Below, in pieces: positions 1-64,000 of a DNA stretch of 64,000 bases. Each line of letters starts with the position of its first letter. Position 1 is the first letter of the stretch. The stretch comes from Trichosphaerium sp. ATCC 40318 (taxonomy: Eukaryota > Protista > Tubulinea). The DNA lies in contig JALMLS010000640.1 of assembly GCA_038496445.1 (NCBI GenBank), positions 1-64,000 of the forward strand. Direction: 5' to 3'. Made by a program: the position numbers and the translations under genes. The notes below the pieces were generated by a model that had not been told where the DNA came from, did not search any database, and was given only the letters and a program-made list of their open reading frames with translations.

Positions 1-586
1 CCTATGGTAATTCGTTTTTAGCTAAAAAGTTGTGCTCAGCGATTGTCGAAATAAAATAGTGTTCTTATTCTGGAATACAATATAAAAATCATTTTTTCTG
101 CGTATATACTACTTATTGGGGCGATTGGAGTGGTTTTAAAAAAGTGTTCGAAAGACGGAAAAACGCCAATATAATGAGAGATATTGTTGGTGACCTTAAA
201 ATCTAAGGTACGTAGAGGTGTTGGAGTGATTTAAAGACCGCAAAATAACTATTTACGAAACGAGTAAACCATCAACAGTACTGCTCTATCGCGCCCAGAA
301 CGTCCATTTCACAGCTCAATGTTTTAAATTGAGTATGTACCAGTTATATTTGCCGAAAGTGAATCAACCAATGTTCCAGTGATTGGAGCAAAGTCTATGG
401 TGTTGCCCTTGTACTTTTGTGGCCAAACTCGAATGGTCGCGTTAGCTACGATAGATGGCGACAATACTGTTATTGTTCCATGCACAATAGCCAAAAAGCA
501 TGCTAGTACAACCTTAGATTCGTAATAAACTTCCAAGTAGAAAGCTAAAGAGTAATACCTAGGAATACTATAGTTCTTGTCTCCAT
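1..586 (-). CDS. 5' part of the PA-domain 7TM protein (duplicate copy, cut by the window edge)
   Basis: Reverse-complement copy of 43840-44427: signal-peptide-like exon VVLACFLAIVHG. Confidence 0.7.
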
Positions 587-776
587 ACGACTAACCATGT
601 GGTAAAGATGCTGTTGCAATTATAGTCAATAAATATGTACGTTGATGTGGCGAGCTGTTGCTTAAAATAGACATTTTAAGTCTACCAATCTACCTCAAAT
701 AATACCTACAACACATACGAGAGCGTAGAAGGTACATTGCCATATGAATAATTTATTTTAATGCTTATTGAACAGT

Positions 777-1805
777 ATGGAAGCAAAAAAACTCCATGGA
801 CTGTCGGAGTGCGTCGAATATAAGGATGGGTTCATATTAGAGGTTAAAATCCTTGATCAGTACAGTTCAGAATTCGATTCTGTTAAAAAAAAGTACAAAG
901 ACGTTGTTCTTCTTGGTTTAATTATCGTTTATAGATACGGAACTGCTAACTCTATATGCGGATATGTAGCACTTGCTGCATCATATTTTATTGCAAATAA
1001 GGTGACTTGAACTAAATTAAAATCACGTGGGCACTAAAAATGAATCTAGATTAGTACAATTAAAAAAGACGTTGTGTCAAAACAATTATTGGAAGAACTC
1101 CTTCCAGAGCTTTGTAGTATTGATAAAATGCGACCACACATTGTCAAAATAATGTCATATATGCATTCAAAGCGTACAACTTACATTCGTAAACACCCAG
1201 ATGAATTCAAGACTGAAAAGGAGAGAAAAGGGTATTGCTCAGATTGGCTAGCAAATTTCGAAGTCAGGTGAGACGCTTTTGCTTGCATTTGTCTGACATG
1301 ACTAGTGACTACATTAAAATTATAGTGAAAGATTAATGATGCTACGACACTTGAGCAAATCTAATAATGCACCACTTGATTTATACAAGCATGAAGAAAA
1401 GAAACGATTAGTGGAAGAAGACAAGTACTTACCACACAAATACATCTTAGAACAGCCTACAAAGAATACTGATGGGACCACAGGCACCTTTGTAGCGAAT
1501 AATCACATGCTAACTTGTGTTAGGTATTCTAAGGTATACACCTGACGAGTGGGTTGGTAAGAGGAGTAAGGAGACCTTGTATTGTTGCAGATGTTATCGG
1601 TCATTTTCTTGTTATTCAACCTGTCATTGATGAACATGGAACGAACATGCTTGTTATTATTAACTCATCTAAAGAATCAAATTATACAAATTACCCTATT
1701 ATGGGACATTTTTATGATTTACATTTTGGTGGCTGCTATGAGCAAAAGAAGCTTGATGATAGTGTTAAAGAATTTTTCAAAGATTTCACTGTAACGGACA
1801 AATAA
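777..1805 (+). CDS. Spliced putative papain-fold cysteine peptidase; this copy has small frameshifting deletions
   Basis: GT-AG exons join to give LDQY...SICGYVALA...IGHFLVI...IINSS. It has a 4-nt (~1317) and a 2-nt (~1575) deletion relative to the copy at 42601-43635. Confidence 0.6.
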
Positions 1806-2070
1806 ATCACGTGGTAACCTTTTAATAAACCATTTCGACTTGGGGAGTTGATCTTCATTCATCGTTTCACAAAAAACAGTGGAGTCGTCAAAGTCAAGTT
1901 AATTCTTCAAAAATACTTAGCTGACTGGAGTTGAAAAGTAACCATGTTGTTTTTGCTATAGTACATACATCTCGAGGTATTCAACTACACAACGTTTACA
2001 CTTTGGTAAATATCTTGTTTGCGTGTTTTTTCTGTTTCAGTAAACGTAAACAGTAAAACAGTTCAAAAAT

Positions 2071-2152
2071 TGCATGTTGCAGGATTCGAACCCTGCGGAT
2101 GACTCCCAAACGGACCTAAACCGTTCACCATAAACCACTCGGTCAAACATGC
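2071..2152 (-). tRNA. tRNA-Leu(TAG), copy with lesions at the variable arm/T-stem
   Basis: Reverse complement of the 42252-42335 tRNA, but reads GTCATCCGCAGGGTTCGA instead of GTCATCCCGCGCAGGTTCGA. Confidence 0.8.
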
Positions 2153-2254
2153 ACATGATACTTATTCACAGGTTTTGCAGAGGACCGCTTACCAATAATC
2201 GAGGCTGAGAACAAAAACCAATGAACAGAAAAAAACCAGAAAGATGTTAGTATT

Positions 2255-3549
2255 TTATTGTTGTTGATATTCAGCATCAAAGATTTTATCCATGTCAAAT
2301 ACAAGTGAAGGAGAGAAGCATCCTTGATCAGCAGCGATTGATACAATGTATTGAAGAAGCTCTGGAGGTATGTAAGCTTGAATAGCTCGATTGAGACAAA
2401 GCATCAAGAAGAACACTTGATCTCTGAAAACACGAGGAAAATGAAGATGTAATCTTGGATGCCATCTGTGCTTAAGTGCGAGCTTCTTCAATTCTTTAAT
2501 CTCTTCATCTTGTTTTAGGCTCTCAATAATTTCCATACAACTTGTTGTGTCAGAATCTTTGATCAAGGGCGCATTGACGTTTGCACCATACATTCTGAGA
2601 ATAAGTACTTTACTCAACTCTGTTTGTTCAAGAGCAATATTGAGTGGTGTTGCCTTGACGTGAATATCACGGAGTCCTGAGTGATATCCTCCTTGTCGTG
2701 GATCTTCAATACCAATAGATGACGCAGGTTTAGGTATTTCTACTTGTTCTATGTATTCTTTTCTCAACTCAACATCAGCGCCATGATGTAACAGTAGTAA
2801 AAGCGAAAGCTCTTTGTAATTTTCTCCACTTGACGCCAATACACTGTGCAATGCTGTGGTCTTTGTATTCTCTCTGTGTCCGTACTCATTGTTCACACGC
2901 ACTTGATTGAATGCGTTGGGATCAGCAGAAGCAGCAAGTAGGATTTGTAAGACTCTCGGCTCCTTTGCAGCTCTCGTTACAAGTGTTACTTTTGAGCTTC
3001 TGTCCGTCCTCATAGTTGATGCTCCGGTTGATATAGTGCCGTTAGGATCAGCGCCTTTCTTTAGAGCGTATTTAAAAAGGTCGTAGAGCTCTTGAGTTGG
3101 ACTGGAAAAGATACGGTCAATAAGAACCTGGAAAGCACTCTTTTTAACTCCCTAAGACTCCAGCCTCCCTGAGAATACTGGCTGTTTATATCAGCACCAT
3201 GTTTGAGAAGTAGAGTGACTAATTGACAGTTTAATTCCTTGTCTTTGCGGTTTTGTACTTTTTCCTTTGTACCAAGAGCCAAATGAAGCACGTTGTACCT
3301 AAAATGAAGTTAAGAATAATTTAACGTATTTGGTACTTTGTCTTACTTGCAAGAATCCCATCCTTCGCTGTCATCTATTCGTTCGTTGGCGTTAGCACCG
3401 TTCTTTAGCAGCTCTTTTACTTTCTTTATATCGTTTGAGGCTATAGCTGTTTTTAATGATGTCATTTCAGTAGTTGTTTGGTGGTTAGACAATCGAGATT
3501 TTGATTCGGAAATTAGTTGGACCAAAAATTGTTTGACTTTGTTAGACAT
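2255..3549 (-). CDS. Ankyrin-repeat protein (copy with a 1-nt frameshift in a G run near 3150)
   Basis: ANK motifs LLKNGANAN, LLKHGADIN, TALH, HGADVE. One intron. The intact copy is at 40854-42149. Confidence 0.85.
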
Positions 3550-4566
3550 CGTTAAGTTTGTTTAACTGAATCCAATACACGGCTTCACAAATATCCTTTT
3601 ATCAAGTGTCAGTTCCTATTGGTAGAAATTTAAGACCACTTATACCAGCAAAGAACTTGCGCGCGTGGCAAAGAAGACAAGAACAATATTCCAACAAGAT
3701 TTCACTTGAAGCATAAAAATTACCACGTGCAAGGCTTCCTGGTTTCAAACAATTGCTGTTTCGCATTACAAAACACTATCAACGCTGTTACGCAGCCAGG
3801 TGTCTATTTGTATGCAAATAAATAATTTCGGTCTCGTTTGACAAACGCTTGGATTCATACAACATTACCACGTGACAGTGGCATCACCGTTAAAATGAGA
3901 GATTTGCAAGTTCTGTCAGAAGTGTCAGATCCGTCAGATCAGGCAGAAACTGGATTTTGTGTTTCAAGTAGCTTAAAACTGAATGAGACTGCTTCAGATC
4001 TCGTAGCAACAGCTGGTCGATTGGATCTTGCGGAAATAGCCCTGTACATTGTATTGAATAAGCTTGTAAACACCGCCGAATAGTAGTGGAAATACATTGC
4101 GTTTTGTACATTCCTATCTTACTCTGTAGCGCTGCAAAACCGCAGAATATTGCATCCATGAGAAAACATGGTAAATCGCTTTACGACTTTAGTGACTCCA
4201 AAAAGCCTTCACAACAACACAACTAGCGTACTAGCAGTGCCTTTTTTCTATACAACGCTAAATGAGAATCACTAGTCACTCGTAGAAAGACCTCCTTAAA
4301 AGCATGAATAGTAACATTAGCTCTTCATTGAATGTTCTCAGATGCTTAAGTTTTTTTGAAGCGATGTCTTTTCGGCCGGGATCGTGCTATTTAGTAATGA
4401 ATGGTGGTACCGTATGAACAGCACACTTCAGCAAACTGTTGTATAATCTTTAGCGAATATTCTCTGGATAATATCCACCTATGTATTAATATATTCTTTG
4501 CATCAGGTTAGAGAAGCATCACGTGTCAAAAAAAAACAACACTCTAAAAAACAAAGAAAAGAAGCA

Positions 4567-5942
4567 ATGTCTTTCAAGGACTCATTACATGATGCACTGA
4601 TACAGCATATTAAAACACCTTGCCACAAGTTCGGTCCAAGAGATCACGTTTATTTAGTAATTGGTAACATAGGAATATTGTTGAATATCTCCCTACTGAA
4701 GTCCTTAGATACATGTACGACTTTGCTAGAGAAGATAATGACTTACGGAACGAATTTACTACCCTAAGCTATGAGTTTGCTGTAGCTTCTAGATTTGATG
4801 TTTGCTTAAACAAACATGGCCAATTTGTAAGATTTAAAGAATATGGCAAGAAAAAGTGTATCGATACTTGTCACTATGTTCATGGCAAGCTACATGGATT
4901 GTATACATCTAAATACATAGAAACGAATTGTTTGCGCACAAGTGTCATGTATAAGGATGGTTTAAAGGCCGATGGAAGGTATGAGGAGTTAAGTTTGGAA
5001 GGAGAATTGATCAAAAGTTATGAGATACAAAATGGTTTGAAACATGGCAAGCAGTCACTTGTCGATAGCTGGGGTAGTGTCACAACCCACTCAGATTACA
5101 AGAACGGTATTAAGCACGGCGAATTTATAGTCAAATCAGACAGTGGCAAAGTAATACTTAAAGGAAACTACAAAGAAGGCAAGAGAGTAGGATCTTGGAA
5201 AGACGAACGTTTTGAATCTATTTATAGTAGCAATGGTTCTTTAATTGAGACTCATTCGTTTGGTGGATTGATACTTTTGATGTTTGAGCCTGCCTTTCCA
5301 GAAATGAGCTTATTTGATGACCTCTTAACTAATATCCCAATGACAATTTCAGACTCTTGGCACGGTTGTATTTATCATCGGATACAAAATTACTATACAT
5401 CTTGTATTGATTGCAGAGACCATGACAGTGTGCTAGTTGTACAAGATGATGATACTACTACCAGTCATGAAATAGCTTTGTATAAGATAGAAGATCACTC
5501 AGGAGAACTAGTACGTCATGGAAAGAGCTATGTGTGTAGAGGATTGCTGAAAATTTGCGATTGTGTCAAGTATGAAGAAGGAAAGTTACAGGGTTTGTAT
5601 GAAACTCTTAGTGAGGCAAAGAAACGTTTGGTTGCTGATAGTGATGCTTTGCTGATATCAAAAGAGATGTATAAGGAAGGTGAGTTACATGGCCTAAGAG
5701 AAGAGTTTAGTGAGAATTCTGGTTTCATTATGTCACGTGAAGAGTTTATGGATGGAGAACCACATGGACAAAGAATTTTTTGGTACACAGATACGAAACA
5801 AATGTCAGAATGTGGAGTTTATTTGAATGGAAAGAAACACGGACTATTTGAACGTTGGAATAGAAGCGGAGTTTGTACAGAAAGAGCCCTTTATTCTAAA
5901 GGAGAATGGGTAGGAGAACCTGTAGTTTTCACCCAACAATAA
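4567..5942 (+). CDS. F-box-like + MORN-variant (MORN_2/YwqK-type) repeat protein
   Basis: Exon 1 MSFKDSLH...CHK, intron ~4629-4671, then NIVEYLPTEVLRYMYDF (F-box-like) and repeats such as GKLHGLY, NGLKHGK, DGEPHG, NGKKHGLFERW. Confidence 0.85.
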
Positions 5943-6060
5943 AGGTACTCCAACCTTAGTGACAATATGTGAGTCAAAATACGTTTTTCGACAATAATAG
6001 CGCACAACACAATAGCATCAGGGGAGATATTAGAAGTTAACAAACAATACTTCATTGCAT

Positions 6061-6777
6061 ATGGAGCTCGTTAAACTTAACGTTGGTGGTCAGGAGATAA
6101 CGACAACAACAAAAACACTATGTAGCGTGCCAGGTTCATTATTAGCATCTATGTTTAGCGGCAGATGGAGCGAATCGCTTCAAAAGGACGAAAATGAACG
6201 TATTTTTTTGGACGTTGACCCACAGCATTTTAACGTTATCCTAAACTGTCTACGACGCGTACAACGATCAGTAAGACTATTAGAACCGACTATTCTTCAA
6301 AGTTGTTATGAAGACCCTGAAATAGCTGAATTAGCCGACTATTACTGTCTACTGCCAGGGAGGAAGTGTATTAGGGACTTTCTAGCCTACGACTACCGTA
6401 AATCTTACAGCATCGGTTATGGAAGCTGCTCTTATACTACAGGAAGTGTAACATGGACTATAACACTTAACGAGACTTGTGGCAAGATGGGTGTCATTCA
6501 GCCTGAGAAAAAAATGCCTGCGTCTATTTGTGGTTGGACTTGTTATAAACACAGTAATTGGCTTTGCAAGAGAAACGATACTGTACATGTGACATTAGAT
6601 TGTAAGAAACGTGTTCTTCAAGTATACAACCCTTCACTTAACATTGTAAAGACTCTTGGTTTGCCACAAGGAAATGATGTATGGTGTTTTGCTGTTGTTG
6701 TTACAGGTACATCACCTAAGTTTAAGCTTGATAAGACAGAGTATGTACCATTCCCTGAGATGACTGAGGGTAGTTGA
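6061..6777 (+). CDS. KCTD-type BTB/POZ protein with a beta-rich (SPRY-like?) C-terminus
   Basis: VKLNVGG...TL...PGSLLASMFSGRW...IFLDVDPQHFNVILNCLR is a classic T1/KCTD BTB. Intronless. Confidence 0.9.
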   Translation: MELVKLNVGGQEITTTTKTLCSVPGSLLASMFSGRWSESLQKDENERIFLDVDPQHFNVILNCLRRVQRSVRLLEPTILQSCYEDPEIAELADYYCLLPGRKCIRDFLAYDYRKSYSIGYGSCSYTTGSVTWTITLNETCGKMGVIQPEKKMPASICGWTCYKHSNWLCKRNDTVHVTLDCKKRVLQVYNPSLNIVKTLGLPQGNDVWCFAVVVTGTSPKFKLDKTEYVPFPEMTEGS

Positions 6778-6947
6778 ATAAACATCTTTTCTTCGAGAAT
6801 AACCAGTCACTTCATTAAACACAGGCACGTGTTTTCACAACTGGATTAGATATAATAAATACAAAGTATTGCAAACACTAAGCTGTATCTTTCTTTATTA
6901 TAGCAAGATCTAACGTGACACCTGTTAGGGTATTCAAACTGATTTAC

Positions 6948-7868
6948 CTACGGATGCAACGTCACTGTTACACCTGTAGCTTCTAGTGATTTGATACATC
7001 TCTTTGTAATGTTTTTACATCCACGCAATGATAGTACCTTTACACTAGAAAGTGGAGCAAGCCATTCATCCTTTACATTTGTGTTTGATAGAGAGATGGT
7101 ATGAGAATCAGCAAGATGTTTTATATGTTCTTCTCTGATACCTTTACAGCAAGAGAGATCAACTGTATGGACACCTTCCAACGCTTTAAGACTTACTGAT
7201 GTGGCGAGTGTACAGCAAGATAATGTTATGCTATGTGATCTTGACAAGGAAGACAATACGTCATCTGTGACATGAAACCAAGGAAGGTTTATATCTGGTA
7301 CTCCCAAGAGTGACTTTATACCCAACTCTGTAACTCCTACCTCACTTAAATAAATAGACTTCAAATGCTTGGCAATTGGTATTAAGCCTTTGTCTGTTAT
7401 ATTTGGAGCAAACTCAATAGTCAAGTGCTGGACACCACATACAGATATTAATCCTAAGTCTGTAATACGAGGACAATACATGATTGTCAGCTTGCGGACA
7501 GTACAAACATGTTTTAAACCTGAGTTTGTTATGTTTGTGTTGCCCGAAAGTAAAAGAGATTGGACGCCTGAAATCAATGCGAGATCTGAGTCTGTTGCTG
7601 TTCGGAAGTTCAAAAACGATATAAGCGTGTTTTTTAATAAAGGACTTCCTGAAAGGCGAGCACAGTGCGAAGTTGATCGAACGCTGATTTTGCCATAGCC
7701 AAGGTTGTTGTGGATTATAGATGATAATATACTACAGCTTTGAGCAATGGGATAGCGATCATTATTTGATACAAAAGAGAGCACGTGAGTGAGTATCTCC
7801 GCTGGAAAGTCCAAAAGTTGTTTTTCTTTTTTTTTCGATACTCTTTCTGTATTTGCTCTTTTAGCCAT
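6948..7868 (-). CDS. F-box/LRR protein
   Basis: LLDFPAEILTHVLSFV (F-box) followed by AMN1-like LRRs (ITDLGL, LEGVHTVDLSCC). Intronless. Confidence 0.9.
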   Translation of the reverse strand: MAKRANTERVSKKKEKQLLDFPAEILTHVLSFVSNNDRYPIAQSCSILSSIIHNNLGYGKISVRSTSHCARLSGSPLLKNTLISFLNFRTATDSDLALISGVQSLLLSGNTNITNSGLKHVCTVRKLTIMYCPRITDLGLISVCGVQHLTIEFAPNITDKGLIPIAKHLKSIYLSEVGVTELGIKSLLGVPDINLPWFHVTDDVLSSLSRSHSITLSCCTLATSVSLKALEGVHTVDLSCCKGIREEHIKHLADSHTISLSNTNVKDEWLAPLSSVKVLSLRGCKNITKRCIKSLEATGVTVTLHP

Positions 7869-8460
7869 TAGGTGCTACACCGCTTTAATTTGCTACGTTG
7901 TTATAAAAGGGCGAAAAGTACCAAAGTACGTTTGTTGTTTGTAGAGGAATGAAAAACTGCATAGAACTCTAACTTAATTGCTTAAGTTTCGCTTGTTGTA
8001 AAATTTCATTTCAACATTCACAAAAACAATTTCTAACCGGCAAAACCTTCGCGTGTACGTGGTTTAGTCCATTTACCGCAAGCAATCATACACTTTGGGT
8101 TAGTAGCGGATCCAGGTGCCCACACTGACAGAAGCCGTGTACACATGCCATTTCATAATTAACTCTGTGGTGATAGAAAAGTGTACAGTAAAATTAAGAA
8201 AACAGCAAAACGGAACAAAAAAAAGTTATGGTAATTATTCACACTTGCCTGGCTTATAGACTAAAAACACGTGATTGTTTTGGTTTTTCGCTTACTGCCT
8301 TGATTGATGGTTCATTCGGTTGTTTGACTTCCATGCTCGCGCGAAATTATATCAGGGCTAAAGCGGGCGAAAAATAGACTTCTGGTTCGCCGAAAAAAGC
8401 AAGTGTCAGTAAACTTTTTGAACCGCCGGACTAACTTGCATTTTTATACTTTTTATTAGG

Positions 8461-9989
8461 TTACAAGTAGTCTGCTATATTGACCGGAAGAGGCTCAATT
8501 TGAGTTTGATAATAGTTCTGAAGAGCATCAAATGTTCTCAAATCTCTATCAGTAATAAAATTGATAGCTACTCCCTTTCTACCCATACGTGCACAGCGCC
8601 CAACACGATGGATATATGTTGCGAAATCCTGAGACATGTCATAGTTGATAACGAGTTTAACGGATTGAACATCAATACCACGTGCCAGCACGTTCGTAGA
8701 TAGAAGAATACGTGTGTTTCCATCTCGGAAATGCTTCAAAGGGTAAGTAAATAGGTAATAGAAGGACAAGGTAAAACGTACGGCAATGACTTCTTTGCGT
8801 TCAAATTGAGGCATGTCTGCATGAATACAAGAAACAGGATAATCTTGGGCATTTAATTCATCATGGAGACGCTGTACTTCTCTTCTTGAGTTACAGAAGA
8901 TCATAACTTGAGCAACAGATATGGTGTGATACAAGTCTACAAGCACGTCAAACTTGTTTTCGCGGCGCATGCAGTTGACAAAGTATTGGCGAATACCCTA
9001 TGTATGAGTTAGATTTACAGTAGCAAGGTTCTGTTGTTACCTCGAGAGTTACTTCTTCAGTCTTGACAAGAATCTTTACAGGTTTTTGCATAAAGTTCTG
9101 AGTTATTTCCAGCATTGATGGAGGCATTGTTGCGGAGAACAGACCGACTTGAACGTCAGATGGTAAAAAATGGAACAGCTCCTTGATTTGGTCTGCAAAA
9201 CCCATGTCGAGCATTTCGTCGGCTTCATCCAAACATAGAGTTTTAACATTGCGTGTACGCAAGTAGCCCTATAAAACAAGAAAAGTAAGAATAGAAAAGA
9301 AATAATTGAAGAAAAAAACGCGAAAATCAAACAAAAATAGTGTTCGTTTGGTTCACTGGTACCTCATGGACCATATGGTTAACTCTACCAGGAGTTCCGA
9401 CTACAATATGAATTTTATCATTACGAAGTCTTTCTTTTTGTTGCCGAACGTTGGTACCACCAATGAGGAGTTCAACCTTAATTTGAGTGTACTTTGCTAA
9501 ACTTTCGCATTCAAGGCAAATTTGATCAGCAAGGTCACGAGTTGGTGCCAATACTATTGCTTGAACGTGCGGTTTGGTCTCATCAATTTGATTAAGGATA
9601 CCAAGTATGAAAGTTGCTGTTTTACCAGTACCAGATTGCGCTTGAGCGATAACATCTCTTCCTAAGTAGCTATAAGCAACAAAAAAGAAACAGTGGGTAA
9701 TAAAACGAACCAGCGCTAAATGGAACAATGGCTACTTGTTGAATCTTACTAGGGTGTTCGTACCCTTTCCCGTATACACCTCTAATAGAGCGTGAGTAGA
9801 AATAAAGTATTATAGAGCGTCTGCTAACCGTAAGATTTGCTTGTTTAACTTCATATCATCAAAATGTGTGTATTCGGTGAGTGTCTCGCTTACAGTTATT
9901 TCATCTTCGCCCGGCTTTGTAGGAGACTGTTTACCTTCTGTACCTCTGGTAGATGTACTTTGGGATTCTTGTTGTTGTTGAGTGTTCAT
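8461..9989 (-). CDS. eIF4A: eIF4A-like DEAD-box RNA helicase (spliced)
   Basis: [40 protein letters not shown] motifs across GT-AG exons. Confidence 0.93.
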
Positions 9990-10559
9990 GTTGAGTTGAT
10001 TTTTTAGATAATGGCATTTAACTGACTATCAAAAATAAAGACCACGGTTTTCCCATAATTTTCTAAGACACGAAATAAGTATTCTACAATGTATTTAATT
10101 TGTTAGAGTCAATTTAATTACATTTATAAGGAAACAACTGCGTATCGCTGAAAATAACAAAAATGAGAATAAAACCAGATTTTTGAAATGCGTCATTTTC
10201 AGGAGCTGAAATTGCTCATTCACTGTATTACTGAGCATGAGGAAATACTAGTCTTGCGGATATGATAGTGTAGCCTGTGTTAGTACTACTATTTTGAAGT
10301 TATATGAGAGCGAAAAAGAATCCATGCCAAGAAAAGGCAAAGGTGAATGTCTGGACTTTCTTACATATTATGTCCTGCCCTCTTTGTTGCAAAAAGTTCA
10401 AATAATACTACGCTAGCATCACCTACGCACAGCGATGCCACAAACGAAGGTTTTGCACTGTTTTTTTAGCAAGCAAAACTTCTTTGGTGGAATTTTGACA
10501 CAAGCTTTTGAAGCGTGTACAATAATGTAAGTCAATGGTGTGAATAACACAAGTACTGT

Positions 10560-11247
10560 CGACCTATTCTCTCCCAATATGCTTTGTGAAACCAAACTCG
10601 GAGTAATCAATTCACACTTTAATAGCAATCTCGCAAGCTCCTCGCAAGTTCAGCATCTGTTTGCGATATCGTGATATCTCTCTTGGCTACCGAATGAATA
10701 CTATTACGCTCGTTTTAAGTAAATCTTTTTGCGCTCAACCCGACAGCGTGTTTAAGCAAGATTTTAGGTTTAACTGCACTCTTTACCCTTGTACAAGCAC
10801 AATCATGTAATTGCGGATGTGATGCTTGTAGTAGCTGCGATTTTATGGCAGCCAGCTGTACGATGATAACCGGTGACACCAGCCAAACAGATCGTACGTT
10901 TTAATTTGGAAGTTCTTCGTTTTTCAGGACAAAAATGTATTTTCCAACAAGACTGATAACGCACGTGATATTATTCACGAAGCTTTGTTGATTTAAATGT
11001 TAAAAACTACAATAGTTACTGGCTCCTGCTTTGCAATCACAAGTACATCAGTTGTGGGGTCAGTAACAGGAACAACAGGCGATGATTGTATTCTCCTTGA
11101 TTCAGACAGTTCAATAATAGTCAGCAAACAGATGTTAGCTAACAATCTCTGTTTTCTAGTTGTTTTTCTGACCAATTCCCTTTCATTACAAACTGTGAGA
11201 GCATAGGTCCTGTATGTGAAGTTCCTACGTGTTGTCGCAGGATTTAA
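10560..11247 (+). pseudogene. Internally deleted copy (A) of the RTX-like Cys/Gly-rich gene
   Basis: Matches the 5' part of copy B, then jumps to B's last intron at a shared AATAG(T) microhomology (~11113), losing ~730 nt of repeat exons. Confidence 0.8.
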
Positions 11248-11399
11248 TAATATAGTTAAGTCAGCATAACACCCACTATGTTTTATTATTGAGGAAGTAA
11301 TAATTGACAGTATATCATCACTTCTTACTTTTATAACGCAGTTTCATTCCTACAAAAATATCGCTGCATGTTAGTCACACTATATTTTAATTAATCTAA

Positions 11400-11540
11400 C
11401 ACCATCTAATGCCTTAACACCATCCCATGTCACCTGCCTATGCTGTAATACCATCATCTGTAATACCTCTACAACACACTGACAGTATCGTAATAGTGTC
11501 TACCACTTCTACACCAGTGCACAAAACGGAGATATACAAC
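11400..11540 (-). pseudogene. Degenerate LRR relic similar to the 31577-32887 LRR gene
   Basis: Minus strand reads GITDDGITA*AG and DGVKALD, versus VTDDGVNALDG at ~32750. Confidence 0.45.
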
Positions 11541-11963
11541 GCTATCTATTTTATAACATAAGTACTTACTTCACAATCCAAGTGCGCCTTGCCCATCCTT
11601 ATGTACCTTAAAGCAAGAGAATAATTAACATTTCAAGGTCATGTCACTTGATTTTGCTGCGTAAAATAATGTTTATTGCTAACTAGACAAGTAAATAACA
11701 ATAAATATGGGATCATAAAACCAAATCAGTGTTTCTTCATTTTCATTTGAAAATTATTTATTGTGCGTTTACACAGTTGTTTTAAACGCTTATACTTTTC
11801 ACACTTGGTATATAGTGCTAAATAAAGCGTTTAAGCCTATGTGGAACGCTTACATAGTATAGCTCTACAGACAATTCAGCGAAATCGGGTATTCATCGGA
11901 CAAACTTTAAGCTCAGGCAAGAAGAGTCCAGTTACAGAAACAAAACACTACAAATAACAAAGG

Positions 11964-13380
11964 ATGAGGCTTACTTACTACCTATTCTTTCAATACACTC
12001 TTGTGAACCAAGCTCGAGAGTGATCAATTCACAGTTTACTTCCACAAGTTCAGCATCTCTTCGTGATATCTCCTTTGATACTACCAAGTGAATATGCATA
12101 CTATTACGCTCGTTTTAAGTAAATCTCTTTGCGCTCAACCCGACTACGTTTTTAAACAAGATTTTAGGTTTAACTGTACTCTTTACCCTTGTACAAGCAC
12201 AATCATGTAATTGCGGTTGTGATGCTTGTAGTAGATGCGATTTTATGGCAGCCAGCTGTACGATGATAACCGGTGACGCCAGCCAAACAGATCGTACGTT
12301 TTAATTGGAAGTTCTTCGTTTTTCAGGACAAAAATGTATTTTTCCAACAAGACTGAAAACGCACGTGATATTATTTCGCAAAATTACTTTGTTGATTTAC
12401 ATTTAACAAAATACAACAGTTACTGGTTCCTGCTTTGCAATCACAAGCGCATCAGTTGTGGGATCAGTAACAGGAACAGCAGGTGATGATTGTATTCTCC
12501 TTGATTCAGAAAGTTCAATAGTAGGTGCCATTGATCTCATGGGAGGCAACGACTGTCTTATGGCTCAGAGTGGGTTTGCAATTAACTCAGCCATCAATAT
12601 GGGTACTCAACCAAGCTTCACAAAAGGTTCTAAATCAGTTCTACAGGTGAGGGCGATAATTGTCTTAATGTAATTGGTGGCGTAGCGTTTATGGACGTTA
12701 CAATGGGCGATGGCAACAACGACTTTTTGGTTACTGGTGTTAGTCCAGTTATGTATGTACTACGACTTATTGTTATGCATTCTTAACACTTCATTTAGAT
12801 TGAATAGTGTTACTGCAGGGACTGGAAACAACTGCTATGAAATATCATCACAACCTTATGGTGACATAACAGACGCTGGTGGCGACAATTGTATTCAGCT
12901 CCAAAATATAGACATTCAAAGTGTTACAAGTACATTACATGTTTCTTTACTATATACTAACTAAACTCTACAACAGCTGGTGGAGGGAGTGATACCATTA
13001 TCATGCGAGCTGGTCAAGTTGGACTTGTTGATACTGGTGCAGGTGATGATTCAATTGATTTTGCACAAGCAACTATACAAGGTATTTCTGCTGGGCCAGG
13101 CAATGATGTAATTACCCTTCGTGAATTTTCTGGCAGTACACCTGAAGTGGTTGTTGATGGCGGCGCTGGATGCGATACAGTCACTGCCACTCAAACCAAT
13201 TCGGTATTGGTGATAACAGGAGGCTCCGGCATTGATTGGTACTCTTGTTAATAGTCAGCAAACAGATGTAGCTAACAATCTCTGTTTTCTAGTTGTTTTT
13301 CTGACCAATTCCCTTTCATTACAAACTGTGAGAGCATAGGTCCTGTATGTGAAGTTCCTACGTGTTGTCGCAGGATTTAA
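11964..13380 (+). CDS. Spliced Cys-rich protein with RTX/hemolysin-type Ca-binding (GGxGxD-like) repeats, copy B
   Basis: Exons encode GTAGDDCI, MGGNDCL, AGTGNNCY, AGGGSDTI, TGAGDDSI, AGPGNDVI, GGAGCDTV, with Cys-rich ends. The 5' exon structure is not fully resolved. Confidence 0.7.
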
Positions 13381-13649
13381 AAATGTATTTAAGTAGCGCC
13401 AAAATATACCACTGATTGTTATCAGAAATTATGATATTCTTGTTGTTTCAATTGAAAGTGAATTCAACTGAAATTTCCCAAGCATTGCAACATGACTTTG
13501 TCATTTGCAGACAGTACTAAATATGAACGGATGGTACGCAACAGATATGAATCTGTGCGTGTTTTGACAATAATGTGGTACCCAAATGATACTTTCCATA
13601 AGGCAACTTCTCTGTTTTAAGATACAAAGGGTACTTAAAGAATGTTAAA

Positions 13650-15435
13650 ATGGCCAACACTTTGACGGCAACAACTCCACTTGGTAGCACTGCCAATAGT
13701 GGAATTAAGCTCACTGATCCAACATATGGTACAATACCGCCTAGTGAAAGCCACTCAGCGTCAAAAAAGTCAAAATTAAACCTGTTGTGCGGTGGTCACG
13801 TGCGTATTTGGTCATTAAGCGTACGACACTGTTTTACATCTCACAGGTAAGAGAAACGCTGTTAATAATTATTTTCGCTATGATTGGTGTTACTATGCGG
13901 TTTTGGCTTATTGACTTTCATATTGGTAAGGTTTTTAAAAATAAGTTTCGTGTAAGAGCGCCAATAATAACTTTCGAAAAAAACTTCAACAACAAAGTCA
14001 AAAAGCACCTGTTTTCTCTGTTTTTCACGTGTTTTCGGTAGAATATATTTGGGATACAGGATTGTGGCTTCGAAACTCGACAACACCTTCAAGCCCTCTA
14101 CATAAGTAAGTGAACATTGCAATTATTCGCATAAGTTGCTGATTCCTTGCAATAGAGAATTTATTGCAAACGGCCTGGGATCGTTTCTAATGGGTGCAAT
14201 GTTGTCTTTAAAACAGACACCGCTATTTGTGCGTTACCCTGAGTACTACGTAGGGTTTGGTACGGGATGTCTAGGGTACTATTCGTTCTAAAAAGGAATA
14301 AGAAAAAGTTGTTTTCTTTTCTTCAAAACAATTTTGATCACATGGTATTCACGTGATCTTTAACTGTACCTCTTTGATAACTTGCTAATAATTTTAAAAG
14401 GAGCTTGACATCTTTCTCTTCATGGATGAGTGATGTCGCAAAAGACTTTTATGACTTTGAATCTGTAAGTGTAACAATTATTCTAATTTCTTACAATCGA
14501 ATAGGCTTCAAACGGTATTTTGACAGTTTTTATCGGACTTGCTTGGTTCTATGCAGCTCTTGCTTTTGGAAATCACGTATCGTTGGGATCACAAGCGTTA
14601 CTACGGTGTTGTTTCGGAAAACGTAGTTCACCCAGCACGTGACAAGGATGGAAGTTTCAAGGCTAATTAAAAATCAGAATATAGCAGATTGTTTGACGAT
14701 GTTGAAGACTTGAAAGACGAGGACTATACAAATATGGGCGAAAATGAGTTGAATTACCTTGCTTCTAAAAATGCAGTACCTGATGCACTGCACACTATTA
14801 CAGTTCTTATTATTTTGTGTGCTTGTTATTTCGTGAGCATTGTACGATGATCGTTTTCTACCTTATGCTTAACTAATTTCTTTAATTAGTATGGCCTGTT
14901 TCTCTCTCCCGCGGCCATGTATCAAGTGCTTCTTTATTCAATTATATTTGGTCCCATTGGTAACAAATCTATTAATTCGAGTACTTGCTTTTAACTACTA
15001 AACCAGGTGCTCTTGTTCGTTACTTTTCAGGAAAATTCAATAAGAAGATTCCGAATGTATCCACTAAATTTCGTATTCCAACTTTCTAAAAAATGTTGTA
15101 GTTTCCAGTATTCACACTTTTGGCGAACCTGGGAGGGACTGCACTTGTTGGAATCAACTTGTTTATACTTAATCGTATCAAACTAACCAATGAACAACAC
15201 AACGCGATTGCAGGGGCTATCACTAGTACGTACCCAATTTGAACAAAAAAAAGTCAGATACTCATTTTCGTTCTTACTAGTTGGTATCGCTGGTTGCATG
15301 TCTACAGTGTCAACGTTTATTAAAGAAGTTGGATCTCTTAAAACAATGTTCGCATATATTTATGCGTGCTCTTCAATATTTCTTGCTCAGGTTATACTAC
15401 TTGCTACATACGGAACTTACTACTGGATGTACTAA
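13650..15435 (+). CDS. FEX: Fluoride export protein (two CrcB/Fluc domains)
   Basis: IGVTMRF, ANGLGSFLMG, GTGCLG/SLTSFSSW and the second-domain GALVRY, TLLANLGG, GIAGCMSTVSTF across multiple introns. Confidence 0.88.
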
Positions 15436-15817
15436 GGAGGGTAAACAAAATTAAAAAAAAATTAAACCACTTGACAGAAAATTCAATAAATACATCCATA
15501 ACTGCGCCATCAATTTAACAATAAACTAAATAACACATTCCTTATTATGGATATAGTGTTGTTATTAGAGGTATTAGACAATAGTGCAACACGTCAAGTA
15601 TATAGAAGTAGCGAAAGGAGTACTTAAAATAAAAAATTTTCACCTTTCTTTCTACAACATTTTGAAGCGTCTCAACAGAAAAAATCAAGCGGATACGACG
15701 TGGTAATAGAAGAGCAAGCGCAATATAAATAAGAGGAACAAAAAAATAAACCAGTCAAACAATTTCGAGTGTTGAAGAACAAAAAGAAATAAAGCTAGTA
15801 CAGGTAACATAACACTA

Positions 15818-16736
15818 ATGCAAGCGTACGGTAACCCTACAGTGTATTTATCAAGAAGAGAGACTTTTAGCTCCTGGTAATACTTTAAAACGTTCAAATA
15901 CGCATAAAATATGTTCTACACGCGTTTTGTAGATAATCACCTAACTATCGTAACGTCCCAAACTCAAATCTCTATAGCCACCGCCTACACAACCCAGCGC
16001 TCACTATAGAGGAAAACAAGGAGATATACGGTAAATGTAATAACCCAAACGGACATGGTCACAATTACGTCGTTTACGTGACCCTACGCGGTAAAGTACG
16101 CTTTACTGGTGTTTATAAACTGATAAAATCGCAGGTTGACAAACGTACAGGGATGCTAATGAACTTGACAGACCTAAAAGCATGTCTAATGAAAGTAATC
16201 GATAAACTAGATCACAAGGTATGCTCTCCCTGCACTTTTATCGTTTGGTAATTGCAAAACGCTTTGGGTGTTTTTTTGGTCATGACGTCAGCCAAGAAGA
16301 TCCTTTTCTAGCTTCTTACGATTCTCAACTATACGATAGAACCTTGATAAAGACGTACCAGAACTTTCCGGTGTTATAACGTCAACTGAAAATGTTTGCG
16401 TGTACTTTTGGCATCAACTCATTCAAGTTTTACCGAACCCTTCAATACTTTACGAGGTACCTTTGAATTTTCTATTTTCAACCAGTACAACTTCGTACTA
16501 CATAATTCCTTTTCGGCAAACATGTCTTTTTTTTTTTGTTTGCTGACTTCAGAATTCCACTTGTCATTATTGAACTTATTTATACCTGTAGCCATTCGCC
16601 TTATTAAAATAAACTTGATAGTTTTTTCTTTCTTTCTTTTTAATGTAAACGTGTTTTGTTACTGACAACGTCACCATTGTAGGTTCGTATTGGAGAGACA
16701 GAGAAGAATAGTGCTTTCTATAGAGGAGAAAGTTGA
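15818..16736 (+). CDS. PTS: 6-pyruvoyl tetrahydrobiopterin synthase
   Basis: Five exons give FSSCHRLH...YGKCNNPNGHGHNY...TGMLMNLTDLK...LDHKNLDKDVP...STEN...ETEKNSAFYRGE. Confidence 0.95.
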
Positions 16737-16938
16737 TTACTGTTTTGATTTTTTATCCACAAAAAATAAATTTCCTAAGTAACGGATTAATACTAAAACA
16801 ACTTTGTATATACTAATACAAATGTATTTTTTGCAACTACGAACGTGACACCTAAAATACGATTCAACGAAACCAAGAAACAGTCGCTTAACTTTTTTCA
16901 CACAAATCCAAACTTACTGCAGTTAAAAAAGCTACGCT

Positions 16939-18415
16939 ATGAGCACTCACTGTTACAAACTCGTTCTCGTCGGTCTTGGTGGTGTAGGTATGTTATTGGA
17001 CTCAACTACACTTTGTAGTTTTATCACGCTATGCGTTTCTCTCCTAAATTAAATATACAACAGGTAAATCATGCCTTACAATACAGTTCATTTCAAACAA
17101 GTAAGTGGTTCGTTTTGTAGATCTGCAAATTAACCCCTTTCAAGGTTTATTGATGACTACGACCCAACATTGGAGGATTCGTACAGGTAAATTCTTTTAT
17201 TTTGATACTGGTGGATTCTAGATCCTCAAACCTCCACAAAAATACGTCGGTCTGCTACAAAATACAGACGTTCGCATTTCACGGTGATATTGGCCTTTAA
17301 AACCTACTTCGCTGATATCACCCACAAAACATAACTTTTATCTTATCTCGAGCTCACGAGCGCAAAATCGCTTTACCACACCAAGGACAGTTTTTCAAGG
17401 TACTAAATTAGTATGTAGGAAACAAGTAACCATCGACGCGGAGGAATGCATCCTTGGTACGTGACAACTTCATTGGCTTGTTTATCTCCTTTTGTTTTAC
17501 CAAACACAATTTTTTCGTACATTGCGTCATACCAGAACTCATAGCTCTCAAACGCTCACAACTGACTAGATATCTTTGATACCGCCGGACAAGAAGATTT
17601 CGTAGCCATCCGTGATCAGTACATGAAAATTGGACATGGTTTCCTCTGTGTCTACTCTATTACTATGCGTTCTTCATTTGAAGAGGTAGTAAACCTTCAC
17701 GGTACGTATAAACGCTCATACCTTTTGTTTTTGTTTCGTTGTCGAGAAACAAATCCTTCAAACCGTTTAAAGTCGTATTCGCTTTACCATTACAATGGGT
17801 TTACGACAGTACAGAGCGTAATATTTTTTATGCGCTCAATTCGCCAAAATAGTGTTTTCGGTTTTTCTTTTTCGTTTTTTTGCTTATTTGGCGTTCTTTT
17901 AGACCATATGTTACGTGTTAAGGATGCTGATAAAGTACCATTTGTTCTTGTTGGTAATAAATGCGATTTGGAAGGAGAACGTGAAGTAACGACAAAGGAA
18001 GGTCAAGAACTCGCTGATAAGCTCAGTGTAAAATTCATTGAGACTTCTGCTAAGACTAGACATAATGTAAAAGAGGTACGTGTTGTAACTGGCTTCTCTT
18101 CTTTTTTTGGAGACTTTGACGACCAAATCCTTGTTATTTTCTGTATTTGCAATTCTTTTGGTTCAAAAAGTGCAATCTTTGACTCTTTTTTAGGCTTTCT
18201 TCATGTTAGTACGTGAGATTGGTATTAAGGTTGAACCTGCAAGCAATGACGATAAAGCTGACCCTAAATTACACAAGAAAAAGAGGTATGAATCTTGTAT
18301 CTTAAAATCCCGACAACTCCGAGCATCGGACTTTTATTATTACATTATCCTTGTTTTAACGTTTATGAGCTAATTGTTTTTTTTCTTCTTTAGACGTGCT
18401 TGCAATCTCTTGTAA
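16939..18415 (+). CDS. rasS: Ras GTPase, RasS-like
   Basis: Eight exons give KLVLVGLGGVGKSCLTIQFI...YDPTLEDSYRK...DTAGQEDF...NKCDL...ETSAK...KKKRRACNLL. PTLED and CNLL match Dictyostelium RasS as I recall it. Confidence 0.9.
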
Positions 18416-18690
18416 AGTGGTGTTTTATAATTTGTTGTACGGCGACTTGAACCTGTAAGATAGAAAACGATTATAGCCTTATAAAATCTTGTTCTGAAAA
18501 AAAAAAAACCTCATCTTGTCTTCCTCGTACACTGTTAAAAAACCTCAAGTACCATGTGTCCGTAGTTTAATAAAATTTGTGACTTATTTATTTCAAAAAA
18601 AAAAATCAAGTAAAAAATGAGATGGTAGAATCCTGGAGCTTGTTGTCATAGCTTACTGATAAGAATAAGTATTTTATTGGTGTTCTTCTC

Positions 18691-20555
18691 TTATAATTTG
18701 GCCATTCTCATTGCGAGGTCGATCATGACTTCTTCAGAGCCTCCGCCAATAGCAGATACACGCAATTCGCGCCATATACGCTCAATCTTGGCACCAACAC
18801 CAGTGCGTAAATAAGATGCACCGCCGAATATCTGGCACGCTTCTCGTGCGCAATATTCAAGGGTACGCGATGTTTGAACCTTGCAAAGTGCGATTTGACC
18901 TCCGAGATGTAATGGTGAAAGACCTTGTTGCATTTGGTACGCAAGGCTCTCAATCCATGCCCAAGTTGCTTCAGTGTGTCTTGCCATTTCAGCAATCTTA
19001 TGTCTGATAACTTGATTATCAATGAGTCTCTTTCCTGAACATTTTGATTAGTGACATTTCAACAGGTTGTGACTTAAACTTTCTCGTGTTTTCTTGTTTT
19101 TTTGGTGAAGCAAGAGAAGCGAACATGATAATGATAAACGCACCGAATGTCTTGCGGTTACGAGCAAATTTGATAGATTCCTCAATACAGATACGGCACG
19201 AACGATGAGCCATAATTAAACCAACCATGCGCTCATGATTAAAGTTAAGCATAATAGGAAGGAATCCTTGGTTTTCTTGGCCGATTATGTTCTTTACAGG
19301 CACTTTAACATTCTCAAGTTGAACAAATGTTGTTGTAGATGTCCACCAGCCTTGTGTCTTTTGTCTGCGTAAGTTAATACCTGGCATACCTACAAAAATG
19401 TTAAATTCATCTACGAGTACACAAAACAAAAAATCGTGCCTTTCTCGAGCAATAGCAACGAAATACCACCCATGCCCTTTCCACCAGTACGTACAGCAAC
19501 AGTAAAGTAATCAGCACGCATACCACCAGTGATGAACTTTTTCTCGCCGTTAACGATGTAGAAGTCACCTTGTCTCTCAGCAGTTGTTCTGATAGCAGCG
19601 ACATCACTTCCACCGTATGGCTCAGTAATTGCCAAAGCAATTAGTTTTTTACCAGTAATAATGTCCTTAGCGCATTTGTTTTTGATGTAATCAGACCCTA
19701 CAGATAGTAGTGGTGGGAATCCGATATGCAACGTCAAAAAACAAGCGGCGAGTAGACCACCACATGCACAACGGGCTATTTCGTCCCAGTAAATAACATC
19801 ATGAAAGACATCAAAGCCTAAAACGAAGTCATACTTAAGTTATCATCTTTTTTTTTGTTTTAAGTCAAAACATCTTTCTGGTCCTTTTTGTATCATACCT
19901 CCTTCTGGTGGTGTACCACCGTATTCTACAGGGAAAGGTGCACCATAAAGACCTGCTTCATAAGCTTTTACGTGAAGCTCACGAGGGTAAGATTTAGCGT
20001 CCTTAAAAGCATTAGTACTTTTGGCTTTCAAGTGGTAAACGTACCTCCCATTCACTTGTGTACGGCATAATTTCCTTTTCAACAAAAGCGCGTACTCTAG
20101 CACGCCATTTCTTGTGTGCTTCAGTGTAGTAAGGGCTCTTGAATGTGGTGTACCAGGATGGATCACCAAATGGGATTCCATCACCAAACGGACCAGAGGT
20201 TGACAATTGGTTGTTTGGTTGCGCCTAACGAGGAATGAGATTCACAACAACCATTGAATACACGGCCAAACTTGCTCTGTTGAAAATTTTTTGGACGTAC
20301 TCTGGTGTGCTTGGAGCCAGCAATAACACCTACTCTTAGCTGTTTGCCGTATTTTGCAATGATTGCTCTAGCGTCATGCAAAGCATTAAACGCTTTTGTA
20401 GCATCTGTACCAGCGACTTTTACAACGACGCCCTTGCCACCAGGGTGAGCCTCGAGAAAGTCGGTCATGTTGTAAACTACATCATCGATTATGACCCAGC
20501 AATCATTCTCAGTGTTATGTTGTGCCACTTGGGCGTGCGTGTACGTCTTTGACAT
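18691..20555 (-). CDS. Cytochrome b5-fused acyl-CoA dehydrogenase
   Basis: b5 heme motif HNTENDCWVII...HPGG. ACAD motifs ALAITEPYGGSDV, NGEKKFITGG, CQIFGG, AIGGGSEEVM. Includes a GC-AG intron at 19390-19439. Confidence 0.93.
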
Positions 20556-20837
20556 AATTGTTGCTACAAATTAAGCTTAGTCGTACTACAATAGAGCGAC
20601 ATGGGTGCATGACAGCGTTTTGAGTGTATTTCTCAACGAGGGAAATTAAAACATCCCTCGCTTCTGTTAAAAAACACCAAAACACTATTATGGTGTAAAC
20701 TACGTACATTTGGTGTTGATGAATCAAATACGGACACAAAAAACAAACAGTTGGAAAAATGCCTGCCTTAATTGCCAATAACAACTCGAACATTCTGGGC
20801 TTGTAGAGGAAAAGTCTCTCGTATAAATTCCCTACCT

Positions 20838-22553
20838 ATGGTTATTAAATGTAAGGGGTTACATTGTAGTGGTGACAGATGGATTGCTTTTGTTGGTTTC
20901 ACCCTTTATGGCTTGCTTGTTATTATGACATTTGTGTCACTCGCTTGGGAACTACTAGTAAATACAAGAAAGCGTAAAGGAAAACAAAATGTTGGAACAA
21001 GAGGTTTGAGACATTACGACGTTACATCATCAATAACCCATAGAATAGGTCAAGTCATAGCGCGGCATGTATTTAGAGGCGTTTTGGGCGTTTTTGCGTG
21101 CTGTACGTAAATTGAATTTAACTTGACAATCAAAACAACGTTGACGCTTGCTATGAAGTCAACGCTACCGTTTCCCAACTTTGACACCTTCATTCCCAAA
21201 AACAAAACGTCAAAACGTCTAAATGACACGCAATGTTGTTAACTCAACTTGCTTGTGTATTTGATAATAGTTTAACACATTTTTTAGTTAGACTTGGATG
21301 GCTAAGCCTCGTTTACTCCGGACAACGTTCATCGGTCGAGTTCACGCTTAATCGCTTGGCATTCGTGACGTACTTTACAGCTTTCGCCTTAATACTATTC
21401 ATATGGTACGTTACAGTAATGACGCGAAGCGTAAACTCGCAGCAACTGTGTATTGGTTTTTTTAAATATACCATGTGATTTTTTTCTTTTTTTTGGATTA
21501 ATGTTGGTTTTCCTCTTTTTAGGATTGAAGCGTTCTACCAGAATTATTATGATAGTAATAAGTTTCTACCGAGAGTAGGATGGTTATTTATTGTAGTAAC
21601 ACTAATTGTTTGGGTGCGCGTGTAGAGACATTGAAGCGACAAGAAAACTTTTTTCGGAAAAAAAACGTTGTTTCGGTTTTTTTTTGTTTGTGGTCTTTGG
21701 TTGACTCCTTGAATACTAGGCTTATCAAATAATACTCATAATTATTTTTCTTGAGAATGATGGAAAGCGAGAAGGCAATCCGTTTTATGATATTAATATA
21801 GTATCTGGTACCATTCCTTCCTTGCACACACGTGTTTCTTTTTCTTTCTTTCGAGAAATCACTCATATTTTTACTTAGATGTTGTTATATCTGCTCTTGT
21901 AGCTATGGCGTTCTTAATGTACGTTTTGCAAAAATAGAACTTGACGAAGAAAATGAAACTCTCAGAGTCTAAGTTTGTTTTAATGTCGTTTTTTTTGAGT
22001 AAAGGTGCTTATTTCGTTCAGGTATGGGTTCCGTATGCTATTCAAACGTTCTTTGAATGAACTTGATGTAGCCAAAGTGCAAGAAGCCCTACAAGTAAGT
22101 ACCTCACTTAGCGACTCAAAGTTTCTGGTTTTTTTTTATAAATCACGTGATACTTACTTCTTCGATAGATCACTGGAATGACACTTGTATTTGTTGTATG
22201 CTTTCTTCTGCGAGTACTTTTATTTTCGTTCAGACCAATAACTGGATTTTATATGGACAGTGGGCTGTTCTATTCATTGGCGTACTTTACATCAGAAGGT
22301 ATGTATAATCATGCGATACCAAATACATTGTCACTTACCTCTTTTAAAAATGATTGCAAGACACTATTTTGTTAAAAAGTTAATTGTTTTGTTACTAGGT
22401 ATGCCGTCTCTTATTCAACTGTATGTTGCTTCAAAGAGCACTGTAAGGGAGGAAAAATCAAGTCAGTGGATAGATGATTTATATGAAGATAAGGATGAGA
22501 CAACAGCTTCTGATAGAGCAAAGTTTTTAAGTGTTGCACCTACTACAATGTAA
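20838..22553 (+). CDS. THH1/TOM1-like multi-pass (7TM) membrane protein
   Basis: Spliced hydrophobic segments, including LNRLAFVTYFTAFALILFIW, CFLLRV and YFTSEGMPSLIQLY. Confidence 0.65.
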
Positions 22554-22748
22554 AAGATTTGGCTATTCTTTAACAAATCGCCCCCAATTTGGTAGGACTT
22601 ACTGCTACGACTATTGCACATGTGGTGATATCGTATAGTAATACCATACAACTTATTACTAAGATAGAAAGTGCTGACACAAAAGGCTATTGTTGTGTAA
22701 ATAAAACTGTAATTTTAGTGTCCAAAAAAATAAACAAATCACAAATTA

Positions 22749-23879
22749 TTATTTACATAATTGTCTATTCTCATCCCATTCCTTACGTTTATCACACACT
22801 TCACCATTGACAAATATACATTCAGAACACAATTGTCCATTCATATACCATCTCTTACTTTCACCATGTTTTTTACCCTCAACCCACGTGTTATGGTAGT
22901 TAAGTTGTCCATTTTCATACCATCCTTTACCTTCGCCATGTTGCTTACCATCAGCCCACATGTTCTGGTATTTAAGTTGTCCATTTTCATACCATTCCTT
23001 ACCTTCACCATGTGCTTCATCCTCAACCCAAAAGCTGTGGTCTGAAATCTGTCCATTTTCATACCATCCTTTCCTTTCGCCATGTTGCTTACCATCAGTC
23101 CACATGCACTGATACTTTAGTTGTCCATTCTCATTGTCATACCATCCTTTACTTTCACCATGTGCTTTACCATCAACCCACATGCATTGCCTCTCTTGTT
23201 GTCCATTTTTATACCATGTCTTAGTTTCACCATGTTGTTTACCATTGGCCCACATGTTATGGTACTTAAGTTGTCCATTTTCATGCCATCCCTTACTTTC
23301 GCCATGTTGTTTGCCCTCAACCCAAAAACTATGGTCTGAAATCTGTCCATTTTTATACCATCCCTTACTATCACCGTGTTGTTTATCATCAAACCACATG
23401 CATTGCTCCTCAAGTTGTCCATTCTCATGCCAATATTTGCTTTCGCCATGCTGCTTACCATCAACCCACGCGCATTGCCTCTCTAGTTGACCATTTTTAT
23501 ACCATCCTAAACAAAGTCCAGTTTTTTTACCATCAATTATTGTATACTGCCTCTCAAGTTGTCCGCTCTCATACCATTGTTTATACACTCCACTTGCAAT
23601 GTAATTATGAAGCTGTACCTTTCCACTTTTGTACCATTGTATCCATACTCCTTTCTTTTGTAGTGTTTCATCAAAATGTGTATTAATCGCAGCTCTCTTT
23701 GATAGTGTATGGAATTTTGTGAATGTTTCTGCATTGAACGTACAAATGTAAGTTTGAAGTTCACATGGGATATCCAGTAAACTCAAGGAGCCTGGTTTAC
23801 AGTGTATTTTTTTATGCTTTGCAGTTGACTGTAACAAAATCTGGTCAGCAAAAACACAAGGGAGAACAAAATTTGACAT
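22749..23879 (-). CDS. F-box-like + MORN-variant tandem-repeat protein
   Basis: LLDIPCELQTYI, then ~11-12 repeats of 24 aa (GESKGWYENGQL.....W.DGKQH). Intronless. Confidence 0.9.
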   Translation of the reverse strand: MSNFVLPCVFADQILLQSTAKHKKIHCKPGSLSLLDIPCELQTYICTFNAETFTKFHTLSKRAAINTHFDETLQKKGVWIQWYKSGKVQLHNYIASGVYKQWYESGQLERQYTIIDGKKTGLCLGWYKNGQLERQCAWVDGKQHGESKYWHENGQLEEQCMWFDDKQHGDSKGWYKNGQISDHSFWVEGKQHGESKGWHENGQLKYHNMWANGKQHGETKTWYKNGQQERQCMWVDGKAHGESKGWYDNENGQLKYQCMWTDGKQHGERKGWYENGQISDHSFWVEDEAHGEGKEWYENGQLKYQNMWADGKQHGEGKGWYENGQLNYHNTWVEGKKHGESKRWYMNGQLCSECIFVNGEVCDKRKEWDENRQLCK

Positions 23880-25852
23880 TCAATTTTACAGGCAAAAGTT
23901 GTGATGTCAACTTTTTCACGTGCTTCACTGTGGCCCCTTTTTTCTATCAAAAATTTAAGTGTGTTTGTATTTGCGTAAGGCGCAATATGTGAGGCTACAA
24001 GGTCCTAAAATAAGCGCAGAAGCTGTACAGCGAGCATACACAAAATTTGAGCCTGTGGTAAAAAAAAGTAGGCCAAATTCTGAGCTGCACGTGGCCCAAA
24101 ATAATTTTATAAGCTCGCACGGCGGATAGGAAACGAAGCGGATTTTGTTCTAAAAAAGAGCCAACACGTGTAAAGAAATGCGGGTAAAGCAAAAGCTTCA
24201 AAAACAAGTTCTCTTTACAAAAAACGAAATACTCGCTATTCGTTTTAATATAGCTGTAGCTGTACGTACCATACACAATTAATACTACCAATAGTATTAA
24301 TAACTGGTTTGCCACAGGACTTCGCGAGTTCGGAATTTCGAAGAAGAGTCATGTAATTAAGCCAACTTGCTTATTGTCAACATTCGATAATTTTCTTCGC
24401 CGCTTCTGACAAGACTCTCAGAGTGGCAACGCTAAAGCACTGGCTTTAAGCAAGCTCCACTTTACACGGACTGTCAAACTTTGTGGTTTGCATGATGCCT
24501 CGTACCCAACAAAACAGGACGGTTTGTAGGTTGATACCTCTACCACTCGTCATCACTTGTTAATATTCATATGCCCTGCAGCTACTTCTGAAGAAGAGGA
24601 GGAGGCACAAACTTGTTAAGGAAAATGGTGTTCAAGATTGTACACCAAAGGCGAAAGGACTTTTTGTGGGGTAGGTGGGCACGTGCCCTGACAAAACTTA
24701 TGACGACGTACGCTTGGATAGCTTCTGTTTGTATACAGTGTTGGTCTTACTCTAAGTAGCATGATAAAGTCGCAGGTTCGAAAAAGTGTAAGCGTTGTAA
24801 TAAACGAACGTATGGTGGTAAGAAATGCAATCACCATTCGGCTGAGTTTTACATCAAAGGCTTAAGCCAGATCACAAGATACCAGTGTAAATGATTTTTT
24901 TTTAGTACTAAAAAAAGTCACCAACACAAACAACAAAAGTGTAAACAAGATAAATAATGTTACTCAACCTGACAGGTGTCTTTGTTCATGATGTTGTAGG
25001 ATACAGAAAGAATTGTTACATATTGTTCTTTGTATTAGACAGGTAAGAAGCTGGCTACAACTCAGTTTCCGGTTTGTGGAGACATGTTGAAAATGTTACA
25101 ACATCAACAAGCAACATTTTTTGATGTAAACAACAAAGAGTACAATAAGGTCCTAAAATATTCTCACGTTTATCTGTACCTGGCTTCAGTACTAGTTAAT
25201 TAACTTGACGTTAGTATGGTTACATACCGTAGTATCTAAGTACGCGTATCACGTGGTAGTGTCAAATTCCAATGGTCTTCGAGAATATGTGACGACAGAA
25301 AACTTATTGATGTGGGGCGTAGTGTCAAGAAATGTATTGGAGAAAAAACAACTCAATACAATCTAATGTTGACCAAAAAAAGCCCAAATTACCGCGGTAA
25401 TAAGAAATGTCGTTATGGTGATAGCTACCTTACAATACGCGTAAAAATGAAACAGTGGTGCAATGTCGTCATTACATCAGAATAAGGAGAAATTCGTTGT
25501 AGGTTTCTAACCAACCACAAATCTAAACCATGCGCGTAGACACGTAACTTTACGTATGACTGATTTCTTTAACTAGCAGTTTCAAAAACGATTGCTGACG
25601 TCTTAATTACTGCAAATTACTCAAGAAATTTACTGTTGATAGCGTATCAGATAAAGTACGTACGTCATAAAACGTTACGGGGTACCTTAAGGATGAATTC
25701 GTTAAGTTGTACCTAATTAGGGAAAAAGATGCTCCACGCGATCGAAAATTTGCTGTCGCGTGGTTCCTGGTGGAGAATTGGCGGACAATATTACCGCCGT
25801 ATACAGTAAATTGGCCTACTAACGTTACAACAAAAGCACAACTTATTCTAAA

Positions 25853-26544
25853 ATGGCTCAACTGCAGAATTCGATGTAAGTTGGAAATTACTTACACTTC
25901 CCAACGCTTTTACTTACGGGGCTTCTAGGCTTACTTCTCTACCACTAGAACTGCAACATATCATTTTTAACGTAAATCCAGACGTGTACAAAGTATGGCC
26001 TTTAATTTGTCGTCAAAACAGCGTAACGTCTCGTTTCACGCACTCTTTACAAAAATCTGGACGTTGGAAGCGGTTTAATGATCAAAAGCTTACAAAAACA
26101 CAAATATTTGAATCAGGCACACTAGAAGGTGAATGCAAGTGGTATTATCCCAACGGAACACTTTTTGAACACTGTTTTTACACAAACAACAAATTATCAG
26201 GCAATTACAGAAATTTTAACGAATCTGGAAATCTTGTCCGTCTATGTCAATATAAACAAGGTATACTACACGGACATTATACTGAGATGGATGACTACGG
26301 TAATTTATGGAAGTTTTGTACATACAAAGAAGGTATTCTTCACGGAGAATATTTAGAATTTTGGTCAAACGGACAACAGAAGAAGACTTGTAAATATGTT
26401 GATGGTGTTATTTCTGGTGCTGTAAATACTTGGGATCCTAGAGGACAATGTACATCTAAACTACAATCCGCAAAAACGGAACAAAATACAGTGTCAGAGC
26501 CACTTGTACCTGTCGATCATAGAAGACCGGTTGCGAGCTGTTAA
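25853..26544 (+). CDS. F-box-like + MORN-variant repeat protein
   Basis: ATG at 25853 and intron 25876-25928 (gtaagt...ctag) give MAQLQNSMLTSLPLELQHIIF..., then GTLEGECKWYYPNG-type repeats. Confidence 0.85.
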
Positions 26545-26922
26545 ATAATAATACCAAAAATTTTTTCTCACACAAAGTCTTTGCGCTCGCCTTCTACTTT
26601 CAGTTTTTCTATTAGACGCGCCGCAATGTTATATCAATGGTTGACGGATTAGTACGGAGTGGTTCTCTAGCGCCAGTTGCTCGTTGTGGTTGGCCAGCGA
26701 GTTCTTGTGAACATTGCCTTAATCATCTTTGTTTTGCTCTTAGCAACAGTCGTTCTCAATTTAAAACACCACGTGACGTGCAAGTTCTTTCTCGACAAAG
26801 TTTCATAGCATGTTATAACTTCGCGGCCGTAGTTGTCAGTGCGGACTGAGGATTGTTTTTTTTTATTTTGCCTAAGTCAGGTGTATTCCCAAGGTGCATT
26901 ATTTAATTTGTCGAAAGTTAGA

Positions 26923-29900
26923 ATGGAGGGTGAACTGGCATCCCGATTTTTTAAATGCTATGAGCACCCAACGCCTACAGAAGGTATATTACGCTGTTAC
27001 ATAACGTTGTAGACTTATTGTGATGTGTAGCATGGATTATTCAACCAAATCAGTTGTTAACGCTCTGGAAGCAACCAGATGTAAAGAATAACGTGAATAG
27101 AAAGTTTTTGCGTAGTTTCACAAAAGACACGCTTGCCAGTACAAATTTTCCACAACAACTGTATAATACGGTTGCCACCGTTCCCTCTCCTTCGGGGTCT
27201 ATGTTGGTATCATTTAAAACCTCATCTGAGGATAACAAGACGAAAAACTTTATTGAGGTACTAGAGACGCCCGAACTGACATATCTTGAGTGTATTGATT
27301 CGAAATGTAACGTTTATGTGGCTTTTAGATATGGAATAAGTCAAGACTCGTATGTAGTATACAAACGGATGATATTCACGGTAAACTTTACAGTGGCGAG
27401 CGTTTTGGTTCGTTTGCTTGGTCCTCTGATGAGAATTACTTGGCGTATGTTGCCGACAAGAAACAAGCTAAAACAGGTAACTACTGGGATAAGCAAGAAG
27501 GCACGTGTTCCGGTTCCTCCGACTCTTTGGTTTTTTTTGTTTATTTTCATCACGTGACGTTTTTCTTTTGGCTAAATTTTATCTTTAGAGGGATCAAAAG
27601 CAAACCTTGGTGATAATTATGTATTCAAAGAGAATTGGGGAGATACATACACAACTGGGAATCCTTATATCTTCATGATTGATGTATCTCACAAGCGTAT
27701 TGTTGAATTTGAAATAGACATTACAGAAAAATTATCGTTTGGAAATGTATGTTTTTTACACTCCTGCCTCTTACGCTTGTTTGTGGACTGTCTCTACTTT
27801 TTATTGATATCTTCTTAGCCTATATTCCATCCACAGAAGCCTATTCTAATGTTTGAGGGTTATAATACTGAGCCACGAAGGTTGGGTATTATTTATTGTT
27901 ATAATCGTCCTTGTGGTATTTATACTATTGATATGACCGAAGAGTTCAATCCATTGGGTACATGATCGTGTGTAAAGGTTTTTTAACCATATTTAAGATC
28001 TAAGAGATCCATTGGTAAAAGTACAAGTGCATGCAAGTACGTCATTTCCACATGCAACAAAATCTAGAAAGTTAAAAAGGTCACTTATCAGTTTTTTTCT
28101 ATAGCAAGGATTGACATGCCACATTGGGAAGCCTACAGCCCAAGATTTTCTCCAAATGGAGATTTTATTGTATTCTTAGCATACAGAAGTACGACAGGAA
28201 CTCATAATACGTGTATGGAGTTGCACAAGGTAAAAAAAGAACATAACAAAAAGTTATACTTATTTTGTTTTATAGTACTCTATGGAAAAAAAGGAACATT
28301 CAGTGTTGGTAGCTCAAGTGTCTCGTAGTAACAATGAAGACGAATTTGGTGGTATATATGCAATTGAATTACCTCAAAATTGCTTTGTTACTGAGAATCA
28401 TATTATCATACAGACGCTATGGAGAAGTTCTACGGTATGTGAATTTGTTACTTGTTTTTTGAAAGTAATCACAAATACTTGCCACCTCGTGCAGTTTATG
28501 TTAAATCATAAAGAATTTCTGTTTATTTAAAATGGAACACATCACTTGGGAGTTTTTGAATGACTATCAAGTGATGAGAGTCTTTGATTTGCTCTATTAC
28601 AAGTTTTGAAAACAATGTATAAGAGTTTTTGTTTCTTACCTTTTTTTTGAAAGAGACTTGTTCATGTTGATCTTTCAAACGGATCAGTAAAACCTCTAAC
28701 ACCACGTACGTTGTAAATTAATATCAGAAAAAAAAATGCCGTTAAAGGAACGTAATAATGAAGTTGACTTGTTCCTATCAAAATAGTTGACATGGTAACA
28801 AAAGTACTTGCTATTGGTAATGCTAAGGTATTCGCTGTTGAGAGTAGTCTTCAACAAAAACCTACACTAGTATCCTATGATATAACTACAAAGGACGATA
28901 TCATTACTCTAGAGAAAAGGAACGCTTACACTGAAGATACAAATAATATCCCAGCAACAAAAACAAAAGTATTAAAGTCAATTGCAACCAGGAAGAATGG
29001 ATACAATATCGAGTATTTTATGCTATTACCTAATAAACCACAAGTAAAGGATGAATCAATACCACTTGTAATGTATCCACATGGTACGTAGTAGTTCCTT
29101 TTCACGATTTTCTACTTGTTTTCTGTTTTTTCTTCTTGGCTTGTATGAGCCTTCTCATACTTGATATCAAGTATGGGAGGTTGGCTATGAGCTCACAAAA
29201 CAATTGAACGCTTGTATTGATCGTTTTGTTTTCAAACTGAAGTGGTTATGTCGTATTAATCAATAAGAAAGGTGGCCCACATTCGGCTTTTACTATGGAT
29301 TATTCTGCAATTATGACATTCTTGGTCGGGTTGGGTTACGCTGTTGCAGTACCTAATTATCGTGGTTCCATTGGATACGGACAAGATTTCGTAGATGTGC
29401 TTCCTGGTAATTGCGGTACTTTTGAAGTACAAGACGTGCAGGTACATTACAAACAACTTTAATTAGTGAAACATGATTCTTTTTGTAAAACGTTTATAGC
29501 TTGTCATGGAAGACATTTGGAAGAAAAACCCCGGGTTAGTAAGTAAAGAAAACATTGGTGTCATGGGAGGAAGTCACGGTGGATTTACTGCTACACAACT
29601 TATTGGACAGGACCCTCGGTACGGCACCTTTCTTATTGCTCTCATTTTATTAACATACTGTTTCTAGCTTCAAAGTTGCGGTTGTTAGAAATCCTGTATG
29701 TTCTGTTTGTTGTAACCTCAAATACCCACTTGTTTACTGTATTTTAGGTAATTAATATTGCTGCGTTGGCAATAGTATCTGATATCCCTGATTGGAGTTT
29801 AATGGAAGCGACAGGAAGTTGTAAAACAAAATTAACTGGCGATGTTTTAAAGGTATTTGTATTGGACTCTATTTTCCCTTCTAACCGTCCTCTTTTAAAG

Positions 29901-30407
29901 AAAATGCATGAAATGTCACCTATTGCACATGTTGACAAAGTAAAGGCACCAACTTTGGTACGGCTTAGAAGCACCCTACTTTGTACTTTTTTCTCGGAAA
30001 CACTTCGTTCTTCTTTTTTTCTTATTATTTGATAGCTTCTCCTCAGCACCGGCGATAAACGTGTGCCTCCATCTCAAGGTAGTTAATATGTTAACTATAT
30101 AAAGTTCAAGTGGTCAAGTTGTTCGCAATTAGAACACGTATAAGTACTATCTATTGCGAACAAGTTGACCTCCCTTACTAGTTGTGAGTGACAATTAACA
30201 CTTAAATTATAGGAAAAGAGTATTTCTATGCACTAAAGGAGCGTGGTGTAGAGACTGAGATGATTGTGTATCCAGACGAGGTAAGTAGTATGTTTGTGAT
30301 TATCTGATTGTGATTTGTACCTGTAGTATCACGCTGTTATACAACCTGAACATCTCGCTGATTTTTGCATTAAACATGCTGTATGGTTTAATAGGTATCT
30401 AAAGTAA
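26923..30407 (+). CDS. APEH: Acylamino-acid-releasing enzyme (S9 family serine peptidase)
   Basis: ENWGD, SPRFSPNG, YPHG/GPHS, PNYRGSIGYG, catalytic GGSHGG, RNPV, SPIAHVDKVKAPTL, DKRVP and His in YHAV. Many introns. Confidence 0.92.
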
Positions 30408-30500
30408 CACTTTTACAAGAAAAAAGAAAACAGAGAGAGATACAAGAGCGAGAGCAAGCCAGCCTTACGGTAATAAACTAACACTTAAATTACATTATCC

Positions 30501-31343
30501 TCAACATATGATACACCCTTTCTCTCGTTTACCATTGACATAAGTAGATTGAGACTTCAATGTGCCATCAATGTTCCATGTCTTTTGTTCTCCATGAAGC
30601 TCGCCTTTTAAATAGTGGGCGACAGCCTTTAGTTGCCCATTTTTAAACCACCTCATTGCCTCTCCTTCAAGTTTACCATTAACATAGTTACATTGCTTAC
30701 GCATTTGACCATTTGGAAGCCAAGATTTTGCTTCACCCTCCATGTTACCTCTGACATAGTAACACTGATCACTTAACTTTCCGTTATCATGCCACATTTT
30801 GTATTCTCCTTCGAGTTTATCATTAACATAGTTTCTAAGCTCGTACTGCTTTCCAAACTCATCCCAACACTTGTACTCTCCTTCTAGTTTACTATTGGCA
30901 TAGTAACATTGATAACGTAATTGACCATTGAAGAACCATTGATTTTGTTCCCCTTCAACAAAATCTTGAACATAATTACACTTCATTTGAAGTGTACCAT
31001 TATCATGCCATTTCTTGTACTCTCCTTCAAGCTTACCTTTAACATAACAACCCTCTACTTTCAATGGACCAAAATCATACCATTTCTTAAACTCTCCTTC
31101 GAGTACACCATGATTCCAATGGTATTGTTGTAGTACTTGTACATTCGACTCATCAACTTTATTCCTTTTTATCCATTTGCCTTGTTTTTTGAAATCACAG
31201 TCAAACCTTGAACTCACAGCTGTTTGTTTTGATAACAGAGGCCATTGAACGTATAATTTAATATCCAAATCGACAATATCGAGTAGTAGCTCAGTAGGAA
31301 GACCCAATAAATGGCAAAGATTCGATTTTGTACCAGTATTCAT
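30501..31343 (-). CDS. F-box-like + MORN-variant repeat protein (minus strand; the ORF track strand is wrong)
   Basis: The forward sequence ends ttttgtaccagtattcat at 31343, so ATG AAT ACT GGT (MNTG) lies on the minus strand. LLGLPTELLLDI is followed by GKLEGEYKKWHDNG repeats. Confidence 0.9.
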   Translation of the reverse strand: MNTGTKSNLCHLLGLPTELLLDIVDLDIKLYVQWPLLSKQTAVSSRFDCDFKKQGKWIKRNKVDESNVQVLQQYHWNHGVLEGEFKKWYDFGPLKVEGCYVKGKLEGEYKKWHDNGTLQMKCNYVQDFVEGEQNQWFFNGQLRYQCYYANSKLEGEYKCWDEFGKQYELRNYVNDKLEGEYKMWHDNGKLSDQCYYVRGNMEGEAKSWLPNGQMRKQCNYVNGKLEGEAMRWFKNGQLKAVAHYLKGELHGEQKTWNIDGTLKSQSTYVNGKREKGCIIC

Positions 31344-31576
31344 CTATTTATCACCAATCCTCAAATTGAACGTTGTGAACTAGGTACAGGAAGTGGTAGA
31401 GCGATATTATGATAACTCCGGTGTTACTCGCTATTAGTGTAGCGAGAAATTGACTTTTTGTAATTGGTTTGTGTACATATCTAAAGTCAACTCCGGTCCA
31501 TCTAGAACATGTACTTAACACAAACCTGCAAACAAACTTTCGCTTTAAAAAAAAATACATTAGCTAGGAAATTATA

Positions 31577-32887
31577 ATGAACTCAACTACAGCATTCTTT
31601 GATGAGATTCCAGTAAAATAATAATTATTATTCTACAATTCGTTTCCACGTTATCTATGCATTCCGTTGTATGTACGTGTACGTTATTATCAAATGTAGC
31701 AACACAGCACCTGGGATTTGAACTGAAACCGGCTAATACTGTGGTTAATACAAAGAAAGAACTAAAACAACTGTACAAACAATCATCCCCACATATCAGA
31801 AAGACAACTAAAATAATTCTTAAGTTCCCTATTAAACAAAAGCATTTGAAGTACCTACAAGGAGTGTATGCACTCAAAATTCGTAGGATGGAACAGCCAG
31901 ACTGTATGGACTTTATAGACTTTAAAGTGATTGACAGTATCGACTTTACTTATTGTCACTTTGTAACTGATGAGCATCTTCACCAACTTTCTGGAATTCA
32001 CAAAATTGTTTTAGACGGTACAAAAGTAACGGATGATGGTATCAAATCATTGGCTGGTATTCATACAATTGATTTAAGTTATTGTACACATATTACAGAT
32101 AAAGGTATTAAAGCATTGGCAGGTGTTCATACTATACAGATACAAGGTTGTAAACTTAAAGATAATTGCATTAAAGCTCTTGCAAAAGGGTGTTAAACAT
32201 TTGGCTGGTGTACATACAATTTATTTATCAGGGACCAAGTACAGATGAAGGTGTTATGGCATTGGCTGGCATTCATAAAATCAGTTTAAGGAATTGTAGC
32301 AAAGTTACTGATAAGGGTGTTAAACATTTGGCTGGCGTTCATACAATTTATTTGCCAGGGACCAAGGTTACAGATGAAGGTGTCAAAGCTTTAGCTGGTG
32401 TACATAAAATTAATCTAGCATGGTGCAACGTTACAGATAAAGATGTTAGATCATTGGCTGGTGTTCACAACATTTGCTTGAATGGTAATACAGATAATGG
32501 TATTAAAGCATTGGTTGGTGTTTATGAAATTCATTTGGGTAGTTGTAGCAAAGTTACTGATAAGAGTATTAAAATGTTAGTTGGCGTTCACACCATCAAT
32601 TTAAGGAATACAAAGTGTCAGATGCAAGTATTAAAGCATTGGCTGGTGTTCATTCAATTACTGTATCAGGGTGTAAAGTTACAGATGAGGGTATTAAGGC
32701 ATTGGTTGGTGTTAATAGGATCAATGTATTAAAATGTAGTGTGACAGATGATGGAGTTAATGCATTAGATGGCGTTAGAGAACTTAATGTTTCTCATTGT
32801 CAGAATGTTACAATTACTAGTATTGATGGGTGTTATGTTTTAACCAATGAAGCAATGCCTTTGGTTTATTTTAATGAGGACCTATAA
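31577..32887 (+). pseudogene. F-box/LRR gene with about four frame disruptions
   Basis: MNSTTAFFDEIPV/IIIIILQFVS...CTC (F-box, frameshift ~31616) and many KVTD.G.KALAGVH.I.L repeats. Frame breaks at ~32190, ~32240 and ~32615. Could partly be sequencing error. Confidence 0.75.
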
Positions 32888-33138
32888 ATATTTATTATTG
32901 TCTATCTGTAGTGTAAAAATGAACATTTATTTAAGCAGCGAAAACACTCACTCTCAATACTCTTTCTAAAGTGTGTAACAATCGGTGATATGTTTGTTGT
33001 TTTTAAGTTTGCTTTGTTAGTTGTATATCTTTAAGAAGGAATGCAAGTGCCTTAAAAAAGAGGAGTGATGAAATGCTGACATGTTATTGTTTTATTGCTT
33101 TCTCAATTACAAAACATAGTGGGTGTTATGCTGTACCA

Positions 33139-34313
33139 TTATTTAATCCTGCGGCGACATCTAGGGTTTTCACATACAGTAATGTCACATACAGGACCAA
33201 CGCTCTCACAGTCTGTAATAAAAGGGAATTGGTCAGAAAAACAACTAGAAAACAGAGATTGTTAGCTAACATCTGTTTGCTGACTATTAACAAGAGTACC
33301 AATCACTGCCGGAGCCTCCTGTTATCACCAATGCCGAATTGATTCGAGTGGCAGTGACTATATCACATCCAGCACCTCCATCAACAACCACTTCAGGTCT
33401 ACCAGAAAATTGACGAAGGGTAATTACATCATTACCTGGCCCAGTAGAAATACCTTGTATAGTTGCTCTTGCAACATCAATTGAATCATCACCTGCACCA
33501 GTATCAACAGGTCCAAATACACCTTGCATGAAAATGGTATCACTCCCTCCACCAGCTGTGGGAGAGTTGTGTTAGCTAGTGTGTTTTAAAGAAACGTCTA
33601 GAGGGCGTACTTGTAACACTTTGAATTTCCACATTTTGGAGCTGAATACAATTATCGCCACCAGCGTCTGTTATGTCACCATACTTTTGTTGTGATATTT
33701 CATAGCAGTTGTTTCCAGTCCCTGCAGTAACACTACTCGACCTAAATGAAGTGTTAAGAATGCATAACAATAAGTTGTAGTACATACATAACTGGACTAA
33801 TTGCGCCCACAAGGGTAAACAAAAAGTCATTGTTGCCATCACCCGTTGTGATGTCCGTAAACGCTTCGCCACCACTTAAATTAATACAATTATCGCCCTC
33901 ACCTGTAGAACCGATTTAGAAACCTTTTGTGAAGCTTGGTTGAGTACCCATATTGATGGCTGAGTTAATTGTACTCGCACGCTGAGCCATAAGACAGTCA
34001 TTACCTCCCATGAGATCAATGGTACCTGCTATGGTACTGACTAAATCAAGGAGAATACAATCATCACCTGCTGTTCCTGTTACTGATCCCACAACTGATG
34101 TACTTGTGATTGCAAAGCAGGAGCCAGTAACTGTTGTAGTTTTTAACATTTAAATCAACAAAGATTCGTGAATAATATCACGTGCGTTTTCAGTCTTGTT
34201 GGAAAATACATTTTTGTATTGAAAAACGAAGAACTTCCAATTAAAACGTACGATCTGTTTGGCTTATATCGTTGGTTATCATCGTACAGCTGGCTGCCAT
34301 AAAATCGCAGCTA
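33139..34313 (-). pseudogene. RTX-like Cys/Gly-rich gene, copy C (5' exons deleted)
   Basis: Full set of repeat exons as in copy B, with flanks matching copy A. The 5' part is removed by a deletion at ~34313 (gtgtgaata|gctgcg on the minus strand). Confidence 0.7.
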
Positions 34314-34741
34314 TTCACACCATTGACTTACATTATTGTACGCGCTTCAAAAGCTTTCGCTGGTGTTAATTGTGTCAAAATTCCACCAAAGAAGTTTTGC
34401 TTGGCATGGATTCTTTTTCGCTCTCATATAACTTCAAAATAGTAGTACTAACACAGGCTACACTATCATATCCGCAAGACTAGTATTTCCTCATGCTCAG
34501 TAATACAGTGAATGAGCAATTTCAGCTCCTGAAAATGACGCATTTCAAAAATCTGGTTTTATTCTCATTTTTGTTATTTTCAGCGATACGCAGTTGTTTC
34601 CTTATAAATGTAATTAAATTGACTCTAACAAATTAAATACATTGTAGAATACTTATTTCGTGTCTTAGAAAATTATGGGAAAACCGTGGTCTTTATTTTT
34701 GATAATCAGTTAAATGCCATTATCTAAAAAATCAACTCAAC

Positions 34742-36273
34742 ATGAACACTCAACAACAACAACAAGAATCCCAAAGTACATCTACCAGAGGTACAGAAGG
34801 TAAACAGTCTCCTACAAAGCCGGGCGAAGATGAAATGACTGTAAGCGAGACACTCACCGAATACACACATTTTGATGATATGAAGTTAAACAAGCAAATC
34901 TTACGGTTAGCAGACGCTCTATAATACTTTATTTCTACTCACGCTCTGTTAGAGGTGTATACGGAAAAGGGTACGAACACCCTAGTAAGATTCAACAAGT
35001 AGCCATTGTCCCATTTAGCGCTGGTTCGTTTTATTACCCACTGTTTCTTTTGTGTTTGCTTACTGCTATTAAGGAAGAGATGTTATCGCTCAAGCGCAAT
35101 CTGGTACTGGTAAAACAGCAACTTTCATACTTGGTATCCTTAATCAAATTGATGAGACCAAACCGCACGTTCAAGCAATAGTATTGGCACCAACTCGTGA
35201 CCTTGCTGATCAAATTTGCCTTGAATGCGAAAGTTTAGCAAAGTACACTCAAATTAAGGTTGAACTCCTCATTGGTGGTACCAACGTTCGCCAACAAAAA
35301 GAAAGACTTCGTAATGATAAAATTCATATTGTAGTCGGAACTCCTGGTAGAGTTAACCATATGGTCCATGAGGTACGAGCGAACCAAATTAACACTATTT
35401 TTGTTGATTTTCGCGTTTTTTTCTTCAATTATTTCATTTTTTTCTTACTTTTCTTGTTTTATAGGGCTACTTGCGTACACGCAATGTTGGAACTCTATGC
35501 TTGGATGAAGCCGACGAAATGCTCGACATGGGTTTTGCAGATCAAATCAAGGAGCTGTTCCATTTTTTACCATCTGACGTTCAAGTCGGTCTATTCTCTG
35601 CAACAATGCCTCCTTCAATGCTGGAAATAACTCAGAACTTTATGCAAAAACCTGTAAAGATTCTTGTCAAGACTGAAGAAGTAACTCTCGAGGTAACAAC
35701 AGAAGCTTGCTACTGTGAATCTAACTCATAGATAGGGTATTCGCCAATACTTTGTCAACTGCATGCGCCGAGAAAATAAGTTTGACGTGCTTGTAGACTT
35801 GTATCATACTATATCTGTTGCTCAAGTCATGATCTTCTGTAACTCAAGAAGAGAAGTACAGCGTCTCCATGATGAATTAAACGCCCAAGATTATCCTGTC
35901 TCTTGTATTCATGCAGACATGCCTCAATTTGAACGCAAAGAAGTCATTGCCGTACGTTTTACCTTAGCCTTCTATCACCATTTTACTTACCTCTTTGAAG
36001 CATTTCCGAGATGGAAACACACGTATTCTTCTATCTACGAACGTGCTTGCACGTGGTATTGATGTTCAATCCGTTAAACTCGTTATCAACTATGACATGT
36101 CTCAGGATTTCGCAACATATATCCATCGTGTTGGGCGCTGTGCACGTATGGGTAGAAAGGGAGTAGCTATCAATTTTATTACTGATAGAGATTTGAGAAC
36201 ATTTGATGCTCTTCAGAACTATTATCAAACTCAAATTGAGCCTCTTCCGGTCAATATAGCAGACTACTTGTAA
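34742..36273 (+). CDS. eIF4A: eIF4A-like DEAD-box RNA helicase (second copy)
   Basis: Six GT-AG exons with all DEAD-box motifs. One extra Gln in the N-terminal polyQ relative to the left copy. Confidence 0.93.
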
Positions 36274-36529
36274 ACTAATAAAAAGTATAAAAATGCGGTT
36301 CAAAAAGTTTACAGACACTGCTTTTTTCGGCAAACCAGAAGTCAATTTTTCGCCAGCTAAATCCGCTTTAGCCCTGACTGTTATTTAAATGAAATTTTAC
36401 AACAAGCGAAACTTAAGCAATTAAGTTAGAGTTCTATGCAGTTTTTCATTCCTCTACAAACAACAAACGTACTTTGGTACTTTTCGTCCTTTTATAACAA
36501 CGTAGCAAATTAAAGCGGTGTAGCACCTA

Positions 36530-37450
36530 ATGGCTAAAAGAGCAAATACAGAAAGAGTATCGAAAAAAAAAGAAAAACAACTTTTGGACTTTCCAGCGGA
36601 GATACTCACTCACGTGCTCTCTTTTGTATCAGATAATGATCGCTATCCCATTTCTCGAAGCTGTAGTATATTATCATCTATAATCCACAACAACCTTGGC
36701 TATGGCAAAATCAGCGTTCGATCAACTTCGCACTGTGCTCGCCTTTCAGGAAGTCCTTTATTAAAAAACACGCTTATATCGTTTTTGAACTTCCGAACAG
36801 CAACAGACTCAGATCTCGCATTGATTTCAGGCGTCCAATCTCTTTTACTTTCGGGCAACACAAACATAACAAACTCGGGTTTAAAACATGTTAGTACTGT
36901 CCGCAAGCTGACAATCATGTATTGTCCTCGTATTACAGACTTAGGATTAATATTTGTATGTGGTGTCCAGCACTTGACTATTGAGTTTGCTCCAAATATA
37001 ACAGACAAAGGCTTAATACCAATTGCCAAGCATTTGAAGTCTATTTATTTAAGTGAGGTAGGAGTTACAGAGTTGGGTATAAAGTCACTCTTGGGAGTAC
37101 CAGATATAAACCTTCCTTGGTTTCATGTCACAGATGACGTATTGTCTTCCTTGTCAAGATCACATAGCATAACATTATCTTGCTGTACACTCGCCACATC
37201 AGTAAGTCTTAAAGCGTTGGAAGGTGTCCATACAGTTGATCTCTCTTGCTGTAAAGGTATCAGAGAAGAACATATAAAACATCTTGCTGATTCTCATACC
37301 ATCTCTCTATCAAACACAAATGTAAAGGATGAATGGCTTGCTCCACTTTCTAGTGTAAAGGTACTATCATTGCGTGGATGTAAAAACATTACAAAGAGAT
37401 GTATCAAATCACTAGAAGCTACAGGTGTAACAGTGACGTTGCATCCGTAG
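36530..37450 (+). CDS. F-box/LRR protein (second copy)
   Basis: 306 aa, differing by a few residues from 6948-7868. Confidence 0.9.
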   Translation: MAKRANTERVSKKKEKQLLDFPAEILTHVLSFVSDNDRYPISRSCSILSSIIHNNLGYGKISVRSTSHCARLSGSPLLKNTLISFLNFRTATDSDLALISGVQSLLLSGNTNITNSGLKHVSTVRKLTIMYCPRITDLGLIFVCGVQHLTIEFAPNITDKGLIPIAKHLKSIYLSEVGVTELGIKSLLGVPDINLPWFHVTDDVLSSLSRSHSITLSCCTLATSVSLKALEGVHTVDLSCCKGIREEHIKHLADSHTISLSNTNVKDEWLAPLSSVKVLSLRGCKNITKRCIKSLEATGVTVTLHP

Positions 37451-37620
37451 GTAAATCAGTTTGAATACCCTAACAGGTGTCACGTTAGATCTTGCTATAA
37501 TAAAGAAAGATACAGCTTAGTGTTTGCAATACTTTGTATTTATTATATCTAATCCAGTTGTGAAAACACGTGCCTGTGTTTAATGAAGTGACTGGTTATT
37601 CTCGAAGAAAAGATGTTTAT

Positions 37621-38337
37621 TCAACTACCCTCAGTCATCTCAGGGAATGGTACATACTCTGTCTTATCAAGCTTAAACTTAGGTGATGTACCTGTAACAA
37701 CAACAGCAAAACACCATACATCATTTCCTTGTGGCAAACCAAGAGTCTTTACAATGTTAAGTGAAGGGTTGTATACTTGAAGAACACGTTTCTTACAATC
37801 TAATGTCACATGTACAGTATCGTTTCTCTTGCAAAGCCAATTACTGTGTTTATAACAAGTCCAACCACAAATAGACGCAGGCATTTTTTTCTCAGGCTGA
37901 ATGACACCCATCTTGCCACAAGTCTCGTTAAGTGTTATAGTCCATGTTACACTTCCTGTAGTATAAGAGCAGCTTCCATAACCGATGCTGTAAGATTTAC
38001 GGTAGTCGTAGGCTAGAAAGTCCCTAATACACTTCCTCCCTGGCAGTAGACAGTAATAGTCGGCTAATTCAGCTATTTCAGGGTCTTCATAACAACTTTG
38101 AAGAATAGTCGGTTCTAATAGTCTTACTGATCGTTGTACGCGTCGTAGACAGTTTAGGATAACGTTAAAATGCTGTGGGTCAACGTCCAAAAAAATACGT
38201 TCATTTTCGTCCTTTTGAAGCGATTCGCTCCATCTGCCGCTAAACATAGATGCTAATAATGAACCTGGCACGCTACATAGTGTTTTTGTTGTTGTCGTTA
38301 TCTCCTGACCACCAACGTTAAGTTTAACGAGCTCCAT
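37621..38337 (-). CDS. KCTD-type BTB/POZ protein (second copy)
   Basis: Protein identical to 6061-6777. Confidence 0.9.
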   Translation of the reverse strand: MELVKLNVGGQEITTTTKTLCSVPGSLLASMFSGRWSESLQKDENERIFLDVDPQHFNVILNCLRRVQRSVRLLEPTILQSCYEDPEIAELADYYCLLPGRKCIRDFLAYDYRKSYSIGYGSCSYTTGSVTWTITLNETCGKMGVIQPEKKMPASICGWTCYKHSNWLCKRNDTVHVTLDCKKRVLQVYNPSLNIVKTLGLPQGNDVWCFAVVVTGTSPKFKLDKTEYVPFPEMTEGS

Positions 38338-38458
38338 ATGCAATGAAGTATTGTTTGTTAACTTCTAATATCTCCCCTGATGCTATTGTGTTGTGCGCTA
38401 TTATTGTCGTCGAAAAACGTATTTTGACTCACATATTGTCACTAAGGTTGGAGTACCT

Positions 38459-39833
38459 TTATTGTTGGGTGAAAACTACAGGTTCTCCTACCCATTCTCC
38501 TTTAGAATAAAGGGCTCTTTCAGTACAAACTCCGCTTCTATTCCAACGTTCAAATAGTCCGTGTTTCTTTCCATTCAAATAAACTCCACATTCTGACATT
38601 TGTTTCGTATCTGTGTACCAAAAAATTCTTTGTCCATGTGGTTCTCCATCCATAAACTCTTCACGTGACATAATCAAACCAGTATTCTCACTAAACTCTT
38701 CTCTTAGGCCATGTAACTCACCTTCCTTATACATCTCTTTTGATATCAGCAAAGCATCACTATCAACAACCAAACGTTTCTTTGCCTCACTAAGAGTTTC
38801 ATACAAACCTGTAACTTTCCTTCTTCATACTTGACACAATCGCAAAGTTTCAGCAATCCTCTATACACATAGCTCTTTCCATGACGTACAAGTTCTCCTG
38901 AGTGATCTTCTATCTTATACAAAGCTATTTCATGACTGGTAGTAGTATCATCATCTTGTACAACTAGCACACTGTCATGGTCTCTGCAATCAATACAAGA
39001 TGTTGAGTAATTTTGTATCCGATGATAAATACAACCGTGCCAAGAATCTGAAATTGTCATTGGGATATTAGTTAAGAGGTCATCAAATAAGCTCATTTCT
39101 GGAAAGGCAGGCTCAAACATCAAAAGTATCAATCCACCAAACGAATGAGTCTCAATTAAAGAACCATTGCTACTATAAATAGATTCAAAACGTTCGTCTT
39201 TCCAAGATCCTACTCTCTTGCCTTCTTTGTAGTTTCCTTTAAGTATTACTTTGCCACTGTCTGATTTGACTATAAATTCGCCGTGCTTAATACCGTTCTT
39301 GTAATCTGAGTGGGTTGTGACACTACCCCAGCTATCGACAAGTGACTGCTTGCCATGTTTCAAACCATTTTGTATCTCATAACTTTTGATCAATTCTCCT
39401 TCCAAACTTAACTCCTCATACCTTCCATCGGCCTTTAAACCATCCTTATACATGACAATTGTGCGCAAACAATTCGTTTCTATGTATTTAGATGTATACA
39501 ATCCATGTAGCTTGCCATGAACATAGTGGCAAGTATCGATACACTTTTTCTTGCCATATTCTGTAAATCTTACAAATTGGCCATGTTTGTTTAAGCAAAC
39601 ATCAAATCTAGAAGCTACAGCAAACTCATAGCTTAGGGTAGTAAATGCGTTCTGTAACTCATTATCTTCTCTAGCAAAGTCGTACATGTATCTAAGGACT
39701 TCAGTAGGGAGATATTCAACAATATTCCTATGTTACCAATTACTAAATAAACGTGATCTCTTGAACCGTACTTGTGGCAAGGTGTTTTAACATGCTGCAT
39801 CAGTGCATCATGTAATGAGTCCTTGAAAGACAT
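38459..39833 (-). CDS. F-box-like + MORN-variant protein (second copy, 1-nt frameshift ~38809)
   Basis: Paralog of 4567-5942. It reads gttacaggttt versus gttacagggttt in the left copy. Confidence 0.8.
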
Positions 39834-40853
39834 TGCTTTCTTCCTTTGTTTTTTAGAGTGTTGGTTTTTTTTTGACACGTGATGCTTCTCTAACCTGATG
39901 CAAAGAATATGTATTAATACATTGGTTGATATTATCCAGAGAATATTCGCTAAAGATTATACAACAGTTTGCTGAAGTGTGCTGTTCATACGGTACCACC
40001 ATTCATTACTAAATAGCACGATCCCGGCCGAAAAGACATCGCTTCAAAAAAACTTAAGCATCTGAGAACATTCAATGAAGAGCTAATGTTACTATTCATG
40101 CTTTTAAGGAGGTCTTTCTACGAGTGACTAGTGATTCTCATTTAGCGTTGTATAGAAAAAAGGCACTGCTAGTACGCTAGTTGTGTTGTTGTGAAGGCTT
40201 TTTGGAGTCACTAAAGTCGTAAAGCGATTTACCATGTTTTCTCATGGATGCAATATTCTGCGGTTTTGCAGCGCTACAGAGTAAGATAGGAATGTACAAA
40301 ACGCAATGTATTTCCACTACTATTCGGCGGTGTTTACAAGCTTATTCAATACAATGTACAGGGCTATTTCCGCAAGATCCAATCGACCAGCTGTTGCTAC
40401 GAGATCTGAAGCAGTCTCATTCAGTTTTAAGCTACTTGAAACACAAAATCCAGTTTCTGCCTGATCTGACGGATCTGACACTTCTGACAGAACTTGCAAA
40501 TCTCTCATTTTAACGGTGATGCCACTGTCACGTGGTAATGTTGTATGAATCCAAGCGTTTGTCAAACGAGACCGAAATTATTTATTTGCATACAAATAGA
40601 CACCTGGCTGCGTAACAGCGTTGATAGTGTTTTGTAATGCGAAACAGCAATTGTTTGAAACCAGGAAGCCTTGCACGTGGTAATTTTTATGCTTCAAGTG
40701 AAATCTTGTTGGAATATTGTTCTTGTCTTCTTTGCCACGCGCGCAAGTTCTTTGCTGGTATAAGTGGTCTTAAATTTCTACCAATAGGAACTGACACTTG
40801 ATAAAAGGATATTTGTGAAGCCGTGTATTGGATTCAGTTAAACAAACTTAACG

Positions 40854-42149
40854 ATGTCTAACAAAGTCAAACAATTTTTGGTCCAACTAATTTCCGAATC
40901 AAAATCTCGATTGTCTAACCACCAAACAACTACTGAAATGACATCATTAAAAACAGCTATAGCCTCAAACGATATAAAGAAAGTAAAAGAGCTGCTAAAG
41001 AACGGTGCTAACGCCAACGAACGAATAGATGACAGCGAAGGATGGGATTCTTGCAAGTAAGACAAAGTACCAAATACGTTAAATTATTCTTAACTTCATT
41101 TTAGGTACAACGTGCTTCATTTGGCTCTTGGTACAAAGGAAAAAGTACAAAACCGCAAAGACAAGGAATTAAACTGTCAATTAGTCACTCTACTTCTCAA
41201 ACATGGTGCTGATATAAACAGCCAGTATTCTCAGGGAGGCTGGAGTCTTAGGGGAGTTAAAAAGAGTGCTTTCCAGGTTCTTATTGACCGTATCTTTTCC
41301 AGTCCAACTCAAGAGCTCTACGACCTTTTTAAATACGCTCTAAAGAAAGGCGCTGATCCTAACGGCACTATATCAACCGGAGCATCAACTATGAGGACGG
41401 ACAGAAGCTCAAAAGTAACACTTGTAACGAGAGCTGCAAAGGAGCCGAGAGTCTTACAAATCCTACTTGCTGCTTCTGCTGATCCCAACGCATTCAATCA
41501 AGTGCGTGTGAACAATGAGTACGGACACAGAGAGAATACAAAGACCACAGCATTGCACAGTGTATTGGCGTCAAGTGGAGAAAATTACAAAGAGCTTTCG
41601 CTTTTACTACTGTTACATCATGGCGCTGATGTTGAGTTGAGAAAAGAATACATAGAACAAGTAGAAATACCTAAACCTGCGTCATCTATTGGTATTGAAG
41701 ATCCACGACAAGGAGGATATCACTCAGGACTCCGTGATATTCACGTCAAGGCAACACCACTCAATATTGCTCTTGAACAAACAGAGTTGAGTAAAGTACT
41801 TATTCTCAGAATGTATGGTGCAAACGTCAATGCGCCCTTGATCAAAGATTCTGACACAACAAGTTGTATGGAAATTATTGAGAGCCTAAAACAAGATGAA
41901 GAGATTAAAGAATTGAAGAAGCTCGCACTTAAGCACAGATGGCATCCAAGATTACATCTTCATTTTCCTCGTGTTTTCAGAGATCAAGTGTTCTTCTTGA
42001 TGCTTTGTCTCAATCGAGCTATTCAAGCTTACATACCTCCAGAGCTTCTTCAATACATTGTATCAATCGCTGCTGATCAAGGATGCTTCTCTCCTTCACT
42101 TGTATTTGACATGGATAAAATCTTTGATGCTGAATATCAACAACAATAA
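40854..42149 (+). CDS. Ankyrin-repeat protein with a C-terminal W.P..H..FP..FR...IP.ELL..I motif
   Basis: Exon 1 (40854-41056), intron gtaaga...ttttag, then an exon with ANK repeats. Confidence 0.9.
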
Positions 42150-42251
42150 AATACTAACATCTTTCTGGTTTTTTTCTGTTCATTGGTTTTTGTTCTCAGC
42201 CTCGATTATTGGTAAGCGGTCCTCTGCAAAACCTGTGAATAAGTATCATGT

Positions 42252-42335
42252 GCATGTTTGACCGAGTGGTTTATGGTGAACGGTTTAGGTCCGTTTGGGA
42301 GTCATCCCGCGCAGGTTCGAATCCTGCAACATGCA
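42252..42335 (+). tRNA. tRNA-Leu(TAG)
   Basis: GCATGTT/AACATGC acceptor, AACGG-TTTAGGT-CCGTT anticodon arm, long variable arm, GCAGG-TTCGAAT-CCTGC, followed by a T-run terminator. Confidence 0.95.
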
Positions 42336-42600
42336 ATTTTTGAACTGTTTTACTGTTTACGTTTACTGAAACAGAAAAAACACGCAAACAAGATATTTAC
42401 CAAAGTGTAAACGTTGTGTAGTTGAATACCTCGAGATGTATGTACTATAGCAAAAACAACATGGTTACTTTTCAACTCCAGTCAGCTAAGTATTTTTGAA
42501 GAATTAACTTGACTTTGACGACTCCACTGTTTTTTGTGAAACGATGAATGAAGATCAACTCCCCAAGTCGAAATGGTTTATTAAAAGGTTACCACGTGAT

Positions 42601-43635
42601 TTATTTGTCCGTTACAGTGAAATCTTTGAAAAATTCTTTAACACTATCATCAAGCTTCTTTTGCTCATAGCAGCCACCAAAATGTAAATCATAAAAATGT
42701 CCCATAATAGGGTAATTTGTATAATTTGATTCTTTAGATGAGTTAATAATAACAAGCATGTTCGTTCCATGTTCATCAATGACAGGTTGAATAACAAGAA
42801 AATGACCGATAACATCTGCAACAATACAAGGAGTCTCCTTACTCCTCTTACCAACCCACTCGTCAGGTGTATACCTTAGAATACCTAACACAAGTTAGCA
42901 TGTGATTATTCGCTACAAAGGTGCCTGTGGTCCCATCAGTATTCTTTGTAGGCTGTTCTAAGATGTATTTGTGTGGTAAGTACTTGTCTTCTTCCACTAA
43001 TCGTTTCTTTTCTTCATGCTTGTATAAATCAAGTGGTGCATTATTAGATTTGCTCAAGTGTCGTAGCATCATTAATCTTTCACTATAATTTTCCTTAATG
43101 TAGTCACTAGTCATGTCAGACAAATGCAAGCAAAAGCGTCTCACCTGACTTCGAAATTTGCTAGCCAATCTGAGCAATACCCTTTTCTCTCCTTTTCAGT
43201 CTTGAATTCATCTGGGTGTTTACGAATGTAAGTTGTACGCTTTGAATGCATATATGACATTATTTTGACAATATGTGGTCGCATTTTATCAATACTACAA
43301 AGCTCTGGAAGGAGTTCTTCCAATAATTGTTTTGACACAACTTCTTTTTTAATTGTACTAATCTAGATTCATTTTTAGTGCCCACGTGATTTTAATTTAG
43401 TTCAAGTCACCTTATTTGCAATAAAATATGATGCAGCAAGTGCTACATATCCGCATATAGAGTTAGCAGTTCCGTATCTATAAACGATAATTAAACCAAG
43501 AAGAACAACGTCTTTGTACTTTTTTTTAACAGAATCGAATTCTGAACTGTACTGATCAAGGATTTTAACCTCTAATATGAACCCATCCTTATATTCGACG
43601 CACTCCGACAGTCCATGGAGTTTTTTTGCTTCCAT
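42601..43635 (-). CDS. Putative papain-fold cysteine peptidase (apparently intact copy)
   Basis: Spliced product with Q...CGY, GHF and INS motifs in papain-fold order. Confidence 0.65.
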
Positions 43636-43839
43636 ACTGTTCAATAAGCATTAAAATAAATTATTCATATGGCAATGTACCTTCTACGCTCTCGTATGTG
43701 TTGTAGGTATTATTTGAGGTAGATTGGTAGTACAACGCAAGTTGACTTAAAATGTCTATTTTAAGCAACAGCTCGCCACATCAACGTACATATTTATTGA
43801 CTATAATTGCAACAGCATCTTTACCACATGGTTAGTCGT

Positions 43840-46424
43840 ATGGAGACAAGAACTATAGTATTCCTAGGTATTACTCTTTAGCTTTCTACTTGGAAGTTTA
43901 TTACGAATCTAAGGTTGTACTAGCATGCTTTTTGGCTATTGTGCATGGAACAATAACAGTATTGTCGCCATCTATCGTAGCTAACGCGACCATTCGAGTT
44001 TGGCCACAAAAGTACAAGGGCAACACCATAGACTTTGCTCCAATCACTGGAACATTGGTTGATTCACTTTCGGCAAATATAACTGGTACATACTCAATTT
44101 AAAACATTGAGCTGTGAAATGGACGTTCTGGGCGCGATAGAGCAGTACTGTTGATGGTTTACTCGTTTCGTAAATAGTTATTTTGCGGTCTTTAAATCAC
44201 TCCAACACCTCTACGTACCTTAGATTTTAAGGTCACCAACAATATCTCTCATTATATTGGCGTTTTTCCGTCTTTCGAACACTTTTTTTAAAAACCACTC
44301 CAATCGCCCCAATAAGTAGTATATACGCAGAAAAAATGATTTTTATATTGTATTCCAGAATAAGAACACTATTTTATTTCGACAATCGCTGAGCACAACT
44401 TTTTAGCTAAAAACGAATTACCATAGGCTCTATAGCGTTTATAACAGATTGCGGTGTACCAGTGGAAGCAACCTACAGGCAAGTTCAGAATAACGGGCCT
44501 ATCGCAATACTATGCGTCATACAAGCTGATACTGGCTCGGTACGGCGTTATAAACGCTTATCAACCGTTTTACAAAATGCTAATGGTAAGCGGCTAGCAA
44601 ATGTATTCAATAGACGGGTCTGACACAAGTGATATCACTGTTCCTATCGTTGCAGTCAAAAAAGATGATTTTAATGAGTTTTTTAAAGAACACAATCAGT
44701 CTGTTGTTGTTATCATTGAGACAGGTACGGTTGACATTAGTTTCTAAAGCATATCAACAACGAACAGCAGAGGTTTGGTTTGAATCTCAAAAATATGACA
44801 TTTTTTCCTTTTTTGCCCTTCTTGTATATGATTTATTGACATTGTGTTAGAGGCCAATGAGTATATTCAAGTGTACGAGTCTAGTTGGATGTGGACTTGG
44901 CAGGCTGCTATAGGATCGTTGATATTTTGTAATATTCTGTTGGGTTCGTACAGGTACATTAATTTAATTTCCTTTCTTGTTTTTGGTACTTAGTGCATGC
45001 TTCTTATTGTATTATATAGATTGGTTCAGTTCGCTATTTTCTATAAAGGGTTTAGACCAACAGTCGCTTTTATAGGTGTCATTCTTGGTTTATTTGCTGC
45101 AATATGTACGGTGTTGTTTATAGCTGCTTTTTTTTCCCATTGTCTACCTAATAAACTCTGGTAGTATTTCTCAACATTATTACTAATTTTATTTGTTTCA
45201 GTGATGTTTATATACTTTGCTATTGACCCTATTGGAGTCCATAATATTTATAATTATTGGATAACAGAGATTTTATTCACAATATCTCTTCCTTTTGTTC
45301 TCGCACCTTTGATGCTTATGTCTCTTTGGTGGCATAACATACTTGGTTCTTTAAAAGTACAAGTTAACCCAGCACTAACAAGATACAAGTACGTAACCCT
45401 ATCGCAACAACTATAACACAATTACTCACAAAGCCTCGGGCTTTTTTACCAAACGTGTTTCTTGTTTTTTTCTTGAAAAAAATGTGTTTCTTGACTTGTT
45501 ATTAATACCTATTGTCTAGATGGGTATTCTTTATATGGATAGGTATCATATTCGTACAAGAAATAGGAATTTCAATTGCACGTGGTATAGTCCGTGAAGT
45601 ATTAGCAATCGTTCCTTTAATTTCTGCAACAATCTATGTTGTTGGAGCTGTTATGACGCTTGCATATTGCTGTGTAACACTATACCGATTAAGAAGAAGA
45701 GTAGCAAAGATAAGCGCTCGCAGTAAGCGTACACAAGGAGAATTAAAAAAGGTATGTAGCGACAATACAGCTCAACACTTACGATTCCGAATATGACTTT
45801 TGTTGACGCTATTGTAGATTGAACATAGAATGGCTGTCATTGTTATCCTTATTACCCTAGAGTTTTTTGCTTATATAGCTTTTGCGTAAGTAACCTTATA
45901 CGGTAAAAAATTACACGTGATTAATTTGTTTTTGTAGGCTGGGCGTTGCCGATCATCCTCTAGGACGTGCATTGTTTTGGTTTGTATTCTGGGTCATCCA
46001 GAGTTTTTTACTTATGGCCCAATTGGCTAGTATATCTGTACCTTCAAAGGCACATACTGCAACTTCAACTGGCGATACAAGAAATTCTCGTTCGATTGGT
46101 AGAGATAATGCTGTGTACGGACTTACAAGCTTCGTGTTTTTTAGACAACTTACCAAGTAATGTAGATCAATTGCACACAACGAGTCTGAATCTAGTGATG
46201 TTAATGATGATATTGAGAAACAATCTATTTCCTCAGATATTTCTGAGGAACCTACAGAAGAGTCTTCATTCGTTATAACAAATCCTAAAGAAGCTTTAGA
46301 CGATGGTACTATTTTTTTCTTTTCTCAGAAAAAAATGAGATTCTTTGTTTTGTTGTTGCTGTAACTGTTTGTTTAATTATGTCTTATAGGTAATGAAGAA
46401 TCTATGGAAATACATGATGTATAA
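43840..46424 (+). CDS. Signal peptide + PA-like ectodomain + 7TM (GPCR-like) protein
   Basis: N-terminal hydrophobic leader, PA-like segment (QNNGPIAILC...ITVPIVAV), about seven hydrophobic helices (incl. AIDPIG, LMSLWW) and an acidic Ser-rich tail. Confidence 0.65.
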
Positions 46425-46531
46425 TAGATTTTGAGGAAATAATTATAAAACCTCAATTACTAATCATGACTGGGTTCCAAATACTGTAAAATAGAAAACA
46501 CTAATAAAAAAGATCAACAAAACAAAATTAT

Positions 46532-46604
46532 TGAGATAGCACAGACTTGAACTGCGACCACAGCACTGGTAATGCTGTATGCTAACCTTTTACACCACTA
46601 TCCC
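46532..46604 (-). tRNA. tRNA with anticodon ACC (Gly by anticodon)
   Basis: GGGATAG/CTATCTC acceptor, D arm, CAGCA-TTACCAG-TGCTG anticodon arm, CGCAG-TTCAAGT-CTGTG T arm, A73, downstream TTTT. Confidence 0.85.
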
Positions 46605-46798
46605 GTTGTTATTCAACTGCAACTCACTGTCACTCACCCCCCGCAAAGACAGACCGGGAAAGGCTGTACTCTAAGGACATCGTATAAAAATCATCTTTCA
46701 ATACTACAAACAGTAAAATGATTATCTATCTTGGCGGGTTGTTTATTGAGTATGTGGTTCTGTTACGACAACACAAGAAGGAGCCATGTAAGGCTACC

Positions 46799-48369
46799 TT
46801 ACTTATTTCTCTTACCCATCAACTTCAATATTCTGATAAACAAGTTGATAAAATCAAGATACAAGCTAACAGCAGCAATAGTATAATCATCTACACTGAA
46901 ACGAACCATCAACAACCAAGTATCTACAACAAAAGACATCAACAAAACAACAAACCCGAATACCAACCGGACCTAAAGCGAAAAAAAACAAAGCAAGACA
47001 AAGATGACTGTAAATAATAAATTGCAGAATTTATTTTGATTGGGTTTTAATTCAAAAAGTAACTTGGTTTTTTGTTACTTAGAGTGCAGTAATGTTGGCC
47101 AAGCATTTTCAGAAGCAGCAAAAGCGGCCATAGCAAAACAAAGAAATTTTGAACCAGAGGAGTGGTAGTAAAAGGCTGTATATGTATGCATCCATTGTCA
47201 CATTAGAACACAAAACAACAACAAAAAAAAAGCAAAAACAAAGATTTCAGATGACTAACCGTAAATAATGTAAAGACAGAAGACAGCTGCGCCACCAAGT
47301 GTCCATAAAATATCCAGAGTCTCAGAGAAAGGCCAAAACCATTGTACTACACCACCAATAACCAAAACCCATAAACAAGAGAATAATCCAGCGCCCTAAG
47401 TTAAGGAGATACTTATTTAATTGACCTTAAGCGACCAATAATTTTCTTACAAACTCAAAAAAAAAAAAAAACGATAACCAACACGTACCATGAAACTAAA
47501 GTCGCGTTTTGATTGAAATGTGTAAGCTGTGAGAAGAGCGAATACACTGAACGTGATAAAGAATGCTAGAGAGGTAACAAATCAGTTAATCCCTCACAGT
47601 ACAACAAAAAAGAGGATTTGTCAATGTTCATTGAAGCACGACTGAGAGGTGGCACGTTGATAAAAATAAAAACCCCAAAAAAATATTGCCAAAAAAACTT
47701 GACACTCGTGTCAAGACAAATATACTCACCTTGTATAACTATTTCAATGGCGAAATGCATGGTATACGCAGCAACAATGTATCCCTTTGAATATCACGTT
47801 AGTCACTAGCAAAGAGAACAAAAGGGAAAACAATGAAATCATCTCCAAAACAAAAAAAAAGTTTGGTGCTGTACCTCGAAGCAAGTGAAAGCATATAAGA
47901 GTATCATGTTATGAGGCTCTTTATGCTTGAATATGTGTAATGCAAATATGAGCGCTAAGCTAAAGAATGGCGTTAAATCGAATAATTTACGAATTTGCTT
48001 TTACCTGGCTATAAACGATACAAATGTGAGGGGAGCTGCCGCAGGGCTATTTTGATGTTAATGTAAGAAGGGAAAGTGGATTCGCACGATTTAACAAAAG
48101 CATTGATTGGCTCTATAAAGTAGACTAGGCATACAATAGCACTGCGTAGGAATTAATAAAAACATCTTGAGTAATTTACATACGCTGTAAGAGCCAGTTG
48201 AGAGGATAAGATCGAGTATACTCTAATTATGTTAATTACCACATGCTTGTGCCTGTAAACAAAACCTGTTGATAAACTGAAGCCTCTTCTCAGCTACAGC
48301 GTTAATAGCTTTTATTACAGTTGGGTCTAACGACTCTACGTCTATTGGGTTCGCTGTTGTGCCGAACAT
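46799..48369 (-). CDS. Bax inhibitor-1 / TMBIM4 (Lifeguard) family protein
   Basis: RLQFINR, VYSILSSQL, YTFQSKRDFSFMG, YIIYDT and DDYTIAAVSLYLDFINLFIRIL across exons. Confidence 0.92.
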
Positions 48370-48576
48370 CTGATCTGAACAGTTAAAAATAACGAAATAG
48401 CGCTTAATACTGCAATTCAAAACTGACTTAACCTGTCACGTGCTATTGGACAAAATATCAAGCTAATGCATAAGCTAGGTTTTTTTTGATTGTCAACAAG
48501 GTAGGACAACCACTATAACGCACTCTATACTCGCTGTCATGTTTATTTTTCTTTGCAACAAAAACGTGCATTAATC

Positions 48577-49093
48577 TCACAGAATGAACAAGCAAGAAGC
48601 GATTTGTACAAGTACTTTACAAAGGTGTATAGTTTTGCATGTCCCTTCTTGATAAAATTGCCAGTTGCTGGGTTTGTGGAGTCTTCTCACTCTTATTTTC
48701 TTCTTTTGGTTTATGAATGGATTACGACGTTTGTAAACAACTTGTATCCTAAAAAGCATCTGTAGGTGTTACGTTCATGCAAAACTAATTAACCCGCGTA
48801 TTGAGAGTACGCCTACCGTTTGTTAGCTAGAGTACTGAATTTTGTTTTAATTTCCGTACACTGTGCGCTGTACCGCGTTTCCACGCCTGAAATACAAGTA
48901 TCGTTGGTGCGCTGGCGGCTACTTTGGATTCTAAACTGTAAATTGTTATCATAGCTATCCATAGTACTCCCATGAGCAATGATAACCATAATACAAGGTC
49001 TGTGAAGCGTCGAAGTTTGAAAAAAGGTAACGGCTTCTTAGCTATTTGAGAGTTTAGATCAATACTGATAGAATCTGACGCTAGAGGTTCCAT
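48577..49093 (-). CDS. Hypothetical small membrane protein (spliced)
   Basis: ATG, a hydrophobic segment LVLWLSLLMGVLWIAMITIY and plausible GT-AG sites. No family recognised. Confidence 0.4.
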
Positions 49094-49300
49094 GAGTTTT
49101 GCTTTGAATTGCTGCTACGTTGAATGGTGTAGTTTGAAAATAACGTGCAACGTAGACAGTTCGCAACGTAGAAGTTTTGACAACGTGTGCAGTGTATTGT
49201 TGTTCATTGTTACAGCGGCACAAATTACATGCAACTAATGTTGACTTGAAGTTTGGGCTTGAAATAGTTGTTGGAGTATTGCGAAGGTTGTACGGCGATC

Positions 49301-50640
49301 ATGTCGCTATTTACGACAGCTTTGAAGTATGGCGCTGCTTCTTTGGTTTTATTTGCCTGTATGTTAGCCTTGTACAAAATTGGTATGAGAAACACTAGTA
49401 TTTGGTACCCTAGTTAATGGTAGATAGGACAAATGCAAGCTGCGGACGTTTCTGGTAGTCACGATATTAAGGGGAAGCCAGTTATACGTGACACTACTAA
49501 ACGCGGGCAACCTTATGGTAAATAGGTGAGAAGAGTCAAAACTAACAAAACGATTAGGTAATAAATACGGCTTTGATATTAGAAAGATTGAGCACCTCTC
49601 TTGGAGCCCTAGGTAAGCTTATAGATCAAAAACGTACATTTTAATTCTACATTTCGCAAAACGTATTTTACACGTACGATCTGTTACTAAAAACGTTCGG
49701 TAGAGTATCTTTATATCATGACTTTATCTCCAAAGAGGATAGAGAGCATATTATCGCAAAAGGTAAATCACACCTAACTGAAAGTACTGTAGCTGGAAAG
49801 GATGGCATGGTAAGACGCGTGCGGTTATATTTATTAACTTACGCGTACAAATAGGACGTAAAATCGTCTCACAGGTCTTCAACAGGCGCATTTTTAGGAT
49901 TTTTGGATAACGATCCTGTCATTCAAAAAGTAGAGGTGAGCACAAGACTCTTCGAGATTTTTTAACCCTCTACGCGCGTAGAGGAGCTCAAACGATTTTT
50001 TTTTGTTTGACACGCGACAGACTTTCCTTGTTTTATTTTGTTTTAAACGTAATGGGATAGGCTCGTATTGCAACGTGGACTCAATTACCAGCTGAAAACG
50101 GCGAATTATTATATTTACTTCGTTATCAAATAAATCAGCAATACAAGGCTCATCATGATTATTTTGCTGATCAAGTATGGATTAGAGGTCATGGTAATCG
50201 TATAGCAACAGTTTTGGTTTATCTTGGTTCTCCAGAAGAAGGTAGGCTCGGTTTTTCTCGCGAAAGTTTTTTGTTGTTTTTTTTTTTTGGAATAGCGCTC
50301 ATGTTTTCTGCAATAGGCGGACAAACAGCCTTTCCTCGTGTTGGACTTGAAGTAGAAGCAAAAGCTGGTGATGCTGTATTGTTCTGGGATTATCATCCAA
50401 ATGTCACTCCTGATCCGAATAGCCTTCATCAAGGCAAACCAGTGCTACAGGTAATTTTTTTTATCGAAATTTGAAAAATATTAAGTTAACGATACCACGT
50501 GGTACTTAAAAAATTGGGGTTTGTTGTACAAGTTCAATCAGCTTAACTTTTAATTATAGGGTACTAAATGGTGCATGACAAAATGGATAAGAATGCGCAA
50601 GTTTAAGAATTTTAATGCAAATGATCTGTTCAGCAGATAA
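49301..50640 (+). CDS. Prolyl 4-hydroxylase alpha-like (2OG-Fe(II) oxygenase)
   Basis: LSWSPR, LRYQINQQYKAHHDYF, NRIATVLVYL, GQTAFP, GDAVLFW, SLHQGKPV, KWCMTKWIR. Confidence 0.93.
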
Positions 50641-50988
50641 AAATCATCCCACATTGTAGGTGGAAAAAACCCTCCAGATGTTGAAGGTTTGTTACAATAA
50701 AAGAAAAATTATAATGGCTGGGCCTAAAGTTAGCTCTGGGTGACTTGGCGAAGCAATAAGCTTCGATCCGTGACTACAATACAAAGATGCTAATGTGAGA
50801 GCCTCCTTCAAGAAAACTGGATAACTGGTCGCCAAGTATGCTCCATAGTGCGCTACGAATGGATAGAATGCATAGTACTATTGAATATTTTAATGTGCAA
50901 CTTGTGATTATATTTCTTTTAAAGTATCACGTGATACGTTAAGAGAGGCGTCTAGATGTATTTTAAGAGCTTTTTTATTTATTTACAT

Positions 50989-51480
50989 TTATTGATTATC
51001 ATTTGACTTCCAGAAAAGAATAGAGCATATCCACCAAGCAAAGAATACAACAAGATAAATAACATTGATTGGCACAAACGGTGGTTCTAGTCTGACAACG
51101 TTTTTTGTTACTTCTGAGTACCAGCACGTTACAATCTTATTAACTTGAGCATCATACTTTGCTTTAGCAGTTAGAGCGTCTGGTAAACTGTGAAACATCA
51201 TCTGTTGGGGTGGCGGTTAGCTTTTCTTGGGGCAAGGTTTTAAAACTTTAGATATCGTTATACGTACGCGTGTGTGAGGCTTTCTATTATCTAAGCTGTC
51301 TTCTGTAATCAGTTCAACGTGGGCACTGAAAATATGGTTTAACTTTGTTGATTTCACCTCTGGTTCAGCTAGTATCTTGCAGGTTGCTTGTATGAAGCGA
51401 TCGTGGTAGCATAGGATAAATGCACAATAAAGTAGTCCAAATGATGCAATAGTCAGTATACCGGCTTTGTAAGATAGCCC
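50989..51480 (-). CDS. Hypothetical two-TM protein with a Cys-containing loop (5' end unresolved)
   Basis: Exons give ILTIASFGLLYCAFIL...IQATCKI...IVTCWYSE...VIYLVVFFAWWICSILFW. Confidence 0.5.
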
Positions 51481-51991
51481 TGCGGTTATAGGTTACCATA
51501 AACAAAATTTGTAGTGTACTGTAACTAAAAACGCTCTAAACTATAAAAACGCGCGTTTTATGATGTAAAGCATAACTGCAGGATGTGACGGGCGCTTTTC
51601 TTACTTTTGGTACAAATTTGCAACAACCATACGTACAACCACTGGTTCGTAAACTACTACGCATAGTGAAGGTTTCTATACAATAATAAATTCTGGTTTA
51701 AGGAGTTTGTCATTAAGCAAATTGGACACAACAAAATTGCTGCTTGCTGTATTCAAACTCTGATAATACCTCTCGTACACAGCGAATAAATCGCCAACCA
51801 CAATTTTGCACGTCAAAGTTAATACTTCCAGAGTCTAGAATGAGTCAAAAACGAAGAAGCATTTTTTCTTCGAAACAAATATATCAACTTTATGATGTGA
51901 TTATGAGAATACAACTTAAGTTTCGTAGGCTCTCAAGGTAGCTGAACAACATAAATCAGCAATCGCTACAAGCTACAACAACCAACAAAAA

Positions 51992-52258
51992 ATGAACAGA
52001 CCAGGCCAAAGAGAAGAGAGAATGTTACTCGAAAACGCTGAAATGTTTTTGCAAATGGGCCAAAACAAAACGCGAAGAAGCCAACGCAATTGCGCCAAAG
52101 CCTCTAGAATGAGCGCTAACAACAGCAGAATGGCACGTCGTTACAACAGAAGCAGAAATAACAACACCAATTCACGCAAACCGGCCCTTTCACGTATGAA
52201 CACCTTTGAAGAAGCGCAGTACTTTGTAAACACTTGGGGAAACGCTTCAAACTGTTAA
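51992..52258 (+). CDS. Small basic Arg/Asn-rich hypothetical protein
   Basis: A-rich leader before the ATG, 88-codon intronless ORF, AATAAA ~50 nt downstream. Confidence 0.55.
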   Translation: MNRPGQREERMLLENAEMFLQMGQNKTRRSQRNCAKASRMSANNSRMARRYNRSRNNNTNSRKPALSRMNTFEEAQYFVNTWGNASNC

Positions 52259-52575
52259 AACAAATTCAGCTTTTCTCGGAATCGATGGATCTTAAAATGT
52301 AAAACTTGTAAATAAATACTTCAGTATCATTTTATGTCTTTTGTTTGCTGCGATGACGTGGTTAACTCCATGTGCATTCCTTAGATGACATTGTATTCAT
52401 TTGATAAGGTAAAAGTGAAAAGGACGTTGCCTTAATCGATTAAGCGGTTTTTCAAAGCGATTTCATTGAGAAAGTCTTGTGATAATGCACTACTGGATAA
52501 GGCTCAGTGCATGTTTATGCAATAGACATATTGACAGGTATTATGAGTTTACGCAATCCGTGTCTTATCTTTGAA

Positions 52576-52583
52576 TCCCACAA
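52576..52583 (+). promoter_or_regulatory. DUSE-like snRNA upstream element (TCCCACAA)
   Basis: Matches WCCCAYAA and lies 60 nt upstream of the U2 start. Confidence 0.75.
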
Positions 52584-52635
52584 AAAACGATTTTGATTTT
52601 CAAATGTACAACTCTGTTTCTCATTGTTTTAATCA

Positions 52636-52850
52636 ACCTCTTCTCGGCCTTTTGGCTTTGATCAAGTGTAGTATCTGTTCTCAGCAGTTTAAACGCTGTT
52701 GGTGTTATTCCCACGGGAAGCACGTAAACCGTTTATGCTAATTTTTTTATTTTGGGCGACTTGGAACACGTTGCAGGCTTGCCTGTTTTAAACAACTCCT
52801 TGTTGCAATGATCTACATGGTGTTGCACTACCCGCCATTCGAGGTCAACC
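52636..52850 (+). ncRNA. U2: U2 spliceosomal snRNA, copy 1
   Basis: CTTCTCGGCCTTTTGGCT..GATCAAGTGTAGTATCTGTTCT including the branch-point recognition sequence GTAGTA, a U-rich Sm site and stem IV loop TTGCACTACC. Confidence 0.95.
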
Positions 52851-53043
52851 ATACCCTTTTAAAGCAAAGAAACTAAAACAAAGGAAGCTTTCAAGCAAGT
52901 CAAAAAAGCATTTGAGACTTGACGAGAAGTCTTCTTATTGGTGACATTTGCCAAAAAATGACAACAAACTTTCTTCACAAATTGACTTGGGCTGATGATA
53001 TTTATTTGTAATGATTTACAAGTATATGGACTCTTCTTTAATT

Positions 53044-56000
53044 CTAAGACCCACGATCGAGTTTGTGAACTCTCCAAGCGTTTGCATTGCTTCCAGGTCT
53101 TCTTGGTCTACATCCATTGCAGCAAGCCTTCTTTGTAATGCAGTAGCATCTGACAGCACGTTTACCTTGGAATACGGTCGCAGTATTTTGTGTGTAGACA
53201 TTGTTGGAGCACTCAATATCTTTGTTAGCTGCAGCAGCACAATCATTGCCAAAGTGACGAGCATTCCAAGGTGATACACGTCCTCGGACCAGAACTTCTT
53301 TTTTACACTGTTTCCAAGTTTCTCCAGGGCAACTATGATGTCTTTTCCCACCACCAAGGTTTGCGTAATTAAAATGGCCATCACAGAAGGACTGCGCTTG
53401 TCTCAAGACAAGGTGAGGTGGGTTGTATGGAGGTGTATCTCTTTTTGGTTCCAAGTCGCAGTTTCTGCAGTCGTTCGTCATTGGCCATTTAGGAACACGT
53501 GTTACATTCTTGTTCAGGTTTACATCATCGCAAGAGATGCATTCATTTCCGTGTCGCCATGGGATGTTTTGATGTTGTGGAGGTGATACATAGTTGGCAA
53601 AGAGGCGTCCTGATCCTTTGATGTAGCAAGTTGCATGGTAAGCTGGATCTCCAGGTGCCACTTCTTCTTCTAAACCAAACGTCTCGGATGGGACACGAGC
53701 ACGAACATTGAAGCATACATCAACGTTTCGGAAGTTTTCTCCCAGGTTAACAACTCTGTCTTTGCATAGTTGAGGAAGGAGATTGGCTTGGCCGTTGTAT
53801 CTGCTTGCTGCAAGTTGTCTTGGCATTACTACAAATCCGTTACATTGACGTCTTGAATTGCATTGGCTAGCACAAACATCAACACTATCGTAGATTCTAT
53901 GGCAGTCTAAAAGAAAAAGTGTTAGGGTAAAACAAAAACGCAAACAACTTCATGTTTCCTTCGTTTTAAATTACTTGCACAAATAATAGTGGTACGTACC
54001 AAAAACGTCACGTGTGTTTGGGAAGTAACAGTGATCAATACGCCTAAAACCAAAAGTAAGCCACAAGCTACAAAACAAAACCAGATAAAAGCGAGAAAAT
54101 ACAAACACGTACGTGAAACCACCAGCAGGGTTCTCAAGTCCGTAAATGTCTTTCACTTGGCTGTTGACAAAGTTAACGTCAATGCAATCTCTGTAGCCTC
54201 TCCATAGCCACTGAATAACATAGTCTCCAAAGGCAGCTCCATTAGGCATTTCAAGTCTTATCATATCAGCATCTTGTGGTCTGTGTGCATAATGGTCAAA
54301 CTTGAAGGCAGCAAGAACAAAATTAAGCCTGTTGTTCTTGTATTCGCAATAATTTTTGACTTCAAGATTATTCTTATAACCGAACAATTTAGCATCATCT
54401 CTCCAAACACCGAAAGCTTCTGGCCGTGGAATATAATTTGGAGCATTGCGCCTTATCTCTCCGCTATAGAACTGAGAGTGAGCATTAAAGCCAGCATCAC
54501 GTGTTCTGAAACGTCTGTGGTATACAGGCAAGTTCTGGCAACGAGCATTAGGAGCTTCTCTGAAATACCGTTCCAATAATGCAAAAGACACTTCTCTGAG
54601 TCTTGGTTCATCTTCTGCCTTCACAATGACATAATATGAAGGTGAAGAATGTCCAACAGACCATTCAATCTCCATTGACTGTCCGCGACCGAGTTGAACA
54701 TGCGGAGAAGCTTGTCTTTTTGATGGGCAAGGTGTTTGTGTACTTGCTACGTTTTGGCTTCTTCCCAGACTGAATCCCCAGTTGTGAGCATGAGCTGTAG
54801 GGAAGGATACCAAGCCAATCAGGAAAAGAGCCAATACAATAGTGGTTGTCATCTTTCCAGTCGAACGCAGTGTTATGCCGAGGATAGCAAGAGCCATAAA
54901 GAGGAAAGAAGCACTCGATTTGACGGCTGGAGATGTTGAGGCGCCTCGAGCAGCAATGACTGTTCTACCAGGGTTGGCAGGAGGAAGAGTGGTACGAAGA
55001 CATTTGCATAATCGCAAGCTAAAGAAACAAGTAAGTACAACTTCATAATAAAAAATAAACTTTTCACGTGCCCGATTCTGGGATCACCACTTTTGGAGTC
55101 ACATGATACAACTCCTCTATTGCGTCCTTGAGCTGAGCATCTAGTATCATCATAATAACATAGACCATCAGTGCCCATCGTAACACCTTTGTTGCTGCAT
55201 CCGCTTACATAAGGAAGTTTGCATGGGAAACTCTGGGTTATGATGCGTTGTTCAATACGTGTTGGACTGTTGACTCGCTCCAAATGCACACGATCACACT
55301 TGAGGTTCTGTTCTGCGCATCTCTCTGTACAAGATTGTCCTAGCTGTGAAGAAGTAAGTATAAAGTTGTAACATACTCAGAAAACACGTGTTATTACATT
55401 GGTTTGGAACCATGTTTGAAATGGCTTTTTCTTGGTTGACTCTCTGAGTCTCAGCGGTCCAGCGTTGCCATTTGGCCAATAAAAGGCACCAGTATTGGCG
55501 TCACCTTGCTTGATCAAACAATGAAACGTTACTCTTCCTGTTCCCTTTGGAGGAGCCTTCCACTTCCATGTCGATTTGAGAGGCTTCAATTGAGCTGTGT
55601 TATGTGTCAAACTCTGACGGCATCCATGAGAGTTTGGCCAAGGTAACTGGAAGTATGCTGTAGCCCAAGTTAATGAACCAACAAAGAAAGTGAAGAAAAA
55701 AGAAAGGCAAATAACAACGTACGATTCTGCTCTTGTGGTAGAAGCCATTCACCAACTCTTCTGCCAGCATTATCTTGGGCGTATATGAGGATACCTCGAT
55801 ACTTAAAGTCGTAGTGGTTGACGCGGATGTTGATATCCATAACGGTGTCAGGAACATATTCTGTAAGCTTGGCATCTTCAGGACCTGCCCAAGTAGTATA
55901 CCGCCCGCTAGCAGCTACCTTTATAGCCCAGGACATGCGAGGTTCCGGTCTTTTGTTACATACAAGTCTGTCGACCTCTCCGTTTCTTCTTCTTCTGTAA

Positions 56001-56134
56001 GAACCAAATGGACATCCCCAGTCGGGCGAAGAGGCATCACAATTCGGTACCGATGAAGTAGGCCTTGAAGCGCCATAGACAGAGGCTAATAGGGCGACCA
56101 AGCAAAGCGAGGCTATGAAAAGGGTTGCTCGCAT
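53044..56134 (-). CDS. Secreted multidomain protein: Reeler + Cys-rich + paired hydrophobic segments + His-brace LPMO-like domain + Cys-rich modules
   Basis: Reeler motifs YVP...YRGILIYAQ...VGEW...LTH...WKAPPKGTGRVTFHCLI. Internal AHA|HNW, EWSVGH, GDYVIQWLWRGYRDCIDV. Five introns, one of them GC-AG. Confidence 0.8.
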
Positions 56135-58223
56135 TTCTAAATACAGATGTTACAAAAGTGGTATCACGTGATAATAAGAGAGAAAGATACTGTTCTAAAA
56201 CAAAACGTAACGTTGTTGGGACAATAATCCGTACTTGTAGACTTGTTGCCAATGATGTTTGTGTTTACTTAAATTGATAAAATAGGATACAAATCAGCAA
56301 GCTAGCGGTGAGTGATTCAAACGTACGCTAGTTAAAGCCATGTATTGTCCATACTAGTACTATCTTTAGATTCACATGCTTTTTGGTGTAAAGCGAAAAG
56401 TTGCCTGAGTAAGGAGTGCACAAAACGGAGGCTATTGTATTGTACACTTGGCGTACGATAGTTAAACTAGATGAATTGAGCCAGTAACTTAAGTTTGTTT
56501 AGTTTTTAGTTGTATGTGTAGGTTTGGATTTTGTAGTAGCGCTAGGCACAACAAAAAACGTGTTTAGCGCAAGTACAACAAGTATTATTCTACAGGTTTC
56601 GAAGTGTTTGCTATGCTAAAAAGCCACAGAAACCTACACTTACTTGGTAAAAAATGTGACCAAAGTTTGTACTGAGAAACGGGCTTTTTATTCCACCTCA
56701 CAAGAAGATTACTTTACAATGTCGTATCACTTGATTATTATTCAACAAGTGAAGAAAGCTCACTAAACAATTCAGATGCACCAAAAATCACGTGATGTTT
56801 AAAACAACACCTTTCTTATTTATTACACTACACACACATACGTGATTTACATTGCGTGGTTTAATCTACATGGTACGCTAGAACCCTTTTTATTTGTACA
56901 TGTGCATCACCAGATTAACAGAGAAGACGATGAAAACCATACAACTGCAAAAAAAGCCCTCATTTCGTAGATTAGCTTTACCAACAAAAGCAGTGTCACT
57001 CAGTAATTCACAACAGCAATTTTTTACGCTAGTGCAAAATAAAAGGTACACACTCAGTGTTTTCGTAAGATTCAAATTTAAAGAAGGGATAGCAGTGCAA
57101 AAGAGTACTTATTCAACAGGTCGGGCTATTATTTTATCCCGGCGGTTTTTGTTAGTTGTACATTATCTTTTTCTGTGTTCTGTAAACTTACTTGATGTAA
57201 CTTTTTTTCAAGCGACTAGAATACCTGCTAAGCACTTCTCACGAGATAGTGAAGCACTATGCTTACACAGAAAATAAGTTGGAAAAAAACATGAATCACA
57301 GCGAATTTTACGTCTCTACAGACGTCTAAGTTACTCTGAAATTGCGTTGTAGCACTTTGTCAAAAATTACATTTGATTCTTTCAGTGTGGGCAATGCTTG
57401 TTTACGAAGTAGGCCAATACCACTACTTTATTGCGCATAACATGTAATCCGTAGTTCGAAGCAACTTACTTTACATAGTGCGCTTTAAATAGAGCAACAT
57501 CCTCTAGGTGCGACTAAAACTATTTACTAGGGAGTGGGGTTATGGGATATACAGGACGTTTTTGTTTCATAGGTGAAGATTATGTAGTAATACCTGTGTT
57601 CATAGCAAACTTGCATATTCAACTAGCTAGCTAGCAATAAGTTGTTCTCGCTTGCCATCTGCTCTCGTTGCGACTGGAGCTCTCGTTCATATAGAAGTTA
57701 TTGCCAAACAAATAGGTTTAAATGCGATACAAGTTAGCCTACTCGCTGATGTGCATAGTGATTAGTTAGGAAAAAGCGTTATCATATCCTAAAAAGCCAA
57801 TGCGATAGCTTTGACACTAACATATATTGGTGGAGCTACCTTCGTCTTGCTGTTTTAGTTCATTAAACGTGTAGAAGACATTTAATTGTGCTACAATAAA
57901 ACAAATTAGCTTAGTTTAGTTTTTTTGGTCGACGCAGATTATTTGCAAAAGCAAATACATTTCTCACTTTTTTCACTTCCAACCTTTTGATCTACTCAAT
58001 GGTTTAGACCCAGTTGGCTTTATTCTTGTGGGAGCTCTTAACCGCCAACGCAATATGTACGTTTGCAGCCACAAAAAGTAACTAAATTGCACTAAGCCAG
58101 TTTCATAGCGATTTCATTGCAAAAGCGTCATGATAATGCATCTGTATTTGACCGCTTTAGTCTCACAAAAATACGTCCCGTAAAGTAATTTCGCATTTAC
58201 GCAATCCGTGCCTTATCTTTGAA

Positions 58224-58231
58224 TCCCACAA
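58224..58231 (+). promoter_or_regulatory. DUSE-like snRNA upstream element (TCCCACAA)
   Basis: 60 nt upstream of the second U2 copy. Confidence 0.75.
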
Positions 58232-58283
58232 AAAACGATTTTGATTTTCAAATGTACAACTCTGTTTCTCATTGTTTTAATCA

Positions 58284-58498
58284 ACCTCTTCTCGGCCTTT
58301 TGGCTTTGATCAAGTGTAGTATCTGTTCTCAGCAGTTTAAACGCTGTTGGTTTTATTCCTACGGGAAGCACGTAAACCGTTTATGCTAATTTTTTTATTT
58401 TGGGCGACTTGGAACACGTTGCAGGCTTGCCTGTTTTAAACACCTCCTCGTTGCAATGATCTACATGGTGTTGCACTACCCGCCATTCGAGGTCAACC
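58284..58498 (+). ncRNA. U2: U2 spliceosomal snRNA, copy 2
   Basis: Near-identical to copy 1 (a few substitutions). Confidence 0.95.
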
Positions 58499-58573
58499 AT
58501 ACCCTTTTTAAAACAAAAGAAAGCTTGAACAATCTCTAGGCAAATTGTCTTTTATTTTTGAGGTTTTTTTTTT

Positions 58574-59406
58574 TTACACGAGTACTCCCTTGTTTGTTGT
58601 CTTTGCCTAATTTGCATTGTAAGTACCTCGGCGTTATATTCAAAAAAATAATCAAGTGGTCAAGGAGAGAAAGTAAGAATGGGATATGAGGACGTACAGG
58701 ACCTTCAGTCTTCTTTGTATCGGCTGCTTTGATGAGTTTGTGTTTAATGCAAAATTCGGTTAATTCTCTTTCTTGTTGCTCAAGTTGTTTAGCATATGCG
58801 CTGAGTACTTGCTTCAACTAGTTAAAGGGTCAGAGATATATTATGAGGCATTTCTGGCAAGTAACAGCAAGTAATTGTTGATTAAATAAATATTGAATTT
58901 GACATGCGTAATACGCGGTGTAATGAGCGGATAGCGTTGCTTGGGGTTATTATCTTTTTTTTTTGTTACGTACTGTTTCCATATTTTTTTTAAGTGCTGG
59001 CATGACTTCTGATACAGTACGTTCGACGAGTACACCTAGTTTAACGTTAATTAACGCGCTTTCAGCGATAATTAAACAAATAATTCGTAGTTTCGATGGA
59101 TAGTGACGCTGCTCAATTGCGACAAGCCAATTAGGTCTTGATTGCGGTAAAGCGTACCTGAAATACTTCTGAAACATTTACGATCACCATTTAATCCTTC
59201 CAATGTGCGTAGTACCAATCTACGAAGTATTACGCCAATTAAACGGATAATAGATAAGTGAAACAAGTTTTGTAGAAAAATTAAGTGTAACAACGACCGT
59301 ACGCGTTCTCTTGGTACTGCATCTCAACGTCACCCATTTTGGTGCGTACAGAGTTGTAGTTTGATTTTAGAAGTTCAAGCTGTTTGGCAACGTTAGGATT
59401 AGCCAT
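58574..59406 (-). CDS. PFDN2: Prefoldin subunit 2
   Basis: LVLRTLEGLNGDRKCFR..GVLVERTVSEVMPAL and a C-terminal GVLV across exons. Confidence 0.9.
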
Positions 59407-59508
59407 CTTAGTACGTGTGAATGTGGTTTTTCTACTCGCAAGAAAGCAGAACTGTCGCTTAACGCCAAGATTAAGTGTCAACGCTTTTTCGCCGTTTAAA
59501 CCATTAGG

Positions 59509-60378
59509 ATGGCAGAAAGCGATACCAAGAACCTCACGTTAGAAAAACTAAACGATGACACTCTTTTAACAATAAGCGATTTCCTATTACATTCAGATGT
59601 AATGCTACTTGTGTCATTAATGAGCACTAACTCTATTCTACGCCATCGGATGCTTAATACTTCATCAAAATTTACAATAACATCATCTCTTCTTAAAGAA
59701 GTCGCTGTCTTAGAACTACTCAATCCGACGATGGAGCAAAAGAGAAATATAATAAGAAGCTTCAAACGTGACACAGCACTTATATTTGAGACAGGTAAGA
59801 AGCCACGCTCAAGCAAATCTCTTTGGGCGATGCTGAGAAGCCCAACAAATTGGTTTGGAACTTACCCTATTCAACACCTAAAAGAACACACCAGTTCTGC
59901 CCTAAACAAATGGATGTGGCCTTTAAACTCATTGTGTGAATTTTGTTCTCAAGACAATGTTAACCGCCTCGCAGTAGCTACCCTTCAAAAGTTAAAACCA
60001 GCTAAACATGTTTGCATTTCTTGCTCTAATGAGTGGCCAGTAAAGTACCAGTATTGCATTGATTGTAGAGCACATGCACCACTTGAATGGAAAAACAACT
60101 TTTACTGTGTACACTGCATGTCATTAAAGCCTTTATTGGATAAAATACGATATATAGTGAAGAATAATGTTATAGCACGTGATTATGATAGAGAAATGGC
60201 AAGATTAAAAATATCAGATTGCAAAATACAAACAGAACTATTAAACAAATTACACAAACGTATGGATGAGATACAGGAAATAAGCCAATACAAAAACTCA
60301 GTCAACTTTGTTTATATCATTCAACATTTCAGTTATACACCACGTAATGTTTCAGATACACTAGCTATATGTGGGTAA
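59509..60378 (+). CDS. Hypothetical protein with an F-box-like N-terminus and four CxxC pairs
   Basis: LEKLNDDTLLTISDFL; CEFC, CISC, CIDC, CVHC. Intronless, 289 aa. Confidence 0.7.
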   Translation: MAESDTKNLTLEKLNDDTLLTISDFLLHSDVMLLVSLMSTNSILRHRMLNTSSKFTITSSLLKEVAVLELLNPTMEQKRNIIRSFKRDTALIFETGKKPRSSKSLWAMLRSPTNWFGTYPIQHLKEHTSSALNKWMWPLNSLCEFCSQDNVNRLAVATLQKLKPAKHVCISCSNEWPVKYQYCIDCRAHAPLEWKNNFYCVHCMSLKPLLDKIRYIVKNNVIARDYDREMARLKISDCKIQTELLNKLHKRMDEIQEISQYKNSVNFVYIIQHFSYTPRNVSDTLAICG

Positions 60379-60439
60379 ACACTTGACAAAGCAATGCGAG
60401 ATGAGATGTAATCAGTTTGAAGAAAAAGTGTACAAGTTT

Positions 60440-63400
60440 TTATTTAGGTTGTTTGTGTGATAATACATAAACTTTATCAGATTTATAAAGCTTTGTATCT
60501 TTCTCTGGATTAGCATAACTATTTAAAAACGTTAGGGTAAACGATAGGCGACAAATACAAAAAGTGCTTGAAAACAAAAAAAAAAAAAGAAAAAAAAAAA
60601 GTTGTTTACGTACACATAAGGTAGGAAACAGCCAGTTTTCGCAGTATCGCTACGATATAATCCGAGTGGTATACGACCTTGGGACACCATGTCAAGGAAT
60701 AAAGTACCATAAGGTTTAGACTAAACGTAGAAGTAAATAAAAGAAGAAAAAAAGAAGAAAGGGAGTTTCATGCCTTATATTTTTTGGGAAGCTTGATGAG
60801 AAACACTTGACTTGATTCTAACAAAACAGATGAGTATTAAACACGTGATACATTTGCTACTTACCATAAAATAAGTCACTTCGATTACTACCGCTTGCAA
60901 GTAGTAGAGTAATCTTTAGTAAATATGGTTGAAAGTACATCTACCAATGAGATTAAGCAAAAAAAAAGTGTAAGCTTACCCTAGCAAACAAAGAATCTAG
61001 TATTGTTGAAGTCCATACTCTTCCTGCGGCGAAATCTGGTCTTGCGTGATAGTCTCTGAATAGCGACCTGACCATTTTACCACCACCAACATGAGCATAC
61101 CTGGCATATTGGTAAGTAATTTATTTGCTAGGTAAAAAAGAAACAAATTGATCGGCTGCAAAATAAGTTAAAAAAAGGAGCATACGCTTTAGTAAGAGTT
61201 GTATCAGTTTCAGTCTCAAAATCATCTGGTTGCATAATAACTTGTGTTTTTGTTAATTGCTCAGTTTCAAGGAAATGTATACGATCAAGCTGCTGAGAAA
61301 AAGTGACAGTAGGTCTAACACACTTTGTCAAAATACCAGCTGCTTTCGTCTGTAAAAATCGAACATTTGCTCCATGTGCTAGTTGAAAAAAACAGGATTA
61401 GCGCTTTGTACGTCTAACGATACACCCAATGTGATATCATATTAATCAATACGCACCTATCTCAGCAAGTAGGAGCTCCATATGTGGATACTTCGATATA
61501 ATACTTCTAAAAGCAAAAATTGTTTCATTATCGATTCTGAAAGAATCATCTCTCTTTTCTGTAGATACAGTAGAGTTCAAGATAATAACAGCTTTAGCAG
61601 CTTGAATACCAGAGCGCCTATAATACAATTAATACATCCCAAAGAATCCAAAACAAAGGTGGTTGTACCTCAAGTCGACATCATCCAATGGAGAACCCAT
61701 CACGATATAAATCTGTTTTGTTTGAACATGTTAGTACTAGCACTTCTTTTCGTTCAAGCTTTAGCTCTAATACATACCTCTGGGTATCTTGCTATTATTT
61801 CAAGCACTTCAGGACGCGGTTTTACACTCGTTAAAATAACAATAGGCACAAGATCTGCTTTTGGTATACGACTTGTACGAAGAGGTGCAAAAAAGCTGAC
61901 TACTGATTCAGCCATACCACTCAAGATAATATGACTCTTTGAGTGTTTAAAAGACATTCCAATATCTGATATTATAAACTTATTTTGTGGTCTAGCTTTA
62001 TCGAAAATATGATACCTTGAGAAGAAGTATTAGACAAAAAGAGCAAAAAAACTACACTTGCTCTGCATTTTTTTTCAATCTGAACTTGTTCACAGTCTTC
62101 CTAATTGTAATTTGATCGCGTTCAGAGATACCTAAAGGAATGGATATTCATATTATTGCTATCAAATATGTATTGGTTTGTTACTTACTTGGTTCTGTAC
62201 TGTCACGCATAAACTCAAAACTTTCACGTGGTACAATATGAGTTTGCTCCTCGTTATTTTCTGAATCACTAGATTGATTGATTATTGTTTGCACAGCCTT
62301 GTTAAGAGTTAGTACTACATACCAAACTTGCGTTTAATAGCATACCTGCATTTTGAAGTCATTATCATTGGAAACGTAAGTGTTTTTGTGGCTAAGAAAA
62401 AAGTAAGAATCATTTTTGTTGGATTTGGCTGTTGCGCGAGAGTACTTACTGAGAGATATGCTGCGCGGTTGAAGCTCTCTTAGCAATTATAAAAGCAAGC
62501 TCTTGTCCTATTTTATTGTAAAAAATATGTAGTCATGACTGTAATGCTGACTAACCTTTAATAATGAAATCATTAGGTGGGTTTAGAACAATACCATTTT
62601 CGTGTTGCTCATCAATTACTTGAACAGCAAAAAGTACTGCTCCACCAAAGTGCTCGTAAACCTCCTAATCATACGCATTACTACAAAAAATGTATCAAAC
62701 AGTAATACCTGGACAGCCTCTGTCCATCGAAGTCCTTGAAACGAAATTGGAAGATTACAAGAAAAAATAGCTTGCGTGCTTCCAAGCGCTATTAACAGAC
62801 AGTAGTGTTAAGTTTCAATATGGTAATGTGTCGTAAAGTACGCACTATATTCATAGTTCCAATTCGTTCTACTTCTTGTTGCTTCAACTGGATTAATAGT
62901 AAACTGCAAAATGAAGTTTGATAACAAAGTTGAAAATCCAGCAGCAAGACAAGATTGACCCAATAAAAGCTAGTGTTGACAAACACGTGTCAGATTAATG
63001 ATAATAAAATAATAACTAATGTACAGGTAACGACTTACCATCTTAATTTGATCAAGACATAGAACGTTGGTGATACCTTCAGCAACGAGAATTTTCTAAA
63101 CAGAGGATTAGATAATAAAAAAATAAAAAGGATTTACTGTATTTTGATATTGACTGATTTGTGCAAAGATCGGCATATCAGCGTTTCTTGTTCTTATATA
63201 TTCATTTACAGATAAAACATTTAATATGGCTTTAGCATCACCTACGGAAAATATCAGTCAAGGAGAAATCAGAAAAACTTGAGTTAAAAAAATTACCATC
63301 ATCTTTTTCTCCGTATGTATTACTTAAAACAAAGCAAGCTTTTGCAACATCAAGTCTTGCTCTCTTCAAATCCGCTCTCACCTTTCAATAGACTTAGTAA

Positions 63401-64000
63401 AAATAGCTAAATTTACTGCGAATATAGTACCAGTGGTGATCCTACAAGGTACGTTGTTCTTGGTGCCAATAGAGGATCTTGAAACAATAAAGATTTAAGT
63501 TCAAAATCAGGTTCCTTTGGTGCTAAGAATACAACCTTCATGCGACCATGTCCAATCTATAAACCGAATTCAATAAGATACGTTATCGCATTTTAGCGTA
63601 TGTACCTCATGAAAGAATTCTTTAAAAAAGTATAAGACACCTGTGTAGTTAATAGCGCCACAAACAACAATATGTTGATTTTGCTTTGGGCTATATTTGC
63701 CTTCATATTCTACAAGTGCGCTTAGTAGATCCTAAAAATACTCGCCACTGCCACTATATACCTGATGTAGTTGATAAAGCTTTAACAAGTGCACCAGTCT
63801 GCCAAGTTACAAGCAAGAAACCAACACCAATCATAGTCATCATTACCTTTACACTAATTAAATAACATGTCACTTTGTTACTTTGTTTGTTACCATTTTT
63901 CCAGCTGTTGTTTGCGGTGAGTTGTCACCATAACCTACTGTACTGAACGTATGAGAATGTCAAGGAAGAATTTCAGGGATAGCAATAAGGTTAAGACAAG
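60440..64000 (-). CDS. Calcium-activated BK/Slo-type potassium channel alpha subunit (5' part outside the window)
   Basis: Pore STVGYGD, RCK motifs HIVVCG, GSPL...DL.RA, GSPLDDVDL...AAKAVIIL, FAAG, PLGLYR. Many introns. Confidence 0.92.

Follow-up and report, generated by a model that had tools for sequence, protein, structure and literature searches.

A minus-strand gene of Trichosphaerium sp. ATCC 40318 appears to encode a secretory precursor that is probably synthesized as a single chain and then divided within the ER membrane, exposing a copper-type histidine at the start of its downstream half. The gene lies in the window, a stretch of 64,000 nucleotides (contig JALMLS010000640.1, positions 1 to 64,000), and its product is laid out as a signal peptide, a Reeler domain, a Cys module, hydrophobic segment 1, the loop RSTGK, hydrophobic segment 2 ending in A-H-A, and a domain beginning with HNW. 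LPMO-type copper sites require that the amino group of residue 1 be free, and because of this requirement LPMO-type domains are, to our knowledge, expected solely right behind an N-terminal signal peptide, a rule used by most discovery pipelines. A second route would be opened by a signal peptide that lies within the protein, after a membrane hairpin, creating the histidine in the middle of a precursor together with a Reeler-domain partner.

In the pathway we propose, the N-terminal signal peptide would start translocation of the Reeler domain and Cys module, and segment 1 would stop transfer, leaving RSTGK in the cytosol. Segment 2 would then re-insert N-in/C-out in the manner of a signal peptide, and signal peptidase would cut after A-H-A (A392), converting H393 to a free N-terminus. 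On an LPMO-like beta-sandwich, copper could then be bound by a histidine brace made up of the amino group and imidazole of H393 together with H438. Once mature, the downstream protein would comprise the LPMO-like domain, the Cys-rich region and the PAN/apple-like module; the Reeler protein would stay tethered through the hairpin, through segment 1 alone following signal-peptide-peptidase trimming, or through a GPI anchor. The cut, the binding of copper and catalysis are all inferred.

As read from the sequence, the gene extends from 56134 to 53044 in six exons and encodes 918 amino acids without an internal stop (Table 1). All strings quoted in the earlier note were found on the minus strand, from MRATLF...VYG to GDYVIQWLWRGYRDCIDV and on through the Cys-rich sequence to the stop; in between come SASFLFMALAILGITL, then RSTGK, then MTTTIVLALFLIGLVSFPTAHA, HNW and EIEWSVGH. 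The note's single spliced frame was likewise borne out, being continuous over the 918 residues, with relatives carrying the identical fusion on single transcripts. The frame depends on a GC-AG intron (intron 3), on whose donor the note was silent. With the closest GT donor instead, at 55067, the frame changes and a stop follows after 17 codons. The GC-AG splice is favored over this GT because protein homology spans the junction: the product, DPRIG/LRLCKC (the slash marks the splice), corresponds to DPRIGYRFCTC in the transcript-derived Rhizamoeba P0012, with identical spacing (C-x13-CxC), and the entire 918 residues align colinearly with eight homologues. The donor also fits G(T/C)ACGT, the pattern at three of the gene's four GT donors. 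Other GT-AG pairs were rejected along with the one from 55067, since the conserved frame survives in none of them.

Table 1. Features of the precursor gene, with positions in the window
Feature	Position	Strand	Residues	Remarks
Start codon and N-terminal signal peptide	56072..56134	-	1-21	MRATLFIASLCLVALLASVYG; the complete homologues P0001, P0002 and P0013 align with it at their N-termini
Exon 1	56134-55723	-		
Reeler domain (predicted)	55404..55963	-	~58-222	homology to P0019, PF02014, F-spondin structures
Intron 1	55722-55658	-		splits Reeler domain
Exon 2	55657-55398	-		
Intron 2	55397-55344	-		
Exon 3	55343-55072	-	225-315	Cys-rich module after Reeler domain
Intron 3	55071-55019	-		non-canonical GC-AG, donor GCACGT
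Exon 4	55018-54113	-		
Hydrophobic segment 1	54868..54906	-	F353-L365	FLFMALAILGITL, after Ser/Ala/Gly-rich stretch
Basic loop RSTGK	54853..54867	-	366-370	
Hydrophobic segment 2, putative internal signal peptide	54787..54852	-	M371-A392	ends A-H-A
LPMO-like HNW domain (predicted)	54115..54786	-	393-616	
H393 (domain H1)	54786-54784	-	393	directly after A-H-A
H438 (domain H46)	54651-54649	-	438	
Y590 (domain Y198)	54195-54193	-	590	within W-x-G-Y-R-D-C-I-D-V
Exon 5	54043-54000	-		encodes RIDHCYFPNTRDVF
Cys-rich region	53428..54043	-		exon 5 to first part of exon 6; conserved motifs
Intron 5	53999-53907	-		
Exon 6	53906-53044	-		
PAN/apple-like domain	53047..53427	-	last ~127	followed by stop TAG
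Stop codon TAG	53046-53044	-		

Sequence comparison assigns the upstream half to the Reeler domain (PF02014). Residues 88-321 of the predicted protein aligned to residues 91-323 of homologue P0019 (E=1e-26), whose residues 90-192 match the Pfam Reeler model (6e-10). This model was matched by 40 of 59 homologous N-terminal domains (best 7e-12), and a profile of the protist family matched the F-spondin reeler structures 2ZOU, 2ZOT and 3COO (~3e-6). Pfam searches with five separate exon translations gave no Reeler match and nothing useful, because an intron splits the domain. A search of the ESM Atlas with the Reeler half, PF02014 excluded, yielded no usable match. The protist proteins resemble F-spondin, reelin, insect Reeler/noduler and FRRS1 in the Reeler domain (by Pfam and the spondin-1 structure profile) but differ from spondin in an invariant Met-x-Trp, His and Lys, spondin having Glu at the His column. 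These family-specific residues are M67 (55936-55934), W69, H156 (55604-55602) and K187. The module encoded by exon 3 has conserved cysteines at C229, C233, C240, C265, C273, C286, C293 and C305, and showed a weak, sub-threshold but recurrent match to the C-terminal end of PF15024.

The region joining the two halves has the features of a membrane hairpin. Segment 1 is short, with 13 strongly hydrophobic residues. Of 92 internal homologues, 86 have an equivalent of it, their two hydrophobic segments enclosing a short loop. Across the family this loop has a median length of 5 residues and contains 185 K+R against 28 D+E; its net charge is positive in 79 cases versus 1, statistics that obey the positive-inside rule, and RSTGK is presumably cytosolic. 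Segment 1 may be a stop-transfer segment, a role that its shortness makes uncertain, or a GPI-signal-like tail; GAS, TSPAVKSSAS and the 13-residue FLFMALAILGITL resemble the small omega-site residues, polar spacer and short hydrophobic tail of a GPI signal, and internal GPI signals are able to work (PMC2288913). Stand-alone Reeler+Cys proteins that stop at segment 1 would favor a GPI-anchored ancestor; a search for them yielded five models, all truncated or mispredicted. Segment 2 was proposed earlier to be an internal signal peptide, and it does bear every sequence feature of a cleavable one, conserved throughout the family. Its n-region is basic and its h-region equals the family's N-terminal signal peptides in hydrophobicity. 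The residue at -1 to HNW in all 134 representatives listed is small (A 107, G 15, S 11, T 1), that at -3 is A 53, V 39, T 13, S 12, C 10 or G 7, and +1 is H in 134 of 134.

The HNW domain is predicted to have the fibronectin/Ig-like beta-sandwich fold of LPMOs. The model is confident and its best matches are LPMOs and the LPMO-like X325, in agreement with the fold suggested earlier. Foldseek against the PDB gave weak, generic beta-sandwich matches only, LPMOs at E ~0.02, with an exhaustive VIA search needed; LPMOs were strongly over-represented among the top structure matches and among the nearest ESM Atlas clusters, and Atlas neighbors similar in shape and in language-model features have PF03067. 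H1, N2, W3, R9 and H46 are invariant and Y198, D200 and D203 nearly so, Y198 standing at the start of the last strand in the alignment and model. The 129 aligned domains have a mean column identity of 14% despite the invariant H1 and H46. Pfam recognized no family in the HNW domain of the window at E<=1; across the 129 members no LPMO model matched significantly, AA9 reaching only 0.026 in 3 of them, and their profile had 0 matches to PDB sequences at E<=10. Downstream, the Cys-rich region contains the conserved motifs DPxDPxFYSTCY, WRxxxxCISCxD and CxNCDxEP; its model is of moderate confidence and had no structural match. The C-terminal domain is PAN/apple-like in fold and is probably a binding module. 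A role for the whole in prey-wall recognition and oxidative attack is speculative.

A HMMER search identified 370 homologous clusters (E<=1e-3, clusters defined at 50% identity), and the HNW family is a large protist family without a Pfam model. The earlier note had called for homologues that keep the same layout. The site is internal in 93 of the 134 listed representatives with HNW, at ~30% identity; 37 have an N-terminal form starting with Met, some of which may only appear so because their contigs are 5'-truncated. This recurrence takes the pattern far beyond chance. Fused homologues occur as single transcripts in Flabellula baltica (P0001, P0171), Rhizamoeba saxonica (P0012) and MMETSP P0015, and metatranscriptome contigs with a fused homologue are about as long as the ORF. 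In an unrooted FastTree of the HNW domain, internal and N-terminal architectures are interspersed, with 14-25 changes between them. Of the findings that the note had named as damaging to its proposal, loss of HNW in homologues did not materialize, H1, N2 and W3 being invariant in 129 sequences, and an independent gene with its start at MTTTIV is generally unlikely, since 56 of 91 internal homologues have no initiator Met there. In a literature search that covered few subscription journals, neither the family nor any LPMO preceded by an internal signal peptide was described.

Several other explanations of the locus were considered. It might contain two genes or transcripts, the Reeler gene ending by way of a GT-AG intron from 55067 and the HNW gene starting at M371 (54852). 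Such a GT donor is present with its stop 17 codons on, the Met sits exactly at the start of segment 2, and public reads (one run, X1, with 8% of words) contained no RNA over the junction at the locus, no contig crossing either intron 3 or the segment 1/2 region. However, the frame after intron 3 encodes the conserved CxC motif and spacer, spaced as in the homologues, from a GCACGT donor that resembles its neighbors; relatives have fused ORFs on single Trinity or MMETSP transcripts, and most internal homologues lack the Met. We therefore consider two genes very improbable. An uncut two-pass membrane protein, with both halves held outside the cell by a helical hairpin and the His an ordinary internal residue, would look identical in its two hydrophobic segments and basic loop. 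Such a protein would have no reason to conserve A-x-A before H, yet the internal forms keep small -3/-1 residues without exception, and in the 37 members that have this H right behind a conventional N-terminal signal peptide it is necessarily residue 1. This explanation appears unlikely.

Cleavage of the precursor, which we prefer, leaves more than one role for the released domain. It might be a metal-free beta-sandwich binding module whose likeness to LPMOs reflects merely a common fold. This, too, we judge improbable: H1 and H46 stay invariant in 129 sequences that otherwise diverge so far, H1 is always at the signal-peptidase site, and LPMOs are strongly enriched among structural neighbors. 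A more serious candidate, with perhaps a one-in-three claim on belief, is that the precursor is cut and the domain binds copper but is not a polysaccharide cleaver, being instead an X325/Bim1-like protein that binds or handles copper, or a redox protein with some other substrate. X325 proteins are small and carry a GPI anchor at their own C-terminus; the HNW half, in contrast, finishes with Cys-rich and PAN-like modules and has no hydrophobic tail, and its identity to LaX325 (PDB 6IBH; fungal Bim1 type) is only 14%. From the LPMOs of AA10/AA15 (LPMO_10), AA9, AA11, AA13 and AA16, to which no significant Pfam or PDB sequence match was obtained, the protist domain differs in its additional invariant N2, W3 and R9, in a second His that comes early, at position 46, and in that most members lie in mid-protein behind an internal signal peptide, not at the N-terminus.

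The two halves, made 1:1 from one precursor, might also constitute a redox or metal pair in which the membrane-tethered Reeler half reduces the copper of the released LPMO-like half or loads it. The invariant Met-x-Trp, His and Lys could supply a heme-b ligand pair like that of the DOMON/CDH cytochrome, or a Met/His/Trp Cu(I) site. Predatory protists might use such a pair at the surface or in the phagosome, much as the cytochrome domain of cellobiose dehydrogenase feeds fungal LPMOs. We regard this pairing as doubtful.

The proposed processing has parallels elsewhere. In viral structural polyproteins, such as flavivirus, pestivirus, hepacivirus and bunyavirus glycoprotein precursors, stop-transfer segments alternate with internal signals, and host signal peptidase makes its cuts at -3/-1 sites on the lumenal side of the ER. 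The protist precursor is similar in this design, but it belongs to a cellular multigene family of free-living protists and would have one internal cut only. Among precursors of cellular rather than viral origin, mammalian IGSF1 has an N-terminal signal peptide and a linker that contains two transmembrane segments; it is cut co-translationally by signal peptidase and then by signal peptide peptidase (PMC5841168). The same layout (signal peptide, stop-transfer, basic loop and a second segment with a -3/-1 site) is present here at the level of sequence, so that IGSF1 offers a cellular precedent for a hairpin with an internal signal peptide, and the protist family may be cleaved likewise. The halves of IGSF1, in contrast, are Ig-loop arrays, and its cut is not needed for a catalytic or metal-binding N-terminal residue. 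If confirmed, the protist cut would define a new LPMO-like family and extend the search space for histidine braces to internal domains; it would also be the second natural example in eukaryotic cells, after IGSF1, of signal peptidase as a polyprotein processor, and one with a clear chemical reason for the processing. What copper oxidative enzymes do in the biology of amoebae and marine heterotrophs would also become testable.

When the C-terminal 60-80 residues of homologues (DPxC...CC...PPC) were compared with the window by tblastn, neither an additional exon downstream of 53044 nor a second copy came to light. Run X1 contained two exact 151-nt contigs within exon 4, along with diverged contigs that are probably paralogues. 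One loose contig end in this run reads the spliced junction of exons 1 and 2.

The gene model was assembled by script from exons read on the reverse complement of 56300-52900. It comprises six exons on the minus strand, and codes for 918 residues, with TAG as the stop codon. The N-terminal signal peptide, SASFLFMALAILGITL, RSTGK, MTTTIVLALFLIGLVSFPTAHA, HNW, EIEWSVGH, GDYVIQWLWRGYRDCIDV and a Cys-rich stretch running to the end were all located on this strand, as the earlier note had described. Four introns are GT-AG, three of them with the donor GTACGT. Owing to the GC donor of intron 3, which links the Reeler half to the LPMO-like half, a naive GT-AG gene caller would cut the gene in two. 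The next GT donor after the GC lies at 55067, and its use leads to a frameshift and a stop 17 codons on. Aligned over its full length, the window protein is colinear with eight homologues, starting at the signal peptide and continuing to the C-terminal region. It reads SCDSKSGDPRIG up to the intron 3 junction and LRLCKC beyond it, and the corresponding stretch of Rhizamoeba P0012, a transcript-derived protein, is SCTYKSEDPRIGYRFCTC; the cysteine spacing is 13 residues in both, and the C-x-C motif 3' of the junction is present in 8 of 8 aligned homologues. Homology thus decides for the predicted GC-AG splice over the GT at 55067, and backs the earlier proposal of one spliced frame over both halves.

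Coordinates of the Reeler-HNW gene and of selected residues
Feature	Position	Strand	Remark
Exon 1	56134-55723	-	Assembled from sequence
M67	55934-55936	-	Family-invariant residue
W69	55928-55930	-	Family-invariant residue
Exon 2	55657-55398	-	Assembled from sequence
H156	55602-55604	-	Family-invariant residue
Exon 3	55343-55072	-	Assembled from sequence
Intron 3	55071-55019	-	GC-AG, donor GCACGT; links the two halves
Exon 4	55018-54113	-	Assembled from sequence
His codon of HNW	54786-54784	-	
Exon 5	54043-54000	-	Assembled from sequence
Exon 6	53906-53044	-	Assembled from sequence

A HMMER search of 1.84 billion cluster representatives, with hydrophobic segment 2 plus the HNW domain as query, identified 370 proteins at E<=0.001 (184 at E<=1e-10), the closest only 38% identical to the query. 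HNW is kept in 134 of the 150 matches listed from these 370. In these 134 proteins small residues precede the His throughout: position -1 is A (107), G (15), S (11) or T (1), and position -3 is always A, V, T, S, C or G. Among the matches listed, HNW is internal in 93 (H at residue 49-921) and lies behind an ordinary Met-initiated N-terminal signal peptide in 37, and the preceding stretch is equally hydrophobic in both forms. Two hydrophobic segments with an intervening loop (median 5 residues) occur in 86 of 92 internal cases listed. The loops carry 185 Lys+Arg versus 28 Asp+Glu; 79 loops have a net positive charge and one a net negative charge. This is the positive-inside pattern that marks a cytosolic hairpin loop and, equally, a signal-peptide n-region. 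Segment 2 is therefore signal-peptide-like, as had been claimed, in its -1 and -3 residues, its hydrophobicity and its positive loop.

The best-supported reading of the precursor, judged from these sequence features, is co-translational processing by signal peptidase that would expose H393. Signal peptide 1 would be cut off and the Reeler and Cys modules would pass into the lumen, until segment 1 halted transfer and left the RSTGK loop cytosolic; segment 2 would then restart translocation, and signal peptidase would cut after A392, making H393 residue 1. The same stop-transfer/internal-signal design is found in viral glycoprotein precursors. Mammalian IGSF1 shares the precursor design that is here read from sequence: its second transmembrane segment acts as an internal signal peptide that signal peptidase cleaves first and signal peptide peptidase afterwards (PMC5841168). 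With GAS...TSPAVKSSAS before it, the short segment 1 resembles a GPI signal, which may anchor the Reeler half; in DAF-hGH chimeras a GPI signal was functional at an internal position (PMC2288913). A search for stand-alone Reeler relatives ending at segment 1 yielded five models, all truncated or mispredicted.

An uncut hairpin protein is unlikely in view of the conservation pattern and the transcripts. Flabellula baltica P0001 and P0171 are complete fused ORFs, each on a single Trinity transcript, P0012 of Rhizamoeba saxonica is fused on a Trinity transcript, and the fused form of P0015 is an MMETSP transcript. Several other fused relatives lie on metatranscriptome contigs that barely exceed the ORF (e.g. 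2994 nt for 976 aa). The same evidence makes it very improbable that the Reeler and HNW parts are two separate genes, a reading for which the GT donor at 55067 with its early stop can be cited, and which the earlier note had named as fatal to its proposal. Splicing at that GT is contradicted by homology, and in 56 of 91 internal forms among the matches listed Met is absent where the initiator of a separate protein would have to sit, so the HNW protein cannot in general arise by separate translation. Read data for the locus come from a single public run, X1, containing 8% of words. It yielded two exact 151-nt contigs within exon 4 and several diverged contigs (85-93% alike) over parts of exons 1, 2, 4 and 6 (window 53000-56200). 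The loose end of one of the latter, at 55725, shows a spliced exon 1-2 junction, probably that of a paralogue; paralogues of the gene therefore appear to be expressed in the sample. No contig spanning intron 3 or the hydrophobic segments was found in this run, so that the single transcript expected from the earlier note is seen in the relatives and not at this locus.

The HNW domain (aa 393-616) was aligned with its homologues to give 129 domains with a mean column identity of 14%. H1 (H393), N2, W3, R9 and H46 (H438) are invariant, and P19, G45, Y74, D144, Y149, P155, G187, W195, G197, Y198, D200 and D203 nearly so. From this alignment AlphaFold2 predicted, with high confidence, a beta-sandwich that carries a helical insertion (pLDDT 93, pTM 0.90). 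Foldseek by itself gave no clear-cut assignment of the model. On re-examination, about 28 of the 50 top rows are LPMOs, all superposing model residue 1 on the mature LPMO N-terminus, which agrees with the LPMO-like fold first proposed. Structure-based identity reaches 22% for LPMOs versus 4-14% for pilins, chaperones and complement domains. In the ESM Atlas, the closest cluster by shape is cercozoan and carries PF03067 (TM 0.52), as do the closest clusters by language-model features (score 0.93). No Pfam family was found for the window domain, an AA9 match at 0.026 was confined to 3 of the 129 members, and no PDB sequence matched the 129-domain profile at E<=10. The domain is thus tied to LPMOs by its predicted fold, without a link at the sequence level. 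We consider it quite possible, if short of an even chance, that the protein binds copper and is non-catalytic, like X325; a metal-free sandwich is improbable given the invariant histidines. Precursors processed by signal peptidase are known, as are histidine-brace proteins; the combination of the two and the HNW sequence family are new as far as found. In the literature searched, whose coverage was incomplete, neither this family nor an internal signal peptide ahead of an LPMO-like domain is described.

Scanned as separate exon translations, the upstream half gave no Pfam match. Window aa 88-321 align with the homologue P0019 at 1e-26, where Pfam Reeler scores 6e-10; 40 of 59 homologous N-terminal domains, each scanned alone, match PF02014, and the family profile matches F-spondin reeler structures at about 3e-6. 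We therefore assign this half to the Reeler domain. Its family-specific invariants are M67 and W69 (M-x-W), H156, K162, K187 and the motif LIKxGxANxGxF, whereas F-spondin reeler has Glu at the column of the family's His and lacks the invariant Met-x-Trp, His and Lys. As Met, His and perhaps Trp lie together in a beta-sandwich, they suggest a candidate heme-b or Cu(I) site, and hence, as a less likely reading, that the Reeler half may be a redox or metal partner of the putative copper half. The upstream half is modular: in some family members further modules follow the Reeler domain before the internal signal peptide is reached, namely DOMON in P0065 (aa 339-436, 5.8e-4) and thrombospondin type 1 repeats in P0019 (aa 403-458). 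The Cys-rich module of exon 3 weakly matches the C-terminal ~90 positions of the Pfam model Glyco_transf_18 (E 0.0025), a sub-threshold match repeated in both homologues.

Exons 5-6 encode conserved Cys-rich motifs (C-terminal model pLDDT 79.6). No fold was assigned from this model to the first 160 residues of exon 6. A structure search with the last 127 residues gave matches to modules of the PAN, apple, WSC and MANEC types, among them the HGF N domain (6.3), leech antiplatelet protein (6.2), a Sarcocystis lectin (5.8), TgMIC4 apple domains and Wsc1, and also to the modules at the N-termini of two copper radical oxidases. At the level of fold, these matches are consistent with a binding module attached to the putative copper domain. 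The window protein stops (53044-53110, minus strand) about 60-80 residues short of its homologues, without their terminal DPxC...CC...PPC module, for which tblastn of the window found no downstream exon.

Elsewhere in the window, two 306-aa ORFs with LRR_6 matches (6948-7868, minus; 36530-37450, plus) lie about 29 kb apart, gave identical spurious tblastn scores and resemble a gene duplicated in inverted orientation. MORN-repeat (MORN_2) ORFs lie at 22752-23879 and 30504-31343, both minus strand and 7 kb apart, and an ankyrin-repeat ORF lies at 41112-42146 (plus).
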